From Candidatus Sumerlaeota bacterium (GTDB lineage Bacteria > Sumerlaeota > Sumerlaeia > SLMS01): 45,574 bases of DNA. The position numbers and the translations under genes were made by a program. How positions within the stretch are numbered: position 1 is the stretch's first letter; the number at the start of each line of letters is the position of its first letter. Under the pieces are notes generated by a model, which was not told the origin of the DNA, made no database searches, and saw only the letters and a program-made list of their open reading frames with translations. Of this stretch, positions 1-45,574 are shown in pieces. The DNA is taken from positions 1 to 45,574 of the forward strand of contig SLOM01000150.1 of assembly GCA_007132505.1 (NCBI GenBank), read 5' to 3'.

Positions 1-54
1 CTGCGACCCCTGCCCGGGGTCAGGGTCCCCCGGGATGAAACGCAACCACCCCTT

Positions 55-156
55 ATCGGCGTGAATCGGCGAAATCGGCGGATGATTTCTTCCGACCGGA
101 GCACGCCATCCGGCCGAACAGCAGAACGGAGATTTCCTGCGATTGGGTCTGCACCC
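55..156. repeat. 102-bp dispersed intergenic repeat, copy 1 (structured; MITE/REP-like element or cis-regulatory RNA)
   Basis: Ungapped match to 13859-13960 (85/102 identical by manual alignment). Begins with three ATCGGCG units. Hairpins at 75-117 and 121-152. Confidence 0.85.
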
Positions 157-201
157 GCGGGCGTTTTCGCTGTTTTGGTGCGTTGTTTCGCCTCTACCCG
201 G

Positions 202-230
202 CCCTGCGAGATCGGGCAGGTCTCGCAGGG
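202..230. repeat. REP-like palindrome (12-bp stem), inverted relative to the similar hairpin at 1-25
   Basis: CCCTGCGAGATC-gggca-GGTCTCGCAGGG. Its reverse complement contains CTGCGAGACC-TGCCC-GATCTCGCAGGG, which resembles 1-25 CTGCGACCCC-TGCCC-GGGGTCAGGG. Confidence 0.5.
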
Positions 231-430
231 TCCCGCAGGGTTCGGTGGACCGCTGCCAAGCGGGTCACGGACACCATCCCACGAAGCCCGGGGGATACAC
301 CCGCCATCAGGGTTATCCCTATTTTGCGGTTGACGCACCCTTAGGCGCGCAGGGCAGAATGCAGGGGTGTTACGATACCCCTTCGCATTTCCGGGCTCCT
401 TCCTCCGCCGGAAATCCTCCAAAACAGAAA

Positions 431-1915
431 ATGAGGCAACCATCAGGAGTTCGTTCGCGTAGCGGCTCGTGGGTATCCAGCAGGCGGCACAACAGGGCCT
501 CGATTCTGATCACCACCGTGATCATGCTTGTTGTGGCCGGACTGTCTGTCGTGGCCCTGATCCAACTGACAACTCAAAACATCCGGGACGTGGATCGGTC
601 TGAGCAGCGCCTTCAGGCGTTCTATGCCGCCGAATCCGGTGCCCAGCGGGTCATTGACTGGTTCAATCGCCCTCACGTCTCCCCCAACTCTTCCTACTTC
701 AGCCCGAACGAGGACGGGAACTACACGGACGAGATGGGGGTCTCGATCATCACGGACTCGTTCGAGACAGCGGACGGCTCTCTTCCCGAAGTCAGGCGGG
801 GACGCGACAACGCCCTGTCGGGCCGGGTGTCGCGCCTGCTTGTGGAGCCACCACGCAGCGACGATCCACCCTTCACCGTGGCCTGGGTCACCAGCGTAGG
901 CGAAAGCACCCGGGGCATCCAGACCACTGTCGAGATGCGGCTTATGGACAACCGCATCCCGGCCATCACCTCCCCCGGGGCCATCCTGTCAATGGGCGTG
1001 GCCTCCAGCGATGGGCAGTTTCAGGTCAACTGGGGCGAGATCTGGGCCGCGGACGAACTCAACCTCCCCCACCCGCTTGGCAACCGATTCCCTACAAGCG
1101 ACGAGGACCCTTGGTTCGCCGTGCGCAGCGAAACCCACCTGATGAATCATCAAGGCAGGGACTACGCCGACGGCTCGGTGCGGGGAGGCTACAGTGACAC
1201 CCCAATCCCCCAAGGGGCCCCCAACTACTACCAGCCCTTCCTCGAGAGTAGCCTCCACCAGAACAACAACAACCTCAGCGGCTTTGAGAACATCCATCAG
1301 CACCAAGTGCTCGACTGGCCGGAGTACGAGTACGAGCGCATGAAGATGCTCGCCATGTACCATGACTTCCCCATCTACCGCACCACTCCGGACGGGGACC
1401 TCATCACCGGCCACGATGCCAACGGCCAGCCCATCGTCCAGTCCTTCAGGGAAGTCTTTGACAAGAGGGAGTTCGATGACCCGAACGCGATAGACCCCGA
1501 CAACGCTCCCCCCATCTACTTCATCGACACGATTGACGGGAATCCGCCGACCCCGGACGGCTCGAACATGGCCACCATCCGGGACACGGGCGGAGACCCG
1601 TTCTACTATGGCAACTTCTTCATTGCGGCGAACGTGTATTTCGGTGGCATCGGCAGCTCCCCCTCCCTGGATCACCCCCGCAAGCCAGACGATTCCATAG
1701 GTCAGCGAATCAGGAACGTGGGTCTGTACGGCCTGATCTACACCTATGGCACGATGGAGCTCCGCGCAAATGGTGACATCTTTGGGGCCGTCATTACCGA
1801 AGGTGGCTTCCTGGGCGGTGGCAGCTGGGAGGTATTCTACGACCACAAGCTGCAGGACGAGAGCCGGACACGGCTGGGCTCCCGCCTGACGGCCAGTCTT
1901 TGGAACTCCTTCTGA
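431..1915 (+). CDS. PilX-like (pilus assembly / minor pseudopilin-type) protein with large C-terminal domain
   Basis: Basic leader RRHNR, hydrophobic helix ASILITTVIMLVVAGLSVVAL, then the PilX_N-type motif RLQAFYAAESG. ATG at 431 chosen because the upstream ORF extension runs through non-coding repeats. Confidence 0.7.
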   Translation: MRQPSGVRSRSGSWVSSRRHNRASILITTVIMLVVAGLSVVALIQLTTQNIRDVDRSEQRLQAFYAAESGAQRVIDWFNRPHVSPNSSYFSPNEDGNYTDEMGVSIITDSFETADGSLPEVRRGRDNALSGRVSRLLVEPPRSDDPPFTVAWVTSVGESTRGIQTTVEMRLMDNRIPAITSPGAILSMGVASSDGQFQVNWGEIWAADELNLPHPLGNRFPTSDEDPWFAVRSETHLMNHQGRDYADGSVRGGYSDTPIPQGAPNYYQPFLESSLHQNNNNLSGFENIHQHQVLDWPEYEYERMKMLAMYHDFPIYRTTPDGDLITGHDANGQPIVQSFREVFDKREFDDPNAIDPDNAPPIYFIDTIDGNPPTPDGSNMATIRDTGGDPFYYGNFFIAANVYFGGIGSSPSLDHPRKPDDSIGQRIRNVGLYGLIYTYGTMELRANGDIFGAVITEGGFLGGGSWEVFYDHKLQDESRTRLGSRLTASLWNSF

Positions 1916-1921
1916 CGGCGC

Positions 1922-2740
1922 TCACCGTCCGGCAGCGGGGCTTTCAAGCGGCCTGACCCAGACATAGACCATGATCTCGTGACGGGCCGCAGGGCGGGAC
2001 TCATCCCCCGGGCCGGGACGCAGAGGACGCTCCTCGCCTGCGACGATGATCTGGGGTTGGACCGGGCGCAGGCTGGACCGTCCGGCGACACGCACCGTAC
2101 CCCCTTCCCTCGTGAGCGGCTCGTCCAGGCCTTGTATATCCAGCTCGGTTGCCACGCGGATCAGCCCATCCGCGGTAACGGCACTCGGCAGGATGCGCCC
2201 GCGCGCTTCCACGCGTCCGGGGTGGGTGCTTGCCCGGGCCTCCTCCTGTGCCTTGGAGAAGCGGTAGACCTCCAGGTTCGGTGACTCGGCGCGGTGTGCC
2301 AGCACGACACCCCGCGCAAGCGTCCCGGCGGGCAGGTCAAGCGGCCCCTCCCTCAGCCGGCGGTCCAGTGTGAGGAACTGCTGCTCCGTCAGCACCGAGG
2401 TGCGCACCACGTACATGCTGATTTCCACGGGCGGTTCCGGTGAATCCAGCAACTGGACGAGGCGTTGGGCGGTGAAGTGAAGCTCACTGCGGGCAAAGGC
2501 GTCGCCATACCTTTCCGGCACTTTCATGACGAGGGTTCGCCGGCCCTCCGGCAGGAACTCAACCCCCTTGGCGTTGAGCGTGGAGGTGCCGTGCAGGAGT
2601 TCGAGGCGCTTGAGGATCGTTTCCGGGGACTGGTGACGCAGGACGAAACGTTCTTCATGAACGGCTTCCGCGCCGGCCGCGGCCGGAAGGAAGAGCAACA
2701 GAAGGAGAAGGAGCGGGAGCAACGTGCGAAGGGACAGCAT
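1922..2740 (-). CDS. Exported short secretin-like protein (one N/NolW-type domain plus reduced secretin-like C-terminus)
   Basis: Signal peptide MLSLRTLLPLLLLLLLFLPAAAGA. FVLRHQSPETILKRL and AQRLVQLLDSPEPPVEISMYVV resemble the secretin N3 domain and its junction to the core. GGAGG RBS 10 nt before ATG 2740. Confidence 0.55.
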   Translation of the reverse strand: MLSLRTLLPLLLLLLLFLPAAAGAEAVHEERFVLRHQSPETILKRLELLHGTSTLNAKGVEFLPEGRRTLVMKVPERYGDAFARSELHFTAQRLVQLLDSPEPPVEISMYVVRTSVLTEQQFLTLDRRLREGPLDLPAGTLARGVVLAHRAESPNLEVYRFSKAQEEARASTHPGRVEARGRILPSAVTADGLIRVATELDIQGLDEPLTREGGTVRVAGRSSLRPVQPQIIVAGEERPLRPGPGDESRPAARHEIMVYVWVRPLESPAAGR

Positions 2741-2971
2741 GAGAGGGGGACCTCCGGGGAATCGAAAGAAACGTGCGCTCGGGCCAGCCGCCACAGCGCA
2801 CGGAACAAAGACAAGCGGTTTCGCCACCCGGGACGAGCCTCAGTGAATGACCGCCGCCCCCCACCGGACAGCCCCTGCGGCGCGCGGGGGGGCGGAACAA
2901 CCCTTGCCCACCGGCACCCCAGGCAGGCATCTCAGCCGCCGTCTTCTCCAAAGGGAAAGGAACCCGCACAT

Positions 2972-3142
2972 ATGAAAGCCGAACGGCTGCTGGCCACGCT
3001 CCGCGAACAGTACAAGGAATGGGAAGACGACAAGGACGGCGACGAGTACAGGGCTCTCTTCCATGCCTTCTGTTTCCTGAGCTACAAGATGGGCGATTTT
3101 CAGAAGTACCTGGACGAAATGGCGGCGAAGGAGAAGAAGTAA
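2972..3142 (+). CDS. Small hypothetical protein (56 aa)
   Basis: AAGGAA RBS, ATG 2972, host-like GC3-rich codons, fills the gap before gltX. MKAERLLATLREQYKEWEDD... Confidence 0.75.
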   Translation: MKAERLLATLREQYKEWEDDKDGDEYRALFHAFCFLSYKMGDFQKYLDEMAAKEKK

Positions 3143-3187
3143 GGCCGCCCGCATCCATCCAACAGACCGCAATTATCCGGAGACCAC

Positions 3188-4681
3188 ATGAGCAAACCAG
3201 TTCGAGTCCGCTTCGCTCCATCCCCGACGGGATTTCTGCACGTCGGCGGCGCCCGCACGGCACTGTTCAACTGGCTGTGGGCCAGAAAGAACAGCGGCAC
3301 TTTCATCCTCCGCGTGGAGGACACCGACGTGGAACGCTCCACGGAGGCCTCGACGGAGCAGATTCTCGACTCGCTGCGCTGGCTCGGCCTCGACTGGGAC
3401 GAGGGGCCCTACTACCAGAGCCAGCGGATGGAGCTTTATCGCGAGAGGCTTGATCAGCTCTGCGCCGAGGGCAAAATCTACCCCGCCTTCGAAACAAAGG
3501 AGGAGCTGGACCGCATGCGCGAGCAGGCCATGGCGGAGAAGCGCAACCCGATATACAACCGGGCAGCGCTGCGTCTCTCCCCCACCGAGGTGGAGGAGCG
3601 GATGAAGTCCGGCCAGGCCTTCGTCTGGCGCTTCAAGGTCCCCGATGAAGGACACACGGTGGTGCCGGAGACGCTCATGAGTGGTGAGTCCGAGTGCCGG
3701 TTCGAGAACGCCGCGATCGGGGACTTCATCGTGACCCGGCCGGGCACGCTCGACAAGCCGGGAGGGCCGCTTTACAATTTCGTATGCGCCGTGGATGACG
3801 CGGATATGGGCATCACCCACGTGATCCGCGGAGCAGACCACCTGAGCAACACCGCCAAGCAGATCCTCCTGCTCGAGGCCATGGTCAGGGAGGTCCCCGT
3901 CTATACGCACTTGCCGCTGATCACCCGCGGGGGCAAGAAGATGAGCAAGCGCGACGAGGACGCGGACCCGCGCTACCCGGTGAGTGTCTCGGCGCGCCGC
4001 GACCTCGGCTACCTCCGCGAGGCGACGGTCAACTTCCTGGCCCTTCTTGGCTGGAGCCACCCGAGCGGCGAGGAAATCTTCCCGCTCGATGAGCTGATCC
4101 GCGAGTTCGGCCTCGAACGCCTCGGCAAGGCCAACGCCAACTTTGACGAGGACAAGTACCTCCACCAGAACGGCTGGTACATGCGGAACCTGCCGGCCGA
4201 GGAGATTGTCCGCCGGGCGATTCCCTTCCTGGAAGCGGCCGGGCTTTCCGCCGCGGACCGGCCGGAGGGCTGGCTCGCCGAGGTGATCGGCCTGGAGATC
4301 GAACGATGCAGGCTGCTCTCCGAATTCCCGGAGGCGCTCGCCTACTTCTTCCAGGCACCGGAATCCTACGAACCGAAGGGCGTTCGGAAGTTTTTCGGCT
4401 CGCCCGAGGCAGCGGAACTGCTGGACCAGACCGCGGGGATTCTTGAAGCGGCGGAGCCCTTCGCCGGCGAGGCACTTGAACCGGAATTGCGTCGGCTCGC
4501 CGAGGAGCGGCAGCTCGGCTTCGGCAAGGTGGCCCAGCCGATCCGCCTTGCAGTGACCGGACGCACGGCGAGCCCGGGGCTTTTCGACGTGCTGCGACTG
4601 CTGGGCCGCGAGGAGTCGGTCCGGCGCCTTCGCACTGCCGCAGAGGCGATCCGCTCCGGAGTCCTCGCTGCGGGGAACTGA
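3188..4681 (+). CDS. gltX: Glutamate--tRNA ligase
   Basis: VRVRFAPSPTGFLHVGGART (HIGH), LRVEDTD, HVIRGADH, KMSKR, C-terminal anticodon-binding domain. Confidence 0.97.
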   Translation: MSKPVRVRFAPSPTGFLHVGGARTALFNWLWARKNSGTFILRVEDTDVERSTEASTEQILDSLRWLGLDWDEGPYYQSQRMELYRERLDQLCAEGKIYPAFETKEELDRMREQAMAEKRNPIYNRAALRLSPTEVEERMKSGQAFVWRFKVPDEGHTVVPETLMSGESECRFENAAIGDFIVTRPGTLDKPGGPLYNFVCAVDDADMGITHVIRGADHLSNTAKQILLLEAMVREVPVYTHLPLITRGGKKMSKRDEDADPRYPVSVSARRDLGYLREATVNFLALLGWSHPSGEEIFPLDELIREFGLERLGKANANFDEDKYLHQNGWYMRNLPAEEIVRRAIPFLEAAGLSAADRPEGWLAEVIGLEIERCRLLSEFPEALAYFFQAPESYEPKGVRKFFGSPEAAELLDQTAGILEAAEPFAGEALEPELRRLAEERQLGFGKVAQPIRLAVTGRTASPGLFDVLRLLGREESVRRLRTAAEAIRSGVLAAGN

Positions 4682-4783
4682 GCCGCCGAAGGGATCAGAT
4701 TCCGGCACGTCGCATGCCCCCTGCTGCGGATGGGGCCAAGTGCCCCGTTACAAGTTCATCCTTTCGACGAAGGGGCTTATCCA

Positions 4784-5338
4784 ATGCGCACCGCAGCCTT
4801 AATTCTCAGTGCAGGCCTTGCAGTCCTTGCCGCAACCGGCTGCACACGGGTCCCGCGCGGCGTGGAACCGGTCCGGGACTTCGAGGTCGAGCGCTACCTT
4901 GGCAAGTGGTACGAAATTGCCCGCCTCGACCACCGGTTCGAGCGCGGACTGTCACACGTCACTGCTGAATACTCGCTGCGCGACGATGGGCGGATTGACG
5001 TCCTGAACCGGGGCTACAATGCGGAGAAGGGCGAATGGAGTGAGGCGCGCGCCGTGGCGCGGTTCCGGGGCGAGGACACCGTCGGCAGCCTGAGTGTCAC
5101 CTTCCAGTGGCCGTTCCGCGGCGGTTACCACGTGATCGCCCTGGACAAGGAACATTACGAATGGGCGATGGTCAGCGGCCCTACGCGGAGCTACCTCTGG
5201 ATTCTTGCCCGCGAGCCGGTTCTTGACGAGGAGATCACGGAGAAGCTCGTCGAGCAGGCCCGGGCGGCGGGTTACCCGGTGGACGAGTTGATCTGGGTGG
5301 AGCAGCTACCACGCCCGGACGAGCAGCCCGGGGAGTGA
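4784..5338 (+). CDS. blc: Outer-membrane lipoprotein lipocalin Blc
   Basis: Lipobox LAATGC. ERYLGKWYEIARLDHRFERGL and YLWILAREP lipocalin motifs. Confidence 0.93.
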   Translation: MRTAALILSAGLAVLAATGCTRVPRGVEPVRDFEVERYLGKWYEIARLDHRFERGLSHVTAEYSLRDDGRIDVLNRGYNAEKGEWSEARAVARFRGEDTVGSLSVTFQWPFRGGYHVIALDKEHYEWAMVSGPTRSYLWILAREPVLDEEITEKLVEQARAAGYPVDELIWVEQLPRPDEQPGE

Positions 5339-5352
5339 ATCTGTTGCGATTT

Positions 5353-5373
5353 GCCACACCGGAATGATGTGGC
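5353..5373. terminator. Small hairpin between convergent blc and rsfS
   Basis: GCCACA-ccggaatga-TGTGGC, with no clear U-tract. Confidence 0.3.
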
Positions 5374-5391
5374 GGCGGGGTTGACAGCCCT

Positions 5392-5775
5392 TCAGGAGCG
5401 GCGTGCGGCTGCCGGCTCGGCTTCCGCTAGTATGCCCTCCCAGTCCACCTCCGGTGCATCGCCCCAGAGGCGGTCGAGGCGGTAGTAATCCCGGGCGTCC
5501 TGGCTCATGATGTGAACCAGCACGTCACCGTAGTCGAGCACCGCCCAGTTCGGACTGCGGTGCCCCTCATTGAGGGGCGTTTTCATGCGCATCTCCTTGA
5601 AGCCCTTCTGGATGCCCTCGCCGATGGCGTTGAGCTGGACGCGATTGGTACCGGTGCAGAGCACGAAGACGTCGGCGAAGTTGCATAGTCCCCGCACGTC
5701 GAGCACCACGATGTCCTGGGCTTTCTTGTCCGCCGCGAAGTTCGCGGCGTATGCTGCTTTGCGCATGGTGTCCAT
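5392..5775 (-). CDS. rsfS: Ribosome silencing factor RsfS (Iojap)
   Basis: AADKKAQDIVVLDV, FADVFVLCTG, WAVLDYGDVLVHIM, RDYYRLDRLWGDA. Confidence 0.95.
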   Translation of the reverse strand: MDTMRKAAYAANFAADKKAQDIVVLDVRGLCNFADVFVLCTGTNRVQLNAIGEGIQKGFKEMRMKTPLNEGHRSPNWAVLDYGDVLVHIMSQDARDYYRLDRLWGDAPEVDWEGILAEAEPAAARRS

Positions 5776-5800
5776 GGTTGGCAAGTGGCCGATCCTTTCT

Positions 5801-6436
5801 TCAGTCGCCGGAGGTATTGGCGCGGAGCCATTGCTCCATGGCAACGGTCCGGCCGTGGGGCTTGTGGCCCCGTTTGGAAATATGATGGAGCTTGTGGCGT
5901 GCCACGGCAAGCGCCGCTTCGCGCGGTGGAAGGGGAAGGAGTTGCTGGCGGAGCTCCGCGACGCCGGGGAAGTCGCGCGTGGGTTCCAGGAAGTCCGCGA
6001 CATAGAGCACCAGCCCGAGCGTCCCGAGCCCCGGGTTGCCGGTGGTGTGAAACGCGACCGCATCAAGGATGTCCCGGTCCGTGACGCCGTGGTCTCGGCT
6101 GGCGATCGTGGCGGCTGCGGGGCCATGCCAGATCTGGGGATGTGCAAGGTCCTCCTCGCCCGCGGAAAAGACGGGCGACTGCAGCATGAGGGCCTTCTGT
6201 TCGGACGGGGAGCGGGCCTTGGCGGCGTCGTGCAGCAGGGCGGCGATCATCGCCTTTTCCGCCGGGACGTCCCATTGTTCGGCGAGATGGACGGCCAAGC
6301 CTTCGACACCGAGAACGTGATGGAGCCGCCGTGCGGGGAGTTCTTCCGCCAGCGCGGTTCGGAGGCGGCCTGCCAGGGAGGGGGAAGAATGGTCGTCTAA
6401 GCCGATGATTGGAGCCCTTTCGCGAATTACCTGCAC
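5801..6436 (-). CDS. yqeK: HD-domain Ap4A hydrolase YqeK
   Basis: RLHHVLGV, AALLHDAAK, IWHGPAAA, AVAFHTTG, LYVADFLEPTR. Adjacent to rsfS as usual. Start uncertain. Confidence 0.88.
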   Translation of the reverse strand: MQVIRERAPIIGLDDHSSPSLAGRLRTALAEELPARRLHHVLGVEGLAVHLAEQWDVPAEKAMIAALLHDAAKARSPSEQKALMLQSPVFSAGEEDLAHPQIWHGPAAATIASRDHGVTDRDILDAVAFHTTGNPGLGTLGLVLYVADFLEPTRDFPGVAELRQQLLPLPPREAALAVARHKLHHISKRGHKPHGRTVAMEQWLRANTSGD

Positions 6437-6616
6437 GCGAGTTGAAAACTGAACCCAACTGCGCGATCAAAGCAAGCGGATTCGGGCCAACAGGCGATGA
6501 TGGGAGCTTCCGTTTGACATGAAGGCGAAAGGCACCGCTTGTCCCGCCGGGACGCGGATGGCGTAGTTGCGGGGACTCCGGCCGGCGGAGCCAATGCTTC
6601 CGTCATGCGAAGAGAG

Positions 6617-8347
6617 ATGGCTCAGAACAAGGACAAGCGAGAACCGTTGGGAGAGGGTGCGGCCCTTGTGCGGCCGGGCAAGCCGGCGGCGGAGACCGCC
6701 GGGCCCGACCCGGCCAAGCCGACACGCCCCGTCGCCCGGGTGGAGGCACGACCGAAGCAGGAGAAGCCGCGCCCACCGGCATGGCTTTCCACCCGCACCC
6801 GGGAGCTGCTCTTCTGGGCGGGTGTGGTCCTGTGCGTGCTGCTCGTCTCCATGCGGCTGATCCACCTCGGGGGGGACTTCCCGGCGTTCAAGGATCTGCT
6901 CGGCGACGGGGTGCTCTACAGCGACGAGGGCTGGTACGCCGGCAACGCCATCAACTACTGGCAGACAGGCGAGTGGCACCGGCCGGGTGGGCTGAATTTC
7001 GCCGTGAACCTGCCGGTGCTCCAGTTGATGCACCTGGCCTCGTTTGCCGTCTTCGGGATGAACATCGTGGCGGCGCGGCTGACGGTGTTCTTCTCATTCG
7101 TGGGCACCATGGTGCTGATGTACTTTATCCTGCGGCGGTTCGAGGATCGCTGGACGGGGCTTTTCGCCGTCGGCATCGTGTCGGTGAACTTCCTCTTCCT
7201 TATATACAGCCGCCTGGCGCTGGCCGAGATCCCGATGACGTTCTGGATCATGGTGTCGCTGTACCTGGCGGTTCTGAGCAATGGACGGAAGGGCTGGGTG
7301 CTTTCCGGGCTGGCGGGGCTGGCCTACGGTCTGGCCCTCTATACGAAGACAAGTGCCATTTTCGCTTTCCCGCTGCTCATGGCGGCGCTCTTCCTGACGA
7401 ATCTGAGGGGCCGTGAGAAGTGGCTGAAGCTGGTGCCCGCCCTCGTGGTGTTCGTCATCGTTGTTGTGGCTCACTTTCTCCTTCTGGCGCGGCGGTATCC
7501 GGACGATTTTGCCTACTTTCACACGCTCAACGTGGGCCTGCAAGCCTCCCTTGAGCCCAGCGTGCTCCTGGACTATGGCAAGCGCCTGATTGACCGCGTC
7601 CAGATCGTTGACCGGGTGTATTACAGGGTCATGCGCATCCTGGTGCCACTGATGATCCTCTTCGATCCCCGGTTCCGCAGAAATCCGCTCGTCTGGTTTT
7701 CCGTCGCGTGGGTTGTGATTTACATGGCCATGTTCACCTTTTACGTGAACCTGCGTCCCCGTTACTGGCCACCCCTCATGGTGCCCTACGGCATTCTGTC
7801 GGCACTCATTCTGAAGCACCTCTATCTGCAGGCGACGCGCCATCTCCTTGGGAAAGTCTTCCTTGTGGGTTTCATCGCGCTGACCGCACTGGGAGTCGCC
7901 CGGCAGGCCAGGCAGGTGAACTGGTACCTGACGAATGTGGAGTACTCCTTCCGGGAGTTTGCCGCGGAAATCCACGGAATCATGAGCGCCGATCCGGAAT
8001 GGAACAACGTGCTGCTGGGACATTTCGCCCCGACCGTCAGCCTCTACGAGCAGGACGTGATCGGAGTGACCGACCGGTACCTTTCCGGCTCGCTGGCGGA
8101 GCAGATCGAGCGCTACCAGCCGCGCTACATGATCACCGAGGACCATCTGGACAAGGTGGATTTCGTGGACGAGGAAGGCCGCACCCACACGCTGGCTAAC
8201 CTGCCGGGGAGCTACCCCGACCGGCTGGAGACCCTCTCGAAGTACTACGAAGTCGAGTTGGTGGACACCTTCGACGTTTATCGCAACTACATGGGCTGGC
8301 AGATTTGGCTTTACCGTCTTGAGCCCAGGCCCGAACTGGGGTGGTAG
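6617..8347 (+). CDS. ArnT/PMT-like (GT39/GT83, GT-C fold) membrane glycosyltransferase
   Basis: YSDEGWY motif after the first TM, VAARL, YSRLALAEIPM, LALYTK, RPRYWPPL and many TM helices. Confidence 0.8.
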   Translation: MAQNKDKREPLGEGAALVRPGKPAAETAGPDPAKPTRPVARVEARPKQEKPRPPAWLSTRTRELLFWAGVVLCVLLVSMRLIHLGGDFPAFKDLLGDGVLYSDEGWYAGNAINYWQTGEWHRPGGLNFAVNLPVLQLMHLASFAVFGMNIVAARLTVFFSFVGTMVLMYFILRRFEDRWTGLFAVGIVSVNFLFLIYSRLALAEIPMTFWIMVSLYLAVLSNGRKGWVLSGLAGLAYGLALYTKTSAIFAFPLLMAALFLTNLRGREKWLKLVPALVVFVIVVVAHFLLLARRYPDDFAYFHTLNVGLQASLEPSVLLDYGKRLIDRVQIVDRVYYRVMRILVPLMILFDPRFRRNPLVWFSVAWVVIYMAMFTFYVNLRPRYWPPLMVPYGILSALILKHLYLQATRHLLGKVFLVGFIALTALGVARQARQVNWYLTNVEYSFREFAAEIHGIMSADPEWNNVLLGHFAPTVSLYEQDVIGVTDRYLSGSLAEQIERYQPRYMITEDHLDKVDFVDEEGRTHTLANLPGSYPDRLETLSKYYEVELVDTFDVYRNYMGWQIWLYRLEPRPELGW

Positions 8348-8383
8348 CACCCCGGCAGACGGGGAGCACAGGGAGCGCACCGA

Positions 8384-9763
8384 GTGATGATTCCGCCCGC
8401 CAGGGGAAAACGCAAACCGCCATGCTGCGTGCTGCTTGCCGGCGCGCTGGTGTTGCTGCCTGTGTTCCTCTTTGGGGCGTTCTCGCTTGCGAGGGAGGTG
8501 CAGCTTTACGGCTCGATCCCGAACGCCTGGTTCGACATGGACGTGAGCCGGGTCGTGGACGACTGGACGTCCTGGGAAGGGTCGGACCGGGCCCGGGCAC
8601 ATCCGCTCTACAAATTCATCGCGCTGGCCGGCATTCCGGTGAACGAGCTCTTCTTTGGCGGCGAGGACCGGGACGCGGCGGGGAAGATACTCTCCGTGGG
8701 CATGATGACACTGGCAGCGGTCATGGCGGGCTGGCTGACGTGGTTGATCACGGGAGGGAGCCGGCGCGCGGCCGCGGTGGCCATGGCGCTCTTTGCCGCG
8801 TCGTACAGCACACTCCTGCTGGCGAGCTTTCCAGACAGTGCATCCGCCTCCGCCTTTACCTCCCTGCTTCCGTACATCTTCCTTTTCCATCGCTTGGGTC
8901 GTGGTTTCCGGTGGTGGGAGGGTGTCGTGTGGATCCTGGTCGGACTCGTGTGCTTCGGCATCACGGTGAGCCAGCTGATGCACTGGGTCCTTGCGCTGGC
9001 GTATCGTCTATACGCAGTCTTCCATGAGGAGGACGTCCGCGCGCGGCCACTCCCGCTCGGGAAGACACTCGGGGCGCTGGTGGGACTCCTCCTGGTTCTC
9101 TGGGCGGCGGCCTATCTCGCAATGGCGGCAAAGGAGGTTGTGTTCAAGGGGGCGGAGAAACACTATCGGTTTGACCGCATCGTGGAGCGGGAACTGCGCT
9201 TCGTGGAGACGGAGGAACTGCTTGAGGAGCCCGCCCGGCGGCTGGTGATTCTGGGGAGGCACTTCACGCTCTACAATTTCGTGTCACCGGAACCGGTCCT
9301 GAGCGAATGGTATCACCGGGACAGGCCGGAGCGGCTGTTCACCTCGCTCAGCATCCGGGAGGAGAACCTGAAGCAATGGCCCCCGTGGGCAATGCCGCTG
9401 CTGGCCTCGCAGATCGTGCTGCTGGTGCTTCTGGTGAGGTGGCACCGGATCAGCGCGCCGCTGCTGTTGCTCTGGCTCGCTGTGCTTTCCCAGTTTGGGA
9501 TGCACTATCTGTACGGGCGGGAGTTCATTATCTACTCGCCGAACTGGCACACTCTGCTTGTCGTGATTATTGCGGCGATTCTTTCGCCGAAGCTTTCGTC
9601 CGGAAGCGGCGTTTTCAAGGGCTGGCTTGCGCTGCACGTGATTGCGTTGCTGCTCTTCAATCTATACAGCCTGAACCGCGCCATCATTGTCTTTGAAACG
9701 GACTACCCGAAGGACCGGGTCATGGAGAGGAAAGAGGAGTACCGCGAGGCGGGGATGTATTGA
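8384..9763 (+). CDS. Polytopic membrane protein, possibly a GT-C-like glycosyltransferase
   Basis: About 10 hydrophobic segments. WFDMD...RAHPLY in the first loop and YGREFIIYSPNW late, a GT-C-like layout. Follows the ArnT-like gene. Confidence 0.6.
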   Translation: MMIPPARGKRKPPCCVLLAGALVLLPVFLFGAFSLAREVQLYGSIPNAWFDMDVSRVVDDWTSWEGSDRARAHPLYKFIALAGIPVNELFFGGEDRDAAGKILSVGMMTLAAVMAGWLTWLITGGSRRAAAVAMALFAASYSTLLLASFPDSASASAFTSLLPYIFLFHRLGRGFRWWEGVVWILVGLVCFGITVSQLMHWVLALAYRLYAVFHEEDVRARPLPLGKTLGALVGLLLVLWAAAYLAMAAKEVVFKGAEKHYRFDRIVERELRFVETEELLEEPARRLVILGRHFTLYNFVSPEPVLSEWYHRDRPERLFTSLSIREENLKQWPPWAMPLLASQIVLLVLLVRWHRISAPLLLLWLAVLSQFGMHYLYGREFIIYSPNWHTLLVVIIAAILSPKLSSGSGVFKGWLALHVIALLLFNLYSLNRAIIVFETDYPKDRVMERKEEYREAGMY

Positions 9764-10412
9764 CAGCCATCAGTTCCGCGAACTGTGCGTCGCGGTGACG
9801 GGCCAGCAGCAACTCACCAGCCTCGACCAGCTCTCCCTCAACAACGGCGGCATCCACGAAGGCATGGGGCCTGAGGGGTATCTCCTCCTCGGCAGCAGCT
9901 TCGGCCAGGCCGGAGGTCCAGCCGTCCACAAGCGCGATGCCGCGCCGGCTTTGCAGTTCCGTGAGAAGCAGCGGAGCGCGGACGGCAAGAAGCGCACTGC
10001 CGAGGCCGGGCATATCCTCCCTGCCCGTCCACACGGCGCGCGGCGGAAGCAGAGGGTCCAGTTCCAGCGGAAGCTCGGCGGCAGAGTCCGGCAGGAGCCG
10101 CTGCATTGGCAAAAGGCCTTCAAGATTCCAGATGGCGCCCGCAGGGACGAGACTTCCGAGCGGCGCCTCCTCCGCTGAGGCGGAAGCAGCCCGGGCCACG
10201 GAGACCATGGCCTTTGCGCCGCGCCGTGCCGCCAGCCGCGCACCGGCATAGGCCATGTCGGCACCCTCCGTCACGAGATAGACGGCGGCGGGCTGGCCCA
10301 GCCAGTTGCCCCGGTGCAGGTGGAATGGTCCGTCCACCTCCGGCGTCCCGGAGGTGAAGGCCCGGGCAATGGCCAGGGCATCCTCCGGCGTGCCGGCGAA
10401 AAAGGCGATCAT
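9720..10412 (-). CDS. Nucleoside phosphorylase/MTA-SAH nucleosidase-fold hypothetical protein (divergent)
   Basis: MIAFFAGTPED, HRGNWLGQPAAVYLVTEGADMAYAGA, APLGSLV and ALVDGWTSGLAEAA follow the PNP_UDP_1 pattern. ATGA overlap with the upstream TPR gene. Confidence 0.55.
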   Translation of the reverse strand: MIAFFAGTPEDALAIARAFTSGTPEVDGPFHLHRGNWLGQPAAVYLVTEGADMAYAGARLAARRGAKAMVSVARAASASAEEAPLGSLVPAGAIWNLEGLLPMQRLLPDSAAELPLELDPLLPPRAVWTGREDMPGLGSALLAVRAPLLLTELQSRRGIALVDGWTSGLAEAAAEEEIPLRPHAFVDAAVVEGELVEAGELLLARHRDAQFAELMAVNTSPPRGTPLSSP

Positions 10413-11296
10413 GGCTGGCGCACCTCCAGGCGGTGAAGCCACTCGTACAGCTCGTCGGCGCGTTCCGTGTCCAGCCGTGCATTGCGATCGTTCCCAAGCT
10501 CCGTGTGGATGCGCGCACGGGTGCGGAGATTCCGCCAACCATTCGGTTCCTGCACCACGGCGTGGTTTGCGGCGGAAAGGGCGCGATCCGTTTCTCCCAT
10601 TTCGGCCAGGATGTCGGCGCGCACCCGCCAGGCCATTGCATGGGTCCCCTCAAGGCCGATGGCGCGTTCCGAGGCGGCGAGTGCCTCGCGGAACCGTCCG
10701 GCCCGCAGGTGGTAGCGTGCGCGGAGGGCCTCCAGCGTTGCGTCCTCCTCAAGCGCCCGGTCGGCGCGGGCGAGCAACCGCTCCGCCTCCTCCTCGTCAA
10801 ACGTCAGGTAAAGGGCGATGAGGAGCAGGTGAGCGTTGTCCGGGAAATGGAGGATCGTGCGGAAGACGTCCTGGCTGACGGCATCGTAGTTCTCGGTCGT
10901 GACGGGCCGGGCCGGGAGGACGGCCATCTGGGCGCCGCCATCCCCGACCTCGAACGGCTGGAGGACGGGCACGATGGCGTCCGCACTGGCTGAGAGGAAA
11001 TACCGTCCGGCTGGCAGTTTGGTGCGCAGGGGCGTGGTGCCGAGCCGGTTGCCGTCCAGCCAGACGTCCATCTGCAGCCGGGCCGCGGATTGAAAGCGGA
11101 CCTCAAAGACGGGGGCTTCATCCGGCGCCTGGAACTCCGCCGGAGGCTCGACCTGCTCGGGCTCCTCCTCCGGTGCGGGGACTTGCTCCGCTGCTTCCGG
11201 AGGCTCGGACACACCCTCCCCGTCGCTCTCCGCCGCGGTGCGCGTGGCCGTGGAGAACAGGACGAGGACAAAGAGAACTGTCAGGTAAAGCCGCAG
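10409..11296 (-). CDS. Exported PEGA-domain plus TPR protein (probable CTG start)
   Basis: Signal-peptide-like LRLYLTVLFVLVLFSTATRTAA. PEGA motif DVWLDGNRLGTTPLRTKLPAGRY. C-terminal TPR helices. Confidence 0.75.
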   Translation of the reverse strand: MRLYLTVLFVLVLFSTATRTAAESDGEGVSEPPEAAEQVPAPEEEPEQVEPPAEFQAPDEAPVFEVRFQSAARLQMDVWLDGNRLGTTPLRTKLPAGRYFLSASADAIVPVLQPFEVGDGGAQMAVLPARPVTTENYDAVSQDVFRTILHFPDNAHLLLIALYLTFDEEEAERLLARADRALEEDATLEALRARYHLRAGRFREALAASERAIGLEGTHAMAWRVRADILAEMGETDRALSAANHAVVQEPNGWRNLRTRARIHTELGNDRNARLDTERADELYEWLHRLEVRQP

Positions 11297-11300
11297 TGTC

Positions 11301-12350
11301 TTACTCCCCGGCCTCGGCCGCTTCGGGTGACGGAGCCCCGCATGCAGTGCGGATTTCCGCCTCGATCTGCTCGAGCAACTCCGGGTTCTGCCGCAGCGTC
11401 TCGCGGGACTTCTCGCGCCCCTGCCCGAGCCGCTCGCCCTTGTAGGAGAACCACGAACCGCTCTTCTCCAGCACATTCATCTGCGCGCCGAGGTCAAGCA
11501 CATCGCCTTCGCGGCTGATGCCCTGTCCGAAGAGGATGTCGAACTCAGCCTCGCGGAAGGGGGAGGCACACTTGTTCTTCACGACGCGCGCACGCACCCG
11601 GTTGCCGACGTCGGTGCCTGCTTCCTTGATGCTGCCGATGCGGCGCACATCAATGCGGACCGAGGAGTAGAACTTGAGGGCGCGTCCGCCGGTGGTGGTC
11701 TCCGGGCTTCCGAACATCACGCCGATCTTCTCGCGGATCTGGTTGATGAAGACCACGAGGGTGTGGCTGTTGCTGATGGCGCCGGTGAGCTTCCGCAATG
11801 CCTGGCTCATCAGGCGGGCGTGCACGCCGACGAAGCTGTCCCCAATCTCGCCTTCGATTTCTGCGCGGGGGACGAGAGCCGCCACCGAATCAATCACGAT
11901 GACGTCCACGCCGTTCGAGCGCACGAGCGTCTCGCAGATGTCGAGCGCCTGTTCGCCGTTGTCCGGCTGGCTGATGAGCAGTTCGTCCAGATTGACGCCC
12001 AGCGCGGCACAATAGCGCGGATCGAGCGCGTGCTCGGCATCAATGACGGCCGCGGTGCCACCCTGCTTCTGCGCGTTGGCCAGGATGTGAAGCGCGAGGG
12101 TTGTCTTTCCGCTCGATTCCGGCCCGTAGATTTCCACCACGCGCCCGCGCGGGAAACCCCAGATGCCAAGCGCCCGGTCCAGCGAAATGGAGCCGCTGGG
12201 AATGGCCGGGATCTCCTGATCCGCGCGCTCCCCGTAGCGCATGATTACCCCGTCGCCGTGATTGCGGCGAATCTGCGTGAGCGCCAACTGGAGGGATTTT
12301 TCCCGTCCGCCCGCCGTGGCCGTTTTGCCATCCTTGGTCGAAGAAGCCAT
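11301..12350 (-). CDS. recA: Recombinase RecA
   Basis: [63 protein letters not shown]. Confidence 0.99.
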
Positions 12351-12402
12351 AACACTATCCCGTGGTGTAAGGTCGCGGTTGCCCTGCCGGCAGCGTTCAC
12401 CG

Positions 12403-12432
12403 ATGGAAGCGGTTGGACGCGGGCGGTGTCAA
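12403..12432 (-). promoter_or_regulatory. Putative sigma70 promoter of recA
   Basis: TTGACA-N18-TTCCAT on the minus strand, about 50 nt upstream of the ATG. Confidence 0.4.
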
Positions 12433-12468
12433 GCAGGAACAGACGAAGAAAAGGCGAAAATTCCCGCC

Positions 12469-13623
12469 GTGCCCCAGCACCCCATACCTCTCACCCAGCC
12501 CACCCTTGACGAGGAGGAGGAGCGCGCCGTCCTCCGTGTCCTCCGGTCCCGCTGGGTGACCCAGGGCCCGGAAATCCGGGCCTTTGAAGAGCAGTTCGCC
12601 TGCGCCATCGGCACCTCCCACGCCATCGCGGTGGCGAACGGGACGCTGGCTCTGGAAATCGCTTATGCTGCTTCCGGGCTAGGACCGGGTGACGAGGTCC
12701 TCCTTCCGGCCATCACCTTCGTGGCCTGCTGGAACGCCGTGCTGCGGGCCGGGGCGGTGCCGGTGCTGGCGGATGTGCAGGGCCTCGGGGACCTCACCCT
12801 CTCCCCCGCTTCCGTGGAATCGCTCATCACGGAACGGACCCGGCTGGTCATCACGATGCCCCATGGCGGATTCCCGCCGGACATGCAGGCATTCGAGGAG
12901 CTGTCCCGCCGCCGCGGCGTGACGATCATCGAGGACGCGTGCCACGCGCCGTTGGCGGAACTCAACGGGCGCAGGATCGGGAGCTTCGGTCTGGCCGGAA
13001 CGTGGAGCTTTTACGGCAACAAGAACATGACCACGGGCGAGGGCGGCATGATCACCACCAACGATGCGGCTTTCGCCGAGAAATGCCGGCTGTTGCGAAG
13101 CCACGGCCTGACGTCGGGCACCTGGCAGCGCGAGACCGGAGAGGGGCCCGCGCTCTACGACGTCCTGCAGACGGGAACGAATGCGCGGATGGATGAGTTG
13201 CGCGCCGCGATCGGGCTCGTGCAGCTCGAGAAACTACCCTCCGCCACCGCAGCCCGCCGCCGGAACGCGGAGCACCTGCGGGAGTTGCTCGCACCGCTTG
13301 GTGACCGGGGACTGGAGATTCCCTATGTTCACCACCGGGGCACCTCCGCCCACCATCTCTTCTGCGTGCTTCTCCCCCCGGATGCGGAACGGGAGGCCGT
13401 GATGAGCCGCCTGCGGGAGGAGGGCATCCAGACGTCCGTGCACTACCGTCCGATTTATGAGTTCTCCGCCGCCCGGGGCATTCACGATGAAGAGGAGATG
13501 CGCAGGCGCCTGCCCGTCACGGCGAAGGTGGCGCCCCGGCTGCTGACCCTGCCACTCGGCCCGCGGCAGACGGCAGAGGACAACGAACGCATCGCAGAGG
13601 CGCTCGGCCGCGCACTTGGCTGA
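12469..13623 (+). CDS. DegT/DnrJ/EryC1/StrS PLP-dependent sugar aminotransferase
   Basis: WVTQGP, AVANGTLAL, IIEDACHA, SFYGNKNMTTGEGGM (PLP Lys), GTNARMDE. GTG start inferred. Confidence 0.93.
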   Translation: MPQHPIPLTQPTLDEEEERAVLRVLRSRWVTQGPEIRAFEEQFACAIGTSHAIAVANGTLALEIAYAASGLGPGDEVLLPAITFVACWNAVLRAGAVPVLADVQGLGDLTLSPASVESLITERTRLVITMPHGGFPPDMQAFEELSRRRGVTIIEDACHAPLAELNGRRIGSFGLAGTWSFYGNKNMTTGEGGMITTNDAAFAEKCRLLRSHGLTSGTWQRETGEGPALYDVLQTGTNARMDELRAAIGLVQLEKLPSATAARRRNAEHLRELLAPLGDRGLEIPYVHHRGTSAHHLFCVLLPPDAEREAVMSRLREEGIQTSVHYRPIYEFSAARGIHDEEEMRRRLPVTAKVAPRLLTLPLGPRQTAEDNERIAEALGRALG

Positions 13624-13858
13624 GACCGGCTGCGCGTCATCCTGAGAAGTCGTGTGATGGTTGCGTCCTGCCATTTCTGGCTGAGCTGACACCGCGGTGG
13701 ATGACCGGCGATCCCATGATCCTGCACCCTCCTTCGTAGCGCCGTTGCGTGCTCCCCCCTCTCACAGAACTCACGCCACGACGCAAGGTTGCCTGTTGAT
13801 CCAACAGATTCTCAGAGATGCTGCCTGACTCATACCCGTGGACTGGTCATCAATCCCC

Positions 13859-13960
13859 ATCGGCGTGAATCGGCAGAATCGGCGGATGTTTGCCTCTGAA
13901 CGGAGCGAGCCGCCCCGCCGAACAGCAGAACGGAGACTCCCTGTCATTCGGTCTGCACCC
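13859..13960. repeat. 102-bp dispersed intergenic repeat, copy 2
   Basis: Ungapped match to 55-156. Hairpin TCGGCGG...CCGCCGA at 13879-13921 and GCAGA...TCTGC at 13925-13956. Confidence 0.85.
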
Positions 13961-14069
13961 CCGTGTGATGCCCTCTGCATTCGGGCCTTGCCGCAAGGGT
14001 GCCCCGGGTGGACCCTCCGGCTCCCCGGCTAAGGCCCGTCCCCCCACAACCCAGAAGGAGCCTTCTCAC

Positions 14070-15353
14070 TTGCCCAAGCCCACCATTGACGTCCTCGACA
14101 ACGGGGTTCGTGTCCTCTGCGAACCCATGGAGGGGGTGAATTCCGTCTTTGCGGGTTTATGGCTCGCGGTCGGGAGCCGCAACGAGCGCGAGGACGAGGG
14201 CGGCATGACCCACTTCGCGGAGCACCTGCTCTTCAAGGGTTCCGCGCGCCGGCACTGGCGCGACATCTCGCGCGCGATGAACCTCCTCGGCGGGCAGTTC
14301 AACGCCGCAACCTCCACGGACTGGGTGAAGGTTTACACCCGCGTCATCCGGAAGGACCTCGGCGAGGCGTTCGAACTGCTGACGGATCTCTTCCTGCGCT
14401 CCAGCTTCCCCGAGCAGGAGGTGGAACGTGAACGCCAGGTGATCCTCGAGGAAATCGCGATGTACGAGGACATTCCGGAGGACCTTTGCTTCGACCAGTT
14501 CACCCGGGCCCTGTTGCTGCCACACCCCACCGGCCGGCCGGTGCTCGGCGAGCCGGAGCACATCGCCGGCTATACGCGCGAATCGCTCCTGCGCTACTGG
14601 CGGGAGCACACGGTGCCGGGCCGGCTTGTTGTCTCGGCGGCGGGTGCGGTGACGCGTGACGAGCTTCTGGCCCGGGCCGATGCGATGCTCGGGCACCTGA
14701 CCGGCGGGCAAGGACCAGAGCTCCCCGGCGGGGAACCCATCTTCGGCCGGCACGAACGCGTCCTGCTCGAACGTCCCATCGAGCAGGTCAATTTCTGCCT
14801 CGGTGTGACGGGCCCACGCCCGGACCCGGAGGCGAAGCTGGCCTGGCCGATATACGATACGATCCTCGGCGGAGGGATGGGGTCGCGCCTGTTCGACGAG
14901 GTGCGCGAGAAGCGCGGGCTTGCCTACAGCGTCGGCAGCAGCCTGCAACTGATGAGGGACGGCGGATACCTGATGGTCAGCGGCAGCACCCGCCCGGAAT
15001 CCGCCGCCACGGCGATCGAGGTCTGCCGGGAACAGATACGCGACCTTGCGGACAACGGCCCCACGGACCAGGAATTCGAGACGGCGCTCAGCCTGCTGGA
15101 GCGCGGTCACCTGCTCGCCATGGAACACCCGGGTGTGCGGGCCACGATGAATGCGGAACGGATGCTCTACGGCGTGCCACACTTCGACACGGACGAGATC
15201 CTGGAGAAGCTCCGCACAGCGCAGATGGAGGATGTCCGGGAGGTTGCTCGTGGTGTTGCCGGTTATGGTTCCCCGGCGGGCTGCCTCGTCGGCCCGCTCA
15301 AGGGGGCCACCCGGCTGGAGGAGGTTTTTCCGCCCACCACCGGCGCGGCCTGA
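14070..15353 (+). CDS. M16 (pitrilysin/insulinase) family zinc peptidase
   Basis: GMTHFAEHLLFKG (HxxEH), ERQVILEEI, GGGMGSRLFDEVREKRGLAYSV. AAGGAG RBS before TTG 14070. Confidence 0.95.
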   Translation: MPKPTIDVLDNGVRVLCEPMEGVNSVFAGLWLAVGSRNEREDEGGMTHFAEHLLFKGSARRHWRDISRAMNLLGGQFNAATSTDWVKVYTRVIRKDLGEAFELLTDLFLRSSFPEQEVERERQVILEEIAMYEDIPEDLCFDQFTRALLLPHPTGRPVLGEPEHIAGYTRESLLRYWREHTVPGRLVVSAAGAVTRDELLARADAMLGHLTGGQGPELPGGEPIFGRHERVLLERPIEQVNFCLGVTGPRPDPEAKLAWPIYDTILGGGMGSRLFDEVREKRGLAYSVGSSLQLMRDGGYLMVSGSTRPESAATAIEVCREQIRDLADNGPTDQEFETALSLLERGHLLAMEHPGVRATMNAERMLYGVPHFDTDEILEKLRTAQMEDVREVARGVAGYGSPAGCLVGPLKGATRLEEVFPPTTGAA

Positions 15354-15392
15354 TGCCCGGGGTTACCGGACAAATCGTTCGTCTAGAAAGCT

Positions 15393-16751
15393 TTACCCCG
15401 CTTCGACGCCAAGCTCCTTGAGCCGGCGCTGCAGCGTGCGGCGGGATATCTTCAGCATTTCCGCGGCTCGCGTGCGATTGCCCTCGCAATGGTCGAGGGT
15501 GCGCCGGAGGTATTCCGTCTCCACCTCCTCCAGCGACAGGCCCAGGGGGAAATGCAGGCCTCCGCCAGTGTCCGTCTCGGGCTTGAACATCGAACGGGGG
15601 AGGTCTTCCGGCGTCAGCACGTTGCCGCGAAGGAAGACGAAAGTGTTCTCAAGGACGTTGCTCAGTTCGCGGATGTTTCCCGGCCAATGGTATTTGGTCA
15701 GGACGTCGAGAGCCTCTCGTGAGACTTCGGGAACCTCCCGGTGGTTTTCACGGGCCAGTTCCTCGAGGAAATGGCGGGCAAGCACGGGGATATCCCCCTT
15801 GCGCTGGCGCAATGGCGGAAGGGTGATCGAGACGACGTTGAGGCGGTAGTAGAGGTCCTCGCGGAAGCGCCCGTCCTGTACGTCCTCTGCGAGATCCCGG
15901 TTCGTGGCGGCGAGGATGCGCACGTCCACTGTGATGGTCTCTGTACCGCCAACACGCTGTATTTCCCGGGCTTCGAGGACACGGAGGAGCTTGACCTGCA
16001 TGGAGAGGGGGACCTCGCCGATCTCGTCGAGGAAGATGGTCCCGCCGTGGGCCATTTCAAACCTTCCCTGGCGCCGGCTGACGGCTCCGGTGAAGGCGCC
16101 ACGCTCGTGGCCGAAAAGCTCACTCTCCAGGAGAGTCTCGGGAAGCGCCGCACAGTGCACCGCCACGAAAGGCTTGCGGGCGCGGGGGCTCGCGTGGTGG
16201 AGCGCCTTTGCCAGGACTTCCTTGCCGGTGCCGCTCTCGCCCAGGAGAAGTACGTTGGCGCGGGTGGGGGCGATGAGGCGCACCTGCTCGTAAATACGCT
16301 GCATTTCGGCGGTCTCGCCGACCATGCCGTCCATGCCGAAGCGCCGGCTGACCTGCTCGCGCAGGTTGCGGTTTTCCTGAACGAGGTTGCAGTGCTCCGC
16401 CGCTTTCTCCACGAGGATGCGCAGTTCCTTCACGTTGACCGGCTTGGTGAGGTAATGCCAGGCGCCTTCCTTCAGCGCCTCCACGGCGTTTTCGATCGTC
16501 CCGTAGGCGGTGAGGATGATGACCACGGGCGGCTCGGGGAGCGACGTGGCATGGCGCAGGACTCCCATGCCGTCCAGCCCCTCCATGCGAAGGTCTGTGA
16601 GGACGATGTCTATCTTCTCGGAGTTGAGCACCTGCACGGCCTGTTCGCCGCTCGGTGCGGTGAACAGCTCGTAGTCCGTCCGCTTGAAAGCCATACGGAG
16701 GCCCTCGAGGATTTCCTCCTGATCATCAACCAGCAGCAGGCGAAGATTCAT
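15393..16751 (-). CDS. Sigma-54-dependent response regulator (NtrC/AtoC family)
   Basis: Receiver domain (LLVDD, TDLRM, LTAYG, KP), AAA+ motifs GESGTGKE, GAFTGA and WPGNIREL, Fis-type HTH GNRTRAAEMLKISRRTL. Confidence 0.96.
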   Translation of the reverse strand: MNLRLLLVDDQEEILEGLRMAFKRTDYELFTAPSGEQAVQVLNSEKIDIVLTDLRMEGLDGMGVLRHATSLPEPPVVIILTAYGTIENAVEALKEGAWHYLTKPVNVKELRILVEKAAEHCNLVQENRNLREQVSRRFGMDGMVGETAEMQRIYEQVRLIAPTRANVLLLGESGTGKEVLAKALHHASPRARKPFVAVHCAALPETLLESELFGHERGAFTGAVSRRQGRFEMAHGGTIFLDEIGEVPLSMQVKLLRVLEAREIQRVGGTETITVDVRILAATNRDLAEDVQDGRFREDLYYRLNVVSITLPPLRQRKGDIPVLARHFLEELARENHREVPEVSREALDVLTKYHWPGNIRELSNVLENTFVFLRGNVLTPEDLPRSMFKPETDTGGGLHFPLGLSLEEVETEYLRRTLDHCEGNRTRAAEMLKISRRTLQRRLKELGVEAG

Positions 16752-16790
16752 AGACCGGGACTCTCCATAATACAGAATCGGGCGGGGCAG

Positions 16791-17600
16791 TCATCGCACC
16801 GGGCCGGAGGGAGGGAGCTCCTCCACCTCACGATCCTCAATAGTGAGGGGGCCGAGTGTGGGCATGTCCGGTTCGGCACCCAGGCCGCTGAATCGCTGCG
16901 CCGCGAATTCATCCGGCGAAAGGATCCCGCCGCTGATGATGATCCGGGCGCCCTGTTCCACAGGGATGTTCGTGTCATACACGTCCTCCGATGGGACAAA
17001 CAGGAGGAAGCCGGACGTGGGGTTTGGCGTGGTGGGAAGGAAGATGGTGACCAGCACGGTGCCGTCCGGTTTCTTCGTTACTTCGCTTGTGGCGAAGCCG
17101 ATCACCCAGACCCCCCGGCGTGGATACTCGAAGAGTACAACGCGCTTGAACGAGTCCTTTCGCGACATCGTGAAGGTCTGCAACACCTCCTTCGGCGTGT
17201 TGTAGAAGAACTTCACGATGGGAACCTGGCTGACGAGCTTCTCGAGCAGATTGATCAGTTTCTTGATGGCGAAGAAGGTGGAGCCCCAGCCGATGAGGAA
17301 GATGACCACCAGCGCCAGGATGAAGGACACCAGGTACCGGACGGCGGTGACCAGCGGGTCTTCCTTGCTCCAGGTGTCGTCAATCAGGGTGAAGGTCCAG
17401 TTCACCATCCCGCCGAAGAGGAACTCAGTCCCCCGGACGATGAAAGCGACGGCCCAGGCGGCGATCAGGGCCGGGATCAGCACGATCAAGCCGGTCAGGA
17501 AGACACGCCGGACCTGCTCCCACGTGGTGGGGTGTTTCTTGTCATCGTTCTTCCGCTTGGTGCCAAAGGCTCTGGCATGCTTGCCAAAGATCGGCTTCAC
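16791..17600 (-). CDS. DUF502 family membrane protein
   Basis: FLTGLIVLIP, VPIVKFFY, KRVVLFEYPRRG, FLPTTPNPTSGFL, IISGG. GGGAG RBS before GTG 17600. Confidence 0.9.
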   Translation of the reverse strand: MKPIFGKHARAFGTKRKNDDKKHPTTWEQVRRVFLTGLIVLIPALIAAWAVAFIVRGTEFLFGGMVNWTFTLIDDTWSKEDPLVTAVRYLVSFILALVVIFLIGWGSTFFAIKKLINLLEKLVSQVPIVKFFYNTPKEVLQTFTMSRKDSFKRVVLFEYPRRGVWVIGFATSEVTKKPDGTVLVTIFLPTTPNPTSGFLLFVPSEDVYDTNIPVEQGARIIISGGILSPDEFAAQRFSGLGAEPDMPTLGPLTIEDREVEELPPSGPVR

Positions 17601-17772
17601 GTGAGGGGACTCCCGTAAAGGAGATGATTCGCGGCGTTCGGATGTCCGTGCAGGTTCGGGCTCCGAAAGCGAGGAAACAGTAGTGAAGCCTCCAACAGGA
17701 GAGCAAGGGCGGAGCGCCGGGTGGGAGCTTCGCGCGCTCCATCCCGATGGTTCCCGGGCAGGTGTCTTCCGC

Positions 17773-19074
17773 TCAGGTGGGCACCCCCGCCAGCCGGGCG
17801 AGCCGCACGCGGTCCATCCGCCACACAATGAAGGGAAGCACTCCGGCCAGCAGCGCGGCGATGGCGATGCCGAGGGGAATGGCCAGGAAGGACTCCGTGG
17901 CGCTGGCTAGCCAGGCGGCTGCGAGGGGCGCTGCGGCCGTGGAGCCGTTCCGCACCGCATTGACGGTGCCCTGCAGGCGGCCGAGCACGGCCACTCCGTA
18001 GCGTTCCGGCCAGAGGATCGCGTTGCCCGCCGTGGAGATGCCCGCTGCCACTCCAAGCAGACTCCCATAGGCCAGCGCCATCACCATCGCGGGCAGCGGA
18101 AGGACCACCGTCCCGCACGCCAGAGCGACGAACACCCCCGAGAGCGTGATGTTCCACATGCTGGGCAGCCTCTCGAACAACAGGCCGGAAGCGTAGGAAG
18201 AACCGATCCGCAAGAGCGCGAAGGCCGCGAAGATGGCCGGAATCAGCTCCACGCGCCAGCCATAGGACTCCACAAGCGCCACCTGGTGGAAGATCAACGC
18301 CGTCAGGGCGAACGGCACCAGCGAAACACCGATCACGAGAATCCAAAAGGGCACGCTCATGATGATGGGGATGGCGGCCGTTGCCTCCGTTGTTTCCCGG
18401 GGCGAGCCGGCGGGTTTCTCCTCCGCGGTGGAGGCTGGCGGGTCGCGCATGGGCAGGGAGATAAGCGGGGCAACGAGCACCAGATACAGCACGGCGAAGA
18501 AGAGGAGCGATTCCCTCCAGCCGAGCCACCGGATCAGTCCCTGCACGATCCCGGGGAAGACCAGTTCCCCGAACGCGAACCCAAGCCCAACAATGGCGAT
18601 GGCCCGGCCACGATGCTGGTCGAACCAGAGCGCCGTCGTCCTTATGGAGCCGATGGCGATGGAGCCCTGGCCCAGCATGCGCAGGATGTAGATGGCGAGG
18701 CCGAGCGTCAGTACACCGGTGACGAAGGGCAGGCCCAGCAGGGCCAGACCCATCCCCGCGAACACGATGACGAAGAACAACCGGCTGGAGACCTTGTCCG
18801 CCAGGTACCCCACCAGAGGCAGAGTCAGCGCGGCCAGCAAAGTGGCCACCGCATAGACGGAGCTGATGGCCACGCGCTCCAGGCCAAGCATCTCCATGAG
18901 CGGTTCGAGATAGAGGGAAATGACGAACGTCTGGCCGGGCGATGACAGGGCACATGCCAGGAATCCGAGCAGGACGATCTTCCAGCCGTAGAAGCCGGGG
19001 TTGGGGAAGGCCTTCTCCAGCATGCCCGCGGGGCGTACTGGCGGGACAGCTGGCTGGGAATCGGGTGGGGTCAC
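17773..19074 (-). CDS. MFS transporter
   Basis: FYGWKIV, SSPGQTF, GYLADKVSSR (motif A), WFDQHRGRA, ERYG...LGRLQG and about 12 TM segments. Confidence 0.9.
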   Translation of the reverse strand: MTPPDSQPAVPPVRPAGMLEKAFPNPGFYGWKIVLLGFLACALSSPGQTFVISLYLEPLMEMLGLERVAISSVYAVATLLAALTLPLVGYLADKVSSRLFFVIVFAGMGLALLGLPFVTGVLTLGLAIYILRMLGQGSIAIGSIRTTALWFDQHRGRAIAIVGLGFAFGELVFPGIVQGLIRWLGWRESLLFFAVLYLVLVAPLISLPMRDPPASTAEEKPAGSPRETTEATAAIPIIMSVPFWILVIGVSLVPFALTALIFHQVALVESYGWRVELIPAIFAAFALLRIGSSYASGLLFERLPSMWNITLSGVFVALACGTVVLPLPAMVMALAYGSLLGVAAGISTAGNAILWPERYGVAVLGRLQGTVNAVRNGSTAAAPLAAAWLASATESFLAIPLGIAIAALLAGVLPFIVWRMDRVRLARLAGVPT

Positions 19075-19126
19075 ACGTGGACCTTTCCTGCCGCCGGGGA
19101 GAGTGCGGCAAACTGCGGAGGACGGG

Positions 19127-19156
19127 AAGGTTCCCGGTCCGGGTGCCGGGAGTCAA
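19127..19156 (-). promoter_or_regulatory. Putative sigma70 promoter of the MFS gene
   Basis: TTGACT-N18-AACCTT on the minus strand. Confidence 0.35.
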
Positions 19157-19180
19157 TGACCGCGCAGTGCGTATAGACTT

Positions 19181-19209
19181 CGGGCCGGTCCGTTGAAGGG
19201 ACCGGCCCG
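19181..19209 (-). terminator. GC-rich hairpin downstream of pilC
   Basis: CGGGCCGGTCC-gttgaag-GGACCGGCCCG, a perfect 11-bp stem 25 nt after the pilC stop. No U-tract. Confidence 0.5.
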
Positions 19210-19234
19210 GAGCGTCTTCGCAAGTGGCCGCGGG

Positions 19235-20470
19235 CTACTCCCCGATGAGCTGCGGAATATTGAACAGGGGCAGGTAGAGCGCGATGACGATGAAACCGAC
19301 GATCGCACCGAGCAACACAATGAGCAGGGGCTCGATGATGGACGCCAGGGCGTTCACCGTGTCGTCCACCTCGCGCTCGTAGGCCTCCGCCACCTTGTTC
19401 AGCATCTGGTCAATGGCGCCTGTTTCCTCGCCGACGGCGACCATGTGGACAACCAGGGGCGGGAACACGTAGCATCGCGCGAGCGGCTCATGGATCGTGT
19501 CACCGTCCCGCACGGAGTTATAGACATCGTCCATGGCCCGTGCGACGACCTCGTTGCCGGAGCTGTCCCGCACAATGTCGAGCGCCTGCAGAATCGGCAC
19601 ACCGGAGTGAATCAGTGTGGCGAGCGTGCTGGCAAAGCGCGTGATGGCGATCTTCTGGAGGAGCGGGCCGAAGATAAGGATCTTCAGCTTGATCCTGTCG
19701 AACACGTACTTGCCGTTTCGCGTCCGGTTGATCTGACCGTAGATCACGAAGATGAGCACGATGCCGAGGATAACCCAGATGGTTTGCTGGGCGAGGATAT
19801 TGGAAATCTGGATGAGTACTTCCGTCAGGTAGGGCAGTTCCTCGGCGCCGAGCTGCTCGAAGATGTCCCGGAAGGCCGGGATGATATACACCATGATGAA
19901 GGTGACGATGCCGCCGGCGAGCACCGAGACAACGACCGGATACATCATGGCGGACTTGATCTTGCCCTTGAGCGCCTGGCGTTTCTCGAGGAACTCCGCC
20001 ACCTTGTTGAGCACGACCTCCAGCACACCGCCGATCTCACCGGCGCGCACCATGTTAACGTAGAGGTTGTCGAACACGCGGGGGTGACGCGCCAGCGCCT
20101 CGGAGAGCGATCCGCCCCCCTCGATGGTGTCAATCATGTCCTGGATCTTGTCGGCGAAGATGACCGACTCGACCTGCTCGCGCAGAATGCCCAGCGAGCG
20201 CACGATGGGAAGCCCCGCGTCAATCAGCGTGGCCAACTGACGCGTGAAGGTCATGAGCTGCTTGGCGGTGATGCGGTGGAAGACGTACTTGAGGAGAGGC
20301 AGGGCGCTGAGGTCGGCGCTGGCCGCGCTTTTCTTGTGCGGGCGCACCTTGAGCGGATAGTATCCCATGCCCCGAAGCCGCTCGACGATCTGCTCTTCGT
20401 TGGCGGCTTCGATCACGCCTTTGACCTGCTTGCCGCCCTTGTCCAATGCTTCGTATGTAAACTCGGCCAT
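19235..20470 (-). CDS. pilC: Type IV pilus assembly platform protein PilC (T2SS F family)
   Basis: MAEFTYEALD, FTRQLATLIDAGLPI, LYVNMVRAGEIGG, KIKSAMMYP, VGEETGAIDQML, IEPLLIV...LYLPLF. Confidence 0.95.
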   Translation of the reverse strand: MAEFTYEALDKGGKQVKGVIEAANEEQIVERLRGMGYYPLKVRPHKKSAASADLSALPLLKYVFHRITAKQLMTFTRQLATLIDAGLPIVRSLGILREQVESVIFADKIQDMIDTIEGGGSLSEALARHPRVFDNLYVNMVRAGEIGGVLEVVLNKVAEFLEKRQALKGKIKSAMMYPVVVSVLAGGIVTFIMVYIIPAFRDIFEQLGAEELPYLTEVLIQISNILAQQTIWVILGIVLIFVIYGQINRTRNGKYVFDRIKLKILIFGPLLQKIAITRFASTLATLIHSGVPILQALDIVRDSSGNEVVARAMDDVYNSVRDGDTIHEPLARCYVFPPLVVHMVAVGEETGAIDQMLNKVAEAYEREVDDTVNALASIIEPLLIVLLGAIVGFIVIALYLPLFNIPQLIGE

Positions 20471-20524
20471 TCGAACGACTCCCGGCTTCCCGCGTCTTGT
20501 GTCCCGTTGGGTTGGGACCGTTGC

Positions 20525-20553
20525 AGGGTCCCCCTGCCTTCCGGCGCTGTCAA
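20525..20553 (-). promoter_or_regulatory. Putative sigma70 promoter of pilC
   Basis: TTGACA-N17-GACCCT on the minus strand, about 55 nt upstream of the ATG. Confidence 0.4.
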
Positions 20554-20639
20554 GGCCAGCGCTGGCCGCCGGACCGGCCGGTTCTCCTTGCCGGAAGGGC
20601 TGTTCGGGAGCAATTCTGCGGTTGGAGGTACTTGGTCCG

Positions 20640-21542
20640 ATGCCCCTGGGAGTCGCGCTCCCCCTCATCCTGGCTCTGGTCGTTGCTGCGACCGTGGCGC
20701 CGCTCAGGGCGGAGCAGCCATCCGTCCCGGACGGAAAAACGGGGCAGTTGACCGGGCGGGTGGACGGCCAGCGGGTCCATGGTCAATTCCACACCCGCTC
20801 CTTCGGCACCCACGAAATCACCACCTTCCGCGGTCAGGCCGGACAGGAGAGCATCCACGGCCGTGTGATCCGCTTCCCAACCGCGCGTGAGGGAACCAGC
20901 GGGCTCACGGTGCAGGGCCGGACGGGCTCACAGCGCTTCCATGCCACCGGCACCGAAAGGTGGGACCTCCCGGGTCGCGCCCACACAACATTGACGGGTG
21001 TGCCACCGGCCCGCATCCACGCGCACCGGGAGCACACCTCCGTCCCCGGAGCTGAGCGCCTCACGGCGAGATCACGAGTGGACGACCGTGGGGTGACCTT
21101 CAACGGCTTCATCCAGCACCTGGACGGCCGGCCGGGCATGACCGGTTATTGGGACCCGCGGGAGAGGCTCGGGAGCTTGCGGCCCTCCGCGGCGGCCCGT
21201 CACCTCGGTCCGCGCCACTTCGAGGGCCGGGACGATGCCGCCTCCCACCTCCGGAGCCGGCCCGTCACAATAACTCCCGCCCAACCGGACGCGCAACGGC
21301 CGCGGGTGCTGACCACCACACCGGAACGCACACGAACCGTGCGCCCCCGGGAAACGCGCTCCACCACGATCATCCGCACGCCGGAATCCGCCCCCCGTGC
21401 GGGCGTTGAGGTGCACCGCCAGACGGTCCGCCCGGAGCGGACCACCTCCATCATCACACCCCGAACCACCCTCCCCCGCCCGGGGGAGTCAGGCCGGTCC
21501 TCTGGCGCGTCGAGCGGGAGCAGCCCCTTCCCGGAAAGGTGA
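20640..21542 (+). CDS. Secreted hypothetical protein with Gly-punctuated beta-strand repeats and a Thr/Arg/Pro-rich tail
   Basis: GGAGG RBS, signal peptide MPLGVALPLILALVVAATVAPLRA, fills the gap divergent from pilC. Confidence 0.65.
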   Translation: MPLGVALPLILALVVAATVAPLRAEQPSVPDGKTGQLTGRVDGQRVHGQFHTRSFGTHEITTFRGQAGQESIHGRVIRFPTAREGTSGLTVQGRTGSQRFHATGTERWDLPGRAHTTLTGVPPARIHAHREHTSVPGAERLTARSRVDDRGVTFNGFIQHLDGRPGMTGYWDPRERLGSLRPSAAARHLGPRHFEGRDDAASHLRSRPVTITPAQPDAQRPRVLTTTPERTRTVRPRETRSTTIIRTPESAPRAGVEVHRQTVRPERTTSIITPRTTLPRPGESGRSSGASSGSSPFPER

Positions 21543-21598
21543 CCCGCTGCGGCCGGAGCACCTTCGGCGCATCCCGCTCGTTCGTGGAGTGGCCTCAG

Positions 21599-21612
21599 TT
21601 GACCGTTGTCAA
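21599..21612. promoter_or_regulatory. Palindromic operator candidate TTGAC-N4-GTCAA (CRP/FNR-family geometry)
   Basis: Perfect inverted repeat TTGACcgttGTCAA in the intergenic region, about 120 nt upstream of the next gene. Confidence 0.4.
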
Positions 21613-21734
21613 ATGGGTCGGGGGGATGCACTCCACCGCTTTCCCGGGGGCCCCAAAAGCTTGACGTTGTCGGCGATGCCCGTCCACACCCAACCGGATT
21701 CGCGGCATGGATGCTGCCGGAAAGGTGGGACGGA

Positions 21735-22781
21735 ATGGTGGGAAATGCGCATGAGGGACGCCAGATAAGCTGGAGCACATCGCCGGGGAGTGCTGTCCGG
21801 GCCGCGGCGCTTTTGCTTGCGATGCTGCCCGCGTGGGCCGGAGCCGACATCGTGCTGGGGACAGTGCTGAAGGAGCCCTTGCCCTGCGGCAGCGGCGAGG
21901 AATTCACCGTCCGCATCTTCCTGGACACCGAGCGCGATGACCTGCGGAGCGTGAACAGCCTGTTCACCTACAACTCCAATCGCTTTGAATACCGCTCCAC
22001 GACCGAGGCGCCCGGCTTCGAGGGCACCGTACAGGGAACGGGAGTCGAGTTCCTCAACCTTGGGACCTATTCATTCAGCATCTCGCGCGTGGATGAGGAC
22101 GAGTTCCTTCCCTCGATGTTCCTGGCGGATGTGACATTCCGGACAAAGGAATCGAACCTCTCCGGCCGGAGCTTCACCAACGAACCGCCGACCGATCCGC
22201 TCTTCGTGCGGGAAGGTGGCAGCACCTTTACCCGCCCGTTCGACCTTTCCCGCACCGAGCAGGTGACCTGTGGGCAGGGAGGGCTGGTGAACGCCGGGAC
22301 CGTTTCCGTGCGAAGCGAACTCGTGCAGACACCGGCCTGCGGCGAGGAGGGCACGGCCCGGGTGCGGCTGCACCTCGACACGGACATGCCCTTCGTTCAC
22401 GAGGCGTTCCTCACCGCACGCTACGACGCGGCGCGGTTCCGGCTCACGGGGAGCAGCTTTCTTGAGGAGTACGGTCCGGTGGATGGTTCGGTGGCCCCGC
22501 CCAACCCGTTTGATCCTGGGGAGGAGGTCCAGATTCAGTTCCGCCGGCCGGCAGGACAGGGTTCGCTCGGGCAGGGACCGTTCCTGGAACTGGAGTTCGA
22601 GGCGCGCGGGACGCTTGGCGAGGACGATCCGTTCGACCTGTTCACGGCCAGTGAGGACGCCGTCCTGTACCGCTTCCAGGGGATGGACCCCATGCAGGGA
22701 GCGGGTGATTTCTCTGCCACGGAGGGAATTTCCTGCCGTCAGGAGGCGGAGCCACCACCCGCCGCATGGATTTTCTACTGA
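21735..22781 (+). CDS. Secreted protein with two cohesin-like beta-sandwich domains
   Basis: Signal peptide ...AAALLLAMLPAWAGA. Two homologous units: C-GSGEEFTVRIFLDT...FTYNSNRFEY...LADVTFRT...DLSRTEQVTC and C-GEEGTARVRLHLDT...RYDAARFRL...FLELEFEA...DFSATEGISC. Start uncertain. Confidence 0.7.
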   Translation: MVGNAHEGRQISWSTSPGSAVRAAALLLAMLPAWAGADIVLGTVLKEPLPCGSGEEFTVRIFLDTERDDLRSVNSLFTYNSNRFEYRSTTEAPGFEGTVQGTGVEFLNLGTYSFSISRVDEDEFLPSMFLADVTFRTKESNLSGRSFTNEPPTDPLFVREGGSTFTRPFDLSRTEQVTCGQGGLVNAGTVSVRSELVQTPACGEEGTARVRLHLDTDMPFVHEAFLTARYDAARFRLTGSSFLEEYGPVDGSVAPPNPFDPGEEVQIQFRRPAGQGSLGQGPFLELEFEARGTLGEDDPFDLFTASEDAVLYRFQGMDPMQGAGDFSATEGISCRQEAEPPPAAWIFY

Positions 22782-22799
22782 GGGCGTATCCCAGGACGG

Positions 22800-22970
22800 T
22801 CAGACATCGGCAGGCGGGCGGCGCCCCGTCAGGGCTGAGAGCACAACGAGAACGATCCCAACCAGGAACAGGATGACGGCCAGATTCACGGCGACTTCCG
22901 CGATCCCGCTGAAGCCGAGCACGGCCGCGATGAGCGCGAGTACGATGAAGGTAATGGCCCAACCAATCAT
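22800..22970 (-). CDS. DUF1328 (YtjA/UPF0391) small membrane protein
   Basis: MIGWAITFIVLALIAAVLGFSGIAEVAVNLAVILF, with AAGGAG RBS. Confidence 0.93.
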   Translation of the reverse strand: MIGWAITFIVLALIAAVLGFSGIAEVAVNLAVILFLVGIVLVVLSALTGRRPPADV

Positions 22971-23071
22971 GGCATTTCTCCTTGAAAAGTAGTGAAATCT
23001 ACTTCCGGCGGTGAGGCTCTGGAACCGGTGCAGAAGCACCAGAACTGAGCTCCAACGCTTCAGAAGGGCGG

Positions 23072-23088
23072 GGCACATTCCAAGCCAG
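23072..23088 (-). promoter_or_regulatory. Putative sigma-54 (-24/-12) promoter for the DUF1328 gene
   Basis: Minus strand CTGGCTTGGAATGTGCC gives TGGC...TGC with exact GG-N10-GC spacing. An AT-rich tract lies upstream at 23158-23178. Confidence 0.4.
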
Positions 23089-23350
23089 CCCTCTGTTCCA
23101 CGCGGTGAGGTTGGCCTGATGACCGGGCCGGCCGAGCCACACAGTCCGTCACAGAACATTGAAAAAAATAATCTTAAGCTGCGCATCTGGGAAAAACCAT
23201 GAGATTGGACAGGTTCGCCTCATTGGCTCCCGGAATCCGACCTCTCCGCAGCCACCCGCGCCAGATCTGCCGGGCCCGGCACTTGCCTCCGCCACCAGCA
23301 GCTATTCTCCATTGCTTGCATGCGCCATGTGAGGAACCTTTCACGCCACG

Positions 23351-24475
23351 ATGCTTTCCCTTCACCCCCACCGCTCACCGGACCGCGACGCGGACCCCGG
23401 CCTGCTCGACAAGCTGAAGGTTGTCACGTTCTTCACGACAACCCGCTGTAACGCCCGCTGCGAGACGTGCTTTTACTGGAAGTCCCTCAACGATGCGGAC
23501 GAGCAAGCCATGAAGCTTGACGAGATCGAGCAACTCACCTCAACCATGCCACGGTTCGACCACCTGCTCTTTAGCGGCGGCGAGCCTGTCATGCGCAAGG
23601 AGATCGTGGAGATCGCGAAGATCTTCGCGGACAACTGCGGCATTATGTCGCTCGACATGCCGACCAATGGCCTGCTTCCCAAGAGGGTCGAGGAGGTGGC
23701 CGAGCGGGTCCTGGAGGAGATGCCGCATCTTTTCTTCACCGTGGGCCTCTCGCTGGACGGGCTGGAGGAGACCCACAACCGCATCCGGGGCGTGCCGGGC
23801 AACTGGGCCAAGTCCATGGAGACTCTCCGCCGGCTGGCCGCCTTGCGCGCGCGCCGTATGGAGAAGTTCCGCCGTGGCGAGGGACCGGAGCCGAAGCTGC
23901 GCCTCATGTCCCTCACATGCATCAACAACCAGAACATCGAAGAGATGGAGGCGCTGGCCAAGGTCATGGCCGCCAACCCGGAGATGGACGGCATGACGTT
24001 CGAATGCCTGCGCGGCACGCCGAAGGACCCGACAATGCGGCCGCCCACGCCCGAGCAGTTCGACCGCGTGGTGCGCCTGTCCATGGAGTACAACGCGGAG
24101 CTGTTCGCCCGGCGCTTCCCCCACTACCGGGCCACGTGGCTTGCCTATACACGGAACCTTTACCGCTTCCAGCGCGAGCACCTCACCGTGGGCAAGATTC
24201 CCGCCACGTGCCAGGCGGGGATCGCCCTTGCGGTCATCGAGCCGGACGGGCGGGTGCGCCTTTGCGAGTTGCTGGACGACGTCGGCAGCCTCCGGGAAGA
24301 GGGCCTCGACTGGAAGGCCGTCTGGCTCGGGCCAAAGGCCGTGGCACAGCGGCGCTGGATACGCGAGGCACGGTGCTCCTGTACCCACTGCGTGAACCTT
24401 GGACACAGTATAGACGGTGCCCTCGCGACGCGCACACGGCGGAAGCTGGACCAGTTCGTCTACTCAAGGACTTAG
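23351..24475 (+). CDS. Radical SAM protein with C-terminal SPASM/twitch-type Cys cluster
   Basis: TTRCNARCETC (CxxxCxxC), FSGGEP, PTNG, SLDG...HNRIRG, CQAG...IEPDGRVRLCE...CSCTHC. Confidence 0.92.
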   Translation: MLSLHPHRSPDRDADPGLLDKLKVVTFFTTTRCNARCETCFYWKSLNDADEQAMKLDEIEQLTSTMPRFDHLLFSGGEPVMRKEIVEIAKIFADNCGIMSLDMPTNGLLPKRVEEVAERVLEEMPHLFFTVGLSLDGLEETHNRIRGVPGNWAKSMETLRRLAALRARRMEKFRRGEGPEPKLRLMSLTCINNQNIEEMEALAKVMAANPEMDGMTFECLRGTPKDPTMRPPTPEQFDRVVRLSMEYNAELFARRFPHYRATWLAYTRNLYRFQREHLTVGKIPATCQAGIALAVIEPDGRVRLCELLDDVGSLREEGLDWKAVWLGPKAVAQRRWIREARCSCTHCVNLGHSIDGALATRTRRKLDQFVYSRT

Positions 24476-24661
24476 AGTTCCTGTCGGGAGGGTGCTTCAC
24501 CACGGGGGCTGCTTCTCGCGAGCCTTTCAGGTTCGCCCGGCACCAGAAAACGTCCGCGATGCGTGACCCGGACGCCCGTCAACTCCTTGTCTCCGCTTCT
24601 CCGTGGCGGGTCTTGTCTTTTCGGACTGAAGAAGAGATTGGACTGACGCACCAAATCCGCG

Positions 24662-25426
24662 TTATTGGCGCCGGGCGAGAAGGATGCAGCGGGAGCTGGC
24701 CTCGGGGTCGAGCGGCTCGCCTGTATAGTCACCCCACCGATGCACCACGGCGAGGCCGCTCCGCGCGATGGCCTGCTCCAGTTCCGCGGGGCTGTACAGA
24801 CGGACGCTCTCCCACACCTCGCGCCCGGGGACTCCGTCCACCCATTCCTGCTGATGCTTGAGGGCCCGGCGCCCGTCCGGCGAGATGCTCCGCTGAATCA
24901 GCCAGACGCCCCCGGGGGTTTCTGACGGGAACCTTTCGTGAGGTGTTTGTTTCGTCGCGTGCAGGGCCGGCTCCCGGTTCAGGAAGTCCAGCAGGAACCA
25001 CCCCCCGGGCTCCAGCACGCGCGCCACCTCCGCCAGCACGGCGAAATTCTCCTCATCCGTTTCGAAGTAGCCGAACGCGGTGAAAAAGTTGGTCACCAAG
25101 CGGAACACACGGTCCCGAAGGGGAAGGTGCCGCATGTCAAGCCGCACCAGGGGAAGGCTGTGTCCGGCTCCGGCGGCGGCACGGGCAGCACTGCGGAGCA
25201 ACGGGTGGGAGAGGTCGCCGCCGGTCGTGGCAATGCCCGCTTCGCGCAGGGCCAGCGCGTGACGCCCGGCACCGCAGCAGAGATCGAACGCCGGACCGCG
25301 GAAGCCTTCCGGGAGATGCCGCGCCAGCAGGCGCACGCCACGCTCTGCCTCCTCGCGGTTGCGGTGTGAGTAGCGCTGCAGGTAATCCGCGTCAAAAGCG
25401 GTTTCGTACCATTCTCCGAGCTTCAT
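24662..25426 (-). CDS. Class I SAM-dependent methyltransferase
   Basis: WYETAFDADY, FDLCCGAGRH (motif I), DMRHLP, NFFTAFGYF, LEPGGWFLLDFLN. Confidence 0.92.
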   Translation of the reverse strand: MKLGEWYETAFDADYLQRYSHRNREEAERGVRLLARHLPEGFRGPAFDLCCGAGRHALALREAGIATTGGDLSHPLLRSAARAAAGAGHSLPLVRLDMRHLPLRDRVFRLVTNFFTAFGYFETDEENFAVLAEVARVLEPGGWFLLDFLNREPALHATKQTPHERFPSETPGGVWLIQRSISPDGRRALKHQQEWVDGVPGREVWESVRLYSPAELEQAIARSGLAVVHRWGDYTGEPLDPEASSRCILLARRQ

Positions 25427-26853
25427 CGTGCCTCCGGATCCCGCGTCTTCCCTCGAAGACGCTTCCGGAGGCGATTCTCGCGCCGGGCCAGTTCGGAAAG
25501 CAGCGTTTCCATGCCCGCCAGCACGCCATTTCCCGCATAGGAGGCAAGCTCAACCCGGAGCTCCCCCTTGCGCCTGACCTGCTCCACTGCCCGGAGTGCC
25601 GCGGCGAAGTCCTTCGCCACATGTTCGTGGTACTTGGCCAGTTCGGTGGCGGCCTGCACGGCGATGAGCCAATCGTTGCTCGTGGCGAGCGCGGACCAGG
25701 TTTCCACGGCAAGCGGCCACTCGCGCAGGCGCTTGTGCGCCGCGGCAAGGCGCAGGAGGAGCGGGGTCTCCTCCGCGATGCCGGGGGCTCTTTCGAGGGC
25801 ACGTTCCAGTGCCCGGGCGGCTCCGGCGGGATCGCGGCGCCGTTCGTGGTGCCGGGCCAGGGCGGCGAACTCGGCCCAGTGCGAGAGCTCTCCCCCGCCG
25901 AAGGGGTCCGCCGCGATGCGCAGCGCCTTCTCGAGCAGTCCGCCGAGCGTCGCGATGTCCTGCACGTTGTGACTGAGGACAGCCGGGAGCAGACGCGGGT
26001 GGCGCCCCTGGCTGAGGTCGAAGAACACGCGGGGAATCAGGGAGCCGTCAATGTCCGGCCCGCGGTCGAGCCCGAGCACGTCCAGCTCGACCTGCTTCAG
26101 GGACACCGAGGGCAGCACCCCGCGCCAGAACCGCCGGCAGAAGGGCAGCAGGTCCACGTTCGGCCGGCGGAAGGGGCCGGGCCGGCAGCGGTTCATGATG
26201 GCCCGGGTGCGGAGCAGCGGAACATCGAACGTCCGGCCGTTGTAAGTACAGAACAGCCGGAACTGGCTGAGCCGCTCCGCCAGCAGGTACACCTTCGCCG
26301 GCTCGTGCGGGAAGTCGCGGATGAGGTACTGCTCCACGACGAACTGCCAGCGGCCCGCCCCATCGCGCTCCCACCAGCCAAGACCGGTTAGGAAGACAAC
26401 CGTCCCGGTCCCTCCGGCGAGACCGCTGGTCTCCGTGTCGAGGAAACAGACGTCCCCGATGCCACAGCGACCGGCCTCCCGGCAATCCCCCGGAGGGAGC
26501 AGCTCACCCAGTACCGGGGCCGGGAGCTCTCTCCAGTCATCCAGCCCGTACGAGCGAATGGGAAGGCCGGGGGCACTCTCTCCGGTGCGGTCCGCGCCGG
26601 GGAGTGGCAACACCAGCCTGCGGTGCAGGACGCCGCCCTCCTGTTCGGTGAAGCCGGCAAAGTCCCGTTCGAGGGACTCCGGCTCCGGTGACGGATGGCG
26701 TCCGCTCTCCCCGGCGTAGTACTCAGAGGCTGGGAATATGTGGTCGTACTTGCCGGAGCGAACCTGCTCCAGCAGTTCCTCGCGCCGGCGCTTCCTGGCC
26801 GCCAGGTTGCTGAGTTGCCGCTGAATGGAGGATGCCGAATCCAAAATCGTCAC
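25423..26853 (-). CDS. YprB/MrfB-like RNase H-fold DEDDh exonuclease with TPR tail
   Basis: FLDTETSGLAGGTGT, TYNGRTFDVPLL, DLLPFCRRFW, SLKQVE...LG, HNVQDI. C-terminal ELAKYHEH TPR region. Start uncertain. Confidence 0.85.
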   Translation of the reverse strand: MTILDSASSIQRQLSNLAARKRRREELLEQVRSGKYDHIFPASEYYAGESGRHPSPEPESLERDFAGFTEQEGGVLHRRLVLPLPGADRTGESAPGLPIRSYGLDDWRELPAPVLGELLPPGDCREAGRCGIGDVCFLDTETSGLAGGTGTVVFLTGLGWWERDGAGRWQFVVEQYLIRDFPHEPAKVYLLAERLSQFRLFCTYNGRTFDVPLLRTRAIMNRCRPGPFRRPNVDLLPFCRRFWRGVLPSVSLKQVELDVLGLDRGPDIDGSLIPRVFFDLSQGRHPRLLPAVLSHNVQDIATLGGLLEKALRIAADPFGGGELSHWAEFAALARHHERRRDPAGAARALERALERAPGIAEETPLLLRLAAAHKRLREWPLAVETWSALATSNDWLIAVQAATELAKYHEHVAKDFAAALRAVEQVRRKGELRVELASYAGNGVLAGMETLLSELARRENRLRKRLRGKTRDPEAR

Positions 26854-27085
26854 GCCCCTGAATCGGTGCCTTCCCACAGCCGAAAGAAAGGCGAATCCAG
26901 GGGCTTTGGGGCAACGGGAAAGCGGTGGCCCTGAGAAACCGTCGGCAGAGCCGCGGCGGCGGGAACTGCTGCACCCCCTCGCCAAGCGGGAGATTTGGCT
27001 TTACCCCCGGACGGGCGAGCGGACGAATTGGGCCAACGCGTTTCCGTTCCGGAAAGACACAAATTCGACGAGGCGGAGTTTCCGC

Positions 27086-27634
27086 ATGTACCTGTGGAAG
27101 GCAACTTTCCTGACCTGCCTGTTGGCCGCCATCACGGTGGCTGCGGCCGGCTGCCAGCACATGCCCCGGGCTGAGGTGAAGGACTACGATACGTTCCAAC
27201 TGATCAACCTGGGCGAGGTTTGGTACACGGCGCCCGAGGGCCTGCCGGTCATCGAGCGCGGCCGGGGTTACGTGGTCCACTCAGTGGACGCAATTCCGGG
27301 TGCCCACCTGCGCATCGAAGCAGACCCATCCCCACCCCGAAGCCTCCGCGTGGACGCGGGAACCCACAAGCGGCGCTTCGTGAGTGAGGTGGCGGTCCTC
27401 GCCTCCTCCAGCGTCCAGTACAGCGACCGGAAGGACCGCGAGATCGTGAAGGTCATCGCCCGCAGCAGGCTCGACGACCCGAACGCACGGTTCGGCTCCA
27501 TGATGCTCATCCGCAAGGACCGGACGACGGCCATCGTGAAGGTCTGGGGGCCACTGGCAAAGCGGACCGAAATGAACAACCTGATCGAGCGCATGTCACG
27601 CCACATTCAGTTCGGGGAGCTGGACCTGCTGTAG
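27086..27634 (+). CDS. Hypothetical lipoprotein
   Basis: Lipobox AAAGC after a hydrophobic stretch, GGAG RBS, host-like codon usage. Confidence 0.75.
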   Translation: MYLWKATFLTCLLAAITVAAAGCQHMPRAEVKDYDTFQLINLGEVWYTAPEGLPVIERGRGYVVHSVDAIPGAHLRIEADPSPPRSLRVDAGTHKRRFVSEVAVLASSSVQYSDRKDREIVKVIARSRLDDPNARFGSMMLIRKDRTTAIVKVWGPLAKRTEMNNLIERMSRHIQFGELDLL

Positions 27635-27665
27635 GCCTGACCTCCCCATCGGCAAACCCCTGCGC

Positions 27666-27714
27666 GGGCCCCCGGGCGGAAGTCGTTGCAACGCCCGGGG
27701 GCCTTTCCCATTTT
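27666..27714 (+). terminator. Rho-independent terminator
   Basis: GGCCCCCGGGCG-13 nt loop-CGCCCGGGGGCC followed by TTTCCCATTTT. Confidence 0.6.
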
Positions 27715-27749
27715 AATCGTGGCACTCGACCCCCAAGGAGGCACTGGCC

Positions 27750-28790
27750 ATGGCAAAACGAGACGATGACTCCCCGTTCGCCCGGATTTCCGGGGGAGGC
27801 GGGGGGAGGGATTTCTCCCCCGAGGAGATTGAGCAGGCGCTGAAAACCGTCGGGAAGGTCCTTCTGGCCGTTCCGATCCTCATGCTGGCGGTGTGGGGAG
27901 CTCTGACGAGCTTCTACACGGTGGAGCCCGAGGAGCGTGCGGTGGTGACGCGCTTCGGCGAAGTCATCGGCATCAGCGACCCCGGCCTGCACTTCAAGAT
28001 TCCGTTCGGGATTGATCAGGCACATAAGGTGGCAACCGAGCGGCTCCTCAAGGAGGAGTTTGGCTTCCGCACGGCCCGCGTGGACCCGGAGCGAGCAACC
28101 CAGTACGCACCGGGGGACTTCTCCCACGAATCACTCATGCTCACCGGCGACCTGAACGTCATAGACGTGACATGGGTGGTGCAGTACCGGATCTCGGACC
28201 CGGAGAAGTTCCTGTTCCAGATCAGAAACCCCACGCAGACTCTGCGTGACGTGTCCGAGGCGGTCATGCGCCAGATCATCGGCAACCGGCTCGGGAGCGA
28301 GGCGCTCACGGTGGGACGTGTGGAGATCGCGCTCAAGGCACAGGAGGAAATCCAGAGCATCCTGGACAAGTACGACTCCGGCCTGCGGGTCAGCACGGTG
28401 GAGCTGCAGGACGTGGTCCCGCCCGCACGCGTCCAGCCCGCCTTCAACGAGGTCAACGTCGCGCGGCAGGAGCGCGAACGCATGATCAACGAGGCGGAGA
28501 AGCGCCGCAACCAGGTGATACCGGCAGCTCGCGGTGAGGCACGCCAAGTCGTTTCCGAGGCGGAGGGCTACCGCACGGAGCGCATCAACCGCGCCCACGG
28601 CGACGTGGCACGCTTCAGCGCCATCCTGGAGGAATACGCCTCCGCGCCCGAGGTAACCCGCCGGCGCCTTTACCTTGAAACCATGACGGAGGTCCTCCCG
28701 ACCGTCGGCAGTGTCTATGTCGTCCAGGAGGGGCAGCCGCTGCCCTTGCTCAACCTGGGCACCCCCGTCCGCCAGGAGAGAAGCCAATGA
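27750..28790 (+). CDS. hflK: FtsH protease modulator HflK
   Basis: SPFH domain: AVVTRFG...PGLHFKIPFGID, SLMLTGDLN, VELQDVVPP, APEVTRRRLYLETM. AAGGAGG RBS. Confidence 0.95.
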   Translation: MAKRDDDSPFARISGGGGGRDFSPEEIEQALKTVGKVLLAVPILMLAVWGALTSFYTVEPEERAVVTRFGEVIGISDPGLHFKIPFGIDQAHKVATERLLKEEFGFRTARVDPERATQYAPGDFSHESLMLTGDLNVIDVTWVVQYRISDPEKFLFQIRNPTQTLRDVSEAVMRQIIGNRLGSEALTVGRVEIALKAQEEIQSILDKYDSGLRVSTVELQDVVPPARVQPAFNEVNVARQERERMINEAEKRRNQVIPAARGEARQVVSEAEGYRTERINRAHGDVARFSAILEEYASAPEVTRRRLYLETMTEVLPTVGSVYVVQEGQPLPLLNLGTPVRQERSQ

Positions 28791-29833
28791 CTATCAGGAA
28801 GACAACACTCGCAAAGCTTACGGTCCTTGCCGTCGTCCTGGCGGCAGGCCTCGTGACGGTGTTCTCCGCCGCCTACGTCATCAGGCCGCACGAGCAGGCC
28901 ATCATCACCCAGTTCGGCGAGCCGATCGGCGAGGCGGTGACGGAGCCCGGCCTGCACTGGAAGCGCCCCTTCATCCAGGACGTGCGCCGGTTCGACAAGC
29001 GCCTCCTGCTTTGGGACGGCGAACCGAACCAGATCCCCACGCTGGGACGCGAATTCATCTCCGTGGACACGATGGCGCGCTGGCGCATCACCGATCCGCT
29101 GCTGTTCCTGCGGACGATCCGCGACGAGCGCAACGCCCTCTCCCGACTGGACGACATCATTGACTCGGTCGTCCGCGACACCGTCTCCGGAACCGAGCTG
29201 GAGGAGATCGTCCGCTCGCACGACTGGCGCGTGGATGCCGTGGAGATGGTGGACGACCCGGCGCTCGAACGCACCGACGTGGACCTTGAGGCACGCCCGC
29301 AGATGGGGCGCGAGCAGCTCGTGGAGAACATCCTCCGCGAGGCGGGGCGCAACCTGCCCCAGTTCGGTATCGAGCTGGTGGACGTGCGCATCAAGCGGCT
29401 GAACTACATTGACGACGTGCGGCGCAAGGTCGAGGAGCGCATGATCTCCGAGCGCCAGCGCATCGCCGAGCAGTTCCGCTCCGAGGGCCGCGGAGAGAGC
29501 GCGGAGATCGAAGGCGAGACCGAACGCGAGCTTCGTGAAATCCGCTCCGGCGCCCAGCGCGAGGCGGAGGAAATCCGCGGCCGCGGTGACGCGGAGGCAA
29601 CCCGCATCTACGGCGTCGCCTACAGTCAGGACCCGGAATTCTACGCCTTCTTCCAGACGCTGGAAAGCTACCGCAAGACCCTGCAGGGCAACACCACGCT
29701 GATGATCCGGAGCGATTCGGACTTCGTGCGCTATCTGCAGGACCTCTCGGTGGAGGACATCCCCTCGATCACAGTGGGTGGACTCGAAAACAACGCCGAG
29801 ACCGGCGGGTCCGGCGGCAACAATTCGGAGTAG
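28787..29833 (+). CDS. hflC: FtsH protease modulator HflC
   Basis: AIITQFG...PGLHWKRPFIQ, RWRITDPLLF, GIELVDVRIKR, RMISERQRIAEQFRSEG, DPEFYAF. ATGA overlap with hflK. Confidence 0.95.
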   Translation: MTIRKTTLAKLTVLAVVLAAGLVTVFSAAYVIRPHEQAIITQFGEPIGEAVTEPGLHWKRPFIQDVRRFDKRLLLWDGEPNQIPTLGREFISVDTMARWRITDPLLFLRTIRDERNALSRLDDIIDSVVRDTVSGTELEEIVRSHDWRVDAVEMVDDPALERTDVDLEARPQMGREQLVENILREAGRNLPQFGIELVDVRIKRLNYIDDVRRKVEERMISERQRIAEQFRSEGRGESAEIEGETERELREIRSGAQREAEEIRGRGDAEATRIYGVAYSQDPEFYAFFQTLESYRKTLQGNTTLMIRSDSDFVRYLQDLSVEDIPSITVGGLENNAETGGSGGNNSE

Positions 29834-29834
29834 G

Positions 29835-29948
29835 TCAGAAGAACCGGTTGGTCAGCTCGATGTACAGCAGGGCCAGACAGATGCCCACGCTGACACCGAG
29901 AGCGAAAATCGCGATGAGGCGGGTGTTTTCGCTGCCGGGGCCGTTCAT
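29835..29948 (-). CDS. Possible small single-pass membrane protein (37 aa)
   Basis: MNGPGSENTRLIAIFALGVSVGICLALLYIELTNRFF, ending 1 nt from the hflC stop. Weak RBS. Confidence 0.35.
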   Translation of the reverse strand: MNGPGSENTRLIAIFALGVSVGICLALLYIELTNRFF

Positions 29949-29983
29949 ACAGTAGGGCTGGTTCCTGGTTGTTTTGACACCTT

Positions 29984-30017
29984 GGGCCGGGCACCCACCT
30001 TCGGGTGGGTCCGGCCC
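29984..30017. terminator. Strong hairpin with c(UUCG)g loop between the convergent hflC and aroK units
   Basis: GGGCCGG-gc-ACCCACC-TTCG-GGTGGGT-CCGGCCC, with no U-tract on either side. Confidence 0.5.
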
Positions 30018-30024
30018 GCTGCCT

Positions 30025-30555
30025 TCACCCATCGCCTGCGGTGCGCTTGGCCATCTCGTCCAGCAGGTAATCGGCGACTTCGGCCACGCTGAGGTCGTCG
30101 GTCTCGACCGTGATGTCGGCCTTCTTGTAGAAGGGTTCGCGGTCGAGCAGGATCCTTTCGATCTCCTTGCGCGGGTTGGGGGAGTTTGCGATGAGCGGCC
30201 GGTTCGCGTCGTTCTTGATGCGTTGATAGAGCTCGCGGGGGCTGGCCTTGAGATAGACAGTGTGCCCGATGCGGCGGAAGACCTGGCGATTCTGGGGGTC
30301 AATGACGGCGCCTCCGCCGGTTGCAATCACGCGGGAGAGCGACCCTTCCAGGGTCAGGATTACCTCCGACTCAAGGGCACGGAAGCCGGTTTCTCCGTGT
30401 TCCTCGAATATCTGAGGGATGGTTTTCCCGGTGCGGCGGACGATCAAATCGTCCGTATCCACAAAGTCATAACCGAGCAGTTCCGCCAGCGCCCGGCCGA
30501 CCGCCGACTTTCCCGAGCCCATCGGCCCGACAAGGGTGACGCATCGCTGAGACAT
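30025..30555 (-). CDS. aroK: Shikimate kinase
   Basis: LVGPMGSGKSAVG, DTDDLI, GETGFRALE, VIATGGG, RPLI. Confidence 0.97.
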   Translation of the reverse strand: MSQRCVTLVGPMGSGKSAVGRALAELLGYDFVDTDDLIVRRTGKTIPQIFEEHGETGFRALESEVILTLEGSLSRVIATGGGAVIDPQNRQVFRRIGHTVYLKASPRELYQRIKNDANRPLIANSPNPRKEIERILLDREPFYKKADITVETDDLSVAEVADYLLDEMAKRTAGDG

Positions 30556-30576
30556 GTATAGACATCTCCTTGAGCG

Positions 30577-31497
30577 TTATCGTTTGGCCTGCTGGCCGGC
30601 GGACCGGTCTGCCTTGCCCGGCGCCGCCGTGAGGGCCTCCCGCATGACGCGCCGGTCCGGCGTCCGCCCGAGCCAGAACTCAAAGGCCGCGGCCCCCTGC
30701 TCCAGCAACATGGCCAGCCCATCGGTGACGCGAAGGCCCCGGGCACGGGCCTGCTCGAGCAGCGGGGTCTCGAGGGGCGAGTAAACGGCCTCCAGCACAT
30801 GACACTGGGGCGGCAGTATCGCCGTGTCCACCGGAACCGTCCGGTCCCCGTCCATGCCCGCACTGCTCATCTGAAGAAACGCGGCGACCTCTGGCCAGTC
30901 CACCGGATGGTCAAGGCCTCCGGCCTCCCACCGGATGCTGCGCGGTAGGGCGGAGGAGGAGGAGAGCTCCTGCACCAGTTTCTCGGCTCGGGCGGGTGTG
31001 CGGTTCAGGATCGTGATGGCACCGGCCCCGGCAAGGGCACAGCCGGCGGCGGTCCCCCGCGCGGCTCCTCCGGCTCCCGCAATGACGACGTGCCGGCCGC
31101 GCACGTCCGTCCCATCCTCCGCAAGGGCCCTTACCGCCCCCTCCCCGTCGGTGTTGTGGCCGGTGAGCCGTCCATCCGGTTCCACGCGGACCGTGTTCAC
31201 GGCGCCGATGGCCGCGGCGATGTCCGTCAGGTGGTCCATCAGCGGCGCCGTTGCTTCCTTGTGGGGTATGGTGACGCTGCCCCCGATGAACTGCATGGCG
31301 CGCATGCCGGCGAGTGCCGCCGGGAGGTGCTCCGGCCTGACGGGGAGCGGCAGATAGACGGCGTTGATCTCCGCGCGGAGCAGTGCCGCGTTGTGCATGA
31401 CGGGCGAGCGGGTGTGCTCCACGGGCCAGCCCAGCACGCCGAGAAGACGCGTCTTTCCGTTGATAGGGACCGCTGCGCCGCTGCCTAGAAGATCCAT
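30577..31497 (-). CDS. aroE: Shikimate dehydrogenase
   Basis: GWPVEHTRSPVMHN, SVTIPHKE, GAVNT, GHNTDG, GAGGAAR, DGLAMLLEQG. Start uncertain. Confidence 0.95.
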   Translation of the reverse strand: MDLLGSGAAVPINGKTRLLGVLGWPVEHTRSPVMHNAALLRAEINAVYLPLPVRPEHLPAALAGMRAMQFIGGSVTIPHKEATAPLMDHLTDIAAAIGAVNTVRVEPDGRLTGHNTDGEGAVRALAEDGTDVRGRHVVIAGAGGAARGTAAGCALAGAGAITILNRTPARAEKLVQELSSSSALPRSIRWEAGGLDHPVDWPEVAAFLQMSSAGMDGDRTVPVDTAILPPQCHVLEAVYSPLETPLLEQARARGLRVTDGLAMLLEQGAAAFEFWLGRTPDRRVMREALTAAPGKADRSAGQQAKR

Positions 31498-32642
31498 TGG
31501 GACACGAACCGCTGAAGAGGTTGGTGGAAGATCAGAACCACGATGGCCGCCAGCGCAATCCACGGCCCGAACGGCAGGTGGTGCACGGACCGGGGCCGGG
31601 GGGCGCTGCGGGCGATTTCCTCGATACGGCTCACGGCCGGAGATGGATCGCCGGAGGAGCTGCCTTCCGTTACTTCGAGGAGGGCGGGCGCTTCCTGCAA
31701 GACTGAACTTGGGTTCTCGCGAACGGCGGAGAGGATCATGCCCACCGCACCGCCCACGACTCCGAACAGGCAGGCCAGGAAGAGGGTCAGCAGGCTGCCG
31801 AGAATCCCCATCGCCGCGCCGATCATGGCGAAGAGCTTCACGTCCCCGAAGCCCATCGCGTCCTTGCGGAAGAGCACTTTCCCGATGACGCCGATGGAAT
31901 AGAGCAGGCTGAACCCGAAGGCGGCTCCGATGGCGGCGTTGGCGGGCGCGTCCCACCAGCGGTGTGCCTCCGCGGGCAGGTCGAGTGCTTTTGGCCCGTC
32001 AGACAGTGCAAGCATCATCGTGTAGAGGTCCGCATCCCAGTACTCCCGGACGATGGGGAAGGGACCGAACTGGATCAGCAGGGGAAACTGATCCAGCAGG
32101 CCGATGGGAACGGAAAGAACCAGCGCCGCGATGGCGCCCCCGACCGTCACACCGTCCGGGATGATCCAATGGTCCAGGTCGGTGAAGGTGCCCACGATGA
32201 GCAGTCCGGCAAAGGCCAGATACCAGAGCGTGGCAGCCTGTAGAGTCTCCGAGCCGGGAGGGCTCGTCCCCATAAAGACAGCCAGGAAGACGATGGCGGT
32301 GAGGAGTTCCACAGCCATGTAGCGGGGGCTGAAGCCGGCGCCGCACTGGCGGCATTTCCCACGCAACAGCAGGTAGCTGAGGACGGGGATGTTGTCGTGC
32401 CACCTGATCTGGGACCCGCAGCGGAAGCAGAAGCTCCGGCGGGGCGAGTTGACCGAAAGACCCAGTGGGATGCGGTAGATGCAGACGTTGAAGAAGGAGC
32501 CGAGAAAGAGGCCGAAGACGAAGACGACCACGCACAGGAAGGGGTAGAGTTCCTGCACGGGGCTGATCCCGCCCATGGCTGTGGCGAGCTGCTGGATCAC
32601 GGCTTCCTTTTCCGGATTTGAGGTGCCGTTTGCCTCCCCCAC
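31485..32642 (-). CDS. pilD: Prepilin peptidase / N-methyltransferase
   Basis: GSFFNVCIYRIP, SFCFRC...DNIPVLSYLLLRGKCRQC, FTDLDHWIIPD, MGFGDVKL, LPFGPWI. Confidence 0.95.
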   Translation of the reverse strand: MGEANGTSNPEKEAVIQQLATAMGGISPVQELYPFLCVVVFVFGLFLGSFFNVCIYRIPLGLSVNSPRRSFCFRCGSQIRWHDNIPVLSYLLLRGKCRQCGAGFSPRYMAVELLTAIVFLAVFMGTSPPGSETLQAATLWYLAFAGLLIVGTFTDLDHWIIPDGVTVGGAIAALVLSVPIGLLDQFPLLIQFGPFPIVREYWDADLYTMMLALSDGPKALDLPAEAHRWWDAPANAAIGAAFGFSLLYSIGVIGKVLFRKDAMGFGDVKLFAMIGAAMGILGSLLTLFLACLFGVVGGAVGMILSAVRENPSSVLQEAPALLEVTEGSSSGDPSPAVSRIEEIARSAPRPRSVHHLPFGPWIALAAIVVLIFHQPLQRFVSQWIF

Positions 32643-32852
32643 CGGCGCGGAAGTGCCGCCCCGGGGCCGGGAGCCGGGCGAGATTGAGCCCCGGAAAAGG
32701 CGGGATCAACGAAAAGGATGGCAGTTTCTGCTTTAGGCCGCCCCTCGGTTCGTGCTAGCATGCTTTTTCAGGGTCGGCTTGGGACATTCTGCTTCGTGGA
32801 TGTTTCCCCGAGGACGGGACCCCCAACACTTCCTCTCAGGACGAACGCATCC

Positions 32853-33518
32853 ATGATGAAATTCAACATCGGTGAGACGGTGATCGAGCCCACCAACGGC
32901 ATCTGCACGATGGAAGGCATGCGCCGCATGACGGTGGACAATCAGGAAATGACCGTCTACATCTTCCAAGCCGCCAACGCCAAAGTGTACGTCCCGGCCG
33001 ATCAGGTCGAGAACCGCAACATCCGCCGGCCCATGGAGCGCGAGGAAGTAAAACGCGTCCTCACCTCCCTCAAGCAGCCCGTCTCCCCCAACCGCGAAGA
33101 CGCGCGCCTGCAGTACAACAACTACCGCGACATCATGAAGTCCGGCGACCCGATGAAAATCGCGCGCCTGCTCCGCGATCTCTACATCCTCGACCAGATG
33201 GACGACCTGAAGGGGAAGGAAAAGGAGATCATGGACCAGGCAAAGAAGTTCCTCTGCGACGAAATCTCCTACATCCGGCAGGTCAGCAAGTCCCAGGTCA
33301 TGGAGCAGATCAACGAGTCGCTCCGCCAGATGTACAAGAAGAAGGTCCAGAAGGACAAGGAACGCGCCAAGAAGAGCGGCGTTGACGTGAAGATGGGCAT
33401 CCTCGGCTACGGCGATGACGACGAGGGTGAAGACGCCGCGGAGGAGAGCGCCTCCGATGAAGGAGAAAGGGAAGGGGAAGGTGCAGAGGGAGAAGCGAAG
33501 GAAGAAAAGAAAGACTGA
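32853..33518 (+). CDS. carD: CarD/CdnL family RNA polymerase-binding regulator (atypical, with acidic tail)
   Basis: FNIGETVIEPTNG...VYVP...IRR (RNAP-interacting domain), KSGDPMKIARLLRDL, EKEIMDQAKKFLCDEIS. Confidence 0.8.
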   Translation: MMKFNIGETVIEPTNGICTMEGMRRMTVDNQEMTVYIFQAANAKVYVPADQVENRNIRRPMEREEVKRVLTSLKQPVSPNREDARLQYNNYRDIMKSGDPMKIARLLRDLYILDQMDDLKGKEKEIMDQAKKFLCDEISYIRQVSKSQVMEQINESLRQMYKKKVQKDKERAKKSGVDVKMGILGYGDDDEGEDAAEESASDEGEREGEGAEGEAKEEKKD

Positions 33519-33543
33519 GTGAACAGGAGCCAGCGCTGACGCC

Positions 33544-34260
33544 ATGAGCGACCTTGCCAAGCAGCACGCGGGAGAATACGCCGCAAACCTTGCGGAAGAC
33601 GGGATGCTGCTGGGACTCGGCACGGGCAGCACGGCCGCCTGGGCCATCACCCGGCTCGGCGAGCGCATGCAAAAGGAAGAGCTCAACGTCACCGGCGTCG
33701 CCACTTCCCGCTCCAGCCTGGAGCTGGCACGTCAGGCGGGCATCCCCTTGGAGGATCCCTCGCCCGGGCGCATAGTGGACCTCTACATTGATGGGGCGGA
33801 TGAGGCGGATGACCTCGGCCGGCTGATCAAGGGGGGCGGAGGCGCGCTGCTGCGCGAGAAGATCGTCGCCATTCACTCCCAACGTCACATCATCGTGATA
33901 GATCCATCCAAGAAGGTTCGGGTCCTCGGACGGGCGTTTCCGCTTCCCGTGGAGGTGGTTCCCTTCGGGCACATGGTGACGGCGCGCCACATCGAGGGGG
34001 CCACCCGGAGCCGGGCGGTGCTGCGGACCGTCGGCGGGGAAGTCCCCTTCATGACGGACAACGGAGGCTATGTGTACGACCTCCACTTCGAGTCCGGCAT
34101 CGCGGACCCGGAGACAGTGGCGGCCACGCTCGCCAGCCTTGTGGGAGTCGTGGAGCACGGTCTTTTCCTCGGTCTGTGTGATGTGCTGGTGACCGGCACC
34201 GAAGAAGGCGTGCAAACAAAGGAAATAGACAAGACCACGGCAAAGACGAGGGAAGCATGA
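33544..34260 (+). CDS. rpiA: Ribose-5-phosphate isomerase A
   Basis: GLGTGST, IDGADE, IKGGGGALLREKIVA, PLPVEV, TDNG, GVVEHGLF. Confidence 0.97.
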   Translation: MSDLAKQHAGEYAANLAEDGMLLGLGTGSTAAWAITRLGERMQKEELNVTGVATSRSSLELARQAGIPLEDPSPGRIVDLYIDGADEADDLGRLIKGGGGALLREKIVAIHSQRHIIVIDPSKKVRVLGRAFPLPVEVVPFGHMVTARHIEGATRSRAVLRTVGGEVPFMTDNGGYVYDLHFESGIADPETVAATLASLVGVVEHGLFLGLCDVLVTGTEEGVQTKEIDKTTAKTREA

Positions 34261-34961
34261 CACTCAAGGCAGCAGTGGTAACCTTCCCTGGCTCCAACTG
34301 CGATCAGGACATGCACCGGGCCGTGCAGCTCATGCAGTGGGACCTGGTGAAGCTTTGGCACGGCAACGCCCTCGAGGAGCCGGTGGACCTGATCCTGATC
34401 CCGGGCGGGTTCAGCTACGGGGACTACCTGCGCTGCGGGGCGCTGGCACGCTTCTCACCCGCGATGGCATCTGTCCACGAACATGCCAGGCAGGGCGGCG
34501 GCATCCTTGGTGTCTGCAACGGGTTCCAGATTCTCTGCGAGGCGGGACTGCTCCCCGGTGCGCTCACGCGCAACGCGGGGCTGAAGTTCCGGTGCATCTG
34601 GACGCACCTGCGGGTGGAGGAGAACAGCGCACCGCTGGCGGCCGGCCTGCAGCAGGGGGCAACGATCCGCATCCCGATCGCGCACGGCGAGGGGAACTAC
34701 CAGTGCCACGCGGAGGACCTCGTCCGCCTGCGGGAAAAGGGGCAGATCGTTTTCCGCTATGCCACGCCCGAGGGTAAAGTCAACGAGGCGAGCAACCCCA
34801 ACGGCTCCATGGACAACATCGCAGGCATTACGGACGAGGCGGGCAGAATCCTCGGCATGATGCCCCACCCCGAGCGCGCCATGGAGGATATCCTCGGAGG
34901 AACCGAGGGACGGCGGGTCTTCGAGTCCATCGAGATGGCGCTGGCCCGTGCCGGTGCCTGA
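34257..34961 (+). CDS. purQ: Phosphoribosylformylglycinamidine synthase subunit PurQ
   Basis: VTFPGSNCD, PGGFSYGDYLRCG, GVCNGFQIL, PIAHGEG, NPNGS, GMMPHPER. Confidence 0.97.
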   Translation: MTLKAAVVTFPGSNCDQDMHRAVQLMQWDLVKLWHGNALEEPVDLILIPGGFSYGDYLRCGALARFSPAMASVHEHARQGGGILGVCNGFQILCEAGLLPGALTRNAGLKFRCIWTHLRVEENSAPLAAGLQQGATIRIPIAHGEGNYQCHAEDLVRLREKGQIVFRYATPEGKVNEASNPNGSMDNIAGITDEAGRILGMMPHPERAMEDILGGTEGRRVFESIEMALARAGA

Positions 34962-35012
34962 GCCAATGCACGATACCAGGCGCAAGGACAGGGGGCAACC
35001 GGCTCCCGGGAC

Positions 35013-35684
35013 ATGAATCGCTTCCTTATAGACCTGCACTGCCACACCCAGGACCACAGCTACGACGGGCAGGTTCCGGCTGAGGAGATGTGCCGGAAGC
35101 TGCTGGCATTGGGCTTCGCAGGCGTCGCGTTTACGGACCACAACTACGTCTGGCCCCAAGAGGAGTTGGAGGAATTGCGCGAGAGGGCAGGCCTGCCCGG
35201 GCACTTCTGCCTTTTCTCCGGCCAGGAGGTGCGGACCGCCTCCGAGGGCATCGTGCGCGGGGACCTGCTGGTGTTTGGTGTTCCGGTGTGTCTGCCGGAC
35301 GACACGGACCCGCGGGAACTTTTCCGCCTGATAAACGAGCACGGAGGGTTCTGCCTGGCGCCACATCCGGGCGTACCGCGGATCGGGTTCGAGGAGGACC
35401 TTGCCAACTTCCCCATCGTGGCGGCGGAGTCCTGGAACGGGCGCTACGGGCGCGACGTGGCAAGGCGCTCCCGCCTGCTGATAGACGCCTGCGGGCTGCC
35501 GGAATTCGGTGGCTCGGACGCCCACCGTCCGGAGGAAATCGGCGGTGGAGGGACCACGTTCCCCCGCACACCCGAGAGCCTTGAGGACATCGCCCGCATG
35601 CTCAGCGCCGGTGAGGGCCAGCCCTGGATACCTGGCTCCGTGGACCGTATGCGCCGCTGGCTCCGCAAGCGCATGGCGATCTGA
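35013..35684 (+). CDS. PHP-domain metal-dependent phosphoesterase
   Basis: IDLHCHT, FTDHN, GQEV, APHP, GGSDAH. Confidence 0.9.
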   Translation: MNRFLIDLHCHTQDHSYDGQVPAEEMCRKLLALGFAGVAFTDHNYVWPQEELEELRERAGLPGHFCLFSGQEVRTASEGIVRGDLLVFGVPVCLPDDTDPRELFRLINEHGGFCLAPHPGVPRIGFEEDLANFPIVAAESWNGRYGRDVARRSRLLIDACGLPEFGGSDAHRPEEIGGGGTTFPRTPESLEDIARMLSAGEGQPWIPGSVDRMRRWLRKRMAI

Positions 35685-35777
35685 GTCCCACGATTCACCC
35701 GATATCAGTCAGAAATCTGTTCTGAATAGACAAGGGCTTTGGCCGCGGAGGATTTGCCGGCTGCCGGTGTCCCAGCC

Positions 35778-37043
35778 TCACCGGTTCGCCGGCGGTTCGA
35801 GGCGCTTTTCCAGTTCGTCGAGGATGGCGGCCGCGATGCGGTCCTTCCCGGCCAGAGGAAGCACGCGGTGAAGGCCGTCGTCACCCAGCAGGACCCCGGT
35901 GTTGTTTTCCGAGGCGAAGCCGGCCTCCGGCCTGTCCACGAGGTTGGCGAAGAGGAGCTGGAAGCCTTTGCGGTTCATCTTCTCGCGGGCGTTCTTCTCG
36001 AGGTCCTCCACCTCCGCCGCAAAGCCTACGAACACGCGGCCCGGCGGACGTGCCCGGTGGCATTCGACGGCCACGTCAGGCGTGCGCACGAGCTCCACCT
36101 GTATGGACGCCGGGGCGCCCTCCTTCTTCGGCTTGCCGGGCAGGGGTTGGGCTGGACGCCAGTCGCTGACGGCGGCGGCGAAGATCGCGGCGTCGGCCTG
36201 GGGGAGGGCCTTAAGCGCAGCGGTGCGCATTTCCTCGGCTGACTCGACGGGCACGAGCTCAATGGCCGGCTCGTCCGGCGGCGGAGCCCCACCTTTCCCA
36301 TGAACAAGAACGACCCGGGCGCCGCGGGCGGCCGCCTCGCGGGACAGAGCGTAGCCCTGCCGGCCCGTGGAGGGGTTGGTAAGGCACCGCACCGCGTCCA
36401 GGAATTCGCGCGTGGCGCCAGCCGTGACAAGGATCGTGCGGCCCGCGAGAGGACCGGCGGGCTGGGCGGCCGTCTCCTGCGCGAGGGCCACAATCGCGCC
36501 CAGGATGTCCTCCACGGCAGCCAGACGGCCGGTGCCCACGTCGTCACACGCCATGCGCCCTTCCGCCGGACCGACGAAGCGATGCCCGCGCTCACGCAGA
36601 GCTGCCACGTTGGCCTGCACCGCCGGGTTGCGCCACATCTCCGGGTTCATGGCGGGTGCGATGAGCAGCGGGCGCTTGTTCCACGCGAGCAGGAGTGTCT
36701 CCAACGCGTTGCGTCCCGTGCCATGGGCGAGCGCGGCGAGCAGATTCGCCGTGGCGGGGGCGAGCACGAAGAAGTCGGCCCACTTGGTGGCCGCAAGGTG
36801 GTCCATCTCGCCCGCATGGGGACTGTCCCAGAGCGAGAGGATGGTGCGCTGGTGGGTGATGGCGTCGAAGGCAGCAGGCCCGACGAGTTTCGGTGCGTGG
36901 TCGGAGAGCACCGCCCGCACCTCCGCACCTGCCTGGCGCAGCTGACTGGCAATGTCGAGCGCGCGGTAGGCGGCGATGGACGAGGAGACCCCGAGGAGGA
37001 TTCGCTTGCCGCGAAGAGAGCCAAGGCCGGGGGTGCTTGTCAT
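35778..37043 (-). CDS. coaBC: Bifunctional PPC decarboxylase / PPC synthetase CoaBC
   Basis: GVSSSIAAY, APATAN, APAMNPEMW, GRMAC...GTGRL, TAGATRE..DAVR.LTN.STG, AAAVSDW, VGFAAE. Confidence 0.96.
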   Translation of the reverse strand: MTSTPGLGSLRGKRILLGVSSSIAAYRALDIASQLRQAGAEVRAVLSDHAPKLVGPAAFDAITHQRTILSLWDSPHAGEMDHLAATKWADFFVLAPATANLLAALAHGTGRNALETLLLAWNKRPLLIAPAMNPEMWRNPAVQANVAALRERGHRFVGPAEGRMACDDVGTGRLAAVEDILGAIVALAQETAAQPAGPLAGRTILVTAGATREFLDAVRCLTNPSTGRQGYALSREAAARGARVVLVHGKGGAPPPDEPAIELVPVESAEEMRTAALKALPQADAAIFAAAVSDWRPAQPLPGKPKKEGAPASIQVELVRTPDVAVECHRARPPGRVFVGFAAEVEDLEKNAREKMNRKGFQLLFANLVDRPEAGFASENNTGVLLGDDGLHRVLPLAGKDRIAAAILDELEKRLEPPANR

Positions 37044-37083
37044 GACAGTCACAGTGCCGGGGGATGCCGGAGCTGGCAGGTGC

Positions 37084-37719
37084 TCACGCCTGCGGGGCGA
37101 GGACGGTGCCGAACCCGTCCCTGACCACCATCCGCGAGGCCCGGAAGCGCTGCGCCTCGATGATGGTCTTCATGTTCTCGATGGTTTCCGGCAGGTCGCG
37201 GTTGACGAGGATGTAGTCGTACTGGTCCGCCATGCGGACCTCGCCGCGTGCGTTTTCGAGGCGGCGCTGGATGGCCTCTTCGCTGTCCTGCCCGCGGCCA
37301 CGGAGGCGCTTCTCGAGTGTGGCCATGGAGGGGGGCAGGATGAAGATGGTCGTGCAGTCCCGGACCATCTTGTGCAGGCGCATGGAGCCCTGCACATCGA
37401 GGTCGAGGATGACGTCCTTGCCTGCTTCGAGCTTTGAGTCCACCTCCTCGCGCGGCGTCCCGTAGTAGTTGCCATGCACCTCGGCGTACTCGTAGAAGCC
37501 GTCCTCCTCGACGAGCTGTTTGAACTGCTCGATGGTGTAGAAGTGGTACTCGCGCCCGTCCTCCTCGCCCTCGCGGGGCTCCCGGGTGGTGGCGCTGATG
37601 GAGTAATCGAGGGAGGAGTCCGCCTCGAGCAGCGCACGGATGATGGTGGACTTGCCGCCACCGCTGGGTGCCGAGACGACAATCAGCATCCCGGTGCGTT
37701 TCAGTTCGAATTCGATCAC
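37084..37719 (-). CDS. gmk: Guanylate kinase
   Basis: VVSAPSGGGKST, SISATTREPREGEEDGREYHF, EYAEVHGNYYGT, FILPPS. Confidence 0.97.
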   Translation of the reverse strand: MIEFELKRTGMLIVVSAPSGGGKSTIIRALLEADSSLDYSISATTREPREGEEDGREYHFYTIEQFKQLVEEDGFYEYAEVHGNYYGTPREEVDSKLEAGKDVILDLDVQGSMRLHKMVRDCTTIFILPPSMATLEKRLRGRGQDSEEAIQRRLENARGEVRMADQYDYILVNRDLPETIENMKTIIEAQRFRASRMVVRDGFGTVLAPQA

Positions 37720-37754
37720 GGCGTGTCTTCCCCCGGTCCCTTCAGGCTGATGAC

Positions 37755-37784
37755 AATGTCGGGACTGGCGGGCGGAGGTGTCAA
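37755..37784 (-). promoter_or_regulatory. Putative sigma70 promoter of gmk(-coaBC)
   Basis: TTGACA-N18-GACATT, 35 nt upstream of the GTG start. Confidence 0.45.
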
Positions 37785-37845
37785 GCGATGCGCCGGGGCG
37801 GCAACCCCCTTGCTCCCGGGCTGGAGCGGACGACAGGGTTCCCCC

Positions 37846-39777
37846 ATGAGCACGAGTGCCCCCGTCCTGACCGCGCTTTCCCTTTCCAAGAGTTACCTCG
37901 AACGCCCCGTGCTGGAGGACGTGTCGTTCTCGATCCACGAGGGGGAACGGGTGGCGCTGCTCGGTGCGAACGGGTCGGGGAAGTCCACACTCCTTGGCAT
38001 CGTGGCGGGCACGGTACGGCCCGAGGGCGGCGAGGTGCGCTTCCGGCGCGAGCTGGCGGTCTCCCGGCTCCTGCAGGAGGACAGCCTGCCTCGGGAGTGG
38101 ACCATCGCCAAGGCGCTGGGCTCCGCCTTCGAGCACGTCCACCGGCTGGAGGAGGAGTTGGACCGGGTGCATCACGAGCTGGAGGCAGCACCGGGTGAGG
38201 AGGCGGGCCGGCTGCTGCAGCGGCAGGGCGAATTGCAGGAGCGCCTGCTTGCCCACGACCCGCACACCATGGAGTCCCGCAAGCAGGAGGCGATGAACGC
38301 CCTCGGCATTCCGCCGGAGGAGCGGGTCCTCGGCGAGCTGTCAGGCGGGGAACTGCGCCGGGTGGACCTCTGCCGCGTGCTGCTCGAGGAGCCGGACCTG
38401 CTGCTTCTCGACGAGCCGACGAACCATCTCGACGCCGAGACCCTCGACTGGCTGGAGGACTTCCTCGCGCGCTTCCGCGGCACCGTTCTCTTCGTCACGC
38501 ACGACCGGTACTTCCTCGACCGGGTGGCGACACGACTGCTCGAGCTTCACCGCGGCCGGGTGAAGTCCTACCCGGGGAACTACAGTGACTATATGGTGGC
38601 CAAGGCCCGGGAGGCGGAACAGGCGGAGCGCGCGGAGGGCACGCGCCGCAACCTTGTCCGGCGCGAGCTCGAATGGCTGCGGCGTCAGCCCAAGGCGCGC
38701 ACCACCAAATCCAAGGCCCGCGTTGACGCGGCAGAGGGGCTGATCTCCGCGGCACCTCCCCCGCCGGACGGAACGATGCAGCTGCTCATTCCCTCCGGTC
38801 CGCGCCTCGGCAAGACATTGCTCGAAGCGGAGGATGTATCCTACGCCATCGGCGGCAGGACACTGGTGCGGGACTTCACCTTCGTCCTCGGCCCGCGGGA
38901 CCGCGTGGGTGTGGTCGGCCGGAATGGACTCGGGAAGACGACTCTTCTTCGCCTGCTCATGAAGGACCTGGAGCCACAGCAGGGTACCATCCACCACGGC
39001 AAGAGCCTCAAATTCGTCTATGCGGATCAGGCGCGAGAGACGCTCGACCCGGACGCGACGGTGCTGGCGGAGGTGGCCGGAGACCTTGAATACGTCACCA
39101 TCGGCGGTCAGCGGATCGGCTTCCGCGGTTGGCTGGAGCGCTTCCTTTTCGATCAGCAGACCGCCAACATGCCCATCCGCCTGCTCAGCGGAGGCGAGCG
39201 CAACCGCGTCCAACTGGCCAGGATGCTGCGCGAGGGCGGGAACGTGGTGGTACTGGACGAGCCGACGAACGACCTGGACCTGCAGACGCTGCGCGTGCTG
39301 GAGGAGGCGCTGGTGCGGTTCGAGGGCTGCGCCTTCGTTGTCTCCCACGACAGGTACTTCCTGGATCGCGTGGCGACGCGCATCATCGGCTTCCGCGGGG
39401 ATGGGCGTATAGACGTCGTGGAGGGCAACTACCGCGATTACCGCGCGTATCTGGCACGTACCGCAGCCGGGGAGGAATCCGCACCGTCAAGGCCGCGCGG
39501 GGACAGGACACGCGAACAGGCCAGCGCCCCCCGGTCCGCCTCCGCCACACGCAAGCTCAGCTACAAGGAGCAACTCGAGTTCGACTCGCTGGAGGACCGT
39601 ATCCTGGAGGCGGAGGGGCGCGTGGAGGAGTTGACGGCGCTGCTGGAGGACCCGGAAACGCACCGGAGCCGCCCGGCGGAGGAGGTGGCGGAACTGGGCC
39701 GCGAGCTGGAGGCAGCAAAGGCAAGCGTGGATGAGCTGTACGAGCGCTGGGCGGAACTGGGCACCCGCGCCCGCTGA
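37846..39777 (+). CDS. ABC-F family ATPase (Uup-like)
   Basis: Two ABC cassettes (GANGSGKST/LSGGE/LLDEPTNHLD and GRNGLGKTT/LSGGE/VLDEPTNDLD), linker ELEWLRRQPKARTTKSKAR, C-terminal RKLSYKEQ...YERWAEL coiled coil, no TM segments. Confidence 0.93.
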   Translation: MSTSAPVLTALSLSKSYLERPVLEDVSFSIHEGERVALLGANGSGKSTLLGIVAGTVRPEGGEVRFRRELAVSRLLQEDSLPREWTIAKALGSAFEHVHRLEEELDRVHHELEAAPGEEAGRLLQRQGELQERLLAHDPHTMESRKQEAMNALGIPPEERVLGELSGGELRRVDLCRVLLEEPDLLLLDEPTNHLDAETLDWLEDFLARFRGTVLFVTHDRYFLDRVATRLLELHRGRVKSYPGNYSDYMVAKAREAEQAERAEGTRRNLVRRELEWLRRQPKARTTKSKARVDAAEGLISAAPPPPDGTMQLLIPSGPRLGKTLLEAEDVSYAIGGRTLVRDFTFVLGPRDRVGVVGRNGLGKTTLLRLLMKDLEPQQGTIHHGKSLKFVYADQARETLDPDATVLAEVAGDLEYVTIGGQRIGFRGWLERFLFDQQTANMPIRLLSGGERNRVQLARMLREGGNVVVLDEPTNDLDLQTLRVLEEALVRFEGCAFVVSHDRYFLDRVATRIIGFRGDGRIDVVEGNYRDYRAYLARTAAGEESAPSRPRGDRTREQASAPRSASATRKLSYKEQLEFDSLEDRILEAEGRVEELTALLEDPETHRSRPAEEVAELGRELEAAKASVDELYERWAELGTRAR

Positions 39778-39783
39778 CCGGCC

Positions 39784-40365
39784 CTAGGCGCCGTCCGGAC
39801 CGGCAGGCAGGCTGGCACGCCGGACGAAGGCAAGGCGGGTAATACCGTATAGACGCTCGTCATCGCATTCCCAGCCGGGAGGGAGCAGCAGATCCTCGCT
39901 CCGATGGACCTCGCAGACGGCGAGCGTGCCTTCCGAGACCAGCGGCGCCAGCTCCTCCGACCCGAGCACCGCCGTGCAGAGCCCGGAGTGGTAGGGTGGC
40001 ATCAGGAGCACCAGATCCACGGGCGTTCGTGGCGGCCGTGCACGGGAGAGCATCGCGGGAGAATGGCCCTCCAGCAGCTCACACTGCTGACCGTATCGGA
40101 GCCGGTCCACGTTCCACTCGAGGCAGCGGGCCGCCTCCGGTTCCGGCTCCACGAAGGTGACCCAGGCAGCGCCGTTGCTGAGCGCTTCCAGTCCGACCGC
40201 TCCGCTCCCGGCGAAGGCGTCCAGCACGATCGCATCCACAATCGAGGGCCGGAGTATATTGAGAAGCGCCTCCCGCGCGCGGCCGCGCAGGGGGCGGGTG
40301 TCCCAGCCCTCCGGCGTGCGGAGTTTCGTGCCGCGGCGCTCGCCCGAGATGATGCGGACCGTCAT
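39784..40365 (-). CDS. rsmD: 16S rRNA m2G966 methyltransferase RsmD
   Basis: RIISGERRGTKL, TRP...REALLNIL, LDAFAGSGAVGLEALSNGA, MPPY (DPPY variant), RLYG. Confidence 0.9.
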   Translation of the reverse strand: MTVRIISGERRGTKLRTPEGWDTRPLRGRAREALLNILRPSIVDAIVLDAFAGSGAVGLEALSNGAAWVTFVEPEPEAARCLEWNVDRLRYGQQCELLEGHSPAMLSRARPPRTPVDLVLLMPPYHSGLCTAVLGSEELAPLVSEGTLAVCEVHRSEDLLLPPGWECDDERLYGITRLAFVRRASLPAGPDGA

Positions 40366-41078
40366 GACTCCCCCTTTGCAACAGGGCAATGAAGCGCCTT
40401 GGCGTCCTCCACCATTAGGCGGCGCAGTGCGAGGGCGAGGGCTTCCGGATCCGTCTCCCCGTCCGTCAGGCTGAACTCCCTCAGGCGGATGGACACTCGC
40501 GAGAAGGGCAGCGGCAGGAAGAGCCTGTCCCACGACCCGAACCGAATGAACCACCGGCAGCCCACGGCGATGCTCACCACTCTGGCGCGCGACGCCCGCC
40601 CGATGCGCACGAAGCCGGGTTTCGGCACTGCTGCCGGGCCGCGCGGTCCGTCCACGGCCAGCAGCCCCACGTGCCCGGACTCGATTTCGTTGACGAGAGC
40701 AAGGGAGCCGGCAACGGCGCGGCTCTTCGAGGAACCCTTCACCACCCGCAGCCCGATGGCCTGAATGGCCGCGTCCAGCACGAGGCCATCACGGCTGGGA
40801 CTTGTCATGACGCAGGCCTCCCGTCCCAGCGCGCGGGCAATGGCCGCGTACGGCATGAGGGCGAAGAACATCCCGTGCCAGCAGAGGACGAGCAGCCGGT
40901 CGTTCTCCCGCAGCAAGCGCCGCAGTTCCTCCGCACCGGCCGGGTCCAAGCGCCACGTGCGCACCAGCAATCTCAGCAGCAGCAGGCCCACGGGAAGCAG
41001 CGCATGGGTGATGAAGGCGAACTTGACGGCCCGCCAGGAGGTGCGCTTCTTGATGGGTGCGGCCGCGGGTGGTGTCAT
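40362..41078 (-). CDS. DUF374 / lysophospholipid acyltransferase-like protein
   Basis: LCWHG, TSPSRDG, VKGSS, AVDGPRGP, SWDRLFLPLPFS. Confidence 0.88.
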   Translation of the reverse strand: MTPPAAAPIKKRTSWRAVKFAFITHALLPVGLLLLRLLVRTWRLDPAGAEELRRLLRENDRLLVLCWHGMFFALMPYAAIARALGREACVMTSPSRDGLVLDAAIQAIGLRVVKGSSKSRAVAGSLALVNEIESGHVGLLAVDGPRGPAAVPKPGFVRIGRASRARVVSIAVGCRWFIRFGSWDRLFLPLPFSRVSIRLREFSLTDGETDPEALALALRRLMVEDAKALHCPVAKGES

Positions 41079-43180
41079 TCGTACAGACGGCGCTCCTCGA
41101 GCCTCGGATCAAGCGGGACAAGCGAGGGGCTCAAGTCCAGGCCGGGCAGGAATCCCGCCTCAAGGGCAATGGGCAGGCGCTTTCGGGGAGTAGGCCGGCG
41201 GAGTTCCTCCCGCACGGATTGGGTGCGCCGCAGCGGCTCCATCAGCGCCAGCACGCGGCCGAGCTGCTCCTCCGTGAGGGGCATCTCGATGCGCCGGCCG
41301 GTGCGCCGGTCCTCGTAGCTGTATGCGCCGTATCGCAGCACGGCCAGACCATCCCGTCCGACTTCCCCCGTCCTGCGGCTTCCATCGAGCAAGTCCGGAT
41401 TCAGGTCCAGCGCATCCTCTGCCGCGAGCTGTGGCCAAGCCAGCAGCTCGCTTCTGTCTATAAGAAGGATTGTGTCGGCCTCCCGGCGCGCCTCGCGGAG
41501 GCTTGCCAGGACACGGTCCCGCCGGCGGTAGTCCGGCCATGCGTTGAGCAGGCGTTCGTAGGCGCGGAGGGCGAGCTCGGGAGTGGGTGCGTTGTCGCCC
41601 TGCCGTTCGAGGTTCCGCGCGGCACGGTGGCGCATGCGCTGCGTACGTCGTTCATTGCCGAGCCGTTCGTATAGATTTGCGGCATCCACATAGCGCGCCT
41701 CGCGCCGGAGTGCCGTGGCCAGACGCCCGCCCCACCATTCCCCCTGTGGAGTGAGGAACCAGTCCGGGTCCACTCCTGCGGCGGCGTGGGGAAACTCCGG
41801 TTCGGGGAAGGGGTCCTGAAACGGCAGGAACAGCAGCCGCGCCAGCCAATCGGTCAGGAACAGGCCCCGGGCGCGCTCGAACGTGGTCGTGCGGCGCATG
41901 CGCGCCTCCTCCGCAGTAAGGGAGCGCTCGAGCACCAGGGGATCGCGTGCATGGAGGATATACCCCCACCAGCGCCTGTTGACCGCGCGGTTGGCCTCGC
42001 GCAAGGCGGGGACGGGATCATATTCGGGCCGCTGAAGGATGTCCGCGGCACGTTCCGGCCAGCCGCCCCGGGCCAGTCGGCCCTCCTCAAGCCTCTGCAG
42101 GTAGGCTGCCGCGAGGGAGAGATTTCCTTCCGCCTGCGCCACGCCCGCCTCCGCTGCCAGCACGGCCGGAAGCACCGGCGAGCCGGGATGGTTGCGCTGG
42201 AAGTCCGCCGCGGCCCGCCGGAAGGGAGGCAGATCGTCCGCGTATTCACGCAGGATCAGGTGACGCACGATGTCCCGGTAGGCGCCGAACTCCGCGGTGG
42301 AACCGAAGGTCTCAGCTCCCTCGGCGACTTCCAGCGAGCGCGCCCGGAGTTCCCTTGCCGCGGCGAACCGGCGGAGTGCGTCCCGGTGACCGTCGCGCCG
42401 GATCCTGTCCCAATCCTGGAGCTGGCGTTCGCGCTCGTACCAAAAGACCGCCGCCCAATCCCGGCCCTGACCAGCCGCCCGCTGCGCATTCTGCCGCGCC
42501 TGCAGGGCCGAAGTCCGCGTGCGCTGGCCCGGCGAAGCATCGAGCACGCTGCGGGCCCTGTCCCGAGAAGGTCCTCCTGCCTCCACGGCAGCCGCCTCGC
42601 GGGCCAGGAAGAGCTCCCTGCGTTGCTCCGGGGTAAGGTACTGACGGCCGACGATGAGGTGTTCCGCCGCGTCGAAGGGCAGCGACAACAGGGGAAATAT
42701 CTGTCCCTGCGCGAGCGAGGTGACCGGGTTCAGCACGGCGTTGACGTTTCGCTGGAGCGACGCATACCGCCGGTCGGCCCGTGCTTCGAGGAAGCGCTGC
42801 CGGGGCTCCTCGCGCCGCAACATCTCCTCAAGGTTGCGCGTGACCTGGCTTCGCCGATAGCCGGAGAGGGTGTCGCGCTTTTCACGCACGGTGGGGAGCG
42901 GCCTGTCCACCGAGACGGAGAGCGTGGCAATGGCGCTCGAGATGGGAAGGGGAACGGTCCGCGCCGTGCGGGCCGCGTCCTCCAGGTCGCGGCGCTCCTC
43001 CGCCACATCGCGAACGGCCTCGGCATCGCCAAGGATGGCGGCCCGGAGCGCGCGCTGGACCTGCTGCTCGGTGCGGGTGAGCGCCGGCTCCTCCGGCTCC
43101 GCAACTACCGCCGTATAGACGAAGGGGGCCATCAGCAACAGCAACAGAAGCGTCGTGGGGACAGGACCAGCACGCATCAT
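41075..43180 (-). CDS. Large exported alpha-helical (TPR-like) hypothetical protein
   Basis: Signal peptide TTLLLLLLMAPFVYTAVVA, Ala/Arg-rich helical repeats (AAAYLQRL, AANLYERL, ALRAYERLL), 4-nt overlaps with both neighbours. Confidence 0.8.
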   Translation of the reverse strand: MMRAGPVPTTLLLLLLMAPFVYTAVVAEPEEPALTRTEQQVQRALRAAILGDAEAVRDVAEERRDLEDAARTARTVPLPISSAIATLSVSVDRPLPTVREKRDTLSGYRRSQVTRNLEEMLRREEPRQRFLEARADRRYASLQRNVNAVLNPVTSLAQGQIFPLLSLPFDAAEHLIVGRQYLTPEQRRELFLAREAAAVEAGGPSRDRARSVLDASPGQRTRTSALQARQNAQRAAGQGRDWAAVFWYERERQLQDWDRIRRDGHRDALRRFAAARELRARSLEVAEGAETFGSTAEFGAYRDIVRHLILREYADDLPPFRRAAADFQRNHPGSPVLPAVLAAEAGVAQAEGNLSLAAAYLQRLEEGRLARGGWPERAADILQRPEYDPVPALREANRAVNRRWWGYILHARDPLVLERSLTAEEARMRRTTTFERARGLFLTDWLARLLFLPFQDPFPEPEFPHAAAGVDPDWFLTPQGEWWGGRLATALRREARYVDAANLYERLGNERRTQRMRHRAARNLERQGDNAPTPELALRAYERLLNAWPDYRRRDRVLASLREARREADTILLIDRSELLAWPQLAAEDALDLNPDLLDGSRRTGEVGRDGLAVLRYGAYSYEDRRTGRRIEMPLTEEQLGRVLALMEPLRRTQSVREELRRPTPRKRLPIALEAGFLPGLDLSPSLVPLDPRLEERRLYE

Positions 43181-43806
43181 CCGCCCTCCCCGCCCCGGGT
43201 CTCCCGGATCAGCCGGGCGTCATCCTCCGAGAGGAATCCCGCCTGGACCATCTCCTCAAGTTCAAAATCGGACTTTGCAGCAAGGGGGGCGAGCCGGCGG
43301 GGCAGGCTCTTCTCCAGACTGGCGGGCGCCTTCGGAGGGGTACTCTCCTCTGCGGCTTTCGTGCGGGGTGATGGTTGCTGCTTCTGCTCCGGCGCGGCGG
43401 GTTCTTGTCCGGGGGCCTGCTGCGCCTCCGCTTCCTTTTCCCGGCGTGCTGTGGCTTCCATCTCTGCCAGTTGGAGGGCGGCTTCCGCCTTGGGGGGGAG
43501 CTTCCGTGCCGCTTCCTGGGCCTCGGTGCGCTCAAGGTATTGCTTGGTCATGGCGCGGCGGACTGCCTTCAGCTCCTCCTCGGTGAGCTGGCCGGAGGTG
43601 CGCAGCTTGTCGAGGTCGCTCGGGGAGATGCCAAAGGGGAGTTCGATCCTCTCCGTGCGGCGGGAGAAGTAGTGACGGAGTACGCGCGCCACCACGAAGA
43701 GGAGAATGACCGCCACCGCAACGGCGATGGCATAGATCATCAGCGTCTGTACATCCTCGTGAACGAGGAAGGTGGTGAACGCCAGGGCGCCGGCGGAAGG
43801 ATTCAC
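43177..43806 (-). CDS. Single-pass membrane protein with two SHOCT-like motifs
   Basis: TM IYAIAVAVAVILLFVVA followed by RVLRHYFSRR. DLDKLRTSGQLTEEELKAVR and ELEEMVQAGFLSEDDARLIR. Confidence 0.75.
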   Translation of the reverse strand: MNPSAGALAFTTFLVHEDVQTLMIYAIAVAVAVILLFVVARVLRHYFSRRTERIELPFGISPSDLDKLRTSGQLTEEELKAVRRAMTKQYLERTEAQEAARKLPPKAEAALQLAEMEATARREKEAEAQQAPGQEPAAPEQKQQPSPRTKAAEESTPPKAPASLEKSLPRRLAPLAAKSDFELEEMVQAGFLSEDDARLIRETRGGEGG

Positions 43807-43816
43807 CGGAAGGGCC

Positions 43817-45574
43817 TCAGGAAACGAAATACTTCTCCACCATTTCGGTGGCGAGTTCAGGCGTGATTTCGCTGCCGCCGAGCTCCTTCAGCGTGAGGAG
43901 CTGATTGAAGGCACCCTTGAGCTCACGCACGTTCGTGGCAAGCCGTTCCGCGAGCACTTCAAGCACCTCCTCGTCCAGTTCCACGCCGTGGCGCTTGGCC
44001 TCCTTGCCGAGGATGGCCAGCCGGGTTTCGAAATCGGGTGACTGTATATCCACGATGACACCCTGGCCGAAGCGGGACCGCAGCCGCATGTCAAGGTGGG
44101 CGATGTCCTTCGGGGGCCTGTCCGAGCTGACCACAATCTGGCGCCGCGCCTGGAAGAGCATGTTGAAGATGTGGAAGAACTCCTCCTGACTGCGTTCCTT
44201 TCCAGCGAGGAACTGCACGTCGTCCAGCAGGAGGACGTCCGCTTTGCGGTACTTGTTGCGGAAGGCGGTTGTCTTGTTCGTCTCGATGGCCTCCACCAGT
44301 TCCGTGGTGAAGTACTCGGTGCTTCCATAGACGATCCGGGTCTTGGGCTTCTGCTTGAGAAGCTCGTTGGCGATCGCATGCAGCAGGTGGGTCTTGCCGA
44401 GGCCCACGTCCGAGTAGAGGAAGAGCGGATTGCGGGCGGAGCCGGGCTGGCGGGCGACGGCGCGTGCCGTTGCGTAGGCGAAGTTGTTCTTCGAGCCCAC
44501 GACGAAGGAGTCGAAGTCGTACTCCTCCAGGATGCCAAGGCCCGGGGAATCCTCGGTACTTGCCGCGCGGGCGGCGGTAGCGGAGGCCACGGCGGCCCCG
44601 GCCGGAGAGGCGTCCAGCAGGTCCTCCAGCTCACGGTACTCGGCAAGGGCTTCGTCCTTCTTGCCCATGTTGTCGAGCAGCCGCGCCTTGGCGCGCCGGG
44701 CACGTACATGGCGGGAATCCTCGGCAAGCACCCCGTCCAGCAGCTTGAGGGCCTTCTCGTTCTTCTTCTTTCCGGTGAGGAGGCCTGCGAGTTCCACGGT
44801 TTCCGTCAGCGCCTCGTCGTGCCTTCCCTGGGACTCGAGTTCCGTTATGAGGAGTTGGCGCGGCTCGGGCGCCTCGGGCTTGAGGGCGGCTGCCTCGCGA
44901 AGCGCGGCCAGCACACCGGCCTGGTCGCCCTCCTCCTGCAGGACGGCGGCGAGCCGGCGCAGCTCTGCCATGGCGTCCTCGGTCCGCCCGGCCCTCCGCA
45001 TCAGGGCGACGATGTGCCGCCGGGCCTCATGATTGCCGGGCTCCTCCTCCAGCACCTCGCGCAGAATCTCGACAGCCTGATCCGGCCGGCCCGCCTCCTC
45101 GTGCACGGTGGCCATTCTGCGCAGGAGCTGGTGTGCCTCGTCCTCCCGTCCCATGTCGCGGAGCAGGGCGACGTGGGCGCGGTTGACCTTCTCGTTGCCG
45201 GGGTCCAAGGCGTGCATTTCCTCGAACGCGGCCGCGGCGTCCTCCAGTTTCCGTGCCTTCTGGAGATGCTTGGCCAGGGCGAGGTACTGATCCATCGCCT
45301 CGGGCAGCCGGCCGGCATCCTGCAGGGCGCCGGTCAGCCCGGCCCGCAGCGGGATGCTCTCCGGTGCCTGCTTCACGGCCTCTTCGTATAGACGGAGGAC
45401 CTCTTCCTTGTCTCCGCGTTCCTCGTGCAGTTCGATGACCGCCTGCCATTCGGCCACGGCCTCCTCGCTGCGCCCGGCGGTCCGGTAGAGCGCCGCGAGG
45501 GCCTTGCGGAAGTCCGGCAGGCGGGCGTTCGTCTCGATCCAGCCCCGGAGCAGCCGGATCTTCTTCTCCGTCTC
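43817..45574 (-). CDS. TPR-repeat protein fused to a C-terminal DnaA-type AAA+ domain, lacking DnaA domain IV (5' end lies beyond the window)
   Basis: Frame is open to base 45574. TPR helices, then an Ala-rich linker, then YDFDSFVVGSKN, NPLFLYSDVGLGKTHLLHAI, LLLDDVQFL, KERSQEEFFH, SSDRPP, RLRSRF, NVRELKGA, and a stop about 30 aa later. Confidence 0.92.
   Translation of the reverse strand, partial: ETEKKIRLLRGWIETNARLPDFRKALAALYRTAGRSEEAVAEWQAVIELHEERGDKEEVLRLYEEAVKQAPESIPLRAGLTGALQDAGRLPEAMDQYLALAKHLQKARKLEDAAAAFEEMHALDPGNEKVNRAHVALLRDMGREDEAHQLLRRMATVHEEAGRPDQAVEILREVLEEEPGNHEARRHIVALMRRAGRTEDAMAELRRLAAVLQEEGDQAGVLAALREAAALKPEAPEPRQLLITELESQGRHDEALTETVELAGLLTGKKKNEKALKLLDGVLAEDSRHVRARRAKARLLDNMGKKDEALAEYRELEDLLDASPAGAAVASATAARAASTEDSPGLGILEEYDFDSFVVGSKNNFAYATARAVARQPGSARNPLFLYSDVGLGKTHLLHAIANELLKQKPKTRIVYGSTEYFTTELVEAIETNKTTAFRNKYRKADVLLLDDVQFLAGKERSQEEFFHIFNMLFQARRQIVVSSDRPPKDIAHLDMRLRSRFGQGVIVDIQSPDFETRLAILGKEAKRHGVELDEEVLEVLAERLATNVRELKGAFNQLLTLKELGGSEITPELATEMVEKYFVS

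Follow-up and report, generated by a model that had tools for sequence, protein, structure and literature searches.

The window, a whole contig of 45,574 nt from a Candidatus Sumerlaeota bacterium, contains an array of five minus-strand genes headed by a giant paralogue of DnaA, here called TPR-DnaA. Tentatively, and with slightly less than even confidence, we read the array as three units: TPR-DnaA, which would be an ATPase and ssDNA scaffold, perhaps tethered to the membrane; a coupled pair formed by the genes of a single-pass membrane protein and an exported protein; and two passengers, a DUF374 gene and rsmD. The five-gene "system" of the original prediction is on this reading a composite. 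Domains, conserved residues, the order of genes among genomes and the predicted topology were computed directly; the coordinates are collected in Table 1.

Table 1. Features of the five-gene array (positions refer to the window)
Feature	Position	Strand	Basis or remark
TPR-DnaA frame within the window	43817-45574	-	585 aa, open at 5' end
TPR-DnaA, TPR part (last ~350 TPR residues)	44528..45574	-	Pfam TPR_19 2.1e-25, TPR_14 and other TPR families, fragment residues 25-317
TPR-DnaA, DnaA domain-III AAA+ core	44048..44527	-	PF00308 2.1e-65; B. subtilis DnaA 8btg 1.1e-75
TPR-DnaA, AAA+ lid (IIIb), sensor-II NVREL motif, then stop codon	43817..44047	-	TIGR00362 positions 86-338/437; 8btg alignment up to residue 343
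Spacer, 10 nt, TPR-DnaA stop (TGA) to membrane-protein GTG start	43807..43816	.	Junction sequence
Single-pass membrane protein, 209 aa, GTG start	43177..43806	-	Predicted N-out, C-in; alignment of 26 orthologues
Membrane helix, residues ~22-43	43678-43743	-	Within 209-aa protein
SHOCT-like motif 1, residues 58-93	43528-43635	-	Followed by P/E/A-rich linker
SHOCT-like motif 2, residues 179-202	43201-43272	-	Within 209-aa protein
ATGA overlap, membrane gene/exported gene	43177-43180	-	Junction sequence
Exported protein, 701 aa	41075..43180	-	Signal peptide and TPR-like alpha-solenoid
Signal peptide, residues 1-27	43100-43180	-	Of 701-aa protein
TPR-like alpha-solenoid, residues 31-569		-	AlphaFold2 model of 701-aa protein, pLDDT 82.1
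Small beta domain and long helix, residues 570-661	41198-41473	-	C-terminal model, pLDDT 79.6
Pro-rich tail, conserved, ending RLYE, residues 662-701	41078-41197	-	Orthologue alignment
ATGA overlap, exported gene/DUF374 gene	41075-41078	-	Junction sequence
DUF374 protein, 238 aa	40362..41078	-	PF04028 1.9e-14, 53.5 bits vs cut-off 26.8
ATGA overlap, DUF374 gene/rsmD	40362-40365	-	Junction sequence
rsmD, 16S rRNA m2G966 methyltransferase, 193 aa from ATG at 40365	39784..40365	-	TIGR00095 121.6 bits vs cut-off 117.5; PF03602 1.5e-36

Domain structure and distribution of TPR-DnaA

The TPR-DnaA frame is open at its 5' end because the contig ends there. Contig C4 overlaps the last 121 nt of the window and encodes the missing 824 N-terminal residues; the full-length protein (P0001) has 1,369 aa and its family about 1,370 aa. 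It is composed of a zinc-ribbon-type N-terminus, a TPR region of about 1,000 aa and a C-terminal AAA+ domain of the DnaA domain-III type, and neither a signal peptide nor a membrane segment was found in it. The match to PF00308 (Bac_DnaA) extends over model positions 3-162 of 162 (2.1e-65). Domain III is common to TPR-DnaA and ordinary DnaAs (TIGR00362; 8btg), with 49-54% identity, and Walker A (GLGKT), Walker B (DD), box VII (SDRPP), the arginine finger (in RLRSRF), sensor II and ssDNA-contact residues are kept. By contrast, DnaA domains I, II and IV, the last of which binds the DnaA box, are missing and are replaced by the zinc-ribbon-like N-terminus and the TPRs. TIGR00362 is left without a match at positions 1-85 (domain I) and 339-437, and at 327.1 bits the score falls short of the cut-off of 343.9. 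No match to domain IV (PF08299) was obtained in TPR-DnaA, which stops 76 aa past PF00308, whereas the sole PF08299 match of the genome, on contig C227, is a separate, true dnaA.

The contact residues of B. subtilis DnaA named in PMC10721633 were mapped to TPR-DnaA via the alignment to 8btg, and their conservation was determined over 50 orthologues. R264 (R1285 in TPR-DnaA) and E228 (E1249) are invariant, and conservation is 90% or more at K222 (K1243), E223 (E1244), R202 (R1223) and I193 (I1214); in the TPR-DnaA of the window, I190 is replaced by V1211 and N187 by T1208. No variation occurs in Walker A or Walker B across the orthologues, and the arginine finger and the domain-III ssDNA-contact residues named there are invariant or nearly so. 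Given this degree of conservation, TPR-DnaA would be expected to bind ATP, to form oligomers either by itself or at the end of a DnaA filament, and to bind unwound DNA.

At the N-terminus, PF01807 (Zn_ribbon_DnaG / zf-CHC2) matches residues ~6-107 in 9 of the 34 orthologues scanned, three of them over the cut-off, and 49 of 118 aligned N-termini have the complete C-x-H...C-x4-C signature. P0001 has no PF01807 match among 25 of its 26 families listed, and its N-terminus reads CPLC...FRSDPPDMP; the second cysteine pair of the DnaG-primase-type ribbon is gone, as it is from the family to which the protein belongs. Because orthologues match PF01807 while P0001 has neither the match nor the second pair, the zinc ribbon is, as judged from the aligned sequences, an ancestral feature that has degenerated in the protein of the window.

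TPR-DnaA is single-copy and found across Sumerlaeota, with an orthologue in 39 of 40 relatives; a search with its first 420 aa gave a match in 64 of 75 genomes of this phylum. When 48 AAA+ domains were placed in a tree without an outgroup, the 21 TPR-DnaA copies formed one group (support 100/99), with branch lengths similar to those of the 21 true DnaAs. P0001 and the 209-, 701- and 238-aa proteins matched none of the PADLOC models, and the idea of a defence system was dropped on this result. A literature search found no paper joining Sumerlaeota with DnaA or a DnaA paralogue with tetratricopeptide, a broader one yielded nothing relevant by title or abstract among the papers listed, and the main text of PMC8092238 contains none of the terms DnaA, TPR and tetratricopeptide.

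Relationship to known AAA+ and TPR proteins

Like TPR-DnaA, Hda and HdaA are DnaA-related AAA+ proteins without the DNA-binding domain IV. Hda acts on DnaA via an AAA+ to AAA+ contact, and a contact of this kind with DnaA is the working model that we favour by analogy for TPR-DnaA. The similarity is much weaker than that to DnaA (2e-12 to Hda 5x06 versus 1.1e-75 to 8btg); TPR-DnaA scores 102.1 bits with TIGR03420, the cut-off being 194.8, and with 1,369 aa is six times larger. The helicase loaders DnaC and DnaI are AAA+ proteins of the initiator clade that oligomerise on ssDNA and have no dsDNA-recognition domains. PF01695 (IstB_IS21) matches TPR-DnaA weakly (1.1e-6). DciA was not found in the genome, which is 91.7% complete, and an IstB/DnaC-like frame of 315 aa is located about 3 kb from dnaA on C227. 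A loader function of TPR-DnaA was rejected as unnecessary because this separate frame appears to fill the role. STAND-type NTPases such as MalT and AfsR-like proteins join an NTPase switch to a long TPR scaffold, a plan shared by TPR-DnaA, whose ATPase, however, is of the DnaA type and C-terminal; profile searches of TPR-DnaA gave no NB-ARC or NACHT match.

The gene array and its junctions

The frame listing and the junction sequences confirmed the predicted layout of five minus-strand genes with one 10-nt gap and three 4-nt overlaps, all ATGA. The last gene, rsmD, faces a convergent frame on the plus strand that ends at 39777. G-rich stretches resembling Shine-Dalgarno sequences lie ahead of the second and fourth junctions, and in a relative of the same genus the membrane gene has the same GTG at +10 after TPR-DnaA. 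A promoter and terminator scan, uninformative as a whole, found no terminator-like site on the minus strand inside the array and a single promoter-like site within the 701-aa gene, where chance would give 0.3. The evidence of expression is weak: RNA is represented by three short, near-identical contigs from one metatranscriptome library; none of the three bridges a gene junction, DNA carry-over is possible, and regions without RNA cover carry no weight as evidence.

Tight packing is by itself an ordinary feature of operons, whereas the conservation of the packing exceeds chance. A start codon that allows the same 4-nt overlap exists at the membrane-exported junction in 17 of 21 loci and at the DUF374-rsmD junction in 9 of 11, as against 3 of 11 for exported-DUF374 and 5 of 29 for TPR-DnaA-membrane. 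The array is probably one transcription unit composed of three evolutionary units.

The membrane protein and the exported protein

The original prediction assigned the first three gene products to cytoplasm, inner membrane and periplasm, and the predicted features bear this out: TPR-DnaA would be cytoplasmic, the 209-aa protein has one helix, and the 701-aa protein a Sec signal. A periplasm exists since the genome encodes Omp85 and LpxC, as expected of a diderm.

The topology of the 209-aa protein was deduced from K/R residues just after the helix. Its SHOCT-like motifs were recognised in orthologues, of which 10 of 26 match PF09851 (SHOCT; best 6.6e-9) and 5 of 26 PF20612 (best 3.7e-10), and it is on these matches that the putative assignment is based; the copy in the window, in which the motifs had first been noticed, matches neither family at E<=1. 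The sole profile match of the protein is a weak one to NCBIfam VirB10_subf (19.7 bits, cut-off 400). E78 and G190 are invariant among the 26 orthologues. To our knowledge, the SHOCT domain has no established function. The describers' own test did not favour oligomerisation (PMC3581485). Prediction of complexes of TPR-DnaA residues 1-420 and 955-1369 with the cytoplasmic tail of the 209-aa protein (residues 46-209) returned in both runs 0.00, which is the no-verdict value of the tool.

Sec-type signal-peptide-like N-termini are present in all 21 orthologues of the 701-aa protein, which has no Pfam or NCBIfam family match. Foldseek against the PDB yielded no match at E<=0.001, and a wide VIA-align search retrieved generic TPR proteins with a best Z of 9.3, which is under the noise level stated for helical repeats by the tool. 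The C-terminal domain, searched separately, had PipX as its best VIA-align match (Z 4.7) and gave no Foldseek E-value better than 0.36; no fold was assigned from these searches. TPR clusters of the ESM Atlas, with a best score of 0.80, provide a lead only, and a word-indexed homologue search with a profile of the protein gave 6 matches among 8,000 scored candidates, a result uninformative on the range of the family. In the tail, P663, P670, P679, G680, P685, P689 and Y700 are invariant; the tail is predicted to be disordered and looks like a docking motif.

Gene order among relatives

TPR-DnaA loci of 39 relatives from 14 families were compared. Since gene order is passed on among related genomes, there are fewer independent events than the locus counts suggest. 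The membrane gene directly follows TPR-DnaA in 29 of the 39 loci and in 9 of the 14 families. Judged by the condition set with the original prediction, differences in neighbours between genomes, which would speak against it, do occur, though in a minority of the genomes. The exported gene follows in 21 of 39 loci, all of them within one order (families f1, f3 and f4); throughout this order the membrane and exported genes are translationally coupled, and in the other eleven families the exported gene is located elsewhere. In five of the 14 families (f6, f7, f9, f11 and f13) the three core genes are mutually unlinked, and in G036 they lie at 2.40, 0.57 and 1.90 Mb of its single contig. In G022 the membrane-exported pair is intact on a different contig from TPR-DnaA. 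In G003 the two genes are likewise on a contig (C296) other than that of TPR-DnaA, but the assembly is broken there, a third contig (C228) carrying the 3' part of the exported gene. Co-occurrence cannot separate the readings discussed below: each of the three core genes is single-copy and almost universal in the genomes searched, the membrane gene occurring in 41 of 41 and the exported gene in 38 of 41.

The two distal genes do not belong to the set, and the claim that all five genes form one system was not borne out. In 11 of 11 genomes of the sister family f3, DUF374 and rsmD adjoin each other on other contigs, away from TPR-DnaA. They are therefore an independent pair of housekeeping passengers; the DUF374 protein presumably resembles acyltransferases. 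Later analyses of the array should omit both.

Interpretation of the array

That the array is inherited synteny of unrelated, co-transcribed core genes, with TPR-DnaA acting alone in the cytoplasm and no functional link to its neighbours, is in our view less likely than not. Upstream neighbours of TPR-DnaA (leuS and others) are kept only within the genus, downstream neighbours vary between families, and the neighbours of the exported gene differ from locus to locus among nine loci of distant or rearranged genomes, being mutually unrelated in distant families; moreover, genes that are near-universal in the class have no need of one another's neighbourhood. This reading does not readily explain why TPR-DnaA and the membrane gene stay adjacent over nine families when the membrane protein has only 18-37% identity outside the genus, nor does it explain the recurrent overlap of the membrane and exported genes or their joint displacement in G022.

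The original prediction had placed TPR-DnaA, the SHOCT protein and the exported protein in a trans-envelope complex through which an initiator-like ATPase would sense the state of the envelope or of lipids in the control of cell cycle or polarity. As a whole this is unlikely and is borne out only in part. The predicted compartments fit in a diderm cell, and the adjacency, the coupling to the exported gene and the invariant Pro-rich tail agree with it. On these features of the sequences an envelope-spanning machine is possible, but the conserved periplasmic domain expected of an inner-membrane component of the Tol-Pal or TonB type is absent from the 26 orthologues of the membrane protein. Its extracytoplasmic stub comprises about 21 unconserved residues and so offers no obvious periplasmic contact, which argues against the trans-envelope contact. 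The exported protein is, moreover, linked in one order only, the core genes are scattered in five families, and DUF374 and rsmD stand outside the set.

Very improbable is a DnaA-derived ATPase that performs mechanical work for an envelope machine, as had also been suggested: the neighbourhood of membrane and exported proteins is all that favours it, no part of the membrane partner resembles a channel or crosses the membrane more than once, initiator-clade AAA+ proteins are ATP-dependent assembly switches rather than translocases, and the conserved ssDNA-contact and base-capture residues, which an envelope motor does not need, point to a DNA-directed ATPase.

In the three-unit reading that we prefer, TPR-DnaA would act on DNA or DnaA, as a scaffold or regulator in the initiation of replication or in the handling of the chromosome, and not as a motor. 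The membrane protein, whose two SHOCT-like motifs are predicted to lie in the cytoplasm on a flexible linker, may tether TPR-DnaA to the inner membrane, and in one order the exported TPR-like partner may join the membrane protein. A bolder version, which we regard as quite unlikely, would have Sumerlaeota possess a second, membrane-tethered initiator-like ATPase that co-assembles with DnaA on unwound origin DNA by means of its intact AAA+ and ssDNA-binding surface and is anchored by the SHOCT protein, which in one order is itself coupled to a periplasmic TPR protein.

Implications

DnaA initiates replication universally in bacteria, and those of its regulators that are known, Hda among them, are small proteins. 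Sumerlaeota have a phylum-wide giant DnaA paralogue under strong purifying selection, in which the surfaces for ATP, oligomerisation and ssDNA binding are kept and origin recognition is lost. If it works as proposed, TPR-DnaA would define a new class of proteins that regulate initiation or serve as chromosome scaffolds. A genuine link to the SHOCT membrane protein would give the SHOCT domain its first concrete partner, and the membrane would then reach the initiator through a protein instead of through lipids. Should TPR-DnaA prove to be a tethered second initiator-like ATPase, the envelope state would feed directly into replication initiation or the anchoring of the origin.

Domain composition of TPR-DnaA

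The TPR-DnaA fragment at the end of the contig combines TPR families with PF00308 (Bac_DnaA; 2.1e-65). Contig C4 of the same genome opens with the window's last 121 nt (window 45454-45574) and encodes the first 824 residues of the protein, so that the gene is split by the assembly only; the full-length protein in the protein collection, P0001, has 1,369 aa and provides the residue numbers used here. The DnaA model TIGR00362 is covered only at positions 86-338 of 437 (327.1 bits, below the cut-off of 343.9), and TPR-DnaA therefore lacks domains I and IV. The true dnaA of the genome, on contig C227, encodes both PF00308 and PF08299. The last 277 residues of TPR-DnaA are matched by Bacillus subtilis DnaA (8btg) at 1.1e-75 whereas Hda is matched at 2e-12 only. 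Searched exhaustively with the 277-aa module, 1.84 billion representatives yielded 21,495 proteins at E<=0.001. The TPR-DnaA family heads the list, accompanied there by proteins of 570-700 aa with two DnaA-type stretches and by others of ~1,900 aa with PF05157; ordinary DnaAs enter the list at ~1e-75 with 49-54% identity.

The N-terminus aligns with a zinc ribbon of the DnaG-primase type. PF01807 was found at residues ~6-107 in 9 of the 34 orthologues scanned, three of them over the cut-off, the 34 being drawn from the 50 proteins of the alignment described below. Of 118 aligned N-termini, 49 show the complete C-x-H...C-x4-C signature and 61, including that of the window's protein, have kept the first CP motif alone; the zinc site is thus degenerate in the window's own family. 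A second giant TPR protein occurs in many Sumerlaeota genomes, with open frames of ~2,950-3,130 aa and an N-terminus that matches the zinc-ribbon-like region of TPR-DnaA.

Coordinates of the array genes and of other features discussed (positions without a contig refer to the window)
Feature	Position	Strand	Remarks
TPR-DnaA frame	43817-45574	-	585 aa, open at contig end
Membrane protein frame	43177-43806	-	209 aa, GTG start
Exported protein frame	41075-43180	-	701 aa
Tail of exported protein, residues 662-701	41078-41197		
DUF374 frame	40362-41078	-	238 aa
rsmD frame	39784-40365	-	193 aa from ATG at 40365
Frame resembling two-cassette ABC-F ATPase	37474-39777	+	convergent; by eye from translation
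TPR-DnaA N-terminal part, contig C4	locus L064:1-2473	-	121-nt contig overlap
True dnaA	C227:10534-11475	-	
IstB/DnaC-like AAA+ frame	G000:C227:14689-15147	+	315 aa; PF01695 at 2.9e-17; ~3 kb from dnaA
Second giant TPR protein, example	G040:C78:8879-9667		
Second giant TPR protein, example	G064:C3:97988-98416		
Second giant TPR protein, example	G063:C302:22148-22486		

Distribution

Searches of 40 relatives from across the class turned up a long TPR-DnaA orthologue in 39, its open frame measuring 1,279-2,164 aa wherever the contig is complete; in the remaining genome, G037, the search revealed true DnaA only. With the N-terminal 420 aa as query, matches at E<=1e-10 came from 64 of 75 genomes in the phylum. 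The main texts and listings searched contained no link of Sumerlaeota with DnaA and no description of a TPR-DnaA paralogue.

Two further uncharacterised architectures were encountered among the database proteins P0069, P0075, P0089, P0094, P0098, P0104 and P0121-P0125. One, of ~1,870-1,990 aa, carries a DnaA-type AAA+ module at residues ~180-420 together with PF05157 (T2SSE_N), with a second matched stretch in both proteins checked (P0089 and P0098); the other, of 570-700 aa, has two DnaA-type stretches. The source genome (3.46 Mb in 303 contigs, of which the window is one entire contig, C277, of 45,574 nt; estimated 91.7% complete) encodes an IstB/DnaC-like AAA+ frame near dnaA, and DciA (PF05258) was not found in it. 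Its assignment to Candidatus Sumerlaeota agrees with the public names of close homologues. In two single-contig genomes, TPR-DnaA lies at 2.40 Mb and dnaA at 1.06 Mb of 3.29 Mb (G036), and at 4.61 Mb and 1.50 Mb of 6.00 Mb (G033). If dnaA marks the origin, TPR-DnaA may be placed roughly opposite on the chromosome, although with two genomes this may be due to chance.

Conservation of the ATPase module

An alignment was made of 50 TPR-DnaA orthologues of 1,354-1,382 aa, out of the 120 matches listed; forms of 1,645-2,152 aa and T2SSE_N proteins were left out. Invariant among the 50 are G1175, G1177, K1178 and T1179 of Walker A, D1235 and D1236 of Walker B, box VII (S1268-P1272), and R1281, R1285 and R1334. 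According to one report on B. subtilis DnaA (PMC10721633), R264 is the arginine finger required for oligomerisation, I190 is required for binding of ssDNA, K222 and E223 contact the phosphate backbone, and N187, I190, I193, R202 and E228 are required for base capture. In the gap-free 8btg alignment the invariant R1285 and E1249 are the counterparts of R264 and E228, and K222, E223, R202 and I193 map to K1243, E1244, R1223 and I1214, each at least 90% conserved in the same 50 proteins. I190 and N187 correspond to V1211 and T1208 in the window's protein.

Forty-eight AAA+ domains were compared in a maximum-likelihood tree built without an outgroup: 21 of TPR-DnaA (the window's and those of 20 among the 39 loci), 21 of true DnaA, taken from these or related genomes, and 6 of the T2SSE_N architecture. 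The tree resolved three groups with support of at least 100/98 each, the T2SSE_N proteins forming a separate one, and the branch lengths of the TPR-DnaA group are about those of true DnaA. We conclude that the AAA+ module of TPR-DnaA is subject to the kind of constraint that acts on DnaA itself, and its conserved residues lead us to infer that it would bind ATP, oligomerise and bind ssDNA.

The array and its gene order in relatives

The original prediction of five minus-strand genes joined by a 10-nt gap and three 4-nt overlaps was borne out with exact coordinates. The printed junction sequences consist of TGA, 10 nt and GTG at the first junction and of ATGA overlaps at 43177-43180, 41075-41078 and 40362-40365, and a scan of the array found no minus-strand terminator-like sites within it. 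The next downstream gene is on the plus strand and ends at 39777, so that the array ends with rsmD. Minus-strand frames within 35778-39777 resemble, by eye from their translations, guanylate kinase and CoaBC. Nearly all of the stretch is contained in a soda-lake metagenome (0.93 of sampled words) and parts of it in salt-lake and lake-water metagenomes. Three short contigs of the metatranscriptome library X9 (43401-43655, 43816-44036 and 45242-45509), each one letter off the window, weakly hint at expression of the region; none of the three spans a gene junction, and the library may contain DNA.

Iterative profiles of the window's proteins were used to search 39 loci around TPR-DnaA. The membrane protein gene directly follows TPR-DnaA in 29 of them (by sampled family f1 9/10, f2 1/1, f3 10/11, f4 2/2, f5 2/2, f8 1/1, f10 1/1, f12 2/2 and f14 1/1); the exported protein gene comes next in 21, in f1, f3 and f4 only, and DUF374 and rsmD in 11, in f1 and f4 only. 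The three genes for TPR-DnaA, membrane and exported proteins are unlinked in f6, f7, f9, f11 and f13; their positions on the single contig of G036 are 2.40, 0.57 and 1.90 Mb. In whole-genome searches the exported-protein profile matched 38 of 41 genomes, mostly once, and the membrane-protein profile all 41, its distant matches being weak and partial. These matches show that the genes absent from TPR-DnaA loci have not been lost. In G022 the membrane and exported protein genes occur side by side, away from the contig that carries TPR-DnaA. In G003, too, both were found on a different contig, C296, but with the 3' part of the exported protein gene on yet another, C228, so that the assembly is broken there. 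Between the two genes, 17 of 21 loci have a start codon that would give the 4-nt overlap. DUF374 and rsmD could overlap by 4 nt in 9 of 11 loci, and in each of the 11 f3 genomes these two genes adjoin one another on a contig other than that of TPR-DnaA; the adjacency is absent in f5, f7 and f13.

Upstream on C4, on the same strand as TPR-DnaA, are leuS, a DUF512 gene of PDZ-radical-SAM type, a frame of 712 aa that matches no Pfam family and one of 719 aa that weakly matches Peptidase_S55; leuS and the DUF512 gene are conserved within the genus only. Just upstream of TPR-DnaA in one locus each of the distant families f5, f11 and f6 (L036, L052 and L057), panB-/nadC-like starts were seen by eye in the first residues of the genes.

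The membrane and exported proteins

Of the 30 available copies of the membrane protein 26 were aligned; L049, L053, L055 and L056 were dropped because their starts are uncertain. A short and unconserved N-terminal stub (~21 aa in the window) precedes a single membrane helix, which is followed by a K/R run, the conserved motif FG...L..L...G.LTEEE.K.VR., a P/E/A-rich linker that varies in length and a second conserved motif, ELE.L..AGFLS.ED. The positive-inside rule predicts a cytoplasmic tail. PF09851 (SHOCT) matches 10 and PF20612 5 of the 26 copies, the window's copy lying above the E<=1 limit for both. In PMC3581485 the describers of SHOCT leave its function open and suggest that it binds other proteins or nucleic acid; oligomerisation was not supported by their own test.

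Omp85 and LpxC are encoded in the genome, and the cell is therefore diderm. All 21 exported-protein orthologues adjoining the membrane-protein gene begin with Sec-type signal peptides, and most of them end with RLYE. An AlphaFold2 model (pLDDT 82.1) was computed from 19 sequences, the window's and those of 18 of the 21 orthologues; L034, with an over-long start, and the truncated L044 and L054 were left out. It consists of an alpha-solenoid (31-569) and a small beta domain with a long helix (570-661). The Pro-rich C-terminal tail was modelled with low confidence and yet is highly conserved, with P663, P670, P679, G680, P685, P689 and Y700 invariant among 20 orthologues; it looks like a short docking motif. 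Fold searches with the model gave generic TPR matches at noise level only, and the C-terminal domain modelled alone gave no fold match.

Proposed function of TPR-DnaA

Judged from gene order, the array is a composite of TPR-DnaA, a membrane-exported pair and a DUF374-rsmD pair. Mere inherited synteny would explain it with a likelihood that we consider rather low. Still less probable is a full trans-envelope module, as originally proposed, an interpretation that is supported in part: linkage is conserved on both sides for the membrane protein alone, as that proposal requires, but the five genes form no unit, linkage is missing in about one third of the families sampled, and the membrane protein has no conserved periplasmic surface. 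A DnaA-derived motor of an envelope machine is very improbable, since the DNA-contact residues of TPR-DnaA are conserved.

From these residues we argue that TPR-DnaA would act on DNA or on DnaA. Together with the patchy linkage and the lack of a conserved periplasmic surface on the membrane protein, they favour a scaffold or regulator. TPR-DnaA is thus tentatively regarded as an ATP-dependent ssDNA-binding scaffold or initiation regulator, a role that falls somewhat short of an even chance and in which the SHOCT membrane protein may tether it to the membrane.

Follow-up and report, generated by a model that had tools for sequence, protein, structure and literature searches.

A DnaA paralog in which the ATPase of the replication initiator is fused to a long TPR scaffold is present throughout the phylum Sumerlaeota, is vertically inherited, and occurs in addition to a normal DnaA. 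Reading from the N-terminus, the protein consists of a DnaG-primase-type zinc-binding head, approximately 1,000 aa of TPRs, a variable linker, and DnaA domain III including the lid, directly after which the protein stops. The gene was encountered in a 45,574-nucleotide stretch of DNA from Candidatus Sumerlaeota bacterium (contig SLOM01000150.1, assembly GCA_007132505.1; hereafter the window), where an earlier sequence-only reading had described its last part as a TPR array joined to a DnaA domain III that lacks the DnaA-box-binding domain IV. The occurrence of such a fusion beside a normal DnaA, across a whole phylum, points to an undescribed use or control of the DnaA machinery.

Extent and integrity of the gene

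The piece encoded in the window (43817..45574, minus strand) comprises the last 585 codons and the stop, and is open at the window end. Retrieval of the full gene supplied the first 784 residues from a second contig of the same assembly (C4; L008:2-2473, minus strand, a 40-residue overlap included), which joins the window contig by an exact overlap of 121 bases. The resulting protein has 1,369 aa and carries a primase-type zinc-binding domain at its N-terminus.

That the fusion is an artifact, arising either by chimeric assembly or from a canonical dnaA deprived of domain IV by a frameshift or truncation in a MAG, has next to no probability: the MAG is fragmented (303 contigs) and the gene is indeed divided between two of its contigs, but the same architecture recurs in at least 114 database clusters and 64 of 75 genomes, the identical 1,369-aa protein (P0001) lies on a 105-kb contig of another assembly, contigs from independent runs cross both the junction and the stop, and a canonical dnaA is intact elsewhere in the genome. 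The junction between TPRs and ATPase is spanned by an independent-run contig covering 44159-45574, and the stop codon by three others (43220-44186, 43351-43834 and 43771-43961), with no insertions or deletions reported in any of them; in a genome of the same genus the frame runs uninterrupted for 1,388 codons. Chimerism and frameshifting, which the sequence-only reading had named as what could undo its proposal, therefore find no place at junction or stop, and homologues share the fusion. The fusion is genuine and conserved, and neither chimerism nor truncation has produced it. Within the TPR part, one contig of run X6 omits 160 bases (44743 to 44904), its shorter side being only 21 letters long. 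Short contigs within the fusion gene were also present in one RNA-library run, a type of library that may contain DNA; they are the sole hint that the gene is expressed.

Architecture and residue conservation

The C-terminal part of the TPR array occupies 44615..45574 of the window (minus strand, as for all features below; residues 785-1104 of the full protein) and is matched by TPR_19, TPR_14, TPR_2 and related Pfam families, which together span about residues 25-320 of the 585-aa piece. The array as a whole extends from about residue 135 to residue 1104, and its length is almost constant: 94 of 114 members have 1,300-1,399 aa, and occupancy of the family alignment is close to 1.0 all along. 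An Ala-rich linker (44528..44614; residues 321-349 of the piece, 1105-1133 of the full protein) follows, which belongs to the less conserved regions of the protein and is one of the few with gaps in the alignment. The AAA+ core, DnaA domain IIIa (44048..44527; piece residues 350-509), is covered by Bac_DnaA (PF00308) over profile positions 3-162 of 162 (E 2.1e-65). Domain IIIb, the lid (43820..44047), aligns to its end with solved DnaA chains and gives a weak Hda_lid match, and the TGA stop (43817-43819) comes immediately after it.

Domain IV (PF08299) is absent from the fusion: the protein stops 76 residues past PF00308, and the DnaA model TIGR00362 is covered only from 86 to 338 of 437. The single PF08299 match in the genome lies on another contig (C227). 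Domain I (DnaA_N, PF11638) was not found in either piece by a search that returned the genome's own DnaA at E 2.2e-15. The TPR plus domain III architecture, the missing Bac_DnaA_C and every motif named in the sequence-only reading were thus recovered. These motifs are Walker A SDVGLGKT (44390-44413, with the Lys codon at 44393-44395), Walker B LDD (44219-44227), SSD of the sensor I motif SSD(R) (44120-44128), box VII RLRSRF (44069-44086, with the Arg finger at 44072-44074) and, in the lid, the sensor II segment TNVRE, which includes NVRE (43922-43936). Two further positions, 44294-44296 within ELVEA and 44192-44194 within KERSQEE, are equivalent to E. coli V211 and R245, which are ssDNA contacts in DnaA. 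Counted along the full protein, the Walker A Lys is Lys1178, the Arg finger Arg1285 and the sensor II Arg Arg1334.

Conservation of these residues is close to complete. All 114 members have the Walker A Lys and Thr, the box VII Arg, the Arg finger and the sensor II Arg; of the two Walker B positions, the first is kept in 112 members and the second, an Asp, in 114. At the V211 position 107 members have Ile or Val, and at the R245 position 107 have Arg or Lys. An alignment of 34 canonical DnaAs has 64 columns with a conservation of at least 90%; in 50 of these, 90% or more of the fusion family carries the identical residue. A charge swap in the lid, K309E / E337K, is specific to the fusions. The ATPase thus retains what ATP binding, Arg-finger donation and ssDNA contact require, and is probably built to form or join DnaA-type oligomers.

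Descent of the ATPase and distribution in Sumerlaeota

Over 251 residues, domain III shares 46% identity with the DnaA of the same genome. Compared with solved chains, it scored 258 bits against DnaA (8BTG/8BV3), 51 bits against Hda (5X06) and 35 bits against DnaC; among equivalog models, it reached 327.1 bits with TIGR00362 (DnaA), under the cut-off of 343.9, and 102.1 bits with TIGR03420 (Hda), for which the cut-off is 194.8. In a tree of domain III sequences, all 39 sampled fusion domains formed one clade (SH-aLRT 99), apart from the 16 of 16 Sumerlaeota DnaAs (96), and E. coli Hda was the distant root, with an end branch of 4.88. The suggestion that the domain is closer to DnaA than to Hda is borne out by both the scores and the tree, where the fusions are a separate clade on the DnaA side. 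The separation of the fusion and DnaA clades indicates an old duplication that was retained under selection. The closest sister domain IIIs occur in fusions with MshEN (P0069, P0098, L049) or, in one representative, with T2SSE (P0192, Bac_DnaA plus T2SSE).

Exactly one fusion match (E<=1e-80) was found in 64 of 75 genomes of the phylum and in 39 of the 43 of high quality, and a match of canonical DnaA length was also present in all 41 genomes examined. Identity falls with taxonomic distance, from 79% within the genus to 45-52% within the family and 33-47% beyond, which, together with the single copy, is the pattern of a core gene and not of a mobile or defense gene. A defense-type, STAND-like reading of TPRs plus an NTPase was rejected in view of the single copy, the near-universal presence, the divergence that tracks taxonomy and the DnaA-clade AAA+ ATPase. 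In one relative (G037), the 585-aa query gave no fusion match, and a profile of the head returned a 3,090-aa TPR-only ORF alone. An apparent fusion in a second phylum (L039, Fimbriimonadales; query residues 191-585) proved to be an ordinary 483-aa DnaA.

The protein had been proposed not to be the initiator itself, and a canonical four-part DnaA (DnaA_N, Bac_DnaA, Bac_DnaA_C) is indeed encoded by an intact dnaA on contig C227. The remaining PF00308 match in this genome, beyond DnaA and the fusion, is a weak one to a DnaC/IstB-like protein. Public records label orthologues of the fusion 'chromosomal replication initiator protein DnaA', a label that may mislead origin prediction and gene counts in Sumerlaeota, a phylum of which no strain is known in culture.

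The N-terminal head

Residues 1 to about 105 are predicted to adopt a primase zinc-binding fold. The AF2 model of the head has a pLDDT of 83.5, with residues 11-100 above 90, and a Foldseek search with it gave 1D0Q first (E 4.3e-4, TM 0.78 on the target, rmsd 2.2) and 2AU3 second (E 2.8e-3), both at probability 1.00, followed by a third match at only E 0.46. At sequence level, the copy of the window organism matches PF01807 at 13.8 bits (E 0.115); among relatives, 8 of 8 match at E<=0.12 and 2 of the 8 reach the cut-off of 24.9 bits. A profile of the head family (A1) matches the DnaG of the same genome (E 9.8e-10) and 2AU3 (E 0.013).

The four CHC2 ligands (Cys, His, Cys, Cys) are all present in 70 of 93 members, and ligands 3 and 4 are missing in the other 23. 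In the head of the window protein only Cys43 and Cys46 are found, positions 65 and 70 being Ser and Met; its own family has Cys instead of His as ligand 2 and has lost ligands 3 and 4. With two of the four zinc ligands gone, reading of a DNA template by the head is doubtful in that family. The genome also encodes a separate, complete DnaG, and a role of the fusion as provider of a zinc ribbon that the primase lacks was ruled out, the genome's DnaG having its own ribbon (124 bits).

Gene neighborhood

Ten bases past the fusion stop begins a gene for a 209-aa protein with one predicted membrane helix (43177..43806, minus strand), of which a homologue occurs at the same position in 5 of 12 loci of relatives, in identical order in all. 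The next gene downstream, which overlaps it by 4 bases, encodes a 701-aa protein with a signal-peptide-like start (41075..43180, minus strand) and has a homologue in 6 of the 12 loci. Neither protein gave a Pfam family (searched at E<=0.001 for the 209-aa protein), and Atlas returned only TPR-like leads for the neighbors at 0.80 or less, the 701-aa protein being at 0.80, under the level that counts. The conserved neighbors comprise a membrane protein, a secreted-looking protein, DUF374 and an RsmD-like methyltransferase, with no replication genes among them.

As the sequence-only reading had stated, neither dnaN nor a DnaA-box cluster is nearby: dnaN is on another contig, one-mismatch boxes occur at chance level in the window (2 matches against 2.36 expected, none near the fusion gene), and none is present in the 9 kb of C4. 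The lack of a box cluster, of dnaN and of replication genes among the conserved neighbors leaves the protein with no visible link to the origin, which counts against a role there.

Possible functions

The reading to which we give the most weight, at a little less than an even chance, is that of an ATP-switched DnaA-type oligomeriser on ssDNA, which is targeted by its head and scaffold and tunes initiation by co-assembling with, or acting on, the ATP-DnaA filament. Here, domains I-II and IV of DnaA would have been replaced by the primase-type zinc-binding head and a TPR scaffold of fixed length, about 1,000 aa. Judging from residue conservation, the complete domain III would bind ATP and assemble head to tail in the ATP state through its Arg finger, and would hold ssDNA on the initiator-specific helices as DnaA does. 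The fusion cannot read DnaA boxes, so that head and scaffold would have to bring the protein to its site, the likeliest being the replication origin or the nascent fork; the primase zinc-binding domain is a module known from replication, which supports such a role for the head. At that site the protein might enter into a joint assembly with the ATP-DnaA/ssDNA filament, or act on it, and thereby tune initiation, the partnership and the direction of the effect being our guess. A simple cap is disfavored, since the protein has both of its oligomer faces intact.

Complex prediction with domain III of the fusion, domain III of the genome's DnaA and ATP/Mg scored 0.50, against 0.00 for the best of 3 controls; the runs agreed in at least 89% of contacts, and pLDDT of the partner was at least 87. 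Of 80 solved complexes, 58 reach the mark that was passed, as do 2 of 110 mismatched pairs (approximate counts, given own alignments and ligands). Passes at 0.60 or below include only 7 of the 80 solved complexes and both passing mismatched pairs, so that a pass at such scores is false more often than true unless the pairing was already probable on other grounds. The predicted docking on DnaA is accordingly a weak pass, which may stem from solved DnaA filaments known to the predictor. Of the earlier proposal that the protein forms or joins ATP-DnaA filaments, the first part is consistent with the kept ATP, Arg-finger and ssDNA residues, and the joining of DnaA is backed weakly by this prediction. 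The proposed TPR control was incomplete in that it missed the zinc-binding head, the existence of head-plus-TPR paralogs without an ATPase, and the links to PilB/MshE-type ATPases.

These paralogs lend support to an alternative that we consider unlikely, though still a real contender, in which the protein acts outside initiation: head-plus-TPR scaffolds would dock ATPases, and the DnaA-derived module would provide ATP-driven oligomerisation or ssDNA handling with no DnaA partner. Candidate processes for such a role are a type IV pilus or secretion-ATPase-linked machine, DNA uptake, repair and restart. The genome encodes two more head-then-TPR proteins without an ATPase, one of 480 aa (C177) and one of at least 1,321 aa that ends at a contig edge (C102), and a version of about 3,090 aa, likewise without an ATPase, is found in a relative. 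The 480-aa paralog is encoded directly upstream of a PilB-like T2SSE ATPase, an arrangement seen for its orthologues in 14 of 24 loci, that of its own genome included. Taken with the MshEN and T2SSE fusions of the sister domain IIIs, this placement indicates that the module family may serve machines besides the replisome, and the conserved operon partners of the fusion resemble envelope proteins. However, the PilB adjacency belongs to the paralog and not to the fusion gene, and in the other 10 of the 24 loci nothing was found inside the 1.5-kb flank. Nor need an MshEN fusion mean pili, MshEN being a c-di-GMP sensor that occurs in many contexts. Moreover, the ATPase is unusually near to canonical DnaA, with 50 of the 64 columns and the ssDNA positions kept and 258 bits to the solved chain, whereas modules recruited elsewhere usually drift, as Hda and DnaC have done (51 and 35 bits), and the head is a replication-type domain.

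A second alternative, which we regard as quite improbable, is an inactivator in the manner of Hda, which would dock on ATP-DnaA and trigger hydrolysis through its Arg finger (the logic of RIDA), with head and scaffold replacing the clamp motif as the link to the replisome, e.g. via primase or helicase. Like Hda, the fusion has domain III without domain IV and an Arg finger, invariant here in all 114 members; its head is of primase type, the PF00308 search found no Hda-like gene in the genome, and docking on DnaA domain III is weakly supported by the predicted complex described above (0.50 against 0.00). On the other hand, the match to TIGR03420 is far under its cut-off (102 bits against 194.8) and the tree groups the fusion with DnaA. 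The strict clamp motif QL[SDE]LF occurs in none of 93 full-length members, anywhere in the sequence, as the sequence-only reading had noted for the QLxLF type, and a loose form is never conserved at a single aligned column (at most 19 of 93). Furthermore, the protein keeps its own Walker A, Walker B, sensor II and most ssDNA contacts, which exceeds what a donor of an Arg finger needs.

A factor resembling the helicase loaders, that is, a DnaC/DnaI-style AAA+ protein with an N-terminal zinc module and a C-terminal initiator-clade ATPase, which would accompany the replicative helicase or primase or load it, is very unlikely. DnaI also has a zinc-binding N-terminal domain, and the order of zinc head and C-terminal initiator-clade AAA+ is similar; weak matches to IstB_IS21 (28.8 bits) and to the DnaI model NF006505 (45.1 bits) point in the same direction. 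Yet the latter score compares with a cut-off of 228, and that of the IS21 helper ATPase, 50.5 bits, with one of 200; the domain is of DnaA and not of DnaC type, loaders possess nothing comparable to the TPR spacer of about 1,000 aa, and the genome has a 244-aa DnaC/IstB-like protein with an N-terminal Cys cluster, encoded near dnaA.

Returning to a partner of DnaA at initiation, an extended form of this reading, which we put forward as speculation and hold to be rather unlikely, is a two-component initiator in Sumerlaeota: DnaA would read the origin, the box-blind paralog would co-polymerise on the melted strand, and the head and TPRs would couple or time opening to the recruitment of primase or helicase. 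DnaA modules without domain IV, whether joined to TPRs, MshEN, T2SSE or a zinc ribbon or arranged in tandem, would then be an unrecognised class of initiation regulators in several phyla.

How DnaA is controlled has been worked out for a small number of model phyla, with Hda/RIDA, YabA and SirA among the examples; we know of nothing on the subject for the majority of bacterial phyla. If the fusion works with DnaA, it would represent a novel mode of regulating or extending the initiator filament and a natural tool to separate the ATP and ssDNA functions from box binding; if it acts elsewhere, the DnaA ATPase would have been recruited as a general ATP-driven module for ssDNA or oligomerisation. 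Searches that combined Sumerlaeota with DnaA, DnaA paralogs with TPR, or addressed DnaA architectures lacking domain IV found no published description of this fusion. Literature on DnaA-like proteins and TPRs concerns, in its available passages, rickettsial genomes and plasmids and archaeal 'dark matter' islands, and names no such fusion there. The available passages of the comparative paper on Sumerlaeota (PMC8092238) contain neither 'TPR' nor 'tetratricopeptide', and its supplementary files may list the gene.

Comparison with known systems

Among known relatives of DnaA, HdaB derives from the side of domain IV and not from domain III, and has no ATPase, TPRs or zinc head. According to the available passages of its description, it is a short DnaA-related regulator in Caulobacter (bioRxiv 10.1101/712307, PMC7049699) and resembles the fusion in being a DnaA-derived fragment, which in the case of HdaB regulates and does not initiate. 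The head of the fusion shares its fold with the zinc-binding domain of DnaG (PF01807, CHC2; 1D0Q, 2AU3), but is not followed by the TOPRIM polymerase domain. With the DnaI/DnaC loaders, the fusion has in common a C-terminal AAA+ of the initiator clade; its ATPase is of DnaA type, its TPR array is unmatched among them, and the genome has a separate DnaC/IstB-like gene.

Hda/HdaA (TIGR03420; 5X06, 3BOS, 3SC3) and the fusion are both DnaA-family AAA+ proteins without domain IV, with an Arg finger and with a true DnaA alongside. In contrast to Hda, the fusion is about six times longer, has no clamp motif and has an intact nucleotide site of its own; in an alignment, E. coli Hda has Arg in place of the Walker A Lys, Asn in place of the second Walker B Asp, and Asp in place of Arg281 of box VII. 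The fusion shares with DnaA (TIGR00362; 8BTG/8BV3, 2Z4R, 1L8Q/2HCB) the complete domain III including the lid. It differs from DnaA in the absence of domain I and of the domain IV HTH, in the 1,100-aa N-terminal extension of zinc head and TPRs, and in forming a separate clade, under the TIGR00362 cut-off and with the K309E / E337K swap in its lid.

Integrity of the fusion gene

The open reading frame at 43817-45574 (-) comprises 585 residues and is still open at the end of the window, which is the entire contig C277 of an assembly of 303 contigs. The last 121 bases recur, letter for letter, at the start of contig C4 and in no other contig, and there the frame extends for a further 784 residues, up to a methionine preceded by a stop codon. 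The join is right, since a same-genus genome carries a frame of 1,388 codons without break, a database protein of 1,369 aa (P0001), encoded on a 105-kb contig of another assembly, shows 100% identity over the window's piece, and contigs from independent sequencing runs extend past the window end. The gene, expected from the first inspection to continue beyond the window, was thus retrieved in full (1,369 aa). DNA contigs from several runs read across both the stop codon and the boundary between TPR array and ATPase with no insertions or deletions reported, and relatives possess intact frames; an artefact, be it a chimeric assembly or a frameshift removing domain IV, was thereby ruled out. In run X6, one low-depth contig omits 160 bases (44743-44904) in the TPR part, its shorter side being 21 letters.

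A DnaA domain III followed by a stop

The ATPase comprises a Bac_DnaA domain (44048-44527 (-), Pfam E 2.1e-65) and a lid (43820-44047 (-)) with a TGA stop immediately after it. Domain searches of both pieces of the protein found neither DnaA_N nor Bac_DnaA_C, in agreement with the sequence-only reading of a DnaA ATPase devoid of domain IV. Also borne out was its greater similarity to DnaA than to Hda: domain III scored 258 bits against the solved DnaA structures 8BTG/8BV3, 195 against 2Z4R and 169 against 1L8Q/2HCB, versus 51 bits for Hda (5X06) and 35 bits for a DnaI-type loader. Identity to the genome's own DnaA was 46% over 251 residues.

We aligned 114 TPR-fusion proteins with E. coli DnaA, whose residue numbers and residue roles are used here. 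The motifs recognized by eye proved to be kept across the family: Lys178 and Thr179 of Walker A, Asp236 of Walker B, Asp269, the box VII Arg281, the arginine finger Arg285 and the sensor II Arg334 in all 114 members, and the Walker B Asp235 in 112. The ssDNA-contact positions were mostly kept, with Ile (59) or Val (48) at Val211 and Arg (103) or Lys (4) at Arg245. The first Walker A glycine is replaced by Ser in 86 members and by Ala in 24 (Gly in 4); Ser at this position is not a defect, as 15 of the 17 canonical DnaAs included from other phyla have it too. In 34 canonical DnaAs, 64 columns are conserved to at least 90%; the fusion family has the identical residue, likewise at 90% or more, in 50 of them. 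Fixed differences from the canonical proteins are A153T, G186A, K309E and E337K. At the K309 position Glu is found in 86% of fusions and Lys in 34/34 canonical DnaAs; at E337, Lys in 99% and Glu in 34/34, respectively. K309E and E337K exchange charges reciprocally in the lid (43820-44047; window 43922-43936), which could mean that a salt bridge is swapped or a contact surface altered.

A primase-type head on a TPR scaffold

Profiles, an AlphaFold2 model and Foldseek identified the protein's N-terminus (residues 1 to about 105) as a DnaG-primase-type zinc-binding domain. The Pfam CHC2 model matched eight of eight relatives' N-termini over nearly its whole length, albeit weakly (E<=0.12; two of the eight reach the cut-off). 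A profile of 12 family N-termini detected the genome's own DnaG (E 9.8e-10), and among PDB chains it ranked 2AU3, the Aquifex primase, first (E 0.013). The head model (pLDDT 83.5) had primase zinc-binding domains as its two best Foldseek matches, 1D0Q (E 4.3e-4, TM 0.78 on 1D0Q, rmsd 2.2 A) and 2AU3 (E 2.8e-3), the third match having an E of 0.46. All four zinc ligands are kept in 70 of 93 full-length members; in the window's family (23/93) they are reduced to the first Cys and a Cys replacing His.

Between the head and a variable Ala-rich linker (44528-44614 (-)) lie about 1,000 residues matching TPR families. The length of this array is strikingly fixed, 94 of 114 members having 1,300-1,399 aa in a nearly gap-free alignment; most open frames of the fusion in the phylum measure 1,360-1,450 codons, and longer ones cluster around 1,750 and 2,150. 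Of the three protein length classes (about 1,360, 1,750 and 2,150 aa), the two longer have additional TPR length and occur mainly in some families (f7, f13).

With the head profile, two further proteins were found in the genome beside the fusion: a 480-aa head-plus-TPR paralog with intact CHC2 ligands (C177:6853-8412 (-), locus L090) and a second paralog of at least 1,321 aa that reaches a contig end (C102:7553-11516 (+), locus L091). A head also opens an all-TPR protein of about 3,090 aa in the relative G037 (L087:1827-11096 (-)), and ORFs of about this length match the TPR part in many genomes. Directly downstream of the 480-aa paralog (L090:6853-8412) lies a PilB-like T2SSE ATPase (L090:5208-6812 (-)), an arrangement seen for its orthologue in 14 of 24 loci, this genome's own included; the 1.5-kb flank of the remaining 10 yielded nothing. 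The PilB-like gene is often followed in turn by another T2SSE gene, of PilT size. On sequence grounds, the ATPase-free paralogs and the PilB-like adjacency indicate that the head-plus-TPR module is a lineage-specific scaffold, placed beside or fused to ATPases.

Distribution and descent

The fusion was judged at the outset not to be the initiator, and a canonical DnaA of 514 aa (DnaA_N, Bac_DnaA and Bac_DnaA_C) is indeed encoded on contig C227. The genome also carries a complete DnaG, and dnaN, noted as missing from the vicinity of the fusion, resides on another contig, C178. About 2 kb from canonical dnaA lies a DnaC/IstB-like ATPase of 244 aa with an N-terminal Cys cluster (L006:1252-1986 (+), corresponding to C227:14500-15234), a candidate helicase loader.

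Exactly one fusion match at E<=1e-80 was obtained in 64 of 75 Sumerlaeota genomes (39/43 high-quality genomes), and a canonical-length DnaA accompanied it in each of the 41 genomes examined for this. Among the 11 genomes lacking a hit at this threshold, G028 gave a full-length match of lower significance (2.3e-75), and the 585-aa query detected no fusion in G037.

For a maximum-likelihood analysis, 81 domain IIIs were used (IQ-TREE in quick-search mode, LG+G4, every third database member sampled), with E. coli Hda, a sole and distant outgroup on a very long branch, as the root. All 39 sampled fusion domains grouped in a single clade (SH-aLRT 99), and each of the 16 Sumerlaeota DnaAs fell into a separate one (SH-aLRT 96). 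The domain III tree proposed at the outset thus places the fusion in a clade of its own, apart from Hda and the Sumerlaeota DnaAs, and these separate clades point to an old paralog rather than a recent truncation. The fusion clade was joined (99) by six giants headed by MshEN, a c-di-GMP-binding domain, and by a protein of 601 aa from a Hydrogenedentota record (L049:1927-3729 (+)) that combines MshEN with DnaA domain III. In the giants (P0069, P0089, P0098, P0104, P0075 and P0094; about 1,870-1,994 aa), two DnaA ATPases, the first of them preceded by MshEN, flank a long middle part; none of these MshEN proteins has domain IV.

When 1.84 billion representatives were searched with a profile, the fusions ranked at the top, and other DnaA-ATPase forms without domain IV, some of which may be gene fragments, were also returned. 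Among the 150 best representatives were P0121, P0122 and P0124, with two Bac_DnaA domains in 585-697 aa (570-700 aa class) and no domain IV, P0122 being labelled Gemmatimonadota; P0192 (Bac_DnaA and T2SSE, 806 aa, source label Thermoplasmata archaeon); and P0179 (Bac_DnaA and a double zinc ribbon, 1,348 aa).

Genomic neighbourhood

Ten bases after the fusion gene follows a gene for a single-pass membrane protein of 209 aa with an acidic low-complexity tail (43177-43806 (-)), overlapping by 4 bases that of a protein of 701 aa whose N-terminus is signal-like (41075-43180 (-)); neither belongs to a known family. Further downstream on the same strand are genes for a DUF374 protein and an RsmD-like methyltransferase, and no minus-strand terminator-like site was found between the genes downstream of the fusion. 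In the loci of 12 relatives, same-position homologues were present for the 209-aa (5), 701-aa (6), DUF374 (5) and RsmD-like (5) proteins, their order being kept. Upstream lies leuS, at that position in the same genus only. A search around the fusion gene found no DnaA-box cluster, as had been supposed. The opposite strand encodes, just past these conserved genes, an ABC-F type double ABC-ATPase of 767 aa (ABC_tran_Xtn and ABC_tran_CTD; 37474-39777 (+)).

A putative partner of DnaA

The nucleotide face, arginine finger and ssDNA contacts of DnaA domain III allow ATP-dependent helical oligomers on ssDNA. In the fusion family the nucleotide and arginine-finger faces are invariant and the ssDNA positions mostly kept, which, with retention under strong selection, suggests that the protein would act as an ATP-switched DnaA-type oligomeriser. 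It would be blind to DnaA boxes and be placed by its head and scaffold. The most economical reading is that of a DnaA partner at the origin, as the ATPase has stayed closer to DnaA than Hda or DnaC have, the head is of a replication type, and no Hda-like gene was found in the genome. We infer these functional roles from sequence.

That the fusion forms or joins DnaA filaments had been proposed early; its oligomerisation features are kept, and for joining DnaA the one direct test, a complex prediction, lends weak support. Fusion domain III and the genome's own DnaA domain III, modelled with ATP and Mg, scored 0.50 against 0.00 for the best of three controls, with at least 89% of contacts agreeing between runs and partner pLDDT of at least 87. 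Of 80 solved complexes 58 passed the mark, as did 2 of 110 mismatched pairs; passes at <=0.60 came from just seven of the solved complexes and from both of these mismatched pairs. Since own alignments and ligands were used, the counts apply only roughly here. Prior exposure of the predictor to solved DnaA filaments may account for the pass.

A role outside initiation has a smaller but appreciable probability; the envelope-like operon partners would point to it, as would the ties of paralogs and sister clades to ATPases of the PilB/MshE type. A co-assembling partner is more likely than a pure Hda-like donor of an arginine finger, which would hardly need the fusion's own intact ATP site. A pure filament cap, one of the options first considered, is unlikely because both oligomer faces are intact.

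Comparison with known systems and naming

Public records hold named orthologues ('tetratricopeptide repeat protein', 'DnaA/Hda family protein', 'AAA family ATPase', 'chromosomal replication initiator protein DnaA'), so the sequence itself was already known; the literature searched, supplementary files aside, contained no description of the architecture and its distribution. The Candidatus Sumerlaea chitinivorans orthologue (P0243/P0014 cluster, 2,132 aa) bears the name 'Chromosomal replication initiator protein DnaA' in its deposited record, as do many family members at JGI. As an annotation, the DnaA label on fusions poses a risk to origin prediction.

The head has the fold of the DnaG zinc-binding domain but, in the window's family, lacks its ligand set. 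The clamp motif of Hda, already noted as absent in the first inspection, occurs in 0 of 93 fusion members. The window's protein scores below the Hda cut-off, and the fusion falls outside Hda in the tree. With DnaA the fusion shares domain III but neither domain I nor domain IV, and it scores below the equivalog cut-off. By its sequence features, it is best described as a DnaA-family AAA+ protein of a new conserved architecture.
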